The notes under the pieces are model-generated. The model was not told the DNA's origin, made no database searches, and saw only the letters and a program-made list of their open reading frames with translations. Below are positions 1-41,536 of a stretch of 41,536 nt of DNA, one piece after another. A program made the translations under genes and the position numbers. Positions within the stretch are counted from its first letter, which is position 1, and each line of letters opens with the position of its first letter. Source of the stretch: a virus; IMG/VR virus record IMGVR_UViG_3300045988_040573; one strand, written 5' to 3'.

Positions 1-55
1 TTGCGTCGTTCCGCATCGCCTGTGATCGCGGACGCCGTGACGCCAACGGCCAGAG
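1..55. repeat. Terminal direct repeat identical to 41482..41536 (assembly overlap of a circular or circularly permuted genome)
   Basis: The first 55 nt (ttgcgtcgttccgcatcgcc...ggccagag) recur exactly as the last 55 nt of the window. Confidence 0.9.
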
Positions 56-407
56 CCATGCAGACTGGCTGGACGTTGTTGCATGGGACAGGACGGCAGA
101 GTTCGTCTGCAAGTATTTCCAGAAAGGCTCCCTGATTGCCATTGATGGCCGCTTGCAGAGCCGCAGCTATCAGGACAAGAACGGCCAGAACCGCACAGCC
201 GTTGAAATCGTGGCCAATAACGTGAATTTTGGGCAAAGCAAGGAAAGTATATACCCTGACACGGAAAACGCGCCAGAGAACGCCGCAGCCGCCACAGAGC
301 GCACGCAAAGCGCACAGCGCACAACGCAAAGTGCAGCACCGAGCTATTCCTCTGGCAACAATGAAGACTTTGCTATGATTGAGGATGAGGGCGATTTGCC
401 GTTCTAA
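3..407 (+). CDS. ssb: Single-stranded DNA-binding protein, C-terminal part (continues from 41406..41536 across the circular junction)
   Basis: The frame is continuous with the 41406 ORF through the terminal repeat. OB-fold-like text (DWLDVVAWDRTAEFVCKYFQKGSLIAIDGRLQSRSYQDKNGQNRTAVEIVANNV), a low-complexity linker, and an acidic tip ending EDEGDLPF typical of bacterial/phage SSB. Confidence 0.9.
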   Translation, partial: ASFRIACDRGRRDANGQSHADWLDVVAWDRTAEFVCKYFQKGSLIAIDGRLQSRSYQDKNGQNRTAVEIVANNVNFGQSKESIYPDTENAPENAAAATERTQSAQRTTQSAAPSYSSGNNEDFAMIEDEGDLPF

Positions 408-417
408 GGTGCAGAAC

Positions 418-837
418 ATGGCTAAAATTTACAAGTATACAGTACCGCTTGCCCCGGTGACGAAGAAGAACAGCCCGCAGATTTTCTACATGGGCGCACG
501 ATGCCCCGTTTGCCACAAGGGTAAAACAGCGCGTGTCATGCCGAGCGCGGCCTATCTCAAGTACGAACGAGCAGCCGTGTATTATCTTACCCCCAAGCCA
601 AAAAAGCCGATAGACACGCCCTGCCGCGTTGAGACGCGGTTCTATATGCCGACGCGCAGACGATGCGACCTGCCGAATCACATCGAGGCAATACACGACA
701 TTCTGGTAAAGGCAAAAATTCTGGCTGATGATAATTATACCATCATCGCCAGCGTGGACGGTTCCCGCGTTATGGTCGACAAAGAGAACCCCCGCACCGA
801 AATTTTCATTGAAGAAATGGAGGATGAGACAACATGA
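418..837 (+). CDS. rusA: RusA-like Holliday junction resolvase
   Basis: MAKIYKYTVPLAPVTKKNSPQI... with a CPVC pair and the RusA-like C-terminal block DLPNHIEAIHDILVKAKILADDNY. An AAGGTG RBS precedes ATG 418. Size about 139 aa. Confidence 0.75.
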   Translation: MAKIYKYTVPLAPVTKKNSPQIFYMGARCPVCHKGKTARVMPSAAYLKYERAAVYYLTPKPKKPIDTPCRVETRFYMPTRRRCDLPNHIEAIHDILVKAKILADDNYTIIASVDGSRVMVDKENPRTEIFIEEMEDETT

Positions 838-1829
838 CAGATGAAGGTTATGAGTACCAGCAATCCATGCAAGAACAGGCCAGGGCCGCACATCGCACAC
901 CAATTTCACCAACACGCATTGCTAGCGAAGCGGAAAATCACAAAAAAGACGGCCCCTGCCAGACCTTTGTTTTGCCCAACCTGCCAAGCGTGGCGGGACG
1001 TGTCAAGTATGCGATGGGTACTATGAATTTGAGCCAGTTCTCCCAGCGTACCGGCATCAGCGGCAGCTACTTAGGCCAGCTGTGCAGCGGCAAGGAAAAG
1101 ACACTCAGCGCCTACAACGCAAACCGTATTGCAGGGGCGTCCAGTATGGGCGTTACCGTCGGCTGGCTGCTGGGTCTGCCCAAGACGGAGGAAAAGCAGC
1201 CGCCCACCCCGCCGCCGGAGCCGGAACTGCCGTACATCTCGGATTTCTGGGAACGACTGGAATGGGCTGTCAAAAACAGCGGGAAGACAAGAAACGCTAT
1301 CAGCTATGAAATGGGCGCAAACACCGATTATATTTCATATTCACTCAGAAACAGAAGTGAAATCCGCGCTGACAAGGCCGACCCATTAGCAAAGGCGCTT
1401 GGCGTAGACAAAGAATGGCTTTTTAAGGGAATAGATTTGTATAAAGAAAAGAAAAGAAACGAACGCATTGCGCCATTGTTAGAGTCCGTAAAGGATGACA
1501 TGTTATGTGAGGGCATAACATATCAGGAAATGGCGAAACGCATTCGGGTAAATAAAGCCTCTTTGTACTACTGGATAAATGGTAATAAGACGCCGAGTGC
1601 CGCCAGTGTAAAAAAAATCAAGTATTATATCGAAAACTTGTCGCCCGCAGCAATGGATTTTAAAAAGGCACATGACGATGTTCAAAAAAATAAAAAATCA
1701 CAAGCAAAAAGCGAAAAAATCGTGCAGAAGGTTGAAGGCGTATACACGGCTGAAACGCTGGCTGCTATTGTATCAGTCTTAAAGGGAACATACAAAGTAA
1801 GTTTAACATTAGAGGAAGTGAACCCATGA
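834..1829 (+). CDS. DNA-binding protein with three HTH-like modules
   Basis: The start overlaps the upstream stop (ATGA). It has three repeated XRE-like segments: NLSQFSQRTGISGSYLGQLCSGKEK, KTRNAISYEMGANTDYISYSLRN and ITYQEMAKRIRVNKASLYYWINGNKTPS. Confidence 0.6.
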   Translation: MTDEGYEYQQSMQEQARAAHRTPISPTRIASEAENHKKDGPCQTFVLPNLPSVAGRVKYAMGTMNLSQFSQRTGISGSYLGQLCSGKEKTLSAYNANRIAGASSMGVTVGWLLGLPKTEEKQPPTPPPEPELPYISDFWERLEWAVKNSGKTRNAISYEMGANTDYISYSLRNRSEIRADKADPLAKALGVDKEWLFKGIDLYKEKKRNERIAPLLESVKDDMLCEGITYQEMAKRIRVNKASLYYWINGNKTPSAASVKKIKYYIENLSPAAMDFKKAHDDVQKNKKSQAKSEKIVQKVEGVYTAETLAAIVSVLKGTYKVSLTLEEVNP

Positions 1830-2155
1830 AAGCCAGACTTCATCCCACCCCGGCCATGCAAAAATCCATAGATGCCTATGCAGAAGCTAAAATTCAGGGA
1901 ATCCAGAGCCGTGCGCAGGAAGCTGTCATGAAAGAACGCAACGACATTGTTACACGAGCCACCTATCTGTGTCTGCTGGCGTGCTATCAGGTCGGTCTTT
2001 CTCCCCGCACCCTGAAACGGATTCAGGATGCAATGACAGGCCCCGTTGCTGATAAATACAACGAGTACCGCAATGACCAGCTTGCCGACCTCTGGGCGCA
2101 GGTAACGTTGCAAAGCATCGGCATTGAAGCACCCAAAACAAAGGAGCCGCTATGA
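1826..2155 (+). CDS. Hypothetical protein
   Basis: ORF translationally coupled to both neighbours (ATGA overlaps). No recognisable motif. Confidence 0.5.
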   Translation: MKARLHPTPAMQKSIDAYAEAKIQGIQSRAQEAVMKERNDIVTRATYLCLLACYQVGLSPRTLKRIQDAMTGPVADKYNEYRNDQLADLWAQVTLQSIGIEAPKTKEPL

Positions 2156-2433
2156 CCACAACAAAATTCTGCAAGACATGCGGGAAAATTATGTGGGACG
2201 TACAGCCCACAAAGCGCTATTGCGATTCCTGCATCCGCAAGCGCAATATCAAAAGCGCGCAGGCATCTTACCAGCGCCGCAAGGATGCCGGTGTTTTGAA
2301 AAAAGGCAAGAAACCCGCCGCGCATCCCTGCCTGAAGAAAACAATAAAACCCATTGAACAATGTACCCGCGAAGCCGCCGCCATTGGCCTGACCTATGGG
2401 CAGTATGTAGCCCGCGGGCTGGATAAGGAGTGA
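2152..2433 (+). CDS. Zinc-ribbon protein, basic
   Basis: CKTCG...CDSC four-Cys ribbon at the N-terminus, a basic middle region, and a start coupled to the upstream gene. Confidence 0.55.
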   Translation: MTTTKFCKTCGKIMWDVQPTKRYCDSCIRKRNIKSAQASYQRRKDAGVLKKGKKPAAHPCLKKTIKPIEQCTREAAAIGLTYGQYVARGLDKE

Positions 2434-2437
2434 GACT

Positions 2438-2806
2438 ATGGACGCTGTTGAATTTTACAAATCAATGAAGCGCATGTGTTACAGTGGTGAAATGTGTGAA
2501 AAATGCCCTCTATATAATAATTTCAGCGAAATGGGAAGTGTTTGTGATGTACTATTGCACATCGAAGATGAGGAGGCTTCCAAAGTTAAAAGCATCGTTG
2601 AACAATGGGCAAAAGACCACCCCGTCAAGACTCGCCAGAGCGAGTTCTTGAAGTTGTTCCCGAATGCCCAAAAAGCAGACGGAATAATAAATATATGTCC
2701 TATCCTTATAGACGAAGGCTATAAGTCAACTAGTGAATGTCTGGGAACAAGATGCAACGTGTGTCGTCAACTGTTTTGGAACGAGGAGGTAACCGACAAT
2801 GACTAA
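2438..2806 (+). CDS. Hypothetical Cys-rich protein
   Basis: GGAG RBS upstream. Cys pairs (CEKCP, CNVC). Fits the co-directional early operon. Confidence 0.5.
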   Translation: MDAVEFYKSMKRMCYSGEMCEKCPLYNNFSEMGSVCDVLLHIEDEEASKVKSIVEQWAKDHPVKTRQSEFLKLFPNAQKADGIINICPILIDEGYKSTSECLGTRCNVCRQLFWNEEVTDND

Positions 2807-3371
2807 CATCACAACCCTACGTCCAGGCGAGCACTTTATGTTCAAAAATTTTGAATGGGTCTGCCTTGACCAGAACCACCCTGACGGCGGCCTGTTGGCA
2901 ATTATGGCTGAACCGTTGGCAAAAGAAGTGAAATTCTGCCCAAGTGATAAATTTGCTGATGAAAAAGGCAACTGGAATAACTACCGCATCAGCAATGTGC
3001 GGGGGATTCTATCCGATATGGCTAGCACTTTTTTCGAGAAAAATAGTCTGCTGTCACATGCCGTTGACCTTGTTGCCGACAACGGCGACAGAGTTTACGG
3101 AACTGTACAGGACTTTGTTTTCATCCTCACTTGTGACGAGTACCGAAAGTACCGCGACTACATCCCGCACTACGACAGCTGGATTTGGACTGCAACGCCG
3201 TGGTATTGTGGTGGCAAGGATTTCGGCCACGTCCGCTGTGTGAGCGTGGGTGGTAAGTTGCGCGGCAACGAAACGTTTATGAGCCATGCTGTCGCCCCGG
3301 CTTGTATTCTCAATCCGAAATCGCTCAATCTGCGCCAGAGCATGGCGTATGTAGATGAGGTATCAGAATGA
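2799..3371 (+). CDS. Hypothetical protein (DUF6273-like architecture)
   Basis: The F-x-W-x-x-L N-terminus, FILTCDEYRKY and WIWTATPW blocks, and the C-terminal VAPAC resemble the FLLS..E / WWLRSP / GVRPA pattern of that family. This is from memory only. Confidence 0.45.
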   Translation: MTNITTLRPGEHFMFKNFEWVCLDQNHPDGGLLAIMAEPLAKEVKFCPSDKFADEKGNWNNYRISNVRGILSDMASTFFEKNSLLSHAVDLVADNGDRVYGTVQDFVFILTCDEYRKYRDYIPHYDSWIWTATPWYCGGKDFGHVRCVSVGGKLRGNETFMSHAVAPACILNPKSLNLRQSMAYVDEVSE

Positions 3372-3748
3372 GCACAACAATAGGCTGCCCGATTCCGGGC
3401 GCAAGCCAGCCGAAAGAACCAGTTCGGCTGATTGACATTAAAGAAATCTTACAATATGACGGTGCACATTTTACATGGTCTGGCGGCAAGAATTTACTTA
3501 CTGAACAGAAAGCCGCCTATGCGCGTGGTTACGACGCCGGGATGAAATTCATCGTAGACGAAGCCAAGAAAGCGCCTGTCATCGCACCCGAATCCCTGCG
3601 GACTACGGCAAGGTGGAAGCATGGCGGGATTGATGGAAATAGCTATACGGTCAACTGGATATGCCGAAAATGCGGAAAAGTGGCTGATTTTGATTATAAG
3701 TATTGCCCCAACTGCGGCGCACGAATGGAGGGACGACGGTATGAATGA
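3368..3748 (+). CDS. Hypothetical protein with C-terminal zinc ribbon
   Basis: CRKCG...CPNCG at the C-terminus. The start is coupled to the upstream stop. Confidence 0.5.
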   Translation: MSTTIGCPIPGASQPKEPVRLIDIKEILQYDGAHFTWSGGKNLLTEQKAAYARGYDAGMKFIVDEAKKAPVIAPESLRTTARWKHGGIDGNSYTVNWICRKCGKVADFDYKYCPNCGARMEGRRYE

Positions 3749-4136
3749 CACCGAATTTGAAAATACGCTAAAAAATGCCGTGCGAGTCTGCATCGGCGAC
3801 GACAACGATCTGATTCGGCGCGGGGATGCTTTGAACGCGATTCGGGAAGTGTGCCGCATCGGATGCTTGCCTTCTTCGGCACTTACACGGAAAGAGCAAA
3901 GGGAAGTTGTTCTGCTTGACACGTTGCAAGCTGTGCGCACGGTCAAAAAGGCAGCCGTTCCAACTGTTGACCCGGAATCACTGCGACCTACGGCACATTG
4001 GATAAAACGAGGATATGTTTGCGGAGAAAACGAATACGAGTGTTCCGCTTGCCACCAAACAGAGTGGAGAACAAGCGCAAGCCGTATGAAGTATTGTATG
4101 TTCTGCGGAAAAAGGATGGTGAACGCAAATGACTGA
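3741..4136 (+). CDS. Hypothetical protein with C-terminal zinc ribbon
   Basis: ATG 3741 overlaps the upstream stop. CSACH...CMFCG ribbon, and a repeated motif (PESLRTTARWK / PESLRPTAHWIK) shared with the preceding ORF. The longer 3621 start was rejected because it lies inside the previous gene. Confidence 0.5.
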   Translation: MNDTEFENTLKNAVRVCIGDDNDLIRRGDALNAIREVCRIGCLPSSALTRKEQREVVLLDTLQAVRTVKKAAVPTVDPESLRPTAHWIKRGYVCGENEYECSACHQTEWRTSASRMKYCMFCGKRMVNAND

Positions 4137-4371
4137 CTGGATAAGCGTTAAAGACAGACTGTCTGATCCAGACGAAAAGGTCATTGTTTACAACGCAGAA
4201 AACGAGGGTACATTTTTTGCCCGTCGCATTGAAAGCAAGTTTGAATGCTGGGATGCGGTTACAAGAGAATTCGTAAACTGGCGCTGGATACCGTATGGAT
4301 ATACTTGCGTTACTCTTGAATCCGTCACCCATTGGATGCCGCTCCCCAAGCCCCCGGAGGTGACCCCATGA
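4129..4371 (+). CDS. DUF551-like phage protein
   Basis: WISVKDRLSDPDEKVIVY... and the C-terminal THWMPLPKPPE match the DUF551 signature (WI..kDrlP ... W.PlP.PP). Confidence 0.7.
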   Translation: MTDWISVKDRLSDPDEKVIVYNAENEGTFFARRIESKFECWDAVTREFVNWRWIPYGYTCVTLESVTHWMPLPKPPEVTP

Positions 4372-4475
4372 CCATTATCCTTGTTATCGCCGCCGTCTTT
4401 GCGCGACGTGCGAGTGGAAGAATGGCGATATTTGCACGCTGCCGCGCTGCATGAAACTGGAAGAGAGGAGATACA

Positions 4476-4907
4476 ATGACCAGAGAAGAATTCAACCAAA
4501 AGAAAGTGTGGCTATGGAGATACCAACGCAGCAGGAATCATGAACGACAGCTGCGCCAGCAGATACAAAGCGAACGTGAACGGGCAACAGCGACCACTAA
4601 AGCATTATCCCCCGTGGTGGTGTCTGCTGGCGGTAAAAATAAAATCGAGGATGCCGTTTGCAGAATCATGGAGCGTCAGGAAGCTCTATACAAGCAGATT
4701 ATTGAAACCGAAATGCAAAGGGAAGAAATCGAAACCGCAATAAACTCTGTTCAAGACCAAATGCAGCGGGACGTTCTGCGGGAGCGGTATATTGTCGGCA
4801 CCCCGTATTGGTGGAAAATTGCGATAAATCTAAATATTTCCGAGCGATGGGCAAAGAAATTACACCGCGCTGCAATTGAAAATCTGTGCACTCCAGTTCA
4901 CTTTTAA
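4476..4907 (+). CDS. Sigma-70 region-4-like late transcriptional regulator (DUF1492/RinA/ArpU-like)
   Basis: The C-terminal block QRDVLRERYIVGTPYWWKIAINLNISERWAKKLHRAAIENL is a region-4 type HTH. It is the last early gene before the packaging module, the usual place for a late activator. Confidence 0.6.
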   Translation: MTREEFNQKKVWLWRYQRSRNHERQLRQQIQSERERATATTKALSPVVVSAGGKNKIEDAVCRIMERQEALYKQIIETEMQREEIETAINSVQDQMQRDVLRERYIVGTPYWWKIAINLNISERWAKKLHRAAIENLCTPVHF

Positions 4908-5038
4908 CCTGCTATTATAGATATGCTGGATGATGTAGGAACGGAACAGACTACGGCATAGCTAAAACCTCCTTTCTTTACCATTTTAATTTCTCCTGTT
5001 TTCATAGCTGGCAGCCGGGAAAGACCGGCATTTTATAT

Positions 5039-5129
5039 GCTGCATAGCCGATTCTATCCACAAAGAATAAGGGCGCTGCGTTCCGCAAGCAACGGAGCGG
5101 CAAAGGTGCAAGACCTATGTGCAGTACCA
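5039..5129 (+). ncRNA. Candidate tRNA-like cloverleaf RNA without an anticodon loop, with a 3' ACCA
   Basis: Hand-folded. An 8-bp closing helix (5039-5046 with 5118-5125) is followed by ACCA. Arm 1 pairs 5051-5055 with 5064-5068. Arm 2 is long (5074-5099) and capped by a GCAA tetraloop. Arm 3 pairs 5105-5107 with 5113-5115. Confidence 0.3.
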
Positions 5130-5239
5130 GAGGTCGGGTAGCTCCCGAACGATGTGAGCGTGTATGGCATACCTCACCCAGAATAAAAATGCCTGCTGAA
5201 AACGATGCGAGTCGATAATCTAAGCGGGAAGCCTACCAT

Positions 5240-5312
5240 GCTGGATTATCTCAAGTGGTAGAGAACCTGTTTTGTAATCAGGGGGTTCTGGGTTCAAGTC
5301 CTCGATTCAGCA
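5240..5312 (+). tRNA. tRNA-Thr (anticodon UGU), CCA encoded at 5313-5315
   Basis: 73-nt cloverleaf. Acceptor stem gctggat/attcagc (7 bp, one G-U). D arm tctc-aagtggta-gaga. Anticodon arm cctgt-ttTGTaa-tcagg (31:39 U-U). T arm ctggg-ttcaagt-cctcg (one mismatch). Discriminator A followed by CCA. Confidence 0.75.
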
Positions 5313-5532
5313 CCAATGCCGATGATACGGGTAAAGATAGCAGGGCCGGACGCGGCAATTGTGTTCCCCGTTAGGCAACCGCCATACGCCTACTAACAGT
5401 GCGTACCATGTGGCGGATTCTGAACAGGCTTATGCTGGTATGGCTTGCCAAAGAAACTTGCAAGACAGAATGCATGAGCCTTATTTTTTAGATGTTCCCG
5501 ACATTTATGTCGGGGAGAAAGGATGGAGACCT

Positions 5533-5850
5533 ATGCCGTATGTTCCTGTCGGCGCTATCGTTGGAGCAATCCATATGCAGAACACGATTTCCAGACACCG
5601 TCGTGAGGAAGAGGAAGAAGCCAAGAAAAAAGAGGAAAAGCCGAAAAGCAAGCAGGATGTGATGCCTATGTATTTCAGGAAAAAGCCGGTTGTCATTGAA
5701 GCGTACCAGACGTGGGAAGAACTTGATATTTTTACGCTTGAAGGCGTTATGCACGCTGCTCCCGGTGACTGGATTATCACTGGTGTGAACGGTGAACAGT
5801 ATCCGTGCAAGCCGGACATCTTTGAAAAGACATACGAGCCTGTAGAGTGA
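5533..5850 (+). CDS. Small phage protein (hydrophobic N-terminus, E/K-rich linker, conserved C-terminal domain)
   Basis: RBS gagaaaggatgg lies 5-8 nt before ATG 5533. The C-terminal [13 protein letters not shown]...[28 protein letters not shown] looks like a recurrent small phage domain. The N-terminal 58 codons of the listed ORF 5359.. look non-coding. Confidence 0.55.
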
Positions 5851-5998
5851 ACAGATCGCGGCAAGCCTCTGGTGCACGCAACTTGCAAAAGCGTGCAAGT
5901 TTGTAACAAGTTTCTGAATATAAGACGGTAATGCGTTGAATGGTAACTTGCTTGTAACTTGCACACCGTGCAACACGCGCAACTGCCGCGCCTTATAT

Positions 5999-6066
5999 GC
6001 CAACATAGCTTAACTGGTAAAGCAGGGCCGTTAGGCTCAGTTCCGGGTTCAAGTCCCGCTGTTGGA
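5999..6066 (+). ncRNA. tRNA-like element with a 4-nt loop in place of the anticodon loop (aberrant or pseudo tRNA)
   Basis: Acceptor stem gccaaca/tgttgga (6 bp plus a 1:72 G-A). D arm gctt-aactggta-aagc. Stem gggcc/ggctc encloses only gtta. T arm ccggg-ttcaagt-cccgc. Total 68 nt, with no encoded CCA. Confidence 0.4.
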
Positions 6067-6426
6067 TAAAGCTGGGTCGCACCCACCGGCTAAGCCCGGC
6101 GCAGGCAAAACGCGATAGATAACCTAAACGCTGTAAGCAAAGCGGCAAGCCGATTAGGAGCGCGGCGCGATGGCAGACCGCAACGGGACTTCGAGAGCCT
6201 GAAAAAGTCTGCTCGGCATCTGCTTGTGCGGACTCCGTTACTGACGCAGTTACGCATCGCCGGAACCCATAATATCAAAGCAGAGACCGCGACCAGCGGA
6301 CGGGATATAAATAACGCTGGATTACGTTGCGGATTTGCTCCCCGCAACGGGTGAGGTCGGCACAGCATACACCGACAGGGCGGGAACGCGCTTTTCCTCC
6401 GGCGCAAAGGGGGTTTGGGGGATATA

Positions 6427-6455
6427 AGCCTACACAAATTGTGTGGGCTTTTTGT
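6427..6455 (+). terminator. Rho-independent terminator closing the RNA island
   Basis: 9-bp stem aagcctacac / gtgtgggctt with a 5-nt loop, followed by a TTTTT run. It lies about 20 nt upstream of the terS start. Confidence 0.75.
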
Positions 6456-6476
6456 ATTGTAAGGCGAGGTGATAAA

Positions 6477-6902
6477 GTGGCATCAAGAAAAAATCCGGTG
6501 GGCGCACCACCTAAATACAGAAGCGTAAAGGCAATGCAAGAAAAGATTGATGCCTACTTTGAAGCCTGCAAAGGACAGCCGTTCTTAGACGATAACGGCG
6601 AACCGATGCGAAATAAAAACGGCTATATCATCTATGACGATAAAAAGCCGCCTACTGTGACAGGGTTGGCGCTTGCACTTGGTTTTGCATCAAGGCAGGC
6701 GCTTTTGAATTACCAAAATAAACCAGAGTTCAATGACACGATTACGCGTGCAAAGACCCGTTGTGAACAGTACGCCGAAGAAAGACTATATGACAAAGAG
6801 GGCTCAGGCGGCGCACAGTTCAGCTTGCGGGCAAATTTCGGATGGCAGGATAAGCCGGAACAACAGCAGGATAGCGAGGTGCTAATCATAGATGACTTGT
6901 AA
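6477..6902 (+). CDS. Terminase small subunit
   Basis: GTG start with RBS aggcgaggtga. PTVTGLALALGFASRQALLNYQ (HTH) and the FSLRANFGWQDK block are typical of Firmicutes phage TerS. It lies directly upstream of and overlaps terL. Confidence 0.8.
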   Translation: MASRKNPVGAPPKYRSVKAMQEKIDAYFEACKGQPFLDDNGEPMRNKNGYIIYDDKKPPTVTGLALALGFASRQALLNYQNKPEFNDTITRAKTRCEQYAEERLYDKEGSGGAQFSLRANFGWQDKPEQQQDSEVLIIDDL

Positions 6903-8163
6903 GCTATCTGGCGTTGTTTCCCCTTGCTTCGCAAAAGTCCACCGTGAAATCAAGGCAGGCAATGTAAAAGAGCTTGTCGCAAAGGGCGGGCGCGGCAGTA
7001 CAAAATCCAGCTATATTAGCATAGAGCTAATTTTGCAGCTGATAAAGCATCCGCAATGCCACGCGGCGGTTTTCCGCAAGGTCGGAAACACGCTGCGCAC
7101 AAGCGTGTATGCGCAAATCGTCTGGGCAATCAATGAGCTTGGATTGCACGACCATTTTCGCTGCACGGTCTCCCCGATGGAATGCACCTATTTGCCTACT
7201 GGGCAAAAGGTGCTTTTTTTCGGCGTTGATGACCCCGGCAAGGTAAAGTCAATCAAAGTGCCGTTTGGTTATATCGGCATCTGCTGGTTTGAAGAACTTG
7301 ACCAGTTTGACGGGGAAGAGCAAATCCGAAACGTGGAGCAGTCCTGCTTGCGCGGCGGTGACTGGTTCATTACGTTCAAGAGCTTTAACCCGCCAGCAAT
7401 GGCGCGGAACTGGGCAAACGGCTACGCACTGAAAGCACGCAACGGAAAGATGATACATCATTCCACATACAAAACAACGCCCGCAGAATGGCTCGGGGAG
7501 CGGTTTCTGGCCGATGCTGAATATTTGCAGCGCACAAACGAAACGGCCTACCGACACGAGTATCTGGGCGAGGTTGTCGGTAGCGGCACAGCGGTATTCG
7601 AAAACCTGAAAATTCAACCAATCACAGACGAGCAGTTGAAAACATTCGACAGAATCAAGCGCGGCGTTGACTGGGGCTGGTATCCTGACCCATGGGCATA
7701 CAATGCAATGCACTATGACGCAGCGCGGCGCACGCTGTACATCTTCGATGAGATGACACGGCGTAGGACCAGCAACAGGGACACTGCGCAACTGCTTTTG
7801 GATAAAGGGCTGACACGTGAGGATAAAGTCTGCGCGGATAGCGCCGAGCCAAAGTCCATCGCCGATTACAACAAGTACGGTGTGAAGACATTCCCAGCCA
7901 GAAAAGGGCCAAAGTCTGTTGTATACGGTACAAAGTGGCTGCAGATGCTTGATGCTATTGTAATAGACCCCGTGCGATGCCCGGACACGGCAAAAGAGTT
8001 CAGCGAGTATGAATACGAGCGGGACGGCAAGACGGGGGAAGTACTGGAAGGCTACCCGGATTTGAACAACCATCACATTGACGCAGTGCGGTACGCGATG
8101 GAAAGCACAGCGAACAAGGCGGGAGACACCGCCGAAACCAGATACAAGAGCATTTTCGTGTAA
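6892..8163 (+). CDS. Terminase large subunit (PBSX/XtmB-type)
   Basis: Walker A AKGGRGSTKSS, a Walker B-like ICWFEELDQ, a C-terminal nuclease region with HHIDAVRYA, 423 aa. Confidence 0.9.
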   Translation: MTCKLSGVVSPCFAKVHREIKAGNVKELVAKGGRGSTKSSYISIELILQLIKHPQCHAAVFRKVGNTLRTSVYAQIVWAINELGLHDHFRCTVSPMECTYLPTGQKVLFFGVDDPGKVKSIKVPFGYIGICWFEELDQFDGEEQIRNVEQSCLRGGDWFITFKSFNPPAMARNWANGYALKARNGKMIHHSTYKTTPAEWLGERFLADAEYLQRTNETAYRHEYLGEVVGSGTAVFENLKIQPITDEQLKTFDRIKRGVDWGWYPDPWAYNAMHYDAARRTLYIFDEMTRRRTSNRDTAQLLLDKGLTREDKVCADSAEPKSIADYNKYGVKTFPARKGPKSVVYGTKWLQMLDAIVIDPVRCPDTAKEFSEYEYERDGKTGEVLEGYPDLNNHHIDAVRYAMESTANKAGDTAETRYKSIFV

Positions 8164-8178
8164 AGGCGGTGAGAAGAC

Positions 8179-9522
8179 GTGAAAACATACCAAGATTTTG
8201 TAGCGGTTGGCGAAGACGAAAAGGCCCGCATGAGTTTCATACTTGGCACAATCAATGAGTATAAGGCCGACCATAGCACACGCCTTGCAGCGAACGCAAA
8301 CAAGTATTACCACGGAGAAAACCCTACAATCAACAAATACGAGAAAATCATTTACGACATGCAGGGCAAGGCGCACCGTGACATGTACACGGCAAATCAC
8401 AAGATTGCAAGCAAGTTCTTTGGCTTGGCCGTAGACCAAGAAGTTTCGTATTTGCTGGGCAACGGCGTTTCATTTCAGAAGCCGGAGACAGAAAAGGCGC
8501 TGGGTGCGACGTTTGATGAAGATATTATGGACGCTGCCCGCCATGCTTTGATTGACGGGCAGTCCTTCGTGTTCTGGAATCTCGACCATGTGCAGGTGTT
8601 TGCAGCAGAGGAATTTGTTCCTCTGTACGACGAGGAAGACGGCTCCATTAAAGCCGGAATCCGTTTCTGGCAGGTGGCAGACAATAAGCCGCTGCGCGCC
8701 ACGCTGTACGAGCTTGACGGCTACACAGAGTATCTAAAGCCCAAAAGCGATGATATGGCGATTCTCAAGCCGAAACGCGCCTACAAGTTGAAGCTGCGCA
8801 CCAGCGAGGCAGACGGCACAGAAATTTATGACGGTGAGAACTATCCCGGATTTCCTATTATCCCGCTGAAAAACGGCGAGCAGGCCCACAGCGAGCTACA
8901 GGGAAGACAGAATACCATTGACGCGCTCGACCTTGCTAGCTCCAACATGGTAAACAACGTTGACGAAGGCAACCTGATTTTCTGGGTGTTGACCAACTGC
9001 GGAGGCATGGACGAGCAGGACGATACAAAGTTCATCGAGCGTCTTAAAACGACCCATGTCGCCCACGCTGACGGTGACGAGGGCGCAAAGGCCACGCCAC
9101 AGAGCATCGAAGCTCCGTTCCAAGGCACGCAGGCGACTATTGATATGCTCACAAAGAAGCTATACGAGGACTTCCAGGCGTTTGATTCTGCGGCTGTTAG
9201 CGCTGGGAACCAAACTGCAACGGCTATCAAGGCCAGTTATGTGCCACTCGACCTGAAAACGGACAAATTTGAAAGTTGCGTGACGCGCTGCATTAAGGGC
9301 ATTTTGGCGGTTGCAGGTCTTGATGACGATCCGACATACACGCGCAATCAAATTATCAACAAGCAGGAAGAGGCGCAGACGGTCTTGCTCGGAGCGGAAT
9401 ATTACGACGACGAGTACATCACGCGCAAGCTATTGACCATTCTCGGCGACGCAGACCAGTTTGAGGATTTAATGCGCCGAAAAGCGGCTGAAACGTTAGA
9501 CCGCACGACTGGAAATGAATGA
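8179..9522 (+). CDS. Portal protein
   Basis: 447-aa ORF immediately after terL. Its size, acidic composition and synteny fit SPP1-type portals. Confidence 0.7.
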   Translation: MKTYQDFVAVGEDEKARMSFILGTINEYKADHSTRLAANANKYYHGENPTINKYEKIIYDMQGKAHRDMYTANHKIASKFFGLAVDQEVSYLLGNGVSFQKPETEKALGATFDEDIMDAARHALIDGQSFVFWNLDHVQVFAAEEFVPLYDEEDGSIKAGIRFWQVADNKPLRATLYELDGYTEYLKPKSDDMAILKPKRAYKLKLRTSEADGTEIYDGENYPGFPIIPLKNGEQAHSELQGRQNTIDALDLASSNMVNNVDEGNLIFWVLTNCGGMDEQDDTKFIERLKTTHVAHADGDEGAKATPQSIEAPFQGTQATIDMLTKKLYEDFQAFDSAAVSAGNQTATAIKASYVPLDLKTDKFESCVTRCIKGILAVAGLDDDPTYTRNQIINKQEEAQTVLLGAEYYDDEYITRKLLTILGDADQFEDLMRRKAAETLDRTTGNE

Positions 9523-9548
9523 AAAGAGATTGAAAGGAGAAAATCGAA

Positions 9549-9881
9549 ATGGGAGGAAGAGGATCAGGAAGTAGCCGCGGCGGCTGGAGCAAGGTTAGTG
9601 GGACAGCCCGCCAAAACCAGCTTATTAGCAACCTAACCAGAATTGTGAAACGCGACTACAACACAGAACCCACGTTTACAAAACAAAAAGATGGCGGCAT
9701 TGGATACGAATATACAAAAATTCAAAAATTCCAAGACGTTGGCGGTGGTAAATTTATCGACCCCAGAAAGAACGGCATGATAGAAAAAACCACAATAGAA
9801 ACAGGAATTATTATGCCTGACGGATTGATAAAAAAGAATAAGCCGCAGATAACGAAAAAAATTATTAAGCAGCGTAGGTAG
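9549..9881 (+). CDS. Small basic protein with an MGGRGSGS N-terminus (paralogue 1)
   Basis: RBS aaaggaga. The N-terminus MGGRGSGSSRGG is shared with ORF 10503. The C-terminal tail is Lys/Arg-rich and the coding sequence is A-rich. Confidence 0.6.
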   Translation: MGGRGSGSSRGGWSKVSGTARQNQLISNLTRIVKRDYNTEPTFTKQKDGGIGYEYTKIQKFQDVGGGKFIDPRKNGMIEKTTIETGIIMPDGLIKKNKPQITKKIIKQRR

Positions 9882-9886
9882 CCTGT

Positions 9887-10513
9887 ATGCTGAATTTTGA
9901 AAACCTCGAAAAAGCCAACTTTTTAGGCGTTGGCAAATACGATACGCCGATTATCCAGCCGGAACACATTGATGTGCGGCATCTGGAATGGATTCCGTTC
10001 AACTTTGCTAAAACCTGTACGGACTGCGCAACAAAAGGCGTTCACTTCTTCGTGGATGATTATCAATTCCAAAGGGTGTGGAATCAGCCGGACAAGTACA
10101 TTCCGTTGCTTCAAAAATTTGGCGCTGTGTGTGCGCCTGATTTCTCAATGTATACAGATATGCCGCTTGCTATGCAGATATACAATCACTATCGCAAGCA
10201 CTGGCTGGCGGCATACTGGCAGCAATGCGGGATTCACGTTGTGCCAACCCTGTGTTGGAGCAATAAACAAAGCTACGAGTGGTGTTTTGACGGCGAGCCA
10301 CAACATTCGATTGTGGCGATTTCTAGCGTGGGAACGCAGAAAAGCAAGCAGAATCAAGCGCTGTTTGAAAAAGGCGTTCGGGCGGCATTGGCAAGGCTTG
10401 AACCCAGTGAGATTTTGTGGTATGGCAAATGCCCTGAAGAATTTGACTGGAACGTTACTAGGATTCAGCCATATTATGAGCGAGTAAGAAGGAGATGCGA
10501 GAATGGGCGGTAG
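9887..10513 (+). CDS. DUF4417 domain protein
   Basis: HFFVDDYQFQRVWNQPDKY, APDFSMYTDMPLAMQIYNHYRKHWLAAYWQQCGIHVVPT and related blocks match the DUF4417 pattern as I remember it. Confidence 0.6.
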   Translation: MLNFENLEKANFLGVGKYDTPIIQPEHIDVRHLEWIPFNFAKTCTDCATKGVHFFVDDYQFQRVWNQPDKYIPLLQKFGAVCAPDFSMYTDMPLAMQIYNHYRKHWLAAYWQQCGIHVVPTLCWSNKQSYEWCFDGEPQHSIVAISSVGTQKSKQNQALFEKGVRAALARLEPSEILWYGKCPEEFDWNVTRIQPYYERVRRRCENGR

Positions 10514-10862
10514 AGGTTCTGGAAGCGGCAGGGGCGGCAGTGGAACACCGCGCGGCGTTGTTGCGTTTGATATTGATATGGATGGGGCACGCGCTGGGTA
10601 TGTTGTCAAAAACGGCAAAGTTTATAGCGAAAATGGTGATTCTATCAATTTATCAGCATCACAAATCATGGGAAACGCGCAAAATCTGGGATATGGCGTA
10701 AAAACATATAATAAAAAGCAATATGAAAAAAAACAAGAAGCTTATAGAGCTGATAGAAAAGCAACAAGCAACTTCTTAAATACAATGGATGCGCAGATGG
10801 GTGGAAACAAACGGGCTCAGAGAAAGGCAACAGCAAGTCGACGTGGAAGTAGACGTAAATGA
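10503..10862 (+). CDS. Small basic protein with an MGGRGSGS N-terminus (paralogue 2)
   Basis: RBS aagaaggaga. N-terminus MGGRGSGSGRGG. The C-terminus is basic (RKATASRRGSRRK). It overlaps both neighbouring genes. Confidence 0.6.
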   Translation: MGGRGSGSGRGGSGTPRGVVAFDIDMDGARAGYVVKNGKVYSENGDSINLSASQIMGNAQNLGYGVKTYNKKQYEKKQEAYRADRKATSNFLNTMDAQMGGNKRAQRKATASRRGSRRK

Positions 10863-11863
10863 AACCTGATTACGCACACAAAGAAACGGATAAGCAGCTT
10901 GCTTTGCTGGAGCAGCGCATTTCCAAGATATACGAGCAAGCGGCGGGTGAACTTGCCGAAACCGTAAAAACGTATTTTGAACAGTTTGACAAGCGCGATG
11001 CGGCTATGCTTGAAAAGCTGGAAAAAAGTGAAATCACCGAGCAGCAGTACAAGCAATGGCGGCTTGCGCAGATAGGGCGTGGGGAGCGTTTTAAGGCGCT
11101 GCGGGATAAAGTGGCAACCAGATACACCGATGCCAATGCAACGGCTGTGGCATACGTCAATGACGCTACGCCGGGCATTTACAGCTTGAACCGCAATTAC
11201 GAAGCTTACAAAATCGAGCAGGTTTCCGACAAAGCGGACTTTACGCTGTGGGATGAGCAGACAGTGAAACGTCTGATTGTGGAACAGCCTGACTTGATGC
11301 CGTACTACCCGCCAAAGCGGGCATTGCAGCGCGGCATTGATTTGAAATACGGCAAGCAGCAGATTACAGCCAGCGTCACAAGCTCCATCCTGCAAGGAAA
11401 AGGCATTGGCAAGATTGCGGATGACTTACAAAGCCGTATGCATGATATGAGCCGCGCAAGCGCTATCAGAACGGCGCGGACAGCCATTACAGCAGCGCAG
11501 AACGCGGGACGGCTAGACACTTACCGCGCAGCGCAGGACATGGGCATAAAGCTGAAAAAGCAATGGATGGCAACGCTGGACAACCGCACACGCCACGCCC
11601 ATGCAGTGCTAGACGGCCAGACAGTAGACGTTGACAAGCCGTTTAAGGTTGACGGTTACGAGATTATGTATCCTGGAGACAGTTCCGCACCTGGCTATCT
11701 TGTGTATAACTGCCGCTGCACGCAGATTGCAGAGGTTGACGGCGAGGATACAAGCAGCGGAGGCAGACGCGCCAGAGACCCCGAAACGGGGGAATCTGTG
11801 CTTGTGGAAGATATGACCTATGCAGAGTGGGCGCGGTGGAAACGCAATGCAGATACGACTTGA
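10859..11863 (+). CDS. Minor head protein, Phage Mu F / SPP1 gp7-like
   Basis: The C-terminal block WMATLDNRTRHAHAVLDGQTVDVDKPF...YPGDSSAPGYLVYNCRCT is the MuF signature. Confidence 0.85.
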   Translation: MKPDYAHKETDKQLALLEQRISKIYEQAAGELAETVKTYFEQFDKRDAAMLEKLEKSEITEQQYKQWRLAQIGRGERFKALRDKVATRYTDANATAVAYVNDATPGIYSLNRNYEAYKIEQVSDKADFTLWDEQTVKRLIVEQPDLMPYYPPKRALQRGIDLKYGKQQITASVTSSILQGKGIGKIADDLQSRMHDMSRASAIRTARTAITAAQNAGRLDTYRAAQDMGIKLKKQWMATLDNRTRHAHAVLDGQTVDVDKPFKVDGYEIMYPGDSSAPGYLVYNCRCTQIAEVDGEDTSSGGRRARDPETGESVLVEDMTYAEWARWKRNADTT

Positions 11864-12248
11864 AGACCACAGCGCTGAAGTTTACAAAGAGCTTGAAGCG
11901 GCTTGCCAGCGGGCGCTGGAAAAGTGCGGGCTTGTGGCTGAAGGATACGCTAAAAAGCTGTGCCCAGTAGACACAGGCAACCTACGCAACAGCATTACTC
12001 ATACAGTAGCAGACAACGGCGAACGGGCTGCCTACGTAGGCACAAACAGCGAATACGGCGTATACGTTGAGTGCGGCACGGGCATTTACTATCCGGGCGG
12101 CAGACAAACGCCGTGGGTGTATCAAGACGAAAAAGGCGATTGGCATTTGACGCACGGCCAACGCGCAAAACCGTACATCAAGCCCGCAGTGGCAGACCAT
12201 TCCGCGCAGTATAACAGAATTATCGAACAAGAGTTGAAAGGCAAATAA
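11847..12248 (+). CDS. HK97 gp10-like phage protein
   Basis: LCPVDTGNLRNSITH plus the KPYIKPA block typical of the HK97 gp10 family. ATG 11847 overlaps the end of MuF. Confidence 0.65.
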   Translation: MQIRLEDHSAEVYKELEAACQRALEKCGLVAEGYAKKLCPVDTGNLRNSITHTVADNGERAAYVGTNSEYGVYVECGTGIYYPGGRQTPWVYQDEKGDWHLTHGQRAKPYIKPAVADHSAQYNRIIEQELKGK

Positions 12249-12385
12249 GCCTTCCGGCTCTTTTTATTAGCATCTACCGCATTTACGGCAGGTGCTATTT
12301 TCATACGCAAAAACGGCGAAGCATTGCCGTTTTGAATAAAACGCGAATGTCGAAGAACTGACACCGAAGAAAAGGAGCGAAAACA

Positions 12386-13009
12386 TTGGCTATTACTCGC
12401 AAGCTGCTGAAAGGTATGGGGCTGACCGAAGAGCAGCAGGACACTATTATTGAAGCCCACACTGACACCGTAAACGGTTTGAAAGCGGACGTTGACCGCT
12501 ATAAAGCCGATGCGGAAAAGCTTCCCGGCGTTCAAAAGGAACTGGACGACCTGAAAGGAAAGGGCGATGACGGTTACAAGGAAAAGTATGAATCCGAGCA
12601 CAAGGCTTTTGAGGATTACAAAAAGACCGTTGATGCCGAAAAGACGACAGCTGCCAAAGAAAAGGCAGTGGAAGCCGTGCTGAAGAAAATCGGCGTATCC
12701 GAAAAGCGCTTGCAGAGCGTGGCGAAGCTGGCAAAGGCTGACGGCCTGCTTGATGCGCTGGAGCTGAACGATGACGGAGCTGTGAAAGAGGCTGACAAGC
12801 TGGAAAAGAACTTGAAGGACAGTTACAGCGAGTACATCACCACCACCAGCACAAAGGGAGCCGACACGCCCACCCCGCCCGCCAACAGCGGCGGCGCAAA
12901 TCTCACAATGGCCGACATCTACAAAAAAGATGAAAAAGGGCGCTATGTCATGGATTATGAAGCACGCCTGAAGGCAATCGAAGAAAATCTGAACAACCAG
13001 AACACATGA
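12386..13009 (+). CDS. Scaffolding protein
   Basis: TTG start with RBS aaaaggag. A highly charged, coiled-coil-like 207-aa protein directly upstream of the capsid gene. Confidence 0.7.
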   Translation: MAITRKLLKGMGLTEEQQDTIIEAHTDTVNGLKADVDRYKADAEKLPGVQKELDDLKGKGDDGYKEKYESEHKAFEDYKKTVDAEKTTAAKEKAVEAVLKKIGVSEKRLQSVAKLAKADGLLDALELNDDGAVKEADKLEKNLKDSYSEYITTTSTKGADTPTPPANSGGANLTMADIYKKDEKGRYVMDYEARLKAIEENLNNQNT

Positions 13010-13022
13010 AAGGAGCCTTAAA

Positions 13023-13961
13023 ATGGCAGCAACTAAAGTTGAAACCCTGACCACCCCCCGCGACAGTTTGCCCAATGTCTACACTGGCGTGACTGCTCGC
13101 GAGCTGGATTTTGTGACCCGCTTTGCCGACAACTGGGAGGCACTGCGGGAAATCTACGGCATCATGCGGCCCATCCGCAAGCAGGCGGGCACCTCGCTGG
13201 TTTCTTACACCGCTAGCGTTGCGCTGGAGAGCGGCACTGTGCCCGCCGGTGCTGTAATCCCCTATAGCAAAACCACTATCACCCCGGCCACAAAGGAAGA
13301 CATCACCCTGCAAAAGTACGCAAAAGCCGTGCCCATCGAGGATGTGGACAAGTATGGCGCGACTATTGCCGTACAGAAGTCCGACGATGCTTTCCTCACC
13401 AAGCTGCAAAACGTGGTGATGAGCAAATTCTACACCTTCTTGAACACCGGCAACCTGACCGGCGAAGCTGCCTCCTGGCAGGCCGCTCTGGCGAAGGCAC
13501 AGGGCGAGGTGCTGAACAAGTTTGCCACCATTCAGAAGGATGTGACCGAAGTAGTCGGCTTTGCGAACATCCTGGATGCTTACGACTATCTGGGCAGTGC
13601 GCAGGTGACCGTGCAGAACGCTTTCGGCCTGACCTACATCAAGAACTTTATGGGCTATAGCACCCTGTTCCTGCTGCCCGTAACTCAGATTGCCCGCAAC
13701 AAGGTCATTGCAACCCCCGTTGAAAACATTGACCTGTACTATGTTGACCCCTCTAGCGAGTTTTCGAGCCTGGGCCTGACTTACACCGTGAGCGGCGAAA
13801 CTCCCCTGATCGGCTTCCACGCTCAGGGAAACTATGGCACTGCTGTTGGTGAGAGCTTTGCGGTTATGGGCATGGCGCTGTGGGCCGAGTACCTGGACGG
13901 CATTGCGGTTATCACTGTCAATCCTGCTGCGGCTAAGGCCGCTGTAAACACCAAGGGCTGA
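13023..13961 (+). CDS. Major capsid protein
   Basis: 312-aa ORF after the scaffold gene, with strong codon bias and high expression context. Assigned by position and size. Confidence 0.75.
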   Translation: MAATKVETLTTPRDSLPNVYTGVTARELDFVTRFADNWEALREIYGIMRPIRKQAGTSLVSYTASVALESGTVPAGAVIPYSKTTITPATKEDITLQKYAKAVPIEDVDKYGATIAVQKSDDAFLTKLQNVVMSKFYTFLNTGNLTGEAASWQAALAKAQGEVLNKFATIQKDVTEVVGFANILDAYDYLGSAQVTVQNAFGLTYIKNFMGYSTLFLLPVTQIARNKVIATPVENIDLYYVDPSSEFSSLGLTYTVSGETPLIGFHAQGNYGTAVGESFAVMGMALWAEYLDGIAVITVNPAAAKAAVNTKG

Positions 13962-13978
13962 TAAAAGGGGGCAGCGTA

Positions 13979-14404
13979 ATGCTTGAAGAATTGATGCGAG
14001 AGTGCCGGAACTGGTTTAAGGTTCCGGATGGCGCGTACAGCGGCACATTTACCATCAAGGACGGCAGCATTACGCTGCCTTTTTTAGTTGAAGGGCAATA
14101 TTTCCGCATTATCGGGAGCGTGTTCAACGATGGCGTGTACCAGTACGGTGCTGGCAGTTTGACCGATGAAACGTTTGACGGTGCTGTGTGGGCGCTGGCT
14201 GTGCCCGCTGCCTTTATTTCTCTGGTTGAGGATGTGGAAGCATGGCGCAACAAGTATGAGAACGCCGCAAACAGCCCGTTTCAAAGCGAGAGTTTTGCAG
14301 GGTATAGTTACACCAAATCGAGCGCAAACGGCAATTCTGGCGGCTCTGTGACGGGCTGGCAGGGCGTGTTTGCTTCTCGGCTGAACAAATGGAGAAAGCT
14401 ATGA
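13979..14404 (+). CDS. Head-tail connector / DNA-packaging protein (gp6-like)
   Basis: First small ORF after the capsid gene. Assigned by synteny. Confidence 0.5.
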   Translation: MLEELMRECRNWFKVPDGAYSGTFTIKDGSITLPFLVEGQYFRIIGSVFNDGVYQYGAGSLTDETFDGAVWALAVPAAFISLVEDVEAWRNKYENAANSPFQSESFAGYSYTKSSANGNSGGSVTGWQGVFASRLNKWRKL

Positions 14405-14766
14405 GCCTTTTAGATGATTTTTCGCATAGCTGCATCATCATGGACAAGCTGACAAAGCCTGACGGAGAAGGCGGCTATGCTACCGAGTGGAGAGAGGGCG
14501 CCGAGTTTGCGAATTACGTTGCACTGGACAGCAGCCTTGAAGCACGGCAGGCCGAAGCGCAGGGCGTGACCAGCGTATATACAGGCATTGTGCGGAAAGA
14601 TGTGCCCATCGAGTACGGCAGCGTGTACAAGGACGTGACGACCGGGTCATATTTCCGGGTCACGAGCCGCCCGGAAGAAAAGCAAGCCCCGGCAAGCGCT
14701 TCCACTATGCTGAACGGCCTAAAAAGTTTTACGGCTGAACGATTGCGGGAGGGATTGCCTACATGA
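14401..14766 (+). CDS. Head closure / head-tail adaptor protein
   Basis: ATGA-coupled start (an alternative ATG is at 14389). DGEGGY..EW pattern common in head-tail joining proteins. Synteny supports the call. Confidence 0.5.
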   Translation: MSLLDDFSHSCIIMDKLTKPDGEGGYATEWREGAEFANYVALDSSLEARQAEAQGVTSVYTGIVRKDVPIEYGSVYKDVTTGSYFRVTSRPEEKQAPASASTMLNGLKSFTAERLREGLPT

Positions 14767-15131
14767 CAAAAGGCGCTGCATTACAGCAGTTTTTCGGGCA
14801 ATTTATGACCGCATACCCCAGCAACGCCGTGCCGAAAGACGCGGTGCTCCCATACCTGACATATGATGCCGTGTTTGACGCATGGGGCGGCGGGGCGGTA
14901 TCGCTGACGGTCAACATGTGGTTCCATACCACGAGCGAAGCAGTGCCCAATGCAAAGGCGCTTGAGCTTTCTGACGCGCTGGGCATTGGCGGCGTGACGC
15001 TGCCGGTAGATGGCGGCTTGATTTGGTTAAAACGCGGATCACCGTTCTGCCAATCTCTGGCAGATGACACAGACAAAAACCTAAAACGGCGGTACATAAA
15101 TGTTACCGCCGAATTTTTATGCCTAAATTGA
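14763..15131 (+). CDS. Tail completion / tail terminator-like protein
   Basis: Coupled start, an LPYLTYD motif reminiscent of DUF3168-type proteins, and a position just before the major tail gene. Confidence 0.45.
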   Translation: MTKGAALQQFFGQFMTAYPSNAVPKDAVLPYLTYDAVFDAWGGGAVSLTVNMWFHTTSEAVPNAKALELSDALGIGGVTLPVDGGLIWLKRGSPFCQSLADDTDKNLKRRYINVTAEFLCLN

Positions 15132-15140
15132 GGTGAAAGC

Positions 15141-15734
15141 ATGAAATTTACTCGTATCCCAGAATCGGCGTTCAAAGAACTGGTCTTGAACGCTGGCTAT
15201 CTTGCAACTACGTTTGACCCGACTGCCGGTACTGCGCCGGAAGAAAGTGCGCTGCTTGGCGCTACGACAGGCGGCATCAACTTTACGGCTGTGCCAAGCT
15301 TTACCGACTTCGGCGAGGACATCGACAACTGTCCCAAGAACATGAAAGAGCTGACGCAGATTGAATCTTGGGAAGTCAAGTGCAGTGGCACTTATGTTTC
15401 GGCATCTCCTGCTAATGTAAAAAGTATGCTTGGCGCAGCAGAGGAAACAACCACTTCCAAGGTTTCAAAAATCACGCCGCGCAACGACCTGAAAGACAGC
15501 GACTTTACCGATTTGTGGCTGCTGTGCGATTACTCTGACAAGCACGGCACTACGAACGGCGGTTTCTGCGCCATTCACATGATGAATACGCTGTCTACCG
15601 GCGGTTTCAGCTTGAAGACGGGCGACAAGGAAAAAGGCCAGATGAGCTTTGAATACACGGCGCACTACTCCATTAACGCGCAGGACACTGTGCCGTGCGA
15701 GGTGTATATCAAGGCCGGAGAGGATGAAGCATAA
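15141..15734 (+). CDS. Major tail protein
   Basis: 197-aa ORF immediately upstream of the chaperone pair and the tape measure gene. This is the classical siphovirus order. Confidence 0.7.
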   Translation: MKFTRIPESAFKELVLNAGYLATTFDPTAGTAPEESALLGATTGGINFTAVPSFTDFGEDIDNCPKNMKELTQIESWEVKCSGTYVSASPANVKSMLGAAEETTTSKVSKITPRNDLKDSDFTDLWLLCDYSDKHGTTNGGFCAIHMMNTLSTGGFSLKTGDKEKGQMSFEYTAHYSINAQDTVPCEVYIKAGEDEA

Positions 15735-16105
15735 TGCGGATTTTTTCTGAACTTAGCACTGACGAAGCGATGGAAGTCGTTTTGCAAATCGCGCAGCCCA
15801 TCACAAACCTGATCAATGATGAAGCGCTTGTGAAAGAGATGCAGAAAGCGATGCCGAAGGGCGAAACGACCCGTATTGCAATGCAGCGTTTTGGCCTTGC
15901 GAAAATTGTTAAGCTGCTGAACATTGCGTTGAAGCAGCACCGCGAGGATGTGTACGCAATTCTTGCTCCGTTCAACGGCCTGACGGTGGAAGAAATTGGC
16001 AAGCAGAATTTCCTTATCACCTGCAAGCAGGTTGCTGACCTGCTAAACGATAAGGGATTTGTTGATTTTTTCAAATCGTATCTCGGTGGCGGGCAGAACA
16101 AGTAA
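15734..16105 (+). CDS. Tail assembly chaperone (G-like)
   Basis: TAATG-coupled start. An acidic 123-aa protein between the major tail and tape measure genes, with a slippery heptamer near its 3' end. Confidence 0.7.
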   Translation: MRIFSELSTDEAMEVVLQIAQPITNLINDEALVKEMQKAMPKGETTRIAMQRFGLAKIVKLLNIALKQHREDVYAILAPFNGLTVEEIGKQNFLITCKQVADLLNDKGFVDFFKSYLGGGQNK

Positions 16106-16398
16106 TCCCTGTACTGCTGAAAATGCCGAAACTGAGCGCAAAGGCGCTTGTGTCGGCGCTGCCTTACGCTTTAAAAGCTGATTCCGAAGAGCAGCTGTAC
16201 AGAGTGTACATGACAGACAGTGCGTGGAGCCTTGTGGTAGCTGTGACAGGCGTAAAGGACAGGCCAGCGAGATATATTGACATTATCCACCCTCCTAAAG
16301 TGGATACACGGACACCAGAACAGGTGCAGGCAGATTTCAAAGACTTTGCGGCGCGGCATGGGTTGAAAACAAAAGAACGGCAGGAGGTGAGCGAGTAA
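15734..16398 (+). CDS. Tail assembly chaperone, -1 frameshift fusion product (GT-like)
   Basis: The -1 frame is open from T_TTT_TTC (16066-16072) through ORF 16123..16398 with no stop. I checked the intervening codons individually. Confidence 0.6.
16066..16072 (+). promoter_or_regulatory. -1 programmed ribosomal frameshift slippery heptamer T TTT TTC
   Basis: In the zero frame it reads gaT TTT TTC, an X XXY YYZ pattern, 33 nt before the G stop codon. Confidence 0.6.
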
Positions 16399-16943
16399 GT
16401 GGACGTATTTGACCTTTTCGCAAAAATCACGCTGGATTCCAGCGAATACGAGAAAGGCTTGAAAAATGCGAAAAGCAGCGCAAGCGGATTAACAGGACTG
16501 TTCGGAAAGGTTGGTTCAGCCGCTTCAACAGTTGGAAAAGGCATCTTTAACGTTGCTACGAACGTTGCGAAAGTATCCGTTGCCGCTACTACGGCAGGCG
16601 CAACAGCAATTTCGGCGTTGACAGGACTTGCAATTAACAGTTATGCAGATTACGAGCAGCTTGTAGGCGGCGTTGAAACGCTGTATAAAACTAGCGCCGA
16701 TAAAGTTCAGCAGTATGCAGCCGATGCGTACAAAACGGCTGGACTTTCGGCAAACGAGTACATGAACACGGCAACTACATTTGCAGCAGCGCTTGTGTCT
16801 AGTCTGGGGGGCGATACGGAACAGGCGGCAGAGCTTGCCAATACTGCCATTGGTGACATGTCCGACAATGCCAACAAAATGGGAACGGACATGGAGAGCA
16901 TCCAGAATGCTTATAATGGCTTTAGCAAGCAGAATTACACGAT
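16399..16943 (+). CDS. Tape measure protein, exon 1
   Basis: GTG start coupled to the upstream stop. Ends ...IQNAYNGFSKQNYT plus the first two nt (AT) of a Met codon. The unspliced frame stops 7 codons later. Confidence 0.75.
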
Positions 16944-17813
16944 AAATCTAATGTCCGCTGCATAAGTGATTATGCAGTGAGCGTGCGTGAACCTACCACG
17001 GGTGTGCAACTGAAAAGGCGGCAGGAAATGGCTGCATGAGACAGTTGTGCTAACAGGGGAAACCTAAACTGTTTATGGCTTTTACAGCATGGTTATCCTG
17101 TGCCAAACTATGCTATATCAAAGTTACACTTGCAAAGCAGGTGAAATTGCGATATAATACAAAGTATAGAAGGTCAAACGACTATCGGTTCGTCACCGAG
17201 TACAACGCCTATTGGTACGGAGTTGGAAGTGCGCACCAACTTTTTTTGAAAGGATTAAAAGCCGTGGAGATTTGGAAACAGATTCCCGATTTACCGGGAT
17301 ACTCAGTCAGCAATAAGGGCAGAGTTAAGAAAGATAGCACCGGACAAATAATGGTGCTTAGCAAAAATGGTGGATATTGCAGGATTACAATATCTAAGCA
17401 TGTACACCGTCTTGTTGCTGATGCTTTTCTTGAAAAACCAGAGAACAAAGAAAAGTGCTGGGTTGACCACATAGACGGGAATCGCTCAAACAATGACGTT
17501 TCTAATTTAAGATGGGTGACGCCTTCTGAAAACGCACTGTCGTATGGGTATCATTCCAGAATTAAAAATAAGAAACGTCCGGTAAGGGCAACACATCTCG
17601 ACGGCAGGACAATCCTATTTGAATCCAGACAAGCGGCGGCTGAATACTTTCACTGTTCTGACAGTGAAATTAAGTACAACAGTCGATACCGCAAGAGAAA
17701 TAAAAAAGGCTGGATTTTTGAAAAAGTTGAAGATATAGTCTAATCCCTTAAAAGCCATGTGCGGAAACGCGCGTGGCTTTTTATAATACCGGGAAACCGG
17801 GGGTAACAAAATG
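16944..17813 (+). mobile_element. Group-I-like intron (870 nt) with an embedded HNH homing endonuclease gene
   Basis: It interrupts the conserved TMP motif QNYT|MLDNLKLGYGG. The exon base before the 5' splice site is U and the last intron base is G. The segment is AT-rich. GAAA-tetraloop hairpins lie at 17751-17780 and 17789-17800. Confidence 0.65.
17264..17743 (+). CDS. HNH homing endonuclease (NUMOD4-like N-terminus)
   Basis: VEIWKQIPDLPGYSVSNKGRVKK (NUMOD4-like), then VHRLVADAF...VDHIDGNRSNNDVSNLRWVTPSEN (HNH). GTG start after RBS aaagga. Confidence 0.8.
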   Translation: MEIWKQIPDLPGYSVSNKGRVKKDSTGQIMVLSKNGGYCRITISKHVHRLVADAFLEKPENKEKCWVDHIDGNRSNNDVSNLRWVTPSENALSYGYHSRIKNKKRPVRATHLDGRTILFESRQAAAEYFHCSDSEIKYNSRYRKRNKKGWIFEKVEDIV

Positions 17814-19008
17814 GTTAGACAACCTAAAACTCGGCTATGGCGGAACAAAACAGGAAATGCAGCGTCTACTTGATGACGCAAACAAGCTGAACGCCGCGCA
17901 GGGAAACTATACCAATTACACCATTAACAGCTATGCGGACGTTGTAAGCGCGATTCATGATGTTCAAAACGCAATGGGCATTACTGGTACGACCTCTAAA
18001 GAAGCATCCACAACGATTCAAGGAAGTGTGAACGCTACAAAATCCGCATGGTCAAACCTTGTAACTGGAATTGCCGATGATAATGCCAATTTTGAGCAGC
18101 TTATCAGCAACTTTGTGGATAGCGCAACTACAGCGGCAAGTAACATCCTTCCCCGAATAGAAGTCGCCCTGAACGGCGCTGCTAAGCTGATAGAGAGCCT
18201 TGTCCCTCCCATCATGGCAGAGCTGCCGAGCTTGATTGAAACCGTTCTGCCGCAGCTGGCACAGTCTGCCGTGAACATCGTGCAGACGCTTGTTACGGGA
18301 ATCAGCGCAAACGCGGCGCAACTTATTGATTCGGCAATTCAGATTATAACCGTGCTTGGAAACGGCATCTATCAAATGCTGCCAACCGTTGCACAATCTG
18401 CATTGCAAATCGTCTTGACGCTGGTTTCAAAGCTAAATGAGAACTTGCCGCAGATGCTCGACACTGCCGGACAAATGCTGATTGCGTTTGTAGAGGGCGT
18501 TTCGGAACACTTGCCGGACATTATGCTTGCCGCTGCATCTATCGTGGAGACCCTTCTGACCTACTTTATAGAGCATTTGCCGGACATTGTAGAAGGTGCA
18601 ATGCAGATGGGCGACGCGGTCATTGATGGCATTATTGACGGCATTTCGGCAGCTTGGGACAGCCTTGTCAGCTGGTTTAATGGTTTGTGGAACAACCTGT
18701 TCGGAAACCGCTCTGTTAATGTTGATGTCAACAGTAGTGGCACAGATGGCAGTCACGCAGGTGGCCTTGATTATGTACCGTATGACAACTATATTGCCAA
18801 CCTGCATCGCGGCGAGATGGTGCTTACAAGCGCAGAGGCGACGCAATACCGTAAAGGCAACGAAAACGCGGCTGGCGGTATGACGATCAACATCGATATT
18901 AACGGTATTCAGTTTTCCGATGTGAATTCTATGGCACATGCGCTGGCGAATCAGATTTCGTATGAGCTTCAGGCGCAAAGCAACAGAAAGGCGGCTGTAT
19001 ATGCTTAA
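17814..19008 (+). CDS. Tape measure protein, exon 2
   Basis: The first G completes the ATG codon. It then reads LDNLKLGYGGTKQEMQRLLDDANKL and long alpha-helical repeats. Exon 1 plus exon 2 is 1740 nt, giving 579 aa. Confidence 0.75.
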
Positions 19009-19714
19009 TGGATTTTGGTTGGACGGCATTTGTAGCCTTGATGTTGGGATTCGGTTGCAAAGTGGAATTACTTTCGGCCAACCGACACCCAGGGTTACAT
19101 CCACGACCATTTCTGGCCGCAGTGGCAATTTGACTGAATGGGATGGAAGCTATGGTAATGTTAGTGCAACTGCGAAATGCTTTGCGCTGACGGACACTGA
19201 TGTAAGCGACACTTTACCAACGATTTCAGCGTTTTTGCGTGGAACTACTTTAGGCTATCGCAGGCTTGAAACAGAGGAAGAGCCAAATGTGTACAGAATG
19301 GCGCGGGTTGTTAATTTCCCGGAAACTGATATCCGGGCAAACCACCTTGCGCCATTTACCATTTCGTTGGATTGCAAACCACAGAAATACTTAAAAGACG
19401 GCGAAAATGCTGTTGAAGTCAAAAGCGGTGATTCTCTGTACAATCCAACTGTATTCCCTTCCCTTCCGCTTATCGCACTAACCGTTACTGGCGATGCCAA
19501 ATTACAAGTTGGGGGCACACAAATAAGTGTTACAGGTTACACCGGGCCGATGTATCTAGACTGCGAAATGATGGACGCTTATAAAGAAGCGATAAACTTA
19601 AATAAATATGTAACTGCGCCTGAATTTCCCACTCTGGGGGCAGGAGCTACACAAATTAGTTGGAGCGGCGGCATTAGCAAGTGCGAAATCACACCTAGAT
19701 GGTGGACGTTGTAG
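19001..19714 (+). CDS. Distal tail protein (Dit)
   Basis: ATG 19001 overlaps the TMP stop. MLNGFWLDG...ISGRSG matches the N-terminus of siphovirus Dit/tail-family proteins, and the position is right. Confidence 0.7.
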   Translation: MLNGFWLDGICSLDVGIRLQSGITFGQPTPRVTSTTISGRSGNLTEWDGSYGNVSATAKCFALTDTDVSDTLPTISAFLRGTTLGYRRLETEEEPNVYRMARVVNFPETDIRANHLAPFTISLDCKPQKYLKDGENAVEVKSGDSLYNPTVFPSLPLIALTVTGDAKLQVGGTQISVTGYTGPMYLDCEMMDAYKEAINLNKYVTAPEFPTLGAGATQISWSGGISKCEITPRWWTL

Positions 19715-19726
19715 GAGGTGTAAATC

Positions 19727-21559
19727 ATTAGCTATCCGAGATATTATGACGGCACGACGGGGCTTAAGGGCAACGGCGTGGGGGTGCTGCGGGATGCTGT
19801 GCGCTGCACCGTGACCGAGGAGCGCAACGGCGCGTTTGAATTGGAAATGGTCTATCCCATCACCGGGCAGCATTACAGCAGCCTGGCGCTGCGCGGGCTG
19901 ATTCTGGCAAAGCCGAACCCCTACGGCGAGGCGCAGTATTTCAGAATTTATAAAATCAGCCGCCCCATCAATGGACAAGTGACGGTCAACGCGCAGCACA
20001 TCAGCTACGATTTGAGCGGCATCCCGGTGGGACCGTGCAAGGCGTTGAACGCAGTCGACGCCTTGCAGCAGCTCAAAAGCCATGCGGCGGTGAGCTGTGA
20101 TTACACATTCTGGACAGACATCCAGACCGTGGCAGACTTTGCCGTGGCCGTGCCCGGCAGTCTGCGCAGTCTGCTGGGCGGCGTGGAGGGCAGCGTGCTG
20201 GATGTGTACGGCGGCGAATACGAGTGGGATAATACCACCGTCAAGCTGCACAGCCAGCGCGGCACAGACCGCGGCGTGACGATCCGCTACGGAAAGAACC
20301 TGACCGATCTGACCCAGGAAGAAAGCTGCGCCGAGGTCTACACCGGCGTCTATCCCTACTGGGTTGACAACGACGGAAACGTGACCCAGATCACCGGCAA
20401 CCCGGTGGTCAACGTGCCGGACGGCCAGTATGACTTTGTACGTGTGCTCACGCTTGACGTAAGCCAGGATATAAAAGAGCAGCCCACCGCCGCCCAGCTG
20501 CGGCAGGCCGCGTTGGATTATATCGCCGCCAACAAGGTGGGCGTGCCGAAGGTGAGCCTGACATTGAGTTTTGCCCAGCTGGAACAGACCGCCGAATATG
20601 CCGACATGGCCCTGCTGGAGCGGGTGTGCCTGTGCGATACCGTTCATGTGCAGTTTGCGAAGCTGGGCGTGAGCGCGGACGCTCGGTGCATTAAAACGGT
20701 TTATGACGTGCTCCTGGAGCGTTACGACAGCGTGGAGCTGGGGGACGCCCGCAGCAGCTTGGCCAACACTGTGGCCGACATGGGCAAGACCGTACAGAGC
20801 ACCGTGAACAAGACGCGCAGTGACCTGGAACGGGCTATTGACCGCGCCACACAGCTTATCACCGGCAATCTGGGCGGCTATGTGGTGTTGCACAGCTCCA
20901 CCGGCGCGGACGAGCCGGACGAAATCCTTGTAATGGACAAGCCGGAAATTGAAAAGGCTACCAAGGTCTGGCGGTGGAATCTGGCCGGTTGGGGTTACAG
21001 CAGCAGCGGCTACGGCGGGCCGTACCGCCTGGCCGCCACGATGGACGGTGCAATCAACGCCGATTTCATCACAACCGGGACTATGAGTGCGAATCTTATC
21101 CGGGGCGGCGTGCTGCAGTCCACTAACGGAAAGTTTGTGTCCAACCTGGACACGGGAGTCACGACTTTTAACGGCGGACTTGTTGTGAATAGTGACAACT
21201 TTAAGATCGGCTCGGACGGGTCTGTGGACATCACCGGCAAATTCACTTCGACGGTGTCGGAGAGCAAGTGCGTCATCGACGACGCCAAAATTGAAATGTA
21301 CCGCAAGACTAACGACGGAAACTGGCACATGGGCGCGTTCATGTCTACGTGGGGCAGCAACAACGCCGTGGGCCGACTTGTGCTGTACGGCCCGGCGGCC
21401 GGCAACCCCAACAATATGATCGCTAACGTCACAATGGCGGGCCAGTATGAGGGCGGCGCTATCGCGATAAGCGACGCAGGCGGCAACGTGAAGGTGCAGC
21501 TGGGCGTGGACGGCGCGAGCAACGGCTATGTGCTTGTCAACGGCAGAATGATACAGTGA
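19727..21559 (+). CDS. Tail-associated protein (Tal) / prophage tail endopeptidase-like
   Basis: LRDAVRCTVTEERNGAFELEMVYPITG is the conserved Tal N-terminus. The ORF opens at 19724, right after RBS AGGAGG (19713-19718). The probable start is non-canonical (ATT 19727 or ATC 19724). The first canonical start, GTG 19778, has no RBS. Confidence 0.7.
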   Translation: MSYPRYYDGTTGLKGNGVGVLRDAVRCTVTEERNGAFELEMVYPITGQHYSSLALRGLILAKPNPYGEAQYFRIYKISRPINGQVTVNAQHISYDLSGIPVGPCKALNAVDALQQLKSHAAVSCDYTFWTDIQTVADFAVAVPGSLRSLLGGVEGSVLDVYGGEYEWDNTTVKLHSQRGTDRGVTIRYGKNLTDLTQEESCAEVYTGVYPYWVDNDGNVTQITGNPVVNVPDGQYDFVRVLTLDVSQDIKEQPTAAQLRQAALDYIAANKVGVPKVSLTLSFAQLEQTAEYADMALLERVCLCDTVHVQFAKLGVSADARCIKTVYDVLLERYDSVELGDARSSLANTVADMGKTVQSTVNKTRSDLERAIDRATQLITGNLGGYVVLHSSTGADEPDEILVMDKPEIEKATKVWRWNLAGWGYSSSGYGGPYRLAATMDGAINADFITTGTMSANLIRGGVLQSTNGKFVSNLDTGVTTFNGGLVVNSDNFKIGSDGSVDITGKFTSTVSESKCVIDDAKIEMYRKTNDGNWHMGAFMSTWGSNNAVGRLVLYGPAAGNPNNMIANVTMAGQYEGGAIAISDAGGNVKVQLGVDGASNGYVLVNGRMIQ

Positions 21560-21570
21560 GGTGTTTTTAA

Positions 21571-22710
21571 ATGGCGGCAGCCAATTACAGCCCACCCGCA
21601 GAAGCACTTATCAAGGCGACGCGGGCGGATTTTGACCGGCGGGACGTTGTGCAGCCGGTGCATCTGGTACAGTACGACGATACGCTCCCGGTGCTGGCCG
21701 TGGCCCTGTACAAGGGCGGGCAGCCCTGGACACTGCCCACCGGCGCGGATGTCAACCTGAGGATGGATAAAAAAGACGGGCACTATGTCTACAACCCAGC
21801 GCTGGGCGTGAGCAGTGACCGCAGCACAGTTTATATGGCCGTGACGGCCCAGATGACGACCAGCTACGGCACATTCGCCCCAGTGGTAGAGGTGCTGGCA
21901 GGCGGTGGTGTGGCCGGTATGGCTGCTCTGCGGCTGGACATCGACAGGAACCCGGTGCAGGATGGGATGCTTGAAAGCTTGGATGAATACAAGACCGTGC
22001 AGGTGCTGGCCGCTGAGGTGGCCGCCAACGCAAAAATCGTGCGGGATAACGAGGCGGGCATCCAGGATGTGCACGATAACATCGAGGCCATCAAGGCGGC
22101 CCCTGCCAACGCCAAGGCCGCTGCGGCCAGTGCAAAAGAGGCCCGCAGCTGGGCCGTGGGCGATACGGCATCCCGACCCGGCGAGGGAATGAACAACGCC
22201 AAATACTACGCCGCGCTGGCCCAGCAGGTCAGCCAGGGCGCGGTTGGGTGGTACCCAAATTACGAGGCGCTGTACGCGGCCCACAATACCGGCTATGACG
22301 GAAACTGGGCCATTGTGGGCGAAACTGATACAATCTGGGTGTGGGACAGCGATACCGGGGTTTGGAAGGACACTGGCCAAAGCAGTAAGTTTGCGAATTA
22401 CTACGACAAGACCCAAATTGACGCAAAACTGCCCAAGCCGGTGACGGTTACGGTGACAGCCAGCGCCTGGACTTCCGGCGATTACACAGTGCCCTGGGAC
22501 GACGGCGGCACGAGCAGCTACACCACCTGCGCCACTGTCACGGTGGCCGGGGTGACGGCAGACAGCCGGGTTATCGTATCCGACCTCACGAGGGTGACGG
22601 ATGCGGTGCGGATGGTAGCCGCGCTGGAACCCGGAGCCGGGGTGGTTAAGTTTTATGCGAACAGCGCGCCGACGAGTGCGGCAGTGTTTGTTTTGGAGGT
22701 GAGCCAATGA
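21571..22710 (+). CDS. Baseplate/fibre protein with a BppU-like N-terminal domain
   Basis: The N-terminal pattern (VHLVQYDDTLPVLAVALYKGGQPWTLPTGADVNLRM) resembles BppU_N. It is followed by a coiled-coil (AAEVAANAKIVRDNEAGIQDVHDNIEAIKAA). Confidence 0.5.
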   Translation: MAAANYSPPAEALIKATRADFDRRDVVQPVHLVQYDDTLPVLAVALYKGGQPWTLPTGADVNLRMDKKDGHYVYNPALGVSSDRSTVYMAVTAQMTTSYGTFAPVVEVLAGGGVAGMAALRLDIDRNPVQDGMLESLDEYKTVQVLAAEVAANAKIVRDNEAGIQDVHDNIEAIKAAPANAKAAAASAKEARSWAVGDTASRPGEGMNNAKYYAALAQQVSQGAVGWYPNYEALYAAHNTGYDGNWAIVGETDTIWVWDSDTGVWKDTGQSSKFANYYDKTQIDAKLPKPVTVTVTASAWTSGDYTVPWDDGGTSSYTTCATVTVAGVTADSRVIVSDLTRVTDAVRMVAALEPGAGVVKFYANSAPTSAAVFVLEVSQ

Positions 22711-23120
22711 GTGGAGCACAGAACCCCTTGAACGTCTGCCCGTACTGGGTGGGCGACATACTCACAACGATGAGCGAAATACAACCGGCACAGCGCTGGC
22801 CTGGGACAAGCTGGGAACGGATCACGGACTGCTTTTTGCGGGCGGCAGACAGCACGCACCCGGCGGGCAGTACTGGCGGTGCGTGGGAAGTGACGCAAAC
22901 GGTGGAACAGTTGCCAAGTCACACTCACGCATATGCCTCATACCAAAAGGGATACCCGTCAAGTTACAGTGAAGAGAATTTATATATAACCCCGATTGGA
23001 CGAGTACCATACAGCCCAATAACACAGGAGGGGACAGAAAGTTCACATACTGGCGGCAACAAGCCTATGCCCATCGTGAACAAGTACACGGCCTGTTATA
23101 TGTGGAAACGCACCGGCTGA
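22707..23120 (+). CDS. Tail-collar domain protein (MdpB-like)
   Basis: WPGTSWERI, LPSHTHAY, GGNKPMPIV and YMWKRT blocks are typical of phage tail collar/MdpB proteins. Confidence 0.6.
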   Translation: MSGAQNPLNVCPYWVGDILTTMSEIQPAQRWPGTSWERITDCFLRAADSTHPAGSTGGAWEVTQTVEQLPSHTHAYASYQKGYPSSYSEENLYITPIGRVPYSPITQEGTESSHTGGNKPMPIVNKYTACYMWKRTG

Positions 23121-23157
23121 CCCCGAAGGGGGAGGCGGTAGCGGGAGGTGTTACCTG

Positions 23158-23247
23158 ATGGTGCAATTTTATGTGTGCCGCATGACACTTGAAGATGTGC
23201 CGGAAAAGTGGATGGATGCGGTGAAAGCCAGATTGGAGGGCGTGTAA
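23158..23247 (+). CDS. XkdX-like small tail-module protein (29 aa)
   Basis: RBS gggaggtg. MVQFYVCRMTLEDVPEKWMDAVKARLEGV. The TAATG stop/start overlaps the fibre gene. Not in the supplied ORF track because it is under 60 aa. Confidence 0.5.
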   Translation: MVQFYVCRMTLEDVPEKWMDAVKARLEGV

Positions 23248-25661
23248 TGGCATTGCATGAAGTACAGTTGAAAGGATACAGTGTTAGACCCTGCAACTTA
23301 TCGCTTGGCACTTTTGGCAGTTACGGTATCGAGCAGCTGCATGTGACCCTTGACGATACGTGGAGCGGGCTTGCTGTAACGGCAACGTTTAACCCGCCGA
23401 AGGGCGAACCCCGTGAAATCCGTTTGCCGGAAAACGGACTGATTGATGTGCCTGCCGAAGCAACCGCCAATGAGGGTACGGGCACTATCGTGTATTGCGG
23501 CGTTGCCAATGGTGTGCAGCGCATCACAAAAACGCAGGGATACAACGTGATTACACGCGGCCCCGTTGGTGGAACTGAGCCGTTTAAACCCAGTGAATCA
23601 CTTGCCACGCAGGTTTTGCAGGCTGCGCTTAACGCAGAAAAGAACAGCGCGGAAGCAAAGAGCGTGGCCGATAACTTGCGAAATGATGCGGCTAACGGCA
23701 AATTTAACGGCAAGGATGGAGCCAAAGGCGACAAGGGCGACAAGGGTGATACTGGCCCGCGAGGCCCCGTAGGCCCGCAGGGGCCGCAGGGAGAAAAGGG
23801 AGTTCAAGGCCCTACCGGGGCAACGGGTGCAACTGGCCCGCGAGGCCCACAGGGCGAGAAGGGCGACACCGGAGAGCGCGGCCCCCAAGGTGAGCAGGGC
23901 GTTCAGGGTGTACAAGGCGAGAAGGGCGATACCGGCGCGCAGGGGCCTGTTGGCGAAACTGGCCCGGTTGGCCCCAAGGGTGATACTGGCCCGCAGGGTG
24001 AGCGCGGTGAGCAGGGGCCGCAGGGAGAGGTTGGCCCGGAGGGGCCTGCCGGAAAGGACGGCGTACAGATTGATGATGCGGCGGTGAGCGAGGACGCGCC
24101 ATGGAGCAGCAAGCACATCATTGACATGCTCTGCCCACCGCTGGAAGAAAGCGGCAACCCTGTTGTGTGCTACCCTGTGGCGGGTTATCCGCTTGGCGTG
24201 AAAGCGAAGTGGGAGCCGGTGCAGGAGGGCAGCGGAACGCCGTATCCGGCAGGTGGCGGGAAGAACCTGTTTAATCCTGCATGGATGTCAGAAAAAGAAG
24301 TGAGCTATGGAGTGACGTGGACAATAACCCCAGATGGCACTGTGACAGCAAACGGAACGACGGATAGTACTGCATACTACAACTCTGATTATTTTTCGCT
24401 TCCAGCAGGTACATACACGATTAGCGCAATGCCGCATTTCCGTATGACAATTCGCAATGCTGATGCAGGCGGTGCTATAATTGCCGCACAACAAACTGGA
24501 CGTCCACTTACATTTACAGTAGAGAATGACGTACAAAAAGCTTCCTTGTTTTTCTCCGCCTCTGGCACACTGGATAATGTTTCGGCAAAACCGCAGATAG
24601 AGAAAGGCTCCACTGCAACAGCCTATGCACCTTACGAAAACATCCGTCCTATTAAGGGCAGGGACAGCGTGACGGTCGAACGGTGTGGGGAGAATCTACT
24701 GCCATTCGGAGAACGCATAGAAGACATTTATTCACAGCAGATTATGGCATCCGATGCTTTGCTGACCCTATCAAAGGCTTGCGTTGGACAGGACGTAACA
24801 CTGACTTTTTCCGTAGAAACGCAAAATATTGTTTTTAATGATGTTGTTGAAGACGAATGGCGAAAAAGGATAGGCTTTGAATGCCACGGAATACTTGCTG
24901 ACGGCACAGAAACATACACGTTGCAGTGCTGGCTTGATAATAGAGACGATGAGCTGACGAAGAATGGAAAAAAGACAAAAACGGTTACAGTAACCATGCC
25001 AAAGCTAGCAAGCGGGAATATTACATTTTATGCGCAAAACATCAAATCTGGCAGCTTTGTGGCATACGACTTTGGAATCTATGCTGGCACCACCGCCCCC
25101 ACCACCTACACACCATACACGGGCCAGACCAACACCCTGACCCTGCCTGAAACCGTATATGGCGGTGAGGTGGACGCGGTGAGCGGTGAAGGAATAAAAA
25201 ATTGGGAAAGAGTTGTGTTCGACGGGACGGAAAACTGGAAGTCAAGACCGGCAAAATACACATCGTACAGTCTAGCTTTGCCAAGGCGTGCTCAAACAGG
25301 ACTTTGTACACACTTCAAAAAGATACTATACGATGCTATTCGACCAGATACTGGGACTGGTGAGACTGGCTGCTATCTTGAATTTTCCGCATCCGCGATA
25401 TTCAACGTTCCGTTTAAAAATGTGGATGACTGGAAAAATTACCTTGCCGCCCAGTACGCCGCAGGAACACCTGTGTGTATTGTTTTTCAATATGCAAACG
25501 AGGTAAACGAACCATTCACCGCGACAGGCGCACAGCCCATCCCCGCGCTTGCAGGAGCGAACACCGTGCTGACCGATGCCGACAGCGCGACTGTGACGGG
25601 ACGCGCAGACCCCATTAAGCGCATTACCGATTTGGAAGATGCGGTGGCATCGCAAACCTGA
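23247..25661 (+). CDS. Tail fibre with a collagen-like triple-helix region
   Basis: About 39 uninterrupted G-X-Y triplets followed by a large beta-rich C-terminal domain. ATG 23247 is preferred over 23208 because of the TAATG coupling. Confidence 0.8.
23709..24062 (+). repeat. Collagen-like G-X-Y coding repeat
   Basis: [31 protein letters not shown]...[10 protein letters not shown], 354 nt with a 9-nt periodicity. Confidence 0.9.
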
Positions 25662-25674
25662 AAGGAGTAATAAA

Positions 25675-25941
25675 ATGGCTATCAAGAGTAAAGCACGGCA
25701 CGATTTAACATTGCGCAGCATCAAGCGGGAAATTGCAGCAGGACGCGATGTTGCGTTTTGGCTTGATAAGGCGTACACGCACCTTGACAATGGGCTGCTG
25801 ACCGAAGATGACATTGCCGAGGTGGAGACGCTTGCGCAGGCGTATTATGATGCGGTGGATGCGAGAGAGAGCGCAGACAAGGTTACGGAGACGCCGGATG
25901 TGCCGGAGGTTGACGGCGCTGAAAATACCACCGACGAATGA
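25675..25941 (+). CDS. Hypothetical acidic protein (tail fibre-associated)
   Basis: RBS aaaggag 8 nt upstream of ATG 25675, between the fibre and lysin genes. Confidence 0.5.
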   Translation: MAIKSKARHDLTLRSIKREIAAGRDVAFWLDKAYTHLDNGLLTEDDIAEVETLAQAYYDAVDARESADKVTETPDVPEVDGAENTTDE

Positions 25942-27200
25942 TAGGAAGTGATACCATGATTTTTAGCGGAAGAAATCTCGTGAAGTACCCGTACAGCTGC
26001 TACGGTTACACGCGCGGCGGCGGAAAGACCTGGCACGGCGGCATTGACGTCTGCGGGTTGGATGACGACAAAATCCGCATGCCCGGCTACAACGGCAAGA
26101 GCATTGCAGGAACCGTTGTTACAGCCCGCATCGTGACAAACAAGAGCAACAAGACATGGGAATGGGGCTATTATATCTGCGTGAAGCTGGACGCAAACCA
26201 GACCCCGGACGCAGTGAATTACCTGTATTTTTGCCACTGCTCCAAGTTGCTTGCAAGCGTAGGGCAGAAAGTAAAGACTGGCGATGTGCTGGCGGTTGTC
26301 GGACAGACCGGCAACGCCGCAGGCACATGGACGCACTGCCACTTTGAAGTGCGAGCCACTGCCACGAGCAAGGGTCTTGACCCGACTGCGTATGCAGGCA
26401 TACCCAACAAGGCGGGCACATACGGTGGCCAGCCTGTGCAGCCCAGCGGCGAGGAAGTTCTGATTGATGTGTCTCACCATCAGGGCGCTATTGACTGGGC
26501 AAAGGTTCCCTACCGTGCCATTGTTCGCATCGGGTATCGCGGATACGGCAGCGGAAAGCTGATGAAGGACGAGCAGTACGATGCTAACCTTGCCGGGGCG
26601 AAATCAAGCGGAAAGCTGTTCGGCTTTTATTTCTTCTCGCAGGCGGTCACAGTGGACGAAGCCCGCGAGGAAGCTGATTTCTGCGCAAGCCTTGCCCCGA
26701 CAGGCTATCCCTTGTTCTTCGACAGCGAATGGGGACACACAACCAAGACCGGCGTTCACGATGGCCGCGCCGACAACCTGACGAAAGACCAGCGCACGGC
26801 AATTGCAATGGCATTTTGCGAAAAGGCCAAAGCGCACGGATTCACGGCAGGCATTTACACCTTTACGGCGTTCGCAAGCGCAAACATCGACTACACCTAT
26901 TTGTGTGAAGATTACATCGGATGGCTTGCCGACACGCGCACGAACTACGACACGAGCCTGCCACGATACATTCACCAGTATAGCCAGACCGCAGAGGGCG
27001 GCGTGCCGGGCATCACTGGCGTGGTTGATTTGAATCATCTGGTAAAGGCTCTGCCAGCGGTGGACAAGCCCGCAAGCAAGTTACAAGTGATTACCATCGG
27101 GCCGGTGACGCAGGGCGATGCAGACGCAATCTACTTGCTGTGCAAGGAACGCGGCCTGACGGATGCCGGGCTGTACAAATCTGAATGGGCGGAGGTATGA
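25938..27200 (+). CDS. Endolysin: M23 peptidase domain plus GH25 muramidase domain
   Basis: M23 motifs HGGID and THCHFEV. GH25 block IDVSHHQGAIDWAKV...GFYFFSQ...FFDSEWG. Confidence 0.85.
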   Translation: MIGSDTMIFSGRNLVKYPYSCYGYTRGGGKTWHGGIDVCGLDDDKIRMPGYNGKSIAGTVVTARIVTNKSNKTWEWGYYICVKLDANQTPDAVNYLYFCHCSKLLASVGQKVKTGDVLAVVGQTGNAAGTWTHCHFEVRATATSKGLDPTAYAGIPNKAGTYGGQPVQPSGEEVLIDVSHHQGAIDWAKVPYRAIVRIGYRGYGSGKLMKDEQYDANLAGAKSSGKLFGFYFFSQAVTVDEAREEADFCASLAPTGYPLFFDSEWGHTTKTGVHDGRADNLTKDQRTAIAMAFCEKAKAHGFTAGIYTFTAFASANIDYTYLCEDYIGWLADTRTNYDTSLPRYIHQYSQTAEGGVPGITGVVDLNHLVKALPAVDKPASKLQVITIGPVTQGDADAIYLLCKERGLTDAGLYKSEWAEV

Positions 27201-27553
27201 TGCCGATGCAGCATGTATTCTCGTTTACGCTTGCGGAGGCCTGGGCGTTTTTAATTTACGCGGCGGGCGCTGCCGCCGGACTGTATGCCGGGGGCGTGGC
27301 CATCAGCAAAGTCATCACCGCCGTAAAAAAGCCGAAGACCGACCAGGACAAACGCATTACCAAGCTTGAAGAGCGGGTGAACGCCATGGAGGGATTCTTG
27401 AAAAACGACAAACAGCGGCTTGACCGCATGGACGAGGGGCAGCGTGTGACCATGCAGGCGCTGCTTGCCCTGCTTGACCACAATCTGGATGGAAACAACA
27501 TTGACCAGATGCAGAAAGCAAAGAAAGATTTGCAAAAGCATCTGATCGGGTGA
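27200..27553 (+). CDS. Single-pass membrane, coiled-coil lysis-module protein
   Basis: One TM segment (WAFLIYAAGAAAGLYAGGVAI) followed by a coiled coil. There are four in-frame ATGs (27185-27206) and GGAGG at 27191, so the exact start is uncertain. Confidence 0.5.
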   Translation: MPMQHVFSFTLAEAWAFLIYAAGAAAGLYAGGVAISKVITAVKKPKTDQDKRITKLEERVNAMEGFLKNDKQRLDRMDEGQRVTMQALLALLDHNLDGNNIDQMQKAKKDLQKHLIG

Positions 27554-27569
27554 AAGAAGGTGCATATCA

Positions 27570-27764
27570 ATGGGCGATTTTTTGAAAAATCTTGCAGCGC
27601 TTATCAAGGTAAAAACCATTGTAACGCTTGTGGTGGTTGCGGTGTTTGCTACAATGGCCTTGCGAGGGGCACTGCAGGCTGACACGGTCATGACCATTGT
27701 GACAATGGTCGTGGCCTTTTATTTTGGCACACAGACCGAAAGCAAGAACAAGAAGGATGAGTAA
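27570..27764 (+). CDS. Holin (two TM segments, charged C-terminus)
   Basis: 64 aa with two hydrophobic helices and a KNKKDE tail, adjacent to the endolysin. Confidence 0.65.
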   Translation: MGDFLKNLAALIKVKTIVTLVVVAVFATMALRGALQADTVMTIVTMVVAFYFGTQTESKNKKDE

Positions 27765-27766
27765 TC

Positions 27767-27931
27767 ATGCCAAAGTTTGATTTTGTCGGTGGTTTGCTGA
27801 CCGATGAAGAAACAGATGTTTTGCAGCTTCGGCGGCGCGGCTGGCGCAATGCTGATATTGCGGCAGAACTGAATTGCAGCGAGCGCACGGTAAAACGGCG
27901 CGTACACAGCATCAAAAACAAAATAGGCTGA
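27767..27931 (+). CDS. Small LuxR/GerE-type (sigma region-4-like) HTH protein, 54 aa
   Basis: LTDEETDVLQLRRRGWRNADIAAELNCSERTVKRRVHSIKNKI. Not in the ORF track because it is under 60 aa. Confidence 0.55.
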   Translation: MPKFDFVGGLLTDEETDVLQLRRRGWRNADIAAELNCSERTVKRRVHSIKNKIG

Positions 27932-27935
27932 TTTA

Positions 27936-27975
27936 AAAGGCGCGGCTGCTTTTGTGGCCGCGCCTTTTTTATTTT
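27936..27975 (+). terminator. Rho-independent terminator (end of the late operon)
   Basis: 8-bp GC stem ggcgcggc/gccgcgcc followed by TTTTTTATTTT. Confidence 0.8.
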
Positions 27976-27980
27976 GTCCC

Positions 27981-28033
27981 AAAGACGGCACAATGTTGGC
28001 ACTTTACTGGCCTACGTTGTGCCGTCTTTTTTT
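27981..28033 (+). terminator. Second hairpin/terminator in tandem
   Basis: 13-bp stem aaagacggcacaa/ttgtgccgtcttt with a 23-nt loop, followed by a T-run. Confidence 0.55.
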
Positions 28034-28062
28034 GTACAATTTATATAAAAGGAGCGGTTCGG

Positions 28063-28440
28063 ATGGCATACAAGCAAATCAACCTAAACCCGGAACAAAA
28101 GCGCGTTGGAGATTGTACAGTCAGAGCCATTGCAGCCGCAACGCATCAAGAGTGGGCGACTGTATATGCGGCGCTTGTGCTGGCAGGATTTGAACTTCAT
28201 GATATGCCGTCTGCAAACTATGTCTGGGGCAGTTATCTGCGGCGATGTGGGTGGAAGCGCTACACGTTGCCAAATAGCTGCCCGGATTGTTACACAGTGG
28301 CGCAGTTTGCAAAAGACCACTCGGACGGCACGTATATTTTGGCAATGGCTACGCATGTTGTGTGCGTGCAAAATGGCGATTGGCTGGATACATGGGACAG
28401 CGGCGATGAAGTGCCGCTGTACTACTGGCAGAAAGGATGA
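28063..28440 (+). CDS. Putative papain-like cysteine peptidase/amidase (moron gene A)
   Basis: RBS aaaggag. Candidate triad of Cys in VGDCTVRAI, His in MATHVVCV and Asp in DTWDSGD. Confidence 0.45.
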   Translation: MAYKQINLNPEQKRVGDCTVRAIAAATHQEWATVYAALVLAGFELHDMPSANYVWGSYLRRCGWKRYTLPNSCPDCYTVAQFAKDHSDGTYILAMATHVVCVQNGDWLDTWDSGDEVPLYYWQKG

Positions 28441-28446
28441 TTGACT

Positions 28447-28917
28447 ATGGCGTTTGGCGTACCGTATCAGCCCGGCTATATGCCGAACTATTATCCAATG
28501 GGGCAGCAGATGCCGTCGGCCATGCCCGATCAGCTTACACAGCTCCGGCAAGCGGCATATCCGCAACAGCAACCGGCACAGCAAAGCTCGCCTATTATCT
28601 GGGTGCAGGGTGAAGAAGGAGCCAAAGCGTATATGGTGGCGGCAGGGAACAGCGTACTGCTGATGGACAGCGAAAACAGTACATTTTACATTAAGTCCAC
28701 CGATGCCAGCGGTATGCCGCAGCCATTGCGCGTTTTTGACTACTCGGAACGCACGGCAAGCCAGAAACAGCCCGCACAGACAGCGCAAAAATCGAAAGAG
28801 GAATATGTCACACGGCAAGAGTTCAACGCGCTGACAGCCCGCTTTGACGCGCTGGCGGCAGATAAACCTTTGACGCGCAAGAAAAAGGAGGCAGACAATG
28901 AGCAACCATCTGTTTAA
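28447..28917 (+). CDS. Hypothetical protein with a P/Q/Y-rich N-terminus (moron gene B)
   Basis: Low-complexity N-terminus (PYQPGYMPNYYPMGQQMP), then a globular block IIWVQGEEGAKAYMVAAGNSVLLMDSENSTFYIKSTD. Confidence 0.5.
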   Translation: MAFGVPYQPGYMPNYYPMGQQMPSAMPDQLTQLRQAAYPQQQPAQQSSPIIWVQGEEGAKAYMVAAGNSVLLMDSENSTFYIKSTDASGMPQPLRVFDYSERTASQKQPAQTAQKSKEEYVTRQEFNALTARFDALAADKPLTRKKKEADNEQPSV

Positions 28918-29116
28918 CGCTCTTGGCGGCGGCAAAATGCCGGGCGCAATGGGACAATTCCAGCAAATGATGCAGCAGTTTCAGCAGTTCCGCAATAACT
29001 TTCAGGGCGACCCCAAACAAGAGGTGGAAAAGCTGCTGCAATCCGGCAAGATGAGCCAGCAGCAGCTAAACCAGCTGCAAGCGATGGCGCAGCAGTTTCA
29101 GAGCTTTTTAAAATAG
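28898..29116 (+). CDS. Small Gln-rich protein (moron gene C)
   Basis: RBS aaaaaggagg. 72 aa with QFQQMMQQFQQF and QQQLNQLQAMAQQFQ. Confidence 0.5.
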   Translation: MSNHLFNALGGGKMPGAMGQFQQMMQQFQQFRNNFQGDPKQEVEKLLQSGKMSQQQLNQLQAMAQQFQSFLK

Positions 29117-29170
29117 GTTCAACCCGTGCGCACGGTGAACAATACATTCAACTTTTGAAAGGAGTTAAAC

Positions 29171-29947
29171 ATGAGTCTTTCTTCGGACGGCACTGTTATG
29201 ACAATGCCTGTGCAGCCCGCTAATACGGGCAATGGTAACGGCTGGGGCTTTGGCGGCGACGGTGCGTGGTGGATTATTATTCTCTTCCTATTCGTTTTCT
29301 GCGGCTGGGGCGGTAACTGGGGCAATAACGGATTTGGCGGCGGTAATGGTGCTGGCGTTATGGATGGATACATCCTTACAAGCGACTTTGCCAACATCGA
29401 ACGCAAGATTGACAACGTAAACAACGGCCTGTGCGATGGTTTCTATGCACAGGCGCAGCTTGTAAACGGCGTGCAGAACGCTATGCAGCAGGGCTTTATG
29501 AGCGCCGAAATCAGCCGCGCCAATCAGCAGGCGGCATTTATGCAGCAGCTCAACGCCATGCAGATGCAGCAGGCTAATTGCTGCTGCGAGACCCGCGAGG
29601 CCATCCAGGGCGTAAACTACAACCTTGCTACGCAGGCTTGCGACACGCGCCAGACCATTCAGAACGGCACTCGGGACATCATCGAAAACCAGAACGCGAA
29701 CGCCCGCGCTGTGCTTGACGCACTGACGGCGCAGCGCATTGAGGCTAAAGATGCCAAGATTGCCGAGCAGAACCAGCAGCTTTTTGCCGCACAGCTTGCC
29801 GCAAGTCAGGCTGCGCAGAATGAAACGCTGAAAGCCTATATGAGCGGGCAGCTTGCTTACTACAACCCCCGCCCTGTTCCGGCTTTCCCCGTTCCTGCTC
29901 CGTATCAGTATGGGAATTGCGGCACCTGCAACGGCTGCGGATGCTAA
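29171..29947 (+). CDS. Gly/Trp-rich membrane protein with a Q/N-rich coiled coil and a Cys-rich C-terminus (moron gene D)
   Basis: RBS gaaaggag. GNGNGWGFGGDGAWWIIILFLFVFCGWGGNWGNNGFGGGNG (YjcZ-like), a central CCC, and the C-terminus GNCGTCNGCGC. Confidence 0.6.
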   Translation: MSLSSDGTVMTMPVQPANTGNGNGWGFGGDGAWWIIILFLFVFCGWGGNWGNNGFGGGNGAGVMDGYILTSDFANIERKIDNVNNGLCDGFYAQAQLVNGVQNAMQQGFMSAEISRANQQAAFMQQLNAMQMQQANCCCETREAIQGVNYNLATQACDTRQTIQNGTRDIIENQNANARAVLDALTAQRIEAKDAKIAEQNQQLFAAQLAASQAAQNETLKAYMSGQLAYYNPRPVPAFPVPAPYQYGNCGTCNGCGC

Positions 29948-30010
29948 AAATTAATACGGCAACTTGTCGGAACATCTGACATGTTCGGCCCCGTGCCGAT
30001 AGTGCAAAAT

Positions 30011-30045
30011 GTGGCGGGGCAATCGTCCCGCCACTATCTTTTTTT
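30011..30045 (+). terminator. Rho-independent terminator after gene D
   Basis: Stem gtggcggg/cccgccac with an 8-nt loop, then tatcTTTTTTT. Confidence 0.75.
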
Positions 30046-30060
30046 GAAAGGAATGATTTT

Positions 30061-30483
30061 ATGGCTGAATTTACAAATGCCAATACCGTGAGCGTGGCAG
30101 CAGGCCAGAACGTGCCGCTTACGGAAACGGCAGTAGCGGGCAAGGGCTGTGTCGTACACAGAGAGAGCGCCGGTATTGTTACGCTGCGCGGCATTACGAA
30201 CCAGTGCAAAGCTCGTTTCAAAGTGGGATTTGGTGCAAACATTGCTATCCCTACCGGCGGCACAGTGGAAGCTATTACGGCTGCGCTTGCCATCAACGGC
30301 GAACCGCTGAACAGTGCGACTGCAACCGTGACACCGGCAGCAGTAGAAAACTTCTTTAATATCTATGTGACGTCTTTTGTTGAAGTTCCGCGCGGCTGCT
30401 GCCTGACCGTTGCCGCCGAAAATACAAGCACACAAACCGTTTTGTTTGCGAACGCAAACTTTGTGGTTGAGAGAGTGAGCTGA
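30061..30483 (+). CDS. BclA C-terminal domain / C1q-TNF-like jelly-roll protein (moron gene E)
   Basis: All-beta pattern: TVSVAAGQNVPLTE...GIVTLRG...FKVGFGANIAI...ALAINGEPL...LTVAAENTS...ANANFVVERV. Assigned by pattern recognition only. Confidence 0.45.
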   Translation: MAEFTNANTVSVAAGQNVPLTETAVAGKGCVVHRESAGIVTLRGITNQCKARFKVGFGANIAIPTGGTVEAITAALAINGEPLNSATATVTPAAVENFFNIYVTSFVEVPRGCCLTVAAENTSTQTVLFANANFVVERVS

Positions 30484-30495
30484 AAGGAGTAAACC

Positions 30496-30891
30496 ATGAG
30501 TAAAAGAGTTTTGTATGACTTGAAAGACATGCTATGCGCAGAACTGGACGAAATCGGAAAGAAGGGTGAAATGTCTGCCGGTGACTTGGAAACTGTTCAC
30601 AAGCTGACTGACACTATCAAAAATATCGACAAAATTGTCATGCTGGAAGATGACGGTTACAGCCGCGATGAGGATTACAGCCGCGATGGTGATTGGAGCG
30701 CCAACATGCGCGGCAATTACGGACGCGGCAGCAGCTATGCGCGGCGAGGTCAGCACTATGTGCGCGGGCACTACAGCATGGACGATGGGCGCGATTCACT
30801 GATTTCCCGCATGGAAGATATTATGCGCGGGGCTGACAGCAAAGACAGGGAAGTCATCCAGCGCTGCATTGACACGATGCGAAACGGTTAA
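30496..30891 (+). CDS. Hypothetical protein, helical ends and a D/R/Y/G-rich centre (moron gene F)
   Basis: RBS aaaggag. DDGYSRDEDYSRDGDWS...YARRGQHYVRGHYS. Confidence 0.5.
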   Translation: MSKRVLYDLKDMLCAELDEIGKKGEMSAGDLETVHKLTDTIKNIDKIVMLEDDGYSRDEDYSRDGDWSANMRGNYGRGSSYARRGQHYVRGHYSMDDGRDSLISRMEDIMRGADSKDREVIQRCIDTMRNG

Positions 30892-30908
30892 AGCGAGGTG
30901 TAAGGGCT

Positions 30909-31262
30909 ATGGTTGACGTGCGAGAGATTGACGGCGCTATAGCCGAAATCGAAAACAGCGAACTCACTATGACCAGAGTTAAAAATTTGGCAGCGCTGTA
31001 TGTTGTGAAAAATCAGCGTCTTGCAGATGCGTCCCATTCTCCGCAGAAAGCAGAACCGCAAGAGCCTGTTCGCTACTACGCAGCGGCAGAGCCGTCTACA
31101 AGGGCTGCTGTTGGCAGCAGTGACTTTTTACGGGCTGTGGCAAACGTAGACACCACAGCGGCGCTGAACGTGCTGGATGAGCTTATGTCGGCTTTATATG
31201 TGGCAAACCCTAAAGTTTATAATGGCGTAATGCGGAAATTGGAGCGTTTACAGGATGAGTGA
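30909..31262 (+). CDS. Hypothetical protein (moron gene G)
   Basis: RBS gaggtg. The C-terminal motif VLDELMSALYVANPKVYNGVMRKL is shared with gene H. Confidence 0.5.
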   Translation: MVDVREIDGAIAEIENSELTMTRVKNLAALYVVKNQRLADASHSPQKAEPQEPVRYYAAAEPSTRAAVGSSDFLRAVANVDTTAALNVLDELMSALYVANPKVYNGVMRKLERLQDE

Positions 31263-31392
31263 ATTTTTGGAGATTGTAAAAAAGGCCGATACCGGGCGAG
31301 TATGGCGTGTGCTGGATGAGTTTATGGATGCGCTGAAAGAAGTGAGACCGGATGTGTATAATGATTTGGTACACAGTTTGCAGAGAAAATAG
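31255..31392 (+). CDS. Small protein, 45 aa, paralogous to the gene G C-terminus (moron gene H)
   Basis: ATG overlaps the gene G stop. VLDEFMDALKEVRPDVYNDLVHSL. Not in the ORF track. Confidence 0.4.
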   Translation: MSEFLEIVKKADTGRVWRVLDEFMDALKEVRPDVYNDLVHSLQRK

Positions 31393-31396
31393 GTGA

Positions 31397-31417
31397 GTGT
31401 GTACTAAAACGTGTACT
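31397..31417 (+). repeat. attP left arm: two GTGT(GT)ACT integrase arm-type repeats
   Basis: gtgtgtact at 31397-31405 and gtgtact at 31411-31417. The same motif occurs twice on the right arm. Confidence 0.5.
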
Positions 31418-31426
31418 TGAAAAAGA

Positions 31427-31465
31427 AAATGCCGTAGATTGTAACGAATCTACGGCATTTGTTTT
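31427..31465 (+). terminator. Rho-independent terminator ending the moron cassette
   Basis: 14-bp stem aaatgccgtagatt/aatctacggcattt, loop gtaacg, then gTTTT. Confidence 0.75.
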
Positions 31466-31488
31466 GGTCGAGGTGACAGGACTCGAAC
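31465..31488 (-). other. attP core: 3' end of a tRNA gene (T-loop, T-stem, acceptor and CCA) on the minus strand
   Basis: The reverse complement reads GTTCGAGTCCTGTCACCTCGACCA. It has no 5' half, so it is a fragment and not a gene. It is adjacent to the integrase. Confidence 0.6.
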
Positions 31489-31590
31489 TATACACAATGC
31501 TTTTAGTTATTAAAAATATAGCGGTATATTGCTATATTATTTTGTTTTATCACATACTTTTTCTATTATTTCATACATTTAAGAAAAAAA

Positions 31591-31612
31591 GTGTGTACTT
31601 TTAGTGTGTACT
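31591..31612 (+). repeat. attP right arm: two GTGTGTACT repeats
   Basis: gtgtgtact at 31591-31599 and 31604-31612, in the same orientation as the left-arm copies. Confidence 0.5.
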
Positions 31613-31614
31613 TT

Positions 31615-32700
31615 TTAGTCCACCAATCTATCAAAGATTTCTTGTAGGTTTTGTGCTGTCCGTTCGTCATCTCCAGCGATGTAGTGAGAGTATGTGCCGT
31701 ATGTGTCCATATCCTCGCTATGCCCGACTAGCTGCTTTAATTCGCCAGTCGGCAACTCCTTTGCGATACTCACAAACGTGTGGCGCAGTTCGTAAAGACT
31801 CAGCTCCGGCATGTCATTAGAGCGCTGATAGCGCTGCCAGCGGTGGTAGTACGTGTGCATGGATGCCATGGGGAAGATGTACGTCTGCTTTCCAGTCACG
31901 GCTTTTTGAGCTTCCAGCACGTCCATTGCGCGTCTTGACAGCACTACCGTGCGCAATGCGTTTTCGTTTTTTCCCTGCGTGATTTGACCGTGCGCATTGA
32001 TTGCCTGCTTCAGTCTGCACAGATTCCCGTCAACGTCTTCCCATCGCAGCCCCCGCATTTCACCGGGGCGCATGCCTGTTAGCACCTGAAACCTATAATA
32101 ATTTATGTATTCATCATGCACAGATTTTCCGCGCATGATGGTCGTATCTACTTTTAGCAGCGTGTTGAGCGCTTCAACTGTCAGCACGTTCTTTCCTTTT
32201 TTTCTAGACGCTGCCGGAATCTGTAGCTCCTCAAGCTCAAGCGTTGTCCATTTCGATTTTCGGCAAAAATTCGTAAACTGCTTGCAGTAGCTTGCATAGT
32301 TTTGTAATGTCTTTTTGGATAAGGGCTCTTTGCTGTTCCCCTGTGGATGGCGAAACGCATAATCTATAATTTTTTGGAAATCCTGTTCCGTAACGGCTTT
32401 TACTGACTTGATCCCGATGGCTGGCAGCAAATGGGAGCGTCCGAACGATGCCATGTTTTTGTATTCTGCATCAGACACAAGTTTTTTCTGCTGTAGCAAC
32501 TGTTCCCATGCGTCAGAAACCTTAATCCGTTCCGTCTTTACGCCTATGTCAAGCCATTCATCTGCTTTTTTGTTAGCTTCCCTCTGGCCTGTGCGGCCCG
32601 GCTTGGCGCTGGTAAACGTCTTGCGCACTCCGTCCTTCTGCACGTTGATTTGCCAACGTCCGGCGCTTTCAATCCATTTTGCGGTATTAGTCCTTTTCAT
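31615..32700 (-). CDS. int: Tyrosine integrase
   Basis: Start MKRTNTAKW with RBS aggag. Motifs LTGMRPGEMRGLRWEDV, ELRHTFVS and LVGHSEDMDTYGTYSHY supply the R...HxxR...H...Y catalytic set. The upstream 72 codons of the listed ORF were rejected. Confidence 0.9.
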   Translation of the reverse strand: MKRTNTAKWIESAGRWQINVQKDGVRKTFTSAKPGRTGQREANKKADEWLDIGVKTERIKVSDAWEQLLQQKKLVSDAEYKNMASFGRSHLLPAIGIKSVKAVTEQDFQKIIDYAFRHPQGNSKEPLSKKTLQNYASYCKQFTNFCRKSKWTTLELEELQIPAASRKKGKNVLTVEALNTLLKVDTTIMRGKSVHDEYINYYRFQVLTGMRPGEMRGLRWEDVDGNLCRLKQAINAHGQITQGKNENALRTVVLSRRAMDVLEAQKAVTGKQTYIFPMASMHTYYHRWQRYQRSNDMPELSLYELRHTFVSIAKELPTGELKQLVGHSEDMDTYGTYSHYIAGDDERTAQNLQEIFDRLVD

Positions 32701-32800
32701 ATTGCGGCTCCTTTTTTTGTGTGTTATAATAATGCCGTCAACTTTTTGTGTTGACGGCCCTTTATCCCTTGCTGGTGTGGCACCACCGGCATGGGATTTT

Positions 32801-33394
32801 TTATTTTTCTCTTGCGTTATATTCGCCGTCACCTGCCAGAACGGCAGCTTCTCCGGCTTGCAGGCATATTTGCAGGCGGTCAAAGTCCGGCTTGATGCTT
32901 TCCGGGCATGGGTCATCCCCAGTTACGGTATCTATCCGGTAGTTCTGTATTACGGCCTGGCAGACGCGTACACGGCTTTGCATGGACGTATGCGCGTTAG
33001 CACACAGCAAATCTATTTGGCCCGCCCAATCGCTCCCGTGCGCCCCACAAAGGATATACAGCAGGCGGCGCTTGTACAGGCTCGGCATCTGAGCGATATA
33101 ATCAGAAAGTGCCTTGTCTACCTGCTCGTCCGTCCAGTTTGGAGTATCGGTATCGCTGAATGCAGACGGCATCCAGATGCGCTGCAGCCAGCGCCAGGGG
33201 GATTGTTTGCAGACGGTGAACCACATCAACAAATCATCGTTTCGGATAGGGGAAAGCCCATCTTCCCAGTTGCGCACCGTGCGGATGTTCACATCCATCT
33301 GCCTGGCTACATATTCTTGCGAAAGCCCGGATTCCAACCGGCACTGCGAAAGAATAAGTCCTTCACGTTCTCGGAAATCAGCTCTACTTTCCAT
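32801..33394 (-). CDS. XRE-family HTH protein with an uncharacterised C-terminal domain
   Basis: ESGLSQEYVARQMDVNIRTVRNWEDG forms the HTH, followed by a 130-aa Cys/Trp-containing domain. Confidence 0.6.
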   Translation of the reverse strand: MESRADFREREGLILSQCRLESGLSQEYVARQMDVNIRTVRNWEDGLSPIRNDDLLMWFTVCKQSPWRWLQRIWMPSAFSDTDTPNWTDEQVDKALSDYIAQMPSLYKRRLLYILCGAHGSDWAGQIDLLCANAHTSMQSRVRVCQAVIQNYRIDTVTGDDPCPESIKPDFDRLQICLQAGEAAVLAGDGEYNAREK

Positions 33395-33820
33395 TTCATC
33401 ACCCTCAAATTTTTACATGTTTTGCACTTCAAATGCGGTAAAATTTTTCTACCGTAGCAATCAAGAAAATATAAAGAAATATTTCTTCAAAAAATGCTAT
33501 GGGAATAAATGGAAGCTATGGTATAAAAAACATGTTAAGATTCTTACTGTAGTCAGAAAACACAGGAGGAATCAACAATGAATAACGTGGAACGTCTAAA
33601 GAATTACCAAAACCGTAATGCGGCAACCATTGAAGCCCTGTACCGTGCTGTGCTGCAAGACCGTGCAAGGAGGGGAGCAGACCATGAAGAAACTGCCTGA
33701 TTTGGATGTTTCACCAAGACACGGGCGCAGAAGACCGAAAAAGCGGATTATAAAGACTTGACAAATGAGTATTTTTGTGAAACTGCTATAATACAACTGC
33801 AAGTTGTATTATAGTTGTGT

Positions 33821-34237
33821 TCACAACTTCTTCTGCTTGCTTTTGAGCTCTTTTACGCGATTGATATAAGAATCTCTTTTTCCAATGTAGTTAGGATTTT
33901 TTATTTTTTTTAAGATGGCGAGAGCTTTATCATATTCGCCAATTTTTATATACAAATCAGGGAGCCGGAATGTCCATTTTGAACCGTCGAACAGCAGCCC
34001 GCCGCTTTTCCAGATTCCCTCCCAAAATTCAACCAAAAAACCAATATCACCCGTTTTTTCAAAATAGGATTCTGCGTATTTGATTTGTTCAAGTTGCTTG
34101 TTTTGCGCTTTTAAATCGCGCTGTAACTTTCTAATTTCTGGATCATCAGACACAACATTTTCAATCCTTTTTGATTGCGTTTGTTTAACAGGAACAGGCT
34201 TTTGCGGTTTTGGCTTCAAAAAGTCAAAAAAGCCCAT
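33821..34237 (-). CDS. Hypothetical protein in the AT-rich island
   Basis: 138-aa Lys-rich ORF in a clearly AT-rich segment. No recognisable motif. Confidence 0.5.
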   Translation of the reverse strand: MGFFDFLKPKPQKPVPVKQTQSKRIENVVSDDPEIRKLQRDLKAQNKQLEQIKYAESYFEKTGDIGFLVEFWEGIWKSGGLLFDGSKWTFRLPDLYIKIGEYDKALAILKKIKNPNYIGKRDSYINRVKELKSKQKKL

Positions 34238-34408
34238 AGTATCACAACCTTATTTAATTTGGGGGAATTATGATGAAAAAAGAACCATTGACAATCACAC
34301 AAAAAAGTACGATATTTAGTTCAAGATGGCAGGCAAAGCAGCTTTTGCGGCAGTTGCGGCCGGAAGAAGCCGTTAAAATATATAATGAAGTTGTAAAGGA
34401 GATAAAAA

Positions 34409-34804
34409 ATGTTCGGGAAAAGTCGAATTAAAGAACTTGAGCAGGAAAACGCATCCTTGAAAGAAAGGATTGAATATCTGAAAAAGGATGTGCAACATTA
34501 CAGAATTAGGTCGGCGCTGCTTGACAAAACCAACTTGCCGAAGGCAAAAAGCGTTGCTTGTTATAATTGCAAATACGCCGCGTATGTGCGGTACGGCGAA
34601 TGCGGCGTTGCGTTTTTGGGCTGTGGTCGCGCTTTGGCAAAAGGCGGCTGCGATGGGTACGAGTATACTGATGCCAACAGACCGAACCTTGACGAAATCC
34701 GAGATTACATGGTTACAGAGGGGAAAGATTGGCAGCCAAGTCAAGTGCTTTCTCAATGCGGCGTTTACGCAAATGTTCATACTCCGCCTTGCCTTGAACT
34801 GTAA
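34409..34804 (+). CDS. Hypothetical protein, coiled coil plus a Cys-rich domain
   Basis: RBS aaaggaga. KELEQENASLKERIEYLKKD followed by CYNC...C...C...C. The 3' end overlaps the convergent gene 34713..35027. Confidence 0.4.
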   Translation: MFGKSRIKELEQENASLKERIEYLKKDVQHYRIRSALLDKTNLPKAKSVACYNCKYAAYVRYGECGVAFLGCGRALAKGGCDGYEYTDANRPNLDEIRDYMVTEGKDWQPSQVLSQCGVYANVHTPPCLEL

Positions 34805-35027
34805 TTTGATAATACGCCGTCCCAGTATTATCTTTGTAACCACCCTCTCCGTCTGGAACCGCATCCCGCATTATTCGTCTAATTAGCCTTGTACGCGTTA
34901 GATAATCAATATGTTCATTCGGCTGTGAAATGCTTTCCCAACCGATCATAGCGGCAATTTCGTTTTCTTCTATTTCGTTATCGTACAACGCAGAAAGAAT
35001 TTTTGCGCATACTTTATCAAGTTTCAT
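34713..35027 (-). CDS. Small winged-helix-like protein co-transcribed with the repressor
   Basis: The start is coupled to the repressor stop. IDYLTRTRLIRR...YYQITVQGKAEYE resembles a wHTH. Confidence 0.5.
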   Translation of the reverse strand: MKLDKVCAKILSALYDNEIEENEIAAMIGWESISQPNEHIDYLTRTRLIRRIMRDAVPDGEGGYKDNTGTAYYQITVQGKAEYEHLRKRRIEKALDLAANLSPL

Positions 35028-35365
35028 TTTTTCACCAGCTTTGCCGACGCTTTTGCAATAAACAGCTTGAGCTGCTCTTCAGATGCGTCGTTGTCAATCC
35101 ACTTTTCAATATAGTCTACATCTAGCCCATCGCCTTGTGCGGTGGGCTTTTTTCCGTTTTCGGAATTCCCGGTCAGGTCGGCAACGGTGACTCCTAGCAA
35201 ACTGGCAACATCGGCTAGCATATGCTCTGGCAAATCGCGCCCATTTGCTAGCATTTCAGACAAATAGCCACGACTTTTCCCAAGCTCTGTACTAATATGC
35301 GTGAAGGCAATTCCTTTTTTCTTTGCTATTTTCTTTGCTTTTTCAACGTATCGCACACAAATCAC
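35024..35365 (-). CDS. CI-like repressor (XRE HTH)
   Basis: ISTELGKSRGYLSEMLANGRDLP forms the HTH. It is divergent from the cro-like gene across an operator-rich intergenic region. Confidence 0.7.
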   Translation of the reverse strand: MICVRYVEKAKKIAKKKGIAFTHISTELGKSRGYLSEMLANGRDLPEHMLADVASLLGVTVADLTGNSENGKKPTAQGDGLDVDYIEKWIDNDASEEQLKLFIAKASAKLVKK

Positions 35366-35394
35366 ACCGTTTCTTTGTGCATATTGCTAATTCG

Positions 35395-35444
35395 CTAGAA
35401 AATGCTAGATAACTATTTACATCTAGCATAAATGCTAGTATAAT
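35395..35444 (+). promoter_or_regulatory. Rightward early promoter with operators
   Basis: TTTACA (35416-35421), a 17-nt spacer, then TATAAT (35439-35444). The perfect palindrome CTAGCATAAATGCTAG (35423-35438) fills the spacer. A related site, CTAGAAAATGCTAG, is at 35395-35408. Confidence 0.65.
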
Positions 35445-35580
35445 AGATAGCACAGAGGGCAACAAAGAACCAGGCCCCCTAAAATTCAGCGGACTAGCTA
35501 AAAATATGCTGTTATAAATCTCGCAAGTTCATAGTAGCATATTTTCTAGTAATAGTCAACTAGAAAGGAGCTTTTGCTAG

Positions 35581-35775
35581 GTGAATATTTCGAAAATTGA
35601 TGCGCTGTGCCGAAAAAACAATATTTCTCGCACAATCCTTGAGGAACGCGCCGGAATCTCAAACGGTGCACTTGGCAAGTGGGAGAAATCGCCTTACGGC
35701 CCCAGCATCACGACGCTAAAGAAAGTGGCTGACTATTTCGGCGTGCCGATTGATTACTTGCTAGCCGATAACTAG
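35581..35775 (+). CDS. Cro-like HTH regulator
   Basis: GTG start with RBS gaaaggag. ISRTILEERAGISNGALGKWEKS forms the HTH. 64 aa. Confidence 0.7.
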   Translation: MNISKIDALCRKNNISRTILEERAGISNGALGKWEKSPYGPSITTLKKVADYFGVPIDYLLADN

Positions 35776-35829
35776 AAAGATGGAGGCGGCTGTAAGTGAA
35801 CTGATCGCAGAAAGAAAGGAGTGAACGCC

Positions 35830-36132
35830 ATGACAAACCTTGCTTTTACAGCTCTTATAAAAAGCAGGGGCTACAACAAACAGCGCCTTGCAGATGTCTG
35901 CGGCTTGTCTAAAACGCAGATGTCAAACCGCATCAACGGCGCTAATGATTGGCGCTGGCCGGAGGTTGGCAAAGCATGCGCCGCACTGGGCATAACGCTT
36001 GACGAATTTGCAACGTATTACCCGGTGGCGGACGTGCCAAAATCTACCGTCACGCCTACCGCCTCGCAGGACAACATTACAGAGTTTGAAAACCTGCGTA
36101 CTGCATTGATTAACTTTTTAAAAGGAGCCTGA
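35830..36132 (+). CDS. HTH DNA-binding protein
   Basis: RBS aaaggag 8 nt before ATG 35830. NKQRLADVCGLSKTQMSNRINGAND forms the HTH. Confidence 0.55.
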   Translation: MTNLAFTALIKSRGYNKQRLADVCGLSKTQMSNRINGANDWRWPEVGKACAALGITLDEFATYYPVADVPKSTVTPTASQDNITEFENLRTALINFLKGA

Positions 36133-36136
36133 TCAC

Positions 36137-36388
36137 ATGACAAAAACAAAAACGCCGCCCCGGTGCACCACCACCGGAACGGCAAAAAAACAGAGCATCG
36201 CAAAAAGCTCTAACTGTATTCTATCACTGAAACGCGCCGCCGTCAAGCTGGCAATCACCGCAGATTTGGTGCTGCTGCTGGCTTCGCTCGGTTCTCTCAA
36301 CATCCCCACCACCATCGCCGCCCTGCTGGCGCTGAATCTGCTGTGCGGGCTGTATCCAAAGGAGGCATCCAGCCATGAAGAAATTTGA
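36137..36388 (+). CDS. Small membrane protein
   Basis: RBS aaaggag. A basic N-terminus followed by two hydrophobic segments. Confidence 0.45.
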   Translation: MTKTKTPPRCTTTGTAKKQSIAKSSNCILSLKRAAVKLAITADLVLLLASLGSLNIPTTIAALLALNLLCGLYPKEASSHEEI

Positions 36389-37397
36389 ACTGACCGCCGA
36401 ATTTGTAACGAACATTTTCGGGAAGAAGCTGTTCCGTATTAAGGCTCTCGTCGCTTTTTGCGACGTTGAGAAGGGAGAACTCGGCGGATTTATTGAGAAG
36501 GAAGATAACCTCTCCCACTCCGGCGATGCGTGGGTCTACGGCGATGCGCAGGTCTACGGCAATGCGCAGGTCTACGGCAATGCGCAGGTCTCCGGCGATG
36601 CGTGGGTCTACGGCGATGCGCAGGTCTACGGCGATGCGTGGGTCTCCGGCAATGCGCGGGTCTACGGCGATGCGCGGGTCTACGGCGATGCGCGGGTCTA
36701 CGGCAATGCGCAGGTCTACGGCGATGCGCGGGTCTACGGCAATGCGCAGGTCTCCGGCAATGCGCAGGTCTCCGGCGATGCGTGGGGCTACTGCGATGCG
36801 CAGGTCTACGGCGATGCGTGGGTCTCCGGCAATGCGCGGGTCTACGGCGATGCGCGGGTCTACGGCGATGCGCGGGTCTACGGCAATGCGCAGGTCTACG
36901 GCGATGCGCGGGTCTACGGCAATGCGCAGGTCTCCGGCAATGCGCAGGTCTCCGGCGATGCGTGGGGCTACTGCGATGCGCAGGTCTACGGCGATGCGTG
37001 GGTCTCCGGCAATGCGCGGGTCTACGGCGATGCGCGGGTCTACGGCAATGCGCGGGTCTACGGCGATGCGCGGGTCTACGGCAATGCGCAGGTCTACGGC
37101 AATGCGCAGGTCTCCGGCGATGCGTGGGTCTCCGGCGATGCGTGGGTCTCCGGCAATGCAGACTACGCCGTTGTTACAGGCTTTGGTCACTGCTTCCGCG
37201 CGACCACATTTTTCCGATGCAAGGATAAAATTCTCCGCGTACAGTGTGGTTGCTTTTATGGTGATTTGGCGAAGTTCCGTGAGATCGTCAAGAAAACTCA
37301 CGGCGACAGCAAATACGCCAAAGAGTACCTTGCGATTGCCGACTTGATGGAGCTGCATTTTTCTGATGAGGAAGAAAATCAGGAGGCCGACAAATGA
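36375..37397 (+). CDS. Hexapeptide-repeat (G-[DN]-A-x-V-[YS]) beta-helix-like protein
   Basis: N-terminal domain (LFRIKALVAFCDVEKGELGGFIEKEDNLSHSGDAWV), about 35 hexapeptide repeats, and a Cys-containing C-terminal domain. Of the four open frames here, this is the only one with an RBS, a start codon and non-repeat flanks. Confidence 0.7.
   Translation: MKKFELTAEFVTNIFGKKLFRIKALVAFCDVEKGELGGFIEKEDNLSHSGDAWVYGDAQVYGNAQVYGNAQVSGDAWVYGDAQVYGDAWVSGNARVYGDARVYGDARVYGNAQVYGDARVYGNAQVSGNAQVSGDAWGYCDAQVYGDAWVSGNARVYGDARVYGDARVYGNAQVYGDARVYGNAQVSGNAQVSGDAWGYCDAQVYGDAWVSGNARVYGDARVYGNARVYGDARVYGNAQVYGNAQVSGDAWVSGDAWVSGNADYAVVTGFGHCFRATTFFRCKDKILRVQCGCFYGDLAKFREIVKKTHGDSKYAKEYLAIADLMELHFSDEEENQEADK
36522..37160 (+). 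repeat. 18-nt tandem coding repeat array with a perfect 180-bp higher-order duplication
   Basis: The unit is ggcRatgcgNRggtctMc. Segment 36613-36866 is identical to 36793-37046 at an offset of 180 bp. Confidence 0.9.
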
Positions 37398-37597
37398 CTA
37401 GCTTTTGGGGCCATCAAGACAACCCCTTTCCGCCCTATGATGATGAACCGATTTGAACGGACGCTGACGGCATACCGTACTACGAGGGCGACTATATTGT
37501 AGACATCGACGGCGCGATTTACCGCTACGATGATTTGGACGTGAAAACAGTTTTGACCGCGCTCGGCATCCCGATTGCGGTTGCAGCAGAGGGATAA
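37394..37597 (+). pseudogene. Small ORF interrupted by an in-frame TGA at 37454-37456 (nonsense-disrupted, or read through)
   Basis: MTSFWGHQDNPFPPYDDEPI-stop-TDADGIPYYEGDYIVDIDGAIYRYDDLDVKTVLTALGIPIAVAAEG. The 3' part looks coding but has no start codon of its own. Confidence 0.4.
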
Positions 37598-37599
37598 AG

Positions 37600-37800
37600 A
37601 TGACTTGCGAGAGAATGAGAACCGCATTTGAGGACAACGCCCCTGATAAATACCAGAAACACTTTCAGGCCATGCAACAGATTATACATGACCGCTCTAC
37701 GCCAGACTTCATCAAATATCAGCAGATGCGAGACCTTACGCTTTCCGCTGAAACAGGGATGAGCCAGAGCATGCGCAGATTCGAATACATGGAGGTTTGA
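37600..37800 (+). CDS. Hypothetical protein
   Basis: RBS agaggga. 66 aa, in the co-directional early operon. Confidence 0.45.
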   Translation: MTCERMRTAFEDNAPDKYQKHFQAMQQIIHDRSTPDFIKYQQMRDLTLSAETGMSQSMRRFEYMEV

Positions 37801-37803
37801 CAA

Positions 37804-38697
37804 ATGGAAACGAAATTGCAGGTAATCACGCTGAAACAGTTGCCCATTATCGAAGAGCATCTTCAGCTGGTGAAAGCCGATGTAGAGACCCGCACGAAGA
37901 ACGCGATGCAGCTTGTTTGCACGGAAGAAACGCGCGGAGATGTAAAGAAAATCCGCACGGAACTGGGCAAAGAGTTTGCATCGATGGAAGAACAGCGAAA
38001 GCGCGTTAAAGAAGCCATCATGGAGCCGTACAACCAGTTTGAAGCGGTTTATAAGGACTGCATCTCCGACCCGTACAAGAAGGCAGATGCCGAGCTTAAG
38101 CGCCGCATCGATGAGGTAGAAGCAGGCTTGAAGGCCGATAAGGTCAAGGCCGTACAGAGCTACTTTGACGAGCTTTGCAAAGCAAATAATCTGCCGTGGC
38201 TGCGTTTTGAGCAGATGAACCTTAAAATCGGGCTTTCTACCAGCGTGAACGGCACAAAGACCGCGCTTACATCGACGGTTCTTAAAATCGCCGAAGAGGT
38301 GCAGGAACTTTCCCGCCATGATGACGCCGCAGAGTTGCTGGTCGAGTACAAAAAATCGCTGAATGTTGCGCTGGCGTTGAGTACAGTTCGCGCCAGACAC
38401 GCCATGATCGAACTTCAAAAGCAGCGTGTCGCCGAGCGCCGCGCTGCACTGGAACAGCAGCAGGCGGCAGAAGAAAAGGTACAGCAGGCCATCGAAGAAG
38501 CGCGAGAGACGCAGCCTGACGCAGTACAGCCGCCTGTTGAAGAAGTACCCGTCCCCGATGAAGAACCACTTACAGAAACGCCAGCCGCCGCGCAGGACGT
38601 TTACGAGGTCAAGTTTGCAGTTCGCGGCACCATTGAACAGTTGAAGAAACTGAAACAGTTTATTTTGCAGGAGGGTATGACCTATGACGACATCTAA
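37804..38697 (+). CDS. DUF1351-like protein (RecT-module partner)
   Basis: A ~300-aa helical protein with the N-terminal LPIIEEHLQLVKADVE block, directly upstream of recT as in many Firmicutes phages. Confidence 0.6.
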   Translation: METKLQVITLKQLPIIEEHLQLVKADVETRTKNAMQLVCTEETRGDVKKIRTELGKEFASMEEQRKRVKEAIMEPYNQFEAVYKDCISDPYKKADAELKRRIDEVEAGLKADKVKAVQSYFDELCKANNLPWLRFEQMNLKIGLSTSVNGTKTALTSTVLKIAEEVQELSRHDDAAELLVEYKKSLNVALALSTVRARHAMIELQKQRVAERRAALEQQQAAEEKVQQAIEEARETQPDAVQPPVEEVPVPDEEPLTETPAAAQDVYEVKFAVRGTIEQLKKLKQFILQEGMTYDDI

Positions 38698-39646
38698 TCA
38701 GCAGTTGACACAGAAACCGAAGTTTTCCGTTGCGATCAATACGCAGGGATACCAGAACCTTATTAACAACACCTTGCGCGACCCGGACCGTGCGCGGCGT
38801 TTTACGGCAAGCATTACAAGCGCCGTTGCGGTGAATCCCGCTTTGCAGGAGTGTGATGCAGGGACGATTCTTGCGGGTGCCCTGCTGGGCGAATCGCTCA
38901 ACCTCAGCCCTTCCCCGCAGTTGGGTCAGTATTACCTCGTGCCGTTCAAGCAGAAGGCCAAGTATGACCGAGACGGCAACATGATTCGCCCGGAAACCAC
39001 CACCGCCACATTCGTGCTTGGTTACAAAGGCTATGTCCAGCTGGCATTGCGCAGCGGCCAGTACAAAGACCTTGATGTTATGGTTATCAAGCAGGGCGAG
39101 TACAGCGGCAAAGACCCCGAAACCGGAAAAGCCCGGTTTAAGTTTATCGAGGACGATGATGTGCGCGATGCCCTGCCGACAGTCGGTTACATGGCATTCT
39201 TTGAGTACCTGAACGGATTCCGCAAGGTGCTGTATTGGAGCAAAGAAAAGATGATGACCCATGCAGACACCTACAGCCCGGCATTCAGTCGCAAAGGCTA
39301 TGAGGATTTGCTCGCCGGGAAAGTTCCGCAGAGAGAAATGTGGAGATATTCCTCGTTCTGGTACAAGAACTTTGATGACATGGCAAAGAAAACCATGCTT
39401 CGTCAGCTTATTTCCCGCTGGGGCGTTATGAGCGTTGATATGCAAACGGCACTTGAGCATGATGACACCATCACGCATGACAACGACGGCCAGCTTATTG
39501 CAGAGCGCGTCGCGTCCGCAAAGGATGTACGTCTTGAAGCTGTTACACAGCCTGTACCACAGATTGATCAGCCGCAAGCCGAACAGGCCGTTGAAGCCAA
39601 GACCGCAGCCGCCGAGCCGAAGAAAATCGACTTTAGCAGCCTGTAA
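38684..39646 (+). CDS. recT: RecT-family single-strand annealing recombinase
   Basis: ASITSAVAVNPALQECDAGTILAGALLGESLNLSPSPQLGQYYLVPF and GYKGYVQLALRSGQY blocks. Confidence 0.85.
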   Translation: MTTSNQQLTQKPKFSVAINTQGYQNLINNTLRDPDRARRFTASITSAVAVNPALQECDAGTILAGALLGESLNLSPSPQLGQYYLVPFKQKAKYDRDGNMIRPETTTATFVLGYKGYVQLALRSGQYKDLDVMVIKQGEYSGKDPETGKARFKFIEDDDVRDALPTVGYMAFFEYLNGFRKVLYWSKEKMMTHADTYSPAFSRKGYEDLLAGKVPQREMWRYSSFWYKNFDDMAKKTMLRQLISRWGVMSVDMQTALEHDDTITHDNDGQLIAERVASAKDVRLEAVTQPVPQIDQPQAEQAVEAKTAAAEPKKIDFSSL

Positions 39647-39647
39647 G

Positions 39648-40301
39648 ATGGACTGCAAGATTATTTCAACCGGAAGCCAAGGGAACGCCGTTCTCATTCA
39701 AAACTCAATATTGATTGATTGCGGCGTTTCATTTTCTCGGTTGACGGACGATTACAAATGCCTGAAGCTCGTGTTGCTCACACATATCCACGGCGACCAC
39801 TTCAACCCCGCCACGCTTCGCAGGCTCGCCAGAGAGCGGCCCACATTGCGTTTTGCGTGTTGTGTGTGGTTATGTGCAGCCCTCGTGAATGCTGGCGTTA
39901 AAATGGGCCAGATTGACGTGATACGAACAGAACGCTGGTACAACTACAAGAATCTGTGCAGAATTAAGGCGCAGGAAACAAAGCATGATGTACAAAATTG
40001 CTGCTGGCATATAGAGCTGCCGCAGTCTCCCGTTGAAAGATTGTTCTATGCTACCGACGCAAACAATCTGAACGGAATAACAGCCAAAGGCTATAATCTC
40101 TATCTCGTCGAAGCCAACTACACAGAAGCGGACATTAAAGACCGCATAGCCGAAAAGAAAATTAACGGCGAGTTTGTGTATGAAAAGCGCGTGATGCACG
40201 AGCATTTGAGTAAAGAGAAAGCCGACGATTGGCTATACCAGAACATGACAGCGCATTCCGAGTACATTTATATGCACTGCCATCAAGATAAGGACAACTG
40301 A
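39648..40301 (+). CDS. MBL-fold metallo-hydrolase (putative recombination nuclease)
   Basis: LLTHIHGDH contains the HxHxDH motif. ATG 39648 lies 2 nt after the recT stop. The longer 39435 start was rejected. Confidence 0.7.
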   Translation: MDCKIISTGSQGNAVLIQNSILIDCGVSFSRLTDDYKCLKLVLLTHIHGDHFNPATLRRLARERPTLRFACCVWLCAALVNAGVKMGQIDVIRTERWYNYKNLCRIKAQETKHDVQNCCWHIELPQSPVERLFYATDANNLNGITAKGYNLYLVEANYTEADIKDRIAEKKINGEFVYEKRVMHEHLSKEKADDWLYQNMTAHSEYIYMHCHQDKDN

Positions 40302-40303
40302 AT

Positions 40304-41056
40304 ATGGCTGAATTGAAATATATCCCTTTTTATCCCGGGTATATGGAAGATACGTCCGACCTTTCGGACGGTGAGTTTCGACGGCTTATGTATGCGCTTT
40401 GCGCTTATTGCGAAGGAGCAGAACGGCCCGAGCCGCTCACTGGCAAGGAAGTGATTGCGTATCGGTTCATCACCCGTAATATCAAGGTATCTCAAGAACA
40501 GTACAACGCAAAATGCAGGAAAAATTCAGAAAACGCTAAAAAACGAACGATAGCGAACGATAGCGAACGCAATCGTTCGCAAGCGAACGGTAGCCAAACA
40601 AGCCAATACAAAGAACAAAGAACAAATAACAAAGAACAAAATATTACTACTACTACGACTACCGCGCAAGCGCGCGAAGGCTTGCAGCAGTGTGTCGAGT
40701 GTTACGAGCAGAACATTGGCGCACTTCCTCGTGCTGCATTTGATAGCATTGTGGGCTATCTGGAACAGGTAGAGCCTGACCTTGTTTGCGAGGCAATCAA
40801 TCAGGCCGCTATCAACAATAAGCGTTCGTGGGGCTATGCGCAGGCGATTTTACGTGACTGTCTGCAAAAGAACATTACCACCCGCGCGGCGTATCTTGCC
40901 GAGAAAGAGGCCAGAAGCCAGCAGAAAGGAACTTCACAACGGCAGCAGATGAAAACCACACAAGAAAAGCTGCGCGAAATCGCGAAAGGAGGCATAGCAG
41001 ATGACGTATCAGCAGACGGCGGCGCTCCTGTCGCTGGCTATGAATTACTGGGATAA
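40304..41056 (+). CDS. Replisome organiser (DUF1376-like N-terminus plus a DnaD-like C-terminal domain)
   Basis: YIPFYPGYMEDTSDLSDGEFRRLMYAL at the N-terminus. CYEQNIGALP...AINNKRSWGYAQAILRDCLQKNITT (DnaD/DnaB_2-like) at the C-terminus. Confidence 0.7.
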   Translation: MAELKYIPFYPGYMEDTSDLSDGEFRRLMYALCAYCEGAERPEPLTGKEVIAYRFITRNIKVSQEQYNAKCRKNSENAKKRTIANDSERNRSQANGSQTSQYKEQRTNNKEQNITTTTTTAQAREGLQQCVECYEQNIGALPRAAFDSIVGYLEQVEPDLVCEAINQAAINNKRSWGYAQAILRDCLQKNITTRAAYLAEKEARSQQKGTSQRQQMKTTQEKLREIAKGGIADDVSADGGAPVAGYELLG

Positions 41057-41396
41057 CATTTGCAGCAAAACGAACGCCGAGGAAACTGCCAAAGCCTGGG
41101 CGACGTCGCTTGCCGACGTCCCCTACAGCGCCGCACTGAAAGCCGTGCAGGAGCTTTCCAAAACGCACCGATTCAAGCCAACTGTAAGCGAGGTGCGGGA
41201 AGCTGCTGTCAAATACAGCGCATACAACGTCGCCGATAACTGGTCTATGCGCCTTGCGTGGGACAGATACAAAGAGCTTGGAGTTCCGCTGCCGAAATGG
41301 TTTTCCGCTGGCGTGGTGCAGCTTGGCGATAACGCACCGGAAAGCTACAAGCTGGCGATATTGGGAAACTGCGATAGAGAAAGAATTTCATGTTGA
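41001..41396 (+). CDS. G39P-like helicase loader/inhibitor N-terminal domain protein
   Basis: RBS aaaggagg. AKAWATSLADVPYSAALKAVQELSKTHRFKPTVSEVREAA matches the G39P-like pattern. Confidence 0.55.
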   Translation: MTYQQTAALLSLAMNYWDNICSKTNAEETAKAWATSLADVPYSAALKAVQELSKTHRFKPTVSEVREAAVKYSAYNVADNWSMRLAWDRYKELGVPLPKWFSAGVVQLGDNAPESYKLAILGNCDRERISC

Positions 41397-41405
41397 GGTG
41401 AAAAT

Positions 41406-41536
41406 ATGCTGAATGTTGTTGCAATCATGGGCCGCCTTGCGCGTGACCCGGAGCTTCGCCAGACTACGACGGGCAAGAATGTTGCGTCGTTCCGCATCGC
41501 CTGTGATCGCGGACGCCGTGACGCCAACGGCCAGAG
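41406..41536 (+). CDS. ssb: Single-stranded DNA-binding protein, N-terminal part (continues at 56 after removing the terminal repeat)
   Basis: RBS tgaggtga. MLNVVAIMGRLARDPELRQTTTGKNVASFRIACDR is the canonical SSB N-terminus. Confidence 0.9.
   Translation, partial: MLNVVAIMGRLARDPELRQTTTGKNVASFRIACDRGRRDANGQ
41482..41536. repeat. Terminal direct repeat identical to 1..55
   Basis: Exact 55-nt identity with the start of the window. Confidence 0.9.

Follow-up and report, generated by a model that had tools for sequence, protein, structure and literature searches.

We found that the mostly non-coding gap between the late regulator gene and terS in the window, a stretch of viral DNA of 41,536 nucleotides, is a chain of small RNA modules held between two conserved ends. 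The 5′ end consists of an extended -10 promoter, a short leader and a hairpin (T1), and the 3′ end of the D12-methyl RNA motif and an intrinsic terminator (T2); both recur in nearly all relatives, with D12-methyl absent from a few. The middle is mosaic cargo, in which modules come and go independently. This architecture of the island (4908-6476) is well supported. As to its function, we propose that the island is the long transcribed leader of the late operon and a modular slot for RNA genes, in which D12-methyl and T2 form a gate, a reading to which we give an even chance of being correct. The RNA features all have the + orientation and fall between the regulator gene and terS (Table 1).

Table 1. 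Features of the island and of the gene upstream of it, in coordinates of the window.
Feature	Position	Strand	Description or basis
Late transcriptional regulator gene (DUF1492/LtrB, RinA-like)	4476..4907	+	Context, outside the island
Extended -10 promoter TGnTAnnAT	4910..4918	+	TG 4910-4911, TATTAT 4913-4918
Short leader	4925..5013	+	5′ hairpin, then unpaired CAUAGC-AAAACCUCCU pyrimidine-rich stretch; folds
T1 hairpin	5014..5038	+	5-bp GC stem GCCGG GAAAGA CCGGC, then AUUUUAUAU; terminator scan
TLE-1, tRNA-like RNA	5039..5129	+	Covariation; covariance model
Linker with small hairpins (e.g. GUGAG..CUCAC)	5130..5239	+	Predicted fold
tRNA-Thr, anticodon UGU, encoded CCA	5240..5315	+	ARAGORN; Rfam RF00005, 52.5 bits
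Module X	5316..5420	+	Hairpin ACGGG..CCCGU and long stem around a conserved loop
Small moron CDS, PGDYG-domain protein, 105 aa	5533..5850	+	PHROG 419, E 2e-28
Module Y, non-coding block	5851..5998	+	Sequence inspection
TLE-2, degenerate tRNA-like	5999..6067	+	Rfam tRNA, 35.5 bits; anticodon region deleted
Conserved structured block (B1a, B1b, PK)	6068..6324	+	RNAalifold; island comparison
D12-methyl RNA motif (Rfam RF02950)	6325..6388	+	92.2 bits, E 7e-16
Tail hairpin (UUUUCCUCC .. GGGGG) and intrinsic terminator T2	6389..6455	+	Terminator scan

The genes flanking the island overlap or abut, and the downstream neighbour is terS (GTG start, 6477-6902, PF16677). An earlier note, made from the letters alone, had described an ORF-poor island among tightly packed genes with one plausible small CDS, and the ORF map and homolog searches bear out both points. 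The moron CDS is the only ORF in the gap with protein homologs: in addition to its PHROG match, it has a weak Pfam match to the PGDYG family (PF14083, E 3e-4, under cutoff) and blastn matches to phage proteins. A conserved coding signal elsewhere in the segment was also looked for. The minus-strand ORF at 6090-6437 is open in just 10 of 102 islands, and the longest of the other ORFs are likewise not kept open; hidden coding was ruled out, since relatives carry disrupted versions of the ORFs other than the moron CDS, with indels whose lengths are not multiples of three. The same note called the island structure-rich. This label holds on comparative evidence and not on thermodynamics, because the MFE z-scores of large island segments (-1.1 and -1.5) are not significant. 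Its idea of related, reusable structured modules is supported, and the short blocks that it saw recurring are real and fall in the tRNA-like units and module X. The "tatatgc..catagc" block comprises the U-rich leader, acceptor strand and U8A9-GC of the two tRNA-like units, and the "ggtaaag/gcagggccg/gttaggc" block is common to module X and TLE-2.

For the comparison we used ~100 related gut-phage contigs, from which 102 islands were chosen for having both shared ends. These islands span 237 to 1467 nt between the shared ends, with a common version of ~690 nt, and the presence of individual modules ranges from 0 to 74 of the 102. Compensatory stem variants were seen in T1, T2, P2 of D12-methyl, module X and PK; such events are few and not independent, the relatives being close (terS 88-99% identical) and mosaic, a limit that the counting tool itself flags.

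The mosaic bears directly on a link, drawn by the earlier note, to large ornate phage RNAs. ROOL and GOLLD are non-coding RNAs found beside tRNAs in Firmicutes prophages (PMC5737381), and the island, which is also mostly non-coding, includes a tRNA and is of comparable size in its common version, could in principle be a single RNA of this type that folds as a unit. That link did not stand. Searches of both strands of 4700-6700 at E<=10, and of the whole window at the gathering score, returned no Rfam match to either family, tmRNA was found by neither ARAGORN nor Rfam, and Y RNA/YrlA likewise had no Rfam match at E<=10, with no Ro60-like family among the ORFs scanned against PHROGs or Pfam, which are part of the window's genes. 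Furthermore, modules are gained and lost independently, down to the minimal island of 237 nt, and no long-range helix joining both ends is predicted. In contrast to ROOL and GOLLD, the island is thus a chain of independent small modules with no covariance-model match and no single large fold, and the single-RNA reading, already largely refuted, is highly improbable.

At the 5′ end, the regulator gene matches Pfam PF07374 (E 5e-8), PHROG 36/248 (transcriptional regulator/activator) and, weakly, TIGR01636 (rinA). The promoter stands directly 3′ of its stop codon. Among 72 unique upstream sequences, the hexamer pattern T-A-N-N-N-T is kept in 71, in six variants (TATTAT, TAACAT, TACAAT, TATAAT, TATACT and TAAAAT), the TG one base upstream is present in 67, and substitutions are limited to tolerated hexamer positions. 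Two unrelated regulator genes are followed by this conserved promoter; the second, a 129-aa gene (phrog_11237), precedes the same promoter and leader. Transcription is predicted to start at ~4925 (the G of GCTGG), and with an extended -10 promoter an activator may be unnecessary. The leader opens with a hairpin (GUAG 4935-4938 / CUAC 4951-4954) that relatives keep with changed sequence, as GUAGG/CCUAC, CUGUAA/UUACAG or GCUCU/AGAGC. T1, immediately before TLE-1, is either a weak terminator or a 3′-end or processing hairpin. It was found in 102 of 102 compared islands, which are anchored on the T1 end by selection, and its stem occurs as GCCGG/CCGGC (61), as the double compensatory GCCCG/CGGGC (10) and as GCCCG/TGGGC (1).

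Members of the DUF1492/LtrB family have been shown to activate terS transcription, and the ltr-terS intergenic region of the studied phages contains a terminator (PMC3753634). The window resembles these Ltr (RinA/ArpU/DUF1492) systems in having a DUF1492 gene as the immediate upstream neighbour of the terS control region, and an intergenic terminator (PMC3753634). It differs in that the intergenic region is 1.57 kb long and filled with RNA genes instead of being a short spacer, and in that the same promoter and leader also stand behind the unrelated phrog_11237 gene. The order of signals differs as well: in the studied systems (Quiles-Puchalt 2013) the Ltr-dependent promoter for terS comes after the ltr terminator, whereas in the window, which has both an ltr gene and a hairpin terminator in the intergenic region, the sole conserved promoter signature comes before that hairpin. 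Since T1 is downstream of the promoter, a short RNA ending at T1 is possible, and the promoter could drive only this RNA. A promoter scan found no sigma-70-type promoter on the + strand within the island, and no -10 signature is kept in the bases between T2 and terS among the relatives compared. In three deletion variants (L125, L126 and L218), a mini-tRNA is joined to the terS ribosome-binding site and B1, PK, D12-methyl and T2 are all missing; therefore, late transcription must enter upstream of the island.

Within the cargo, TLE-1 is tRNA-like but not a tRNA: it has no Rfam tRNA match at E<=10 and no ARAGORN call. Its acceptor stem has 7 bp (G1.U72) and is followed by a discriminator A and an encoded CCA (5127-5129). 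It has a long D-like arm and a T-like arm with the loop UGCAAGA, and the position of the anticodon arm is taken by a 6-bp arm with a 12-13 nt loop, which is shortened or missing in some relatives. In one alignment (A1), 93.6% of cells are paired, compared with 28-48% in slid controls, with 9 compensatory pairs; in a second (A2), of 53 distinct sequences, 14 of 25 pairs show compensatory changes, events that are again few and non-independent among close and mosaic relatives. RNAalifold recovered the same fold, and a covariance model matches 5031-5129 at 104 bits; the start of the element, earlier placed at ~5034, was refined to give the boundaries in Table 1. Of the D12-anchored loci, the first 100 contain 86 matches, with two copies in a few loci. 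The island thus holds at least one new and well-supported structured RNA: TLE-1, a cloverleaf that has an acceptor stem and CCA yet no anticodon.

The other units of the middle are less widespread. The window's version of the linker occurs in only 5 other islands, and relatives have different hairpins at that place. The tRNA-Thr(UGU) reported by the earlier note is confirmed by ARAGORN and Rfam as the sole island element that meets tRNA criteria (cloverleaf, 7-nt anticodon loop); it is found in 6 other islands, and elsewhere there are tRNAs for Trp, Gly or Thr(CGU) or an odd 86-nt tRNA. Module X, which always follows a CCA end, is present in 21 other islands and has an MFE z-score of -2.3. Its long stem, CCGCCA (5379-5384) / UGGCGG (5411-5416), encloses the conserved loop GCCUACURACAGUGCG, and outer stem variants are CCGCCA/UGGCGG, CCCCGC/GCGGGG and CAGCUAC/GUAGCUG. 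The moron CDS is found in only 3 other islands. Module Y carries four AACTTGC/GCAAGTT copies and ends in a GC hairpin and UUAUAU; it is found in 14 other islands, and in one relative (L117) it lies directly 3′ of the TLE-1 CCA. TLE-2, the second of two elements that the earlier note had rightly seen as tRNA-like without a normal anticodon loop, has canonical D and T arms, and GGCC-GUUA-GGCU, a short stem with a 4-nt loop, replaces the anticodon arm. With no ARAGORN call, a G1:A72 mismatch and no CCA, it too is tRNA-like and not a tRNA. Its exact version is found in none of the other islands compared, and the window's TLE-2 is a unique, possibly decayed copy. A 58-nt mini-tRNA without an anticodon arm is present in 55 of 102 islands and, in the sequences examined, lies in this slot, immediately upstream of the B1 block; it is 96-100% identical while its flanks vary.

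Such content could be taken for a graveyard, scarred by recombination, in which tRNA genes and hairpins decay and only the tRNA and the moron gene are functional. The island is highly mosaic, several modules are dispensable, TLE-2 has the decayed features just described, and truncated TLE-1 copies occur (e.g. in L089). However, across the 53 distinct sequences compensatory changes preserve the 7-bp acceptor stem of TLE-1 together with its discriminator and CCA, the mini-tRNA stays nearly identical in its 55 islands despite the variable flanks, many stems have compensatory variants, and D12-methyl is a curated conserved family. We consider the graveyard reading quite unlikely.

Anticodon-less units of this kind recall known phage and cellular RNAs. 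The tRNA region of T4 encodes small stable RNAs (species 1 and 2), and Stx lambdoid phages have tRNA genes between the late promoter and the late genes. As in these clusters, the island groups a tRNA with tRNA-like RNAs in non-coding DNA that is under late or middle control, with release by RNase P-type processing presumed. In contrast, its dominant conserved units lack an anticodon arm or loop, TLE-1 ends in an encoded CCA, and the whole is bounded by a specific promoter and leader and by D12-methyl. The tRNA mimics of the mascRNA type, YrlA and viral TLS share with them an acceptor and T-arm mimic without decoding, and a role as RNase P/Z substrate is plausible; the units found here differ in having a normal 5′-to-3′ cloverleaf and an encoded CCA, and represent neither a permuted Y-RNA module nor the 3′ end of an RNA genome. 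TLE-1 and the mini-tRNA may form a new class of anticodon-less phage tRNA mimics, produced in bulk from this late leader to act on the tRNA-handling machinery and not in decoding, with D12-methyl as a Firmicutes put counterpart that licenses RNA polymerase for entry into the packaging genes, although we hold this combined reading to be improbable. The mimics could, for example, be decoys for host defence toxins or nucleases directed at the acceptor end or T-arm, or their CCA ends could be charged for non-ribosomal use. No tRNA-handling enzyme was found among the ~30 ORFs scanned of the window's 50-60, which include a minority of the head and tail genes.

The 3′ end begins with the conserved structured block. 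B1a (6068-6215) is a closed multi-stem domain present in 67 of 102 islands, and B1b (6219-6284) a long hairpin present in 59 of 102. PK (6285-6320) is a pseudoknot-type module with stems S1 (CCG/CGG) and S2 (CCAGCG 6293-6298 / CGCUGG 6315-6320) and the loop GGAUAUAAAU; its S2 occurs as CCAGCG/CGCUGG, AUCCGC/GCGGAU, AACC/GGUU, UUUCCU/AGGAAA and CCUG/CAGG. Two other identities were rejected here. B1a as a group II intron relic was dismissed, with the group-II-D1D4-4 model scoring 17-28 bits against 49 and no D5/D6 model match. Similarly, the A-rich PK loop before D12-methyl was considered as a -10 box, but the T at hexamer position 6 is never kept and the flanks covary, and for these reasons it is read as an RNA loop.

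The D12-methyl match is full length (model positions 1-64 of 64; gathering score 57), and relatives score 78-95 bits. The motif consists of two hairpins, a GGGUGAG linker and a G-rich AGGGCGGGAACG tail. Its stems covary, P2 as ACCGG/CCGGU (43), GUCGG/CCGAC (42) and CCCGG/CCGGG (11) and P1 as GCGG/CCGC, GCAG/CUGC and GCAAAG/CUUUGC, and its loops and tail are almost invariant. The first reading of the DNA had overlooked this motif, as it had the extended -10 promoter. D12-methyl, which came from the screen of Weinberg et al. in 2017, was reportedly named for its position upstream of D12-class N6-adenine DNA methyltransferase genes. Both hairpins, the linker and the tail agree with the Rfam family, and some relatives do have a D12-class Dam methylase gene after the motif. 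In the window, in contrast, it lies upstream of terS, and in the comparison it usually comes with an extra tail hairpin and terminator, behind a conserved promoter and a cargo island. The gene directly after it is terS in the window, and in relatives terS, a ParB-methylase, a D12 Dam methylase, a terL-like gene or a portal gene; D12-methyl thus marks where the late block begins and is not tied to a methylase as such. The term "D12-methyl" is absent from the full texts open to searching, and in the accessible literature we found no description of the motif at a late-operon head together with a promoter, an RNA-cargo island, a tail hairpin and a terminator.

The strong terminator before terS that the earlier note had pointed out is confirmed as T2, with an 11-bp stem (6426-6450), a T-run to 6455 and a distance of ~20 nt to the terS start. 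Its stem occurs as CUACAC/GUGUGG (67) and UCAUGC/GCAUGG (5), and the segment 6320-6460 has an MFE z-score of -2.85. Given its place immediately upstream of terS and its high sequence conservation, the 3′ part might instead work as DNA, as a pac or cos packaging site or an operator of the regulator. We judge this very unlikely: the element precedes various types of terminase as well as non-terminase genes, its stems change by compensatory substitutions, a signature of RNA pairing, it is absent from some phages with the same terS, and an unsystematic look noticed no contig end at it.

Several features of D12-methyl would suit a put-like, protein-independent processive antiterminator that carries RNA polymerase past T2 and past terminators further down the 21-kb late operon, with the rest of the island as passenger cargo. 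The HK022 put RNAs are similar in form: each is ~70 nt long, folds into two stem-loops and is encoded downstream of a promoter, and their activity requires no protein factor (PMC9378689). D12-methyl, a highly conserved 64-nt RNA with two stem-loops at the head of the late operon, lies ~37 nt before a strong terminator in 70% of contexts. Moreover, two terminators of very long stem (14 and 15 bp) close the late operon downstream of the holin gene, and in the conAn system very long terminator stems resist processive antitermination (PMC10325885). On the other hand, from terS to holin there is one modest terminator-like site on the + strand (14063), so little needs antiterminating; 30% of D12-methyl contexts have no terminator at all, and some relatives lack both D12-methyl and T2. 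The likeness to put is one of form alone, as D12-methyl has no sequence similarity to it, belongs to a Clostridia host clade and is dispensable in some relatives. The same form, a short two-hairpin RNA or terminated leader between a promoter and a long operon, is shared with the late leader PR'-tR' of lambda, a promoter-proximal terminated leader ahead of a long operon. We regard the put-like reading as unlikely.

Alternatively, D12-methyl may be a sensor, a riboswitch-like or protein-binding cis-regulator whose state controls either T2 or ribosome binding at the first late gene. Among 99 unique contexts, the motif is coupled to two platforms, T2 in 69 and, with no terminator, a start codon ~45 nt away in 30, which is typical of cis-regulatory RNAs. 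The covarying stems with nearly invariant loops and tail agree with such a role, and the loops of P1 (UUGCU) and P2 (AGCA) could pair as kissing loops. Nevertheless, inspection gave no convincing antiterminator pairing of the motif with T2, the differing downstream genes point to no ligand or partner, and Rfam classes the family as sRNA. We regard a sensor role, too, as unlikely.

Under our preferred reading of a transcribed leader, the promoter right after the regulator gene would initiate at ~4925, and the regulator's binding site would probably lie in or near the 3′ end of its own gene. The transcript would pass the pyrimidine-rich leader and the weak hairpin T1, cover TLE-1, tRNA-Thr, the small modules, the moron CDS, the degenerate TLE-2 and the ~260-nt structured block, and then reach D12-methyl and the strong T2, ~20 nt before terS, ahead of the packaging, head, tail and lysis genes that the leader would serve. 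RNase P and 3′ tRNA-processing enzymes would recognize the tRNA-shaped units and free the tRNA, and the same cleavage would cut the leader into individual small RNAs whose ends are protected by hairpins. D12-methyl and T2 would be an optional gate that sets the number of polymerases or ribosomes entering the packaging genes, and modules would be swapped between related phages by recombination at common hairpin-UUUUAUAU-G joints. The parts of the island, with their conservation, covariation and mosaic distribution, are seen directly in the sequences, as are the promoter signature and the place of D12-methyl at late-operon heads; that the island is co-transcribed and processed, that a gate operates and that the anticodon-less tRNA mimics have any role is inferred. 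Such a gate would be modulatory at most, because D12-methyl and T2 are dispensable in some phages.

With these results, the orphan D12-methyl motif acquires a defined place: it lies at the 3′ end of the proposed late-operon leader, downstream of a conserved extended -10 promoter, and precedes either a terminator or the first late gene. This turns "function unknown" into two or three directly testable mechanisms. The island also illustrates how RNA genes are shuffled as cassettes inside one phage lineage, and its anticodon-less tRNA mimics are relevant to questions of phage tRNAs and tRNA-targeting defence. The mini-tRNA is a companion to TLE-1 common in phages of gut Oscillospiraceae (Gemmiger-type). 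A search of INPHARED, which holds cultured phages, gave nothing beyond tRNA-Thr and PGDYG matches. In the host search, the mini-tRNA pattern gave no match and a looser D12-methyl pattern gave chance matches alone; the strict D12-methyl and TLE-1 patterns gave a single match, a Gemmiger MAG.

The mostly non-coding island at 4908-6476, between the late-regulator gene and terS, is best read as a transcribed late-operon leader that provides a cassette slot for RNA genes. In this leader, tRNA-type folds would be processing points, and the D12-methyl RNA motif (D12) and terminator T2 would form a modulatory gate. Anatomy, conservation pattern, covariation and promoter signature are well supported, whereas co-transcription and processing, the way the gate would work and any role for the anticodon-less tRNA mimics are inferred. 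The earlier note had described an ORF-poor RNA island of related modules; its RNA character was borne out by ARAGORN, Rfam, a terminator scan and ORF homology, and the relatedness of the modules proved right. Genes on both sides abut or overlap in the ORF map, and none of the incidental island ORFs is conserved. A tentative link to large ornate RNAs was wrong: a permissive Rfam scan (E<=10) gave no match to ROOL, GOLLD, tmRNA or Y RNA and added nothing credible. Apparent AGGAGG ribosome-binding sites on the minus strand (4904-5005) are the reverse complement of CCUCC tracts in the leader, and the small ORFs that would start from these sites show no conservation (2 codons long in the window, 13 in relative L130).

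Features of the island and the late operon; the third column counts the carriers of each module among the 102 other unique islands
Feature	Position	Islands	Remarks
Late-regulator gene	4476-4907		DUF1492/RinA-like; left neighbour
Extended -10 promoter	TG 4910-4911; TATTAT 4913-4918		predicted start ~4925
T1	5014-5029		hairpin and U-run, weaker than T2
TLE-1 (tRNA-like element)	5039-5129	74	
tRNA-Thr (UGU)	5240-5315	6	sole ARAGORN tRNA in 4908-6476; Rfam 52.5 bits
Module X	5316-5420	21	
PGDYG-domain protein CDS	5533-5850	3	only island ORF with homologs
Module Y	5851-5998	14	
TLE-2 (tRNA-like element)	5999-6067	0 (window's own version)	Rfam tRNA model at gathering threshold, 35.5 bits; anticodon region cut to a 4-nt loop
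58-nt mini-tRNA		55	
B1a	6068-6215	67	group-II-D1D4-4 match at 6041-6188
B1b	6219-6284	59	
PK (pseudoknot-type unit)	6285-6320		
D12-methyl RNA	6325-6388		RF02950, full length, 92.2 bits vs gathering score 57
T2	6426-6450		11-bp stem
terS	6477-6902		GTG start; PF16677; right neighbour
terL	6892-8163		after terS, then portal
Late-operon end terminators	27686-27716; 27935-27968		14- and 15-bp stems, unusually long, just after holin
Bidirectional terminator	31427-31460		14 bp; before integrase gene

Relatives were collected from IMG/VR by scanning for the exact D12 core pattern and for terS, which gave 196 loci. Across these loci both island ends are conserved and the middle is variable: many loci have window-like DNA at 5001-5150 and 6051-6460, but only 6/196 have it over the CDS. 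The equivalent islands comprise 102 unique sequences of 237-1467 nt, most commonly ~690-740 nt. Their cargo tRNAs vary (Thr-UGU, Thr-CGU, Trp, Gly, an odd 86-nt tRNA), and many lack a canonical tRNA. An uncultured Gemmiger MAG was the only match among species-representative genomes, and no cultured phage in INPHARED carries the island modules.

When the 170 nt that precede the first hairpin were aligned for all loci, a TGnTAnnAT extended -10 signature appeared directly after the regulator stop codon. Hexamer positions T1, A2 and T6 are kept in 71 of 72 unique sequences, which include six hexamer variants, and 67 of these have TG one base upstream. The promoter and leader are common to two unrelated small upstream genes, encoding the DUF1492 protein and a 129-aa phrog_11237 protein, the latter in about half of the relatives. 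In each case the -35 region lies inside the 3' end of the gene, which would fit a regulator-specific binding site there; the window's -35 region contains direct repeats GCACT-N5-TCACT (window 4880-4925). DUF1492 proteins of Ltr systems activate terS transcription, with a terminator in the intergenic region (PMC3753634). The arrangement here agrees with these systems in outline, but their terminator precedes the promoter, whereas the T1 hairpin lies after it. In the leader, a 5' hairpin whose pairing persists while its sequence differs is followed by an unpaired AAAACCUCCU stretch and then by T1; the T1 stem has a double compensatory variant in relatives. TLE-1 starts directly 3' of the T1 U-run, and a GC hairpin with UUUAUAU also precedes the mini-tRNA and TLE-2.

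In the relatives compared, TLE-1 has an acceptor-type stem of 7 bp, with a discriminator base (A or U) plus CCA closing it; compensatory versions of this stem are GCUGCAU/GUGCAGU, GCCGCAU/GUGCGGC and GCUAUAC/GUAUAGC. In a 30-sequence alignment, 93.6% of cells in its four-arm structure are paired, versus 28-48% with slid partners; both sides changed in 9 pairs, and none of 500 shuffles matched the observed values. RNAalifold independently predicted the same junction. A covariance model from the 30 sequences scored the window TLE-1 at 104 bits, with tRNA-Thr next-best and TLE-2 lower, among chance-level matches; across the first 100 D12-anchored loci it matched 86 times, and a few loci have two copies. 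The alignment obtained with this model holds 53 distinct sequences and shows compensatory change in 14 of 25 pairs; these counts overstate independent events because the alignment is model-fitted and the sequences are related. Some islands have a tandem pair of TLE-1 copies of different subtypes and some have a pair of PK units; examples of such doubling are L001 (7674-7763 and 7905-8017) and L067. The arm at the anticodon position has 6 bp and a 12-13 nt loop, is missing from a 57-nt version (L144, L072) and is shortened in L106; TLE-1 RNA is therefore incapable of decoding. In the mini-tRNA, the acceptor, D and T arms are canonical and joined by 8-9 nt, and there is no anticodon arm; in relatives it occupies the slot of TLE-2. 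TLE-2 seems to be a private derivative of the tRNA-like of 86 nt seen in L171. The two share their first 25 bases. This 84-86-nt tRNA with a long extra arm occurs in L171, L168, L011 and others (e.g. L008, 1091-1174); ARAGORN labels it 'His (atg)', and its loop CUUAUGA would better fit anticodon UAU.

Module X always lies 3' of a CCA end, and the long stem in it exists in three compensatory forms. Non-coding module Y contains four AACTTGC/GCAAGTT copies and in some islands directly follows the TLE-1 CCA. The fold of B1a is a closed multi-stem domain. B1a repeatedly matched Rfam group-II-D1D4-4 over its full length but below threshold (17-28 bits vs gathering score 49), also at L130 4606-4712 and L008 1190-1296; no group II domain 5/6 was matched anywhere. 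One or two PK units stand just upstream of D12 (two in some islands), and their second stem has at least five complementary versions around the GGAUAUAAAU loop.

In 69 of 99 unique contexts, a CCUCC/GGGGG tail hairpin and T2 come after D12; in the other 30, D12 lies ~45 nt before a start codon without a terminator. T2 has a compensatory variant in relatives. Since the first downstream gene varies (terS, ParB-methylase, D12 Dam methylase, terL-like, portal, other), D12 marks the start of the late block, not a methylase gene. Natural deletions in L125 (4880-5000), L126 and L218 join the mini-tRNA and ~40 nt to the terS ribosome-binding site, removing B1, PK, D12 and T2 in phages with the same terS. 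These clean deletions indicate that D12 and T2 are dispensable, and that terS transcription must enter through the island from upstream; the T2-terS interval has no conserved promoter signature. The late operon extends to the endolysin and holin genes (25938-27553). In another Gram-positive system, terminators with long stems withstand processive antitermination (PMC10325885), and with the long stems at the end of the late operon this is compatible with, but does not demonstrate, a role for D12 like that of put, the HK022 antiterminator RNA (PMC9378689). Leader AAACCUCCUUU (4965-4975) and AAAGGGGGUUU of the D12 tail (6406-6416) are complementary over 11 bp with one G.U, both being low-complexity and invariant; the tail has a UUUUCCUCC of its own as well.

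Follow-up and report, generated by a model that had tools for sequence, protein, structure and literature searches.

A probable mobile group I intron with an HNH endonuclease gene in the tape measure gene of a siphophage

Introduction

In the viral DNA analysed here (IMG/VR record IMGVR_UViG_3300045988_040573; the whole stretch of 41,536 nt is called the window), the gene for the tape measure protein (TMP) is interrupted by 870 nt that contain an endonuclease gene, which raises the question of whether the phage makes one TMP or two fragments of it. We propose that positions 16944-17813 are, in all likelihood, a mobile IA2-like group I intron of the kind found in phages, lodged in the Met-182 codon of a siphophage TMP gene, whose splicing, endonuclease activity and homing are predicted from comparative evidence.

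Results and Discussion

Boundaries of the insertion and identity of the gene

The initial annotation had read an ORF 16399..16965 that ends in ...NAYNGFSKQNYT and then runs through seven unrelated codons (INLMSAA) to a stop, and a second ORF 17773..19008 containing WLDNLKLGYGGTKQEMQRLL; both are present as described. It had further proposed that joining t16943 to g17814 rebuilds an ATG codon and a single frame of 1,740 nt and 579 aa, and this frame is matched by a known protein (P0001) and by an intron-less allele in the viral contig L001. The gene is accordingly divided as follows.

16399..16943, + strand: TMP exon 1 (181 codons and the first 2 nt of the Met-182 codon), identical to L001:5721-6265
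16944..17813, + strand: putative IA2-like group I intron of 870 nt, inserted exactly with respect to the L001 allele, with a covarying fold in 21 relatives
17814..19008, + strand: TMP exon 2, identical to L001:6266-7460; its first 6 nt (GUUAGA) are the predicted exon strand of P10

Relative to the L001 allele, the 870 nt are an exact insertion (blastn breakpoints 16943|17814), and the two exons joined are 100 % identical to it over 1,740 nt with 0 mismatches. L001 also matches the window in its flanks, at 99.98 % in the 6,265 nt upstream and at 99.5 % in the 6,422 nt downstream. The bases at either side of the breakpoints differ (T at 16943 but G at 17813; A at 16944 but G at 17814), so the boundaries are unambiguous and allow no sliding. 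Counted along the spliced gene, the insertion point is nt 545. A search that covered 5.8 billion proteins found P0001, an uninterrupted 579-aa protein encoded in L001 and 100 % identical to the predicted spliced product, and the best 120 of at least 8,000 TMP homologues, at 95-100 % identity, are all uninterrupted; intron-less homologues are contiguous, at nucleotide resolution, exactly at the proposed junction. L001 may derive from an RNA library, and precise excision is supported even then.

The assignment as a TMP rests on matches to PHROG 6900, 991 and 3981 and on tblastn matches to annotated TMPs. Residues 3-230 of the spliced protein align to the PHROG 6900 TMP profile in one stretch that spans the junction. 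The position also fits a TMP gene, which is expected after the gene for the major tail protein and before those of the distal tail; a Prophage_tail gene lies downstream in L001. The NCBI name attached to the TMP is 'Gemmiger sp.'. The earlier description of the intervening DNA as AT-rich holds only in part: its GC content of 42.5 % is below that of the exons (48.6 % and 49.0 %) and of the window (51.2 %), but the AT-richness is only moderate.

Such a locus might also be put down to an intein, to a group II intron or to translational bypass, and the only fact in their favour is that the gene is interrupted. The insert is out of frame and meets a stop after 7 codons; a group II intron is contradicted by the lack of a reverse transcriptase, of a domain V and of any group II match in Rfam; and the 870 nt of the insert far exceed, to our knowledge, the known translational bypass gaps. 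These readings have next to no probability and are in effect refuted by the sequence.

Secondary structure of the insertion

A scan with the Rfam group I intron model RF00028, which had been suggested as a check, stayed below the cut-off. At the gathering threshold (50 bits) the window gave no group I match, and the lax E-value mode returned two sub-threshold fragments of 11.3 and 18.7 bits; one aligns 17053-17184 to model positions 60-148 (P4-P6, J6/7 and P7), and the other contains GAAGAUAUAGUCUAAUC (J8/7 and the P7 3' strand). The gathering score is a database criterion and not a biochemical one. Since RF00028 also misses ORF-less relatives, among them L046 (315 nt), which gave no match even at E <= 1, the sub-threshold score is attributed to a weakness of the model for this intron lineage.

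Because RF00028 gave no group I match above threshold, a comparative analysis was adopted. Relatives were collected via the string AAGGTCAAACGACTATCGG, which is present in 44 viral contigs; about 38 of these carry the element at the identical TMP position, with 70-98 % identity. The secondary structure was derived and encoded on an alignment of 21 distinct ORF-trimmed relatives that are 70-98 % identical (A1). The predicted elements are listed below, with the share of pairs that show compensatory changes in A1 given as fractions.

16941..16943, + strand: P1 5' strand, exon GAU, with U16943 as the 5' splice-site U; pairs with GUC 16953-16955; invariant in 21/21
16947..16955, + strand: internal guide sequence UCUAAU-GUC (P10 strand 16947-16952, P1 strand 16953-16955); the P10 strand pairs with GUUAGA 17814-17819
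16958..16977, + strand: P2 hairpin (16958-16965/16970-16977) with a GUGA loop; 7/8 pairs changed on both sides
16983..16988, + strand: P3 5' strand GUGCGU, pairing with 17231-17236; 100 % of cells paired; 3/6
16992..17047, + strand: P3.1-P3.3, optional helices between P3 and J3/4; P3.1 2/4, P3.2 6/6, P3.3 5/5
17053..17174, + strand: P4-P5-P6 domain; partial RF00028 alignment; P5a (3/4) and P6a (5/5) covary
17053-17058/17096-17101, + strand: P4; 1/6, that pair with four pair types
17175..17184, + strand: J6/7 and P7 5' strand, CAAAC-GACUA (P7 17180-17184); RF00028 consensus, invariant in 21/21; pairs with 17736-17740
17185..17199, + strand: P7.1 (17185-17189/17195-17199); invariant
17203..17225, + strand: P7.2 (17203-17209/17219-17225); 5/7
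17231..17236, + strand: P3 3' strand GCGCAC; covaries with 16983-16988
17237..17245, + strand: P8 5' strand CAACUUUUU, pairing with 17721-17729; 8/9
17721..17740, + strand: P8 3' strand (17721-17729), J8/7 (17730-17735) and P7 3' strand (17736-17740); GAAGAUAUAGUCUAAUC is the RF00028 consensus
17745..17803, + strand: P9 domain with P9 (CCC/GGG), P9a (17750-17781; 9/14) and P9b (17789-17800; 4/4), the latter two with GAAA loops
17813..17813, + strand: omega-G, the terminal guanosine and last intron base; G in all relatives

Standard pairs fill 95.7 % of the 2,152 cells counted in A1, compared with 36-43 % when the partners are slid by 1-3 columns, and both sides have changed at 61 of the 118 pairs; none of 500 shuffles reached any of the observed measures. 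P1, P6, P7, P7.1 and P9 never vary in A1 and offer neither support nor contradiction. The core helices P3-P8 and P4-P6 stand in canonical order, with the P3/P7 pseudoknot, and the minimum-free-energy fold of the ORF-trimmed window RNA (z = -5.6) recovers most helices independently. The group-I-like character that had been assigned from the letters is borne out by this comparison for the core (P3/P7 pseudoknot, P4-P6, P7.1/P7.2, P8 and P9), and a full predicted fold of P1/P10, P2, P3, P3.1-3.3, P4-P6, P7, P7.1, P7.2, P8 and P9 is supported. The two GAAA-loop hairpins that had been seen near the 3' end correspond to P9a and P9b, both of which covary. The strings of the putative guanosine-binding helix, CAAACGACUA (J6/7-P7) and GAAGAUAUAGUCUAAUC (J8/7-P7'), agree with the RF00028 consensus and are invariant in 21/21 relatives; the P5 motif resembles a GAAA-tetraloop receptor, and P6 carries a long extension (P6a-c).

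In phage IA2 introns the order is P7, P7.1, P7.2, P3' and P8 with the P3/P7 pseudoknot, and the mark of subgroup IA2 is an additional pair of hairpins, P7.1 and P7.2, that separates P7 from the 3' strand of P3. Both hairpins are found there in the window intron. Judged by this hairpin order, the intron would be assigned to an IA2-like subgroup. P7.1 and P7.2 have been named class-defining features (PMC3984707), and P3.1 is a known optional pairing (PMC3873408); the helices between P3 and J3/4 here correspond to that optional 'P3.1' region.

Two other assignments were rejected. A P3 drawn by eye between GUUGUGC (17044-17050) and GUACAAC (about 17201-17207) has a 5' strand that varies in the relatives and a partner that is fixed, and the U-run after 17241, which could be taken for a terminator hairpin, is the P8 5' strand and pairs with 17721-17729.

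Predicted recognition of the splice sites

The guide sequence, which the initial annotation had not located, is in our model UCUAAU-GUC at 16947-16955. Its GUC pairs with the exon GAU through G-C, A-U and U16943·G16953. P1 is very short, with 3 bp (GAU/GUC) and a possible A·U; it is invariant in 21/21 relatives and covariation therefore cannot confirm it, while its position beside the P10 strand is canonical. P10 consists of 6 bp between UCUAAU (16947-16952) and the start of exon 2 (17814-17819), with 93.7 % of cells paired; in the L024 type (exon GCUGGA) one U-A pair is replaced by C-G, the single compensatory change. The U·G at the 5' splice site and omega-G are invariant in all 21 distinct relatives, so that the U and G noted earlier as last exon and last intron base hold throughout. 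An alternative guide, GGUGUG (17001-17006), was discarded; it leaves an A×G mismatch beside the splice site and has no adjoining P10 strand.

The endonuclease gene

The loop of P8 contains the following ORF.

17264..17743, + strand: putative homing-endonuclease gene, 159 aa, NUMOD4 and HNH_3, with a GTG start (Pfam, PDB 1U3E, PHROG 59)

A NUMOD4/HNH-type enzyme had been read at this place, and the Pfam matches of the 159-aa protein agree with it (HNH_3, E 1.7e-12; NUMOD4, E 6.5e-10; NUMOD1 weakly, 0.05). The protein also matches HNH-endonuclease families of PHROG, PHROG 59 among them, and PDB 1U3E (E 1.4e-8, residues 4-96 against 3-105), which we take to be I-HmuI of phage SPO1 (the depositors' title is 'HNH homing endonuclease'). 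I-HmuI is a nicking enzyme. The HNH motif and NUMOD-type DNA-binding modules are present, and the predicted protein resembles I-HmuI. AAAGGA stands ahead of the GTG start, which corresponds to an ATG in the relatives. The upstream ATG at 17075 was rejected as a start; translation from it would read through P5-P7, the ATG of the relatives aligns with GTG 17264, and the first residue of the Pfam domains is number 65 in the longer ORF but number 2 in the protein that starts at the GTG. Within the last 8 codons and the stop (17720-17743) lie the 3' strands of P8 and P7 and, between them, J8/7. Metagenomes hold hundreds of relatives of the 159-aa protein at 70-97 % identity. A megablast search against phage records returned a short HNH match only.

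Relatives and the integrity of the gene

Copies were found in MAGs labelled Oscillospiraceae, Gemella and Collinsella. Three relatives lack the ORF (L046, 315 nt; L020, 342 nt; L016, 340 nt), and in these the TMP gene is still interrupted. A search of the window for further intron copies with an nhmmer profile of A1 and with the core motifs found none; the window has one intron. Two cultured phages, Lactococcus 38502 (KX160204) and Streptococcus Str-PAP-1 (NC_028666), have the same intron, unannotated, at the identical TMP site.

These relatives bear on the view that the TMP is truly split by a free-standing HNH cassette, with no splicing, and that the halves are translated separately and assembled in trans, as happens with some phage genes that endonucleases split. 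Public records favour it, in that they give TMP, HNH endonuclease and TMP as separate genes, e.g. in Lactococcus phages 38502 and 28201 (for 38502 and Str-PAP-1 the databases record nothing beyond a split TMP and an HNH endonuclease); in the window the in-frame GTG 17773 could start a 411-aa fragment, and the sub-threshold RF00028 score also fits. Yet the ORF is flanked by about 390 nt of non-coding sequence that keep a group I fold with 61 compensatory pairs, which a protein-only cassette does not need; the ORF-less versions of 315-342 nt still break the gene; an in-frame start codon ahead of exon 2 is absent in 14 of 19 distinct relatives; and the codon that the break splits belongs to the TMP motif with the highest conservation. 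We regard a truly split TMP as very improbable.

A second objection concerns activity: the element might be a group I relic that no longer splices, which would make its carrier defective, a prophage or phage whose TMP is inactivated. The 3-bp P1 speaks for this, as do one mismatch each in P7.2 and P3.1 of the window and the overlap of the ORF end with P8, J8/7 and P7, which could disturb folding. Against it, all 21 variants keep the core, with compensatory changes, and the window intron differs from its nearest relatives by few bases, with the ORF and core both intact. The occurrence of the same intron at the same site in plaque-isolated phages (38502 and Str-PAP-1) makes a dead intron unlikely, and we give this possibility only a slight chance. 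A mobile group I intron remains our preferred reading, and we conclude that it very probably splices.

Codon usage at the junction and intron polymorphism

Threonine at the junction is encoded by ACG in all 33 intron-bearing loci, compared with 34 of 120 intron-less alleles from viral contigs, and leucine by UUA in 27 of 33 compared with 3 of 120 (Fisher p of 4e-15 for Thr and 5e-21 for Leu, values that ignore shared ancestry). The intron-bearing context ACG-AU|G-UUA is rare among intron-less alleles. This bias is an independent signal, consistent either with P1/P10 pairing being under selection or with flanking exon bases being co-converted in homing; each of these is a hallmark of mobile group I introns. 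Between the intron-less allele L002 and the window exons there are only 4 differences, all synonymous, of which 3 are at the junction (positions -3, +2 and +4); the junction DNA reads …AATTACACGATGTTAGACAACC… in the L001 type and …ACAATGCTGGAC… in the L002 type. The intron is present or absent in otherwise near-identical phage genomes, whose identity is about 99.5 % or higher across the 12.7 kb that were compared.

Comparison with known introns

Group I introns in TMP genes have been known since 2008, when TMP-IVS1/2/3, of classes IA1/IA2, were described at three sites in the TMP genes of Bacillus cereus-group prophages (Tourasse & Kolstø 2008, PMC2504315). Endonuclease genes of the H-N-H or GIY-YIG type occur in some of them, and the P1/P10 of these introns match the site in question (PMC2504315). 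Because that work described TMP group I introns, the kind is already established, and the window intron is a new example and not a new phenomenon. The two sets are alike in gene class, in targeting the most conserved stretch and in a P1/P10 fitted to the site. They differ in hosts, which are B. cereus-group prophages for TMP-IVS but gut Clostridia-type and lactic-acid-bacteria phages for the window type, and in TMP length (579 aa in the window against > 1,200 in the TMP-IVS hosts), with no detectable sequence relation established. What is specific to the window is the insertion point at nt 545, a lineage undetectable with RF00028, and the phage background.

The introns of 38502 and Str-PAP-1 share with the window the junction …KQNYT-M|LDNLKLG, the DNA context ACGAT|…G|GTTrGA and the guide motif UAAUGUC. 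They are about 74 % identical to the window type over P1-P7.2 and have the HNH ORF in the same place, whereas their P6 is short, their P9a is different, and their HNH proteins are more distant. In the literature on Str-PAP-1 and on lactococcal TMP introns we found no paper recognising this particular intron.

More distant likeness is seen with two phage systems. The part of L046 that begins with the P7 3' strand and runs via P9 to the 3' end shows 88-94 % identity to Twort-like staphylococcal phage introns over 63-67 nt, and in these the endonuclease ORF ends just before the 3' stretch, as in the window intron; the host gene is different, and the 5' half (P1-P4) is without detectable similarity to the window type. 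The Twort introns (e.g. the terminase large-subunit intron with IepA) are presumably the IA2 archetype. The DNA-polymerase intron of SPO1, with I-HmuI, is likewise a phage group I intron with an HNH enzyme, and the N-terminal sheet and HNH region are common to both proteins, but host gene and ribozyme sequence differ from those of the window intron.

Neighbouring intron sites in the conserved motif

Introns of other ribozyme lineages, absent from the window, occupy two further sites in the same conserved N-terminal TMP motif. One site, after …NKMG (nt 486 of the spliced window gene), holds an intron in Str-PAP-1 that scores 82 bits with RF00028; the other, LKLG|YGGT (nt 567), is occupied in IPP23 (64 bits), L016 (92 bits), Lactococcus 28201 and L020. 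L016 and L020 carry the window-type intron and the site-567 intron in tandem with a 22-nt micro-exon between them, an arrangement that could impose an order of folding and splicing. The first 6 nt of this micro-exon form P10 of the upstream intron in both contigs. In L016 its last 6 nt form P1 of the downstream intron, the only downstream intron with an Rfam-aligned P1.

On balance we favour the view that the window intron represents an uncatalogued IA-type lineage, invisible to RF00028 even when ORF-less, that has specialised in a single codon of the best-conserved TMP motif and occurs widely among gut and lactic-acid-bacteria siphophages, and that together with the two other lineages it makes this 81-nt TMP stretch a three-site hotspot.

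Proposed mechanism of splicing and homing

We propose that the transcribed RNA folds into the group I core, in which UCUAAU-GUC would align the 5' splice site through P1 (U16943·G16953) and the start of exon 2 through P10. An external guanosine would attack after U16943; the terminal G17813 would then enter the P7 pocket and the exons would be ligated, giving one mRNA for the 579-aa TMP. By analogy with I-HmuI, the HNH/NUMOD4 protein probably nicks or cuts intron-less TMP alleles near ACGAT|GTTAGA, and repair from an intron-bearing genome would copy the intron together with adjacent exon bases, which is homing.

Significance

Current understanding of group I introns is unchanged by this locus. 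For annotation, the TMP should be given as one 579-aa protein and not as two fragments with a stray HNH gene, and the published genomes of Lactococcus phages 38502 and 28201 and of Streptococcus phages Str-PAP-1 and IPP23 need the same correction. Since RF00028 misses this lineage, metagenomic surveys that rely on it will undercount phage group I introns. The polymorphism and the strong junction codon bias make this intron a clean natural system for the study of homing and co-conversion in gut phages.

Tandem introns in other tape-measure genes

In two of the contigs compared, L016 and L020, a single tape-measure protein (TMP) gene carries a tandem pair of group I introns:

L016, about 7662-8256: tandem group I intron pair
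L020 (oriented), 5220-5861: tandem group I intron pair

The upstream intron is of the window's type without its ORF; next come a micro-exon of 22 nt (in L016, GTTAGATAACTTGAAACTGGGT) and a downstream intron of 232 or 277 nt at LKLG|YGGT; L016:8015-8205 matches the Rfam group I intron model (RF00028) with 92 bits. The LKLG|YGGT site, 22 nt 3' of the window's site, is also interrupted in the TMP genes of two named phages:

L003 (Lactococcus phage 28201, NC_031013), 1828-2755: TMP interruption
L004 (Streptococcus phage IPP23), about 2131-2407: TMP interruption

The insert in IPP23 has no ORF and matches RF00028 with 64 bits; that in 28201 contains an HNH gene and gave no Rfam detection.

Two introns are likewise present in the TMP gene of a cultured phage, Streptococcus phage Str-PAP-1 (L173; also L045):

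L173 (Str-PAP-1, NC_028666), 700-2647: TMP gene with two introns

In Str-PAP-1 the first, after …DNSNKMG, reaches 82 bits on RF00028 and encloses a 'homing endonuclease' ORF, and the other, with an HNH ORF, occupies the window's site. The NC_028666 annotation describes this locus only as split TMP CDSs and endonucleases.

Resemblances to parts of the intron

Three viral contigs have in common with the window's intron only the string spanning J6/7, P7 and P7.1 of the group I fold:

L006:4583-4601
L032:2618-2636
L047:1159-1177

What these contigs carry seems to be an unrelated group I-like element located in another gene; Rfam at its gathering threshold made no call for it.

Within the P6 extension of the window's intron, TCAAAGTTACACTTG (17124-17138) is similar to the end of exon 1, GCAGAATTACACGAT. 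The equivalent place in L018, L029, L038 and L040 reads CAAAATTA[TC]ACT, which translates as QNYT, as in the exon. When the P6 string was compared locus by locus with its own exon, no covariation was found, and the likeness is possibly due to chance in A/T-rich sequence.

Other features of the window

5240-5315, + strand: tRNA-Thr, anticodon UGU (Rfam and ARAGORN agree)
5999-6067, + strand: weak tRNA-like match (Rfam only, 35.5 bits; not found by ARAGORN)
6325-6388, + strand: D12-methyl RNA motif (RF02950), a strong Rfam match (92 bits; cut-off 57)
6327-6902: small-terminase ORF (Pfam GP3_package)
6892-8163: large terminase
8179-9522: SPP1-type portal

The D12-methyl motif occurs here at the 5' edge of the ORF for the small terminase; the large terminase and then the portal come next.

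Intron-less alleles

L001 (Logan contig SRR29718516_2071) is a phage genome segment almost identical to the window that lacks the intron, and its junction codons, ACG-ATG-TTA, are the rare 'intron-type' set, retained despite the missing intron, whereas those of L002 (Logan contig SRR19145078_15092) are ACA-ATG-CTG. Because the intron-type codons are kept, the L001 allele suggests a very recent, precise loss or gain of the intron; the runs behind both contigs may be DNA or RNA libraries.
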